A DNA stretch of 6,538 nt, taken from IMG/VR virus record IMGVR_UViG_2529293223_000007; one strand, written 5' to 3'. Made by a program: the position numbers and the translations under genes. The notes under the pieces are model-generated. The model made no database searches, was not told the DNA's origin, and saw only the letters and a program-made list of their open reading frames with translations. Shown piece after piece: positions 1 to 6,538 of this stretch; within the stretch, counting starts at the first letter, position 1; each line of letters starts with the position of its first letter. Source of the DNA: a virus. Its lineage: Duplodnaviria; Heunggongvirae; Uroviricota; Caudoviricetes.

Positions 1-316
1 TATAATAAACTTACTTTTTTATCATTTTTCCACTTTAACAACATTTTGCTCCACTTTTCCACGACCAAACAACTTGAAATCTGGTTAAAATAACACGCAA
101 CACTATTCTTCTTCCTTGAGTCCGCCCGGAACTCGAAAAACAAACCGAGTTAAAGCCATTTTTCACAAAATCGATTTTGGGTCTCACCAAAATTACGGGG
201 TTGCATACGCATTCGTTTATTTTCGAACGTGTACATACAAATATGCACAAAAATAATCATAATTATTGTCTGAGATGCATTATGATATGAACACCAATTT
301 CGTATAGAGTCTCACT

Positions 317-907
317 ATGTCTCGAATTTTTGCTTACTGTCGGATATCAACGCTGGATCAGACCACCGAAAATCAACGCCGGGAAATCGAAAGTGCAGGT
401 TTTAAAATCAAACCTCAGCAAATAATCGAAGAACACATTAGCGGCTCAGCAGCAACCAGTGAGCGTCCTGGTTTTAACCGGTTGCTTGCTCGCCTGAAAT
501 GTGGTGATCAATTGATTGTGACAAAACTGGATCGCCTTGGTTGTAATGCAATGGATATCAGGAAAACAGTGGAACAACTGACTGAAACAGGTATCAGAGT
601 GCATTGCTTAGCATTGGGGGGCATTGACCTGACCAGTCCAACAGGAAAAATGATGATGCAAGTAATTTCAGCAGTCGCTGAATTTGAACGAGACCTTTTA
701 CTTGAACGCACTCATTCCGGGATAGTAAGAGCCCGCGGCGCAGGGAAACGTTTTGGTCGACCACCTGTGTTAAATGAAGAACAGAAACAGGTGGTATTCG
801 AACGAATTAAGTCAGGTGTAAGTATAAGTGCCATTGCCCGGGAATTCAAAACCTCGCGGCAAACCATTTTAAGAGCCAAAGCAAAACTTCAGACACCTGA
901 CATATAA
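317..907 (+). CDS. pin: Serine recombinase, DNA-invertase family (Pin/Hin/Gin/Cin-like), 196 aa
   Basis: ATG at 317, TAA at 905-907. N-terminal catalytic motif Y-C-R-I-S-T-L-D-Q (Y-x-R-V/I-S-T-x-x-Q, presumptive nucleophile Ser11), D-R-L-G box (DRLGC), E-R-x-x-x-E-R-T motif ([10 protein letters not shown]) and a C-terminal helix-turn-helix ([19 protein letters not shown]). Size and motif order are typical of small serine invertases/resolvases. From memory it closely resembles the PinR/PinQ proteins of E. coli cryptic prophages, hence the family-level symbol only. Weak AGAG Shine-Dalgarno about 10 nt upstream. Confidence 0.9.
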
Positions 908-1004
908 AAAATAATCTCGGTGTGAGATGCTTTACGTCTTCCAAGCCCCCTTCCTTGCCGTAAATGGAAAGATACATCTAATTATAGAATTTATATGTTT
1001 TACC

Positions 1005-1579
1005 CTACGGCAGTGCTGGCCATTCAATATCCTGTGCAGTTGACGTATCAACACGGTTCAGCAATACCCGATACTTTTTCCATGCTTCCAGCAACGAGAT
1101 TTCTTCCTCCGTTGCAATTTCCAGATCTGCAGCATCCTGAAGCGGCGCAATATGCTCACTGGCTACCTGCATCAGGTTGTTTTTTGTTTCTTCCGCCTCC
1201 CGGATCCGGAACAGTTTTTCTGCTTCCGTATCCTTCACCCAGGCTGTGCCGTTCCACTTCTGAAACTCCCCTTCCGGCGATAAGCAGGTAACATTTTCCG
1301 GTAACGGACCGAGTTCAGAAATAAATAACGCGTCCCCTGACGCCACGTCATAAACTGTTTTACCCCGATGATCTTCAACGAGATGCCACGATGACTCATC
1401 ACTGTTGAAAACAGCCACGAAGCCAGCCGGAATATCTGGCGGTGCAATATCGTACTGTTTGCTGGCAGACCTGTATGAGGCGGAATATATGCATCACCTT
1501 CACCAATAAATTCATTAGTTCCGGCCAGCAGATTATAAATTTTTATGGTCCGTGGTTGTTCACTCATTCTGAATGCCAT
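1005..1579 (-). pseudogene. tfa: Tail fiber assembly protein Tfa (lambda Tfa family), interrupted by a frameshift consistent with a 1-nt deletion near 1451
   Basis: Track ORF 1235..1579 begins [43 protein letters not shown] (lambda Tfa N-terminus) and then becomes nonsense. Track ORF 1005..1418, plus its open upstream extension in the same frame back to a stop at 1494-1496, reads ...[53 protein letters not shown]...EWPALP, which is the rest of Tfa. The frame switch lies between codon T43 (1451-1453) and the following D codon. The minus-strand sequence is ACGATATTG where I recall lambda having ACGGATATTG. The 'M' at 1418 is a GTG valine codon. Stop is TAG at 1005-1007. Confidence 0.8.
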
Positions 1580-4500
1580 TATGCAAGCCTCACAATATAG
1601 TTAAATGCGATGTTTTTGACGGTGTTTTCCGCGTTACCAGCAGCGTTAACGGTGATGGTGTGTCCATGTGAACCAATCGCAACGGAGTGCGTATGAGCAC
1701 CAATACCGACAGTATGCGCGTGTGCACCTGCAGATGCTGCTGTGCCGGACAGTGAGTGGCTATGATTACCATCTGTACTGGTATTAGCTAACCACCCCGT
1801 AGACATACCTGCTGAGCCTTGTACACCCCAGGTATTTTGACCTGAGCTTGTATAACCATATTGATAAGTATCTTTAAAAACACTGGGGTTAAATCGACGG
1901 CCATCTCTATGGCTGTGATTACCAGCTGCATTCGTGCTGCCACTTAAACTATGGGTATGCGCACCAGTGTTATTCGTGGATTTAGTGCCGTAATCAAACG
2001 ACGATGTGGTTTTCGTCCCCAAATCCGTACTGGATGCGCTGGCGCTGTGGGTATGCGATTTAATGCCGTCCTGTTCCTGAGACAATACGGCCCGACCACT
2101 GGCAGGTTTGCCCTTAATCGTCCAGCCACGCATATCAGGGATCACGCCTGACGGATAAGCCGCTGCAAGTTTCGGGTATGCAGATTTGTCAAAAGTCTGC
2201 CCCTGCATCAGGGCATAACCAGACGGAACGGTATCTGATGGCCACGGGATTGGTGCGCCGACTGGGTAGCTTTCTGGTGGAAGATTTTTCGAGGTATAAA
2301 CTTCTGCCCAGTCTTCCTCAAAACCATAACCGTCTCTTGAAGAACGGTAGAACAGACCACGATTTCTGTAATGCGCCTTCATCTGCAGGGTCCGGCAACT
2401 TCCGACTCCGGTATAGAAGTTAACCAGAATATAGCTGTCGCCAGAGCGGGTGACATTGTAAGCGCCTGATTCGGCATTCCAGGGAACGGCTCCATCCGAA
2501 TCCGCATAAGCCCCCGTCGAACGTCGGGCAAATGCACCAATATTTTCCGGCGTGAGGTTAATATCCGCCGAGCCATCAAACTTAACACCGTTAATTTTTG
2601 GGGCTGCCGCAAGTTTCGTCGCGGTATCGGCGTTCCCCTTCAGTGCCCCGGTGATCCCATCAGTAACAAACAACGGACCTGAAATAGTCCCTCCAGTCGT
2701 TGGCAGCGCTCCAATATCTGATGGTGTAGGTTTCTGATGTGAGCTATACATCGTATAAACAACACCATCGGTAACGCTGGAAGGCTTACTCGCTGAATAT
2801 GTTGGCGAGGTATAAATAGAAACTGACGCATTTGTAGTACAATCCCAATGGATATTTACACTCGTCGCATAATTGCCAATCTCAACGTAAATATCATATG
2901 TATCGCCGGATGTGTTGATCCAGGCGAAATTCGTTAATCCGACGGCTGTACGCTTCCACAAAGCTCCGGTAATCCCTTTGGGGTTTCCATTGCCTGCTCG
3001 TAGAACCAGTTCTGAAATGCCTGCCTGCTGTGGGGAGCCGACGTTGTAACCAGCGCCACCAATCAATGCGATGTAAACGATGGAACTCGCTTGTGGCATG
3101 GTAACCGTTGCCAGTTTGAACCACCCTGCCCCGCCAGAGAAAGAGATCGTTACTGAATTTAAAGTGCCAATATCTTTCGGTGTTAATGTTATATCCGCAG
3201 TCAGTGCTTTCCCGTTAACTTTTCGGTTAGATGGTACCCTGCCATTCGCATTGTCATTCGCTGCTTTCACTGCCTTCGGTGTCGCGGCAAGCGTTTCAGA
3301 TGTGCTGTTGGTTGCACTACTGAGCTGGACTATCCCCTTTTTCGTCGTGCTCGCATCCTCAAGCGCCACGGCGGATGCAATATCCTCTGCCCGTTTTGCC
3401 TCTGTCTCGGCGCGCGTTGCCGCGGTTTCTGCCGTACTTTTGCTCTGTGCTGCCGCCGTCGCACTGCCAGCTGCCTCTGTCGCCTTTGTGGATGCCGTCG
3501 TGGCGCTGCCCTTCGCTGCTGACGCCTGTCTGGTCGCCTCATCTTTTGAAGCAGACGCCGATGATGCCGATGACGCCGCCGAACTGGCGGATGATGCGGC
3601 GCTTTCTGCCGATTTTCCGGCGGCGGTGGCACTGGCTGAGGCCTGCCCGGCACTTGTTGACGCGGCACTGGCAGACGACGCAGCCGCTGTTTTTGAGCCT
3701 GCCGCAGCTGAGGCGCTCTGTCCCGCTGCCGTCTCAGAAGACTTAGCGTTCGTCTCGGACGTTTTTGCCGCCTTCGCGGAATTTCCTGCCGCCGTTGCCG
3801 AGGAAGCTGCGCTACTGGCGCTCGAGGATGCGTTCGTTTCTGATGATTTCGCTGCCTCTTTTGAGGCCGCCGCATCCCGGGCTGAGGTGGCAGCTTCTGA
3901 CGCTTTCGTAGTCGCGGTGGATGCAGAAGTGGCTGCTGATTGTTGTGACGCTGCGGCATTCGTTTCTGACGTTTTCGCCGCACCGGCACTGGTGGCCGCC
4001 GCACTTTTTGAGGACTCTGCAGCGGCAGCACTTTTTTCCGCTTCAGTGGCCTTTGTTGATGCCGTTCCTGCGCTGGAAGACGCTGACTGAGCCGACGAAG
4101 CGGCCTGTCCGGCTGACGTGCTGGCTGCGCGTGCTGAGCCTGCAGCATCAGTCGCATGGATTGCCGCCTCACGGGCAGATGTGCCGGCATTGCCGGCTGA
4201 CTTCTTCGCGGCTGCCGTGTTCTGTGCCACCGCGGACGCGTTACGCGCCACCTCTTCCACCATCAGTTCAAAACGGCGCAGAGCCTCCGGACGGGCATCA
4301 TCCTCCGTCATGGCACCAAGAAAATCATTCAGCGTACCGGGTCGGGAATCTTCATACACGGTGATGGTCCCGGCATGTGACGGCGGGAATCCTTCCACCA
4401 ACAGAATAACGCTGTACTGACCGTACTCAACGTCCATGCTGTAACGCCCGGCTTCATCCGGATTTTCTGAGGCCAGCGTGTTCACCACCACCGTGGTGCT

Positions 4501-4587
4501 GTTACGTTTTGCTTTCAGCTGGATTGTGCAGTTCTGTACCGGTTTTCCTGTGCCGTCTTTCAGTACACCTGAAATCTTTACTGCCAT
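1579..4587 (-). CDS. stf: Side tail fiber protein Stf, about 1002 aa
   Basis: The N-terminus [36 protein letters not shown]...[42 protein letters not shown] matches the lambda Stf N-terminal domain as I recall it. A long Ala/Ser/Thr-rich shaft follows, then a central region with a phage tail-fiber repeat motif ([20 protein letters not shown]), then a His-rich C-terminus ending [31 protein letters not shown] (lambda Stf / T4 gp37 tip type). I prefer the ATG at 4585-4587 as start; the track's MNM prefix begins at a GTG at 4591-4593. The ATG is preceded by GGGGTGAAT. The TAA stop (1579-1581) overlaps the tfa ATG (1577-1579) as TAATG. Confidence 0.93.
3330..4250 (-). repeat. Degenerate in-frame tandem repeat array encoding the Ala/Ser/Thr-rich shaft of Stf
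   Basis: Stf residues about 115-420 are low-complexity reiterations such as [53 protein letters not shown] and SETNASSS...[16 protein letters not shown]. The DNA is GC-rich and reiterated (gc[tc]gc[cg] runs), which produces long spurious ORFs in other frames on both strands (3080..4090 +, 3330..4190 -). Confidence 0.7.
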
Positions 4588-4603
4588 ATTCACCCCACAA
4601 ATA

Positions 4604-4625
4604 AGCCCGCCTTAACCGGCGGGCT
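4604..4625 (-). terminator. Putative intrinsic terminator / stem-loop between lom and stf
   Basis: Perfect 8-bp inverted repeat AGCCCGCC (4604-4611) / GGCGGGCT (4618-4625) with a 6-nt loop. On the transcribed (minus) strand the hairpin is followed by TATTTGTGGGG, an imperfect U-tract. It lies 10-50 nt downstream of the lom stop and immediately upstream of the stf ribosome-binding region. Confidence 0.45.
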
Positions 4626-4651
4626 GTCATAACACTGTGTTACCTGGCTAA

Positions 4652-5251
4652 TCAGAACTTATAACCGACACCCACGATGAAACCGTCAGTGCGCCAGTCG
4701 CCACTGCCGGAGCCTTCATAAGCAATATCAATGGCCACGGATTCGGTCGGGTTAAACTGCACGCCAGCTCCCCACGCCAGAGACGTGTTGCTGTGGCGAC
4801 CGTCATCACTTCCGGTCAGCACGTCGTGCGTTTTCCCCTTGTTGTCAGTTACGCGGAGATAATCTCCGGAGAAAGTCGACACACGGCTGTAAGCCACCCC
4901 CGCCATCGCATACGCGCTGAACCATTCATTCACGCGCACAGACGGCCCCGCCATTACGCTGAACCAGCGGTTACGAACGGAATCTTCATGCCAGCGGGTA
5001 TCGCTGTAATGGGTCAGCTGGCGATTCTTGTCTCCTGCATAGCTGAAAGACGTCACCATCCCCAGTGTGTCCGTAAACTCATAACGGTATTTCACGTTAA
5101 TCCCGTTCAGATCATCGCTGCCGGGAACGTTCGTCCGGGCATGAAGATACCCCGCGCTCAGCGTGGACTGATGTTCAGACGCCCATGCAGGCGCACCGGA
5201 TACGGCCAGACAAATGGCTGCGGACAAAATGGCGGCATAAAGTTTACGCAT
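4652..5251 (-). CDS. lom: Lom outer membrane protein (Ail/Lom/PagC family 8-stranded beta-barrel), 199 aa
   Basis: ATG at 5249-5251 with GAGAGG Shine-Dalgarno 6 nt upstream. N-terminal signal peptide MRKLYAAILSAAICLAVSGAPAWA. The internal GINVKYRYE and SVMAGP...SAYAMAGVA segments and the C-terminal IDIAYEGSGSGDWRTDGFIVGVGYKF (terminal Phe) match lambda Lom as I recall it. Position between J and stf is the same as in lambda. Confidence 0.95.
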   Translation of the reverse strand: MRKLYAAILSAAICLAVSGAPAWASEHQSTLSAGYLHARTNVPGSDDLNGINVKYRYEFTDTLGMVTSFSYAGDKNRQLTHYSDTRWHEDSVRNRWFSVMAGPSVRVNEWFSAYAMAGVAYSRVSTFSGDYLRVTDNKGKTHDVLTGSDDGRHSNTSLAWGAGVQFNPTESVAIDIAYEGSGSGDWRTDGFIVGVGYKF

Positions 5252-5272
5252 AATTACCTCTCGCTTTTCTGC

Positions 5273-5299
5273 AATAAAAAAGGCGTCATTTCTGACGCC
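5273..5299 (-). terminator. Rho-independent terminator downstream of J (tJ-like)
   Basis: Minus-strand transcript reads GGCGTCA-GAAA-TGACGCC followed by TTTTTTATT. This is a 7-bp GC-rich stem (5282-5288 / 5293-5299) with a 4-nt loop and a run of six T (plus-strand A-run 5276-5281), lying 19 nt after the J stop codon. Confidence 0.8.
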
Positions 5300-5317
5300 C
5301 GTTCTGGGTTATAAAAT

Positions 5318-6538
<1,221 letters not shown>

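Follow-up and report, generated by a model that had tools for sequence, protein, structure and literature searches.

Among the small serine recombinases, the Din-family invertases Gin, Cin and PinE are associated with the G segment of Mu, the C segment of P1 and the P segment of e14, respectively, and Fin of prophage Fels-2, associated with the H segment of Salmonella, is a genuine member of the same family. The gene that is the subject of the present analysis, pin, is located near the left edge of a stretch of viral DNA of 6,538 nucleotides (referred to here as the window). A first-pass annotation of this DNA had interpreted the pin product as an invertase of the Gin/Cin/Pin/Hin family, which either represents the remains of a decayed tail-fibre switch or acts on DNA beyond the left edge of the window.

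A function has been published for PinQ, to which the pin protein proved to be nearly identical. According to the available text of Kirigo et al. (NAR 2025; PMC12529663), both PinQ and PinR (99% identical to each other) are inhibitory to phage T2, and when PinQ is overproduced the inverted fraction of the e14 P segment (1,797 bp) increases from 30% to 88%. The inverted P segment is reported there to give rise to StfE2, which blocks adsorption; T2 survivors were found to carry the P-segment inversion, and the effect requires stfP, stfE and e14. The same source describes a BLAST survey in which inversions were detected in e14 only and not in Rac or Qin, while its Table S4 gives inversion values of 30% for the wild type, 22% for a pinQ deletion and 1.5% for a pinE deletion. 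Inversion at native level therefore depends on PinE, since deletion of pinE leaves 1.5% despite the presence of pinQ and pinR, and direct catalysis of P-segment inversion by PinQ is at most a putative activity. Neither in vitro assays nor a catalytic mutant nor an experiment with PinQ in cells lacking pinE was found in the available text of PMC12529663, and Tn3 is not mentioned there.

Identity and layout of the pin locus

To place the locus, positions 1-1600 of the window were compared by megablast with 5,426 complete E. coli genomes, which returned matches of 99.4% annotated as pinQ/pinR, tfaQ/tfaR and tail fibre. The left flank in two E. coli genomes was shown to consist, over ~1.3 kb, of ydfK, ynfT and a truncated ydfJ, corresponding to a Qin-type prophage end, with the end of ydfK coinciding exactly with the start of the window. 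The gene order in related E. coli genomes was ydfJ'-ynfT-ydfK-pin-tfa-stf-lom-J. The pin protein has counterparts with 100% identity in the viable phages HannyBb, mEp460_ev081, 2H10 and Tritos and at E. coli and E. ruysiae loci, and differs from K-12 PinQ at approximately two residues. In viable phages, attP and int-xis are located to the left of ydfK-pin, and the order in phage Tritos is int-xis, followed further on by ydfK, pin, a 36-codon 3' remnant of tfa, a different fibre module, stf and J.

The pin module (237-950, counted as present at a coverage of at least 80%) was detected in 2,751 of the 5,426 complete E. coli genomes, i.e. about half, and 2,441 records were found to contain an intact pin ORF with an identity of 99% or more. 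Both the pinR/pinQ identity and the ydfK-pin-tfa-stf context at a prophage end were borne out. As judged from these matches, the locus is the known and annotated pinR/pinQ, an orphan recombinase gene of lambdoid phages and prophages of the Rac/Qin type. It is located at their tail-fibre end, in the b region, with the tail fibres on one side and attP on the other.

Features of the window are listed in Table 1. The convergence of pin and tfa across a gap of 97 bp (908-1004, with the tfa stop codon at 1005), as described in the first-pass annotation, was confirmed. Compared with the intact E. coli tfaQ, tfa has lost 1 bp near position 1452 and is consequently represented by two ORFs (1005-1418 and 1235-1579). 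It is 94% identical to lambda tfa, and a comparison with lambda was used to search for the pre-insertion sequence; homology to lambda stops at ~1015, inside tfa, and the insertion point can for that reason not be reconstructed from lambda. An Rfam scan returned a single match (IS009, within tfa), and a promoter and terminator scan of positions 1-1100 yielded weak consensus matches alone (five, compared with 2.4 expected).

Table 1. Coordinates of features identified in the window
Feature	Position	Strand	Remarks
Decayed res	203-306	+	Equivalents of site I (~203-229), site II (244-275) and site III (288-306), from alignment
Surviving perfect half-site TATACGAAA	298-306	-	Site III, right half; 11 bp before the pin start codon
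pin	317-907	+	196-aa small serine recombinase, intact ORF; Resolvase (E 2.5e-36) and HTH_7 (Pfam)
Codon 76 of pin, TGT (Cys)	542-544	+	Position of the Tn3/gamma-delta catalytic R71; DRLGR to DRLGC
Degenerate right terminal IR (IRR)	913-950	+	Ends in CCCC; inside the blastn match 237-946
Spacer from transposon end to tfa stop codon	951-1004		Without homology to transposon or lambda
tfa (tail fibre assembly)	1005-1579	-	Caudo_TAP domain; frameshifted; context, outside any switch
stf	1579-4593	-	Lambdoid tail module, single orientation; context
lom	4652-5251	-	Lambdoid tail module, single orientation; context
J, C-terminal part	5318-6538	-	Lambdoid tail module, single orientation; context; extends to the right edge of the window

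Search for an invertible segment beside pin

The family assignment of the pin protein was assessed by pairwise comparison. Its identity to e14 PinE amounts to 37.7% and its score against Gin to 105 bits, compared with 312 bits for PinE against Gin, members of the Din family scoring about 300 bits against each other. PinE itself scores 112 bits against gamma-delta resolvase, which is approximately the same distance as that of PinQ to Gin. Judged by these scores, the pin protein is not a Din-family (Gin/Cin/Pin/Hin) invertase, as the first-pass annotation had assumed. The E value of PinQ is slightly better against Gin (2.7e-29) than against gamma-delta resolvase (2.4e-22), and the tnpR clade to which pin belongs is consequently not that of a textbook Tn3/gamma-delta resolvase.

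A search for hix-, gix- and cix-like sites, which had been proposed together with the original interpretation, was performed with these consensus sequences and with e14 pix patterns; no match with three or fewer mismatches was obtained across the window. A palindromic 12-2-12 scan, for which both e14 pix sites from MG1655 served as positive controls (17/18 each), gave a best score of 13/18 in the window; this match is located inside J, and its score was reached by 22% of shuffles. All inverted repeats in the window were short, imperfect and at chance level, and a search of the window for a second copy of tfa or stf revealed none (one tfa, one stf). The first-pass observation that neither an inverted-repeat pair nor a second tfa'/stf' copy is present is supported by these scans. 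Fis-like cores (GNNYRNNWNNYRNNC) and pairs of such cores spaced 46-50 bp apart were not found in pin, although this motif is degenerate and the negative result accordingly weak.

Colinear junctions in complete E. coli genomes were counted as a population-level, rather than read-level, proxy for orientation heterogeneity. The ydfK-pin junction was colinear in 2,757 genomes and the pin-tfa junction in 2,667, compared with 2,751 genomes carrying the pin module. No DNA adjoining pin in two orientations was seen in these counts.

These results bear on the proposal that pin is what is left of a Gin/Cin/Pin-type tail-fibre host-range switch, the stf'/tfa' cassette and the crossover sites having been lost. 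Like gin, cin and pinE, pin adjoins stf-tfa, and the fibre modules beside it vary between phages, with Tritos retaining only the short 3' end of tfa. Mosaic breaks within tfa and stf, however, account for these module differences, and the pin protein falls outside the Din family. No Din-type site exceeds chance in a scan that recovers the e14 control, Fis-like cores were lacking (a weak test, as mentioned above), and the DNA on both sides of pin consists of transposon res and terminal inverted repeat (IR) remnants, described below, rather than of fibre-gene or crossover-site DNA. A decayed tail-fibre switch is thus considered very improbable.

The second proposal, that the pin recombinase inverts or excises a segment immediately to the left of the window, draws on the orientation of the gene, the 5' side of which faces left, and on the fact that the window begins only 316 bp upstream of it. 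Conversely, the DNA beyond this edge was shown to harbour only ydfK, ynfT and the truncated ydfJ of the prophage end in E. coli, or attP and int-xis in phages, and the ydfK-pin junction is colinear in essentially as many genomes as carry the pin module. The available text of PMC12529663, moreover, restricts inversions to e14. Action in cis beyond the left edge, as the first-pass annotation had envisaged, is therefore regarded as extremely improbable.

Homology to a cargo-less Tn3-family transposon

The closest non-prophage relatives of the pin protein are 84% identical to it (P0014), are mostly encoded by E. coli plasmids and are present in 792 blocks of the collection, while relatives with 78% identity (P0100) occur in Hafnia and others. 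At all loci inspected for these two groups, the gene was found 160 bp from, and divergent to, a gene encoding a 994-aa DDE_Tnp_Tn3 transposase, with two exceptions, in which the transposase is absent or represented only by an N-terminal fragment. This arrangement is shared by the 84% relatives (L031-L035) and the 78% relatives (L036-L040).

A blastn comparison of the window with L031 revealed 82% identity over 712 bp (window 237-946 against L031 5919-6630), spanning upstream DNA, the pin gene and downstream DNA, with pin and the L031 tnpR gene exhibiting 84.5% identity at the protein level and 83.6% at the DNA level. The L031 element is a 3.8-kb cargo-less Tn3-family unit carried on plasmids, bounded by perfect 41-bp terminal IRs (GGGGTCCGCTTGGAAAACGGAAAATATCCCACGCTAAGACT) and annotated as 'Tn3 family transposase' and 'recombinase'. 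It resembles Tn5403, and the annotation string 'Tn5403-pinR' was found in one paper. Annotation pipelines label plasmid Tn5403-type resolvases 'pinR' because of this relationship between pin and tnpR. In the literature, no paper was found that ties pinQ/pinR to Tn3-family elements, annotation labels excepted.

For the DNA upstream of pin, an alignment was made to the stretches between tnpA and tnpR in six related transposons. In the transposons, res encompasses three subsites of paired half-sites of the TGTCCGAAA / TTTCGTACA type, and these half-sites are strictly conserved among transposons that are themselves only ~72-77% identical to the window in the gene; in the window, they are degenerate. 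The segment at ~203-306 nonetheless matches the transposon res in 75 of 114 aligned columns. A half-site scan revealed five half-sites clustered within 103 bp in L031 (5886-5988) and one upstream of pin, the half-site count of the window as a whole being at chance level, and the paired-site score was 15/16 for the transposon and at most 11/16 for the window. A functional three-subsite res was thus not found upstream of pin, where a single intact half-site is present compared with approximately five in the transposon. This half-site may represent a remnant autoregulatory site to which, we infer, the protein could bind.

Downstream of pin, positions 913-950 match the 41-bp IR at 29 of 41 positions when a 3-bp gap is allowed (counted by hand). 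The sequence GTCTTCCAAGCC at 936-947 in the pin-tfa gap was considered as a pix-like half-site and rejected, as it is part of this terminal IR remnant. Neither in the window nor in the left flank did a search for remnants of tnpA or of the left IR return anything significant. The left edge of the transposon remnant is fuzzy, homology fading between ~203 and 237.

Taken together, these homologies indicate that pin (pinR/pinQ) is very probably the remnant tnpR of a cargo-less Tn3-family transposon, for which there is no invertible segment in cis and any function of which would be exerted in trans. According to the proposed scenario, a Tn5403-like Tn3-family element with the organization tnpA-res-tnpR would have landed immediately past tfa in an ancestral phage, within the b region, which is non-essential. 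The tnpA gene would then have been lost, the three-subsite res would have decayed to one good half-site, and the terminal IR would have been left as a degenerate copy directly after the pin stop codon, with tnpR persisting as pinR/pinQ without a substrate in cis. Transfer from transposon to phage, rather than the reverse, is indicated because res and IR are degenerate in the window and tnpA and the left IR are absent from it. A single insertion followed by deletion is the proposed history, against which the fuzzy left boundary and the lack of any remnant of tnpA or of the left IR have to be weighed.

The flanking DNA shows the tail-fibre neighbourhood of pin to be, by all appearances, an accident of the transposon landing site. 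That pin is a Tn3-family resolvase left stranded among the fossil remains of res and IR also accounts for the lack, to date, of any invertible segment detected next to it; such a segment is shown to be absent in cis at present and, to judge from the flanks, never existed there. Of the broader intuitions behind the first-pass annotation, the lack of a substrate in cis, the occurrence of decay and the exertion of any activity elsewhere were upheld, whereas the identity of the fossil was not, as it corresponds to a transposon (tnpR, decayed res and degenerate IR) and not to an inversion module. The name 'pin' and the tail-fibre neighbourhood thus invite the wrong model.

Prophage and transposon copies still recombine, as shown by a natural gene-conversion patch in an E. 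coli strain (L044), in which the DNA at ~255-880 is the transposon allele (100% identity) although the flanks are those of the prophage. This patch also speaks for the transposon origin of pin.

State of the pin protein and possible function in trans

Alignment to Gin and gamma-delta resolvase located a cysteine, Cys76, at the position of a catalytic arginine. An arginine is present at this position in 115 of the 120 nearest cluster representatives and a cysteine in the remaining five, which comprise four representatives that are 99-100% identical to the window protein and one (P0009) whose gene adjoins tfa, large E. coli prophage-allele clusters being included among them. When polarised with outgroups, the R76C substitution was assigned to the prophage branch. 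In Tn3 resolvase, the substitutions R71A and R71K abolish recombination and slow cleavage ~1000-fold (PMC2794168). The other key residues Y7, R9, S11 and R73 are retained in the pin protein, and E39 stands for D36 (Tn3 numbering), a feature shared with the proteins of the related transposons. Owing to the replacement of R71, the pin protein consequently lacks the full catalytic set (Y6, R8, S10, D36, R68 and R71, Tn3 numbering), at variance with the first-pass statement that all catalytic motifs are kept. The accompanying suggestion that the protein may still be active is weakened by Cys76.

The dN/dS ratio between pin of the window and the plasmid tnpR was 0.15. When changes were assigned to branches by means of four outgroups, the ratio of non-synonymous to synonymous changes was 21:16 for the prophage branch, which acquired 18 amino-acid changes, compared with 9:18 for the transposon branch, which acquired five. 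The prophage-branch ratio corresponds to a dN/dS of ~0.4, which is below 1, and constraint on the prophage pin gene is by this measure relaxed but not absent. The dN/dS of 0.15 and the near-identity of the protein across thousands of genomes and in viable phages argue that it is probably kept for something, and its present function would presumably be exerted in trans.

A relic without function, which persists as a passenger of a conserved prophage end, would be consistent with the decay or loss of res, IR and tnpA, with the loss of the catalytic arginine and with the raised non-synonymous to synonymous ratio on the prophage branch. It is, however, difficult to reconcile with an ORF that is intact and nearly invariant in the records mentioned above and is retained in viable phages, with a prophage-branch dN/dS below 1 and with the published phenotypes of pinQ deletion, and is on balance improbable.

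Alternatively, PinQ/R may be a fully competent invertase that acts in trans on the e14 P segment at pix sites, thereby serving as an anti-phage switch. The increase in inversion upon PinQ overproduction and the inverted state of T2 survivors, both reported in the available text of PMC12529663, are in line with this possibility, as is the finding that the pix half-sites TCTCGAAAACC and TCTCCCAAACC are alike at ~8 of 11 positions to the site I half-sites TGTCCGAAACC of the transposon relatives (compared by hand). Several findings nevertheless point in the opposite direction. Cys76 occupies the position of an arginine that is essential for recombination by Tn3 resolvase (PMC2794168), and deletion of pinE had a far larger effect on inversion than deletion of pinQ in the available data of PMC12529663. 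The 88:12 ratio is unlike a simple invertase equilibrium, and the centre of resolvase site I comprises 4 bp, compared with 2 bp for the pix sites. The e14 P segment is, furthermore, present in only 284 of the 5,426 complete genomes, compared with 2,751 genomes that carry pin, and its inversion is therefore not the general role of pin. Full competence of PinQ/R in trans is thus a tentative possibility that we rather doubt. The published experiment, in its available text, does report recombinase-like effects despite Cys76.

Another reading considers PinQ/PinR to be a domesticated transposon resolvase that, having lost a catalytic arginine (the R71 equivalent, now Cys76), would not perform strand exchange alone but would bind DNA in a sequence-specific manner, and that might either bias or regulate inversion of Din-type segments by PinE or bind the res of incoming Tn5403-like elements. 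Binding to res of an incoming transposon or plasmid is conceivable because Tn5403-like resolvases share the recognition helix of PinQ/R, which is almost unchanged from the transposon protein. This reading is deemed unlikely, though worth retaining. In classical work, K-12 cured of e14 reportedly lacked gin-complementing activity even though Rac and Qin remain, a result that fits the dependence on PinE. PinQ/R may itself cut and rejoin DNA, or its role may be confined to DNA binding or to modulation of PinE. If the DNA-binding reading is true, the published 'recombinase-activated phage defence' would have to be reinterpreted. Cys76 and the near-total dependence on PinE described in the available text of PMC12529663 render the 2025 PinQ anti-phage mechanism directly testable. 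Since pinR/pinQ already has a published function in trans in that source, the first-pass observation does not represent new biology; the locus itself is already known, and what is added here, on a modest scale, is its origin from a transposon and the substitution at Cys76.

Comparison with known systems

Compared with pinR/pinQ of the K-12 Rac and Qin prophages, the window contains the same gene in the same ydfK-pin-tfa-stf order, its product being 100% identical to PinR-type alleles. The prophage of the window is more complete, with lom and the J end intact, but its tfa gene is frameshifted, and no complete E. coli genome matches the window exactly over its entire length (best match 97.6%).

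The tnpR gene of the cargo-less Tn3-family element (L031; tnpA of 994 aa, 160-bp res and 41-bp IRs) encodes, like pin, a protein of 196 aa with a nearly identical recognition helix, and the homology of this type of element to the window reaches into res and the terminal IR. Unlike L031, the window lacks tnpA, retains one good res half-site and a degenerate IR, and encodes Cys76 in place of the arginine.

The Din invertases Gin, Cin and PinE share with the pin protein a C-terminal HTH and a gene position beside stf/tfa-type genes, and PinE and PinQ are both reported, in the available text of PMC12529663, to affect the same e14 P segment. The pin protein is only ~38-40% identical to these invertases and its gene is flanked by transposon DNA, and the locus differs from Din switches in that 26-bp crossover sites and an inverted cassette are lacking and a Fis enhancer was not detected (a weak test). 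Fin, which is cited in the available text of PMC12529663 as a prophage recombinase said to act elsewhere in the chromosome, provides a parallel for action at a distance, from which PinQ/R is distinguished by its membership of the resolvase clade and by the substitution of its catalytic arginine.

Allelic exchange and paralogues of pin

In one E. coli genome, the pin-like gene (locus L044) lies in a prophage-type context, ynaE/ydfK-pin-tfa, but between roughly 255 and 880 in window coordinates it matches the allele of the plasmid transposon at 100% identity. This transposon-allele stretch is a gene-conversion patch, which brings back Arg76, the transposon-allele residue at the catalytic R71 position of Tn3 resolvase (Cys76 in prophage alleles), together with part of the res site. 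In Erwinia oleae, two divergently oriented paralogues of this resolvase (L018) share 72% and 78% identity with Pin, and the intervening sequence of about 200 bp holds res-like half-sites.

Features in the window and in compared loci
Feature	Sequence	Coordinates	Strand	Remark
Transposon-allele patch	L044, E. coli GCA_910593615.1	4940-5565
Pin-like resolvase paralogue	L018, Erwinia oleae	1280-1864	-	divergent pair
Pin-like resolvase paralogue	L018, Erwinia oleae	2068-2649	+	divergent pair
tfa 3' remnant	L003, phage Tritos	7689-7800		corresponds to window 1005-1116
Rfam IS009 match	window	1039-1237	-	220.9 bits, full length

Left end of the window and foreign-labelled copies

The left end of the window (1-204), which extends from the ydfK stop codon to the res remnant, exhibited no variation among the E. 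coli copies and contains a repeated TTTTCCAC motif (26-33 and 55-62). A ydfK-pin-tfa sequence identical to that of E. coli was also observed on contigs (L006, L009 and L010) from metagenome-assembled genomes labelled Alistipes, Draconibacterium and Caldithrix, whose placement probably reflects contamination or mis-binning. The 'trematode' PinQ match, quoted in a 2025 study of PinQ (PMC12529663), is likely to be an artefact of the same kind.

Tail-fibre genes

Compared with the whole window (1-6538), none of the complete E. coli genomes in the collection exceeded 97.6% over 97%, and stf was the mosaic part of the window; the strain of origin is accordingly absent from this collection. A long, Ala/Ser-rich and internally repetitive region of stf (3330-4200) carries direct repeat families D1-D3, D6 and D8. 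It also supports long but spurious ORFs of 336 and 286 aa, which run antisense to stf and in alternative frames.

Relative to an intact E. coli tfaQ, the window tfa (1005-1579, minus strand) carries a 1-bp deletion near 1452 (ATATCGGTAC to ATATCGTAC) and is consequently split into two ORFs (1005-1418 and 1235-1579); this copy is a pseudogene unless the missing base is an error of sequencing. The Rfam IS009 match is contained entirely in the tfa coding sequence, and this 'sRNA' family appears to have been modelled on tfa 3' sequence common to many prophages. A 36-codon tfa 3' remnant still adjoins pin in phages with a different tail-fibre module, and homology with them breaks within tfa, at window position 1116.
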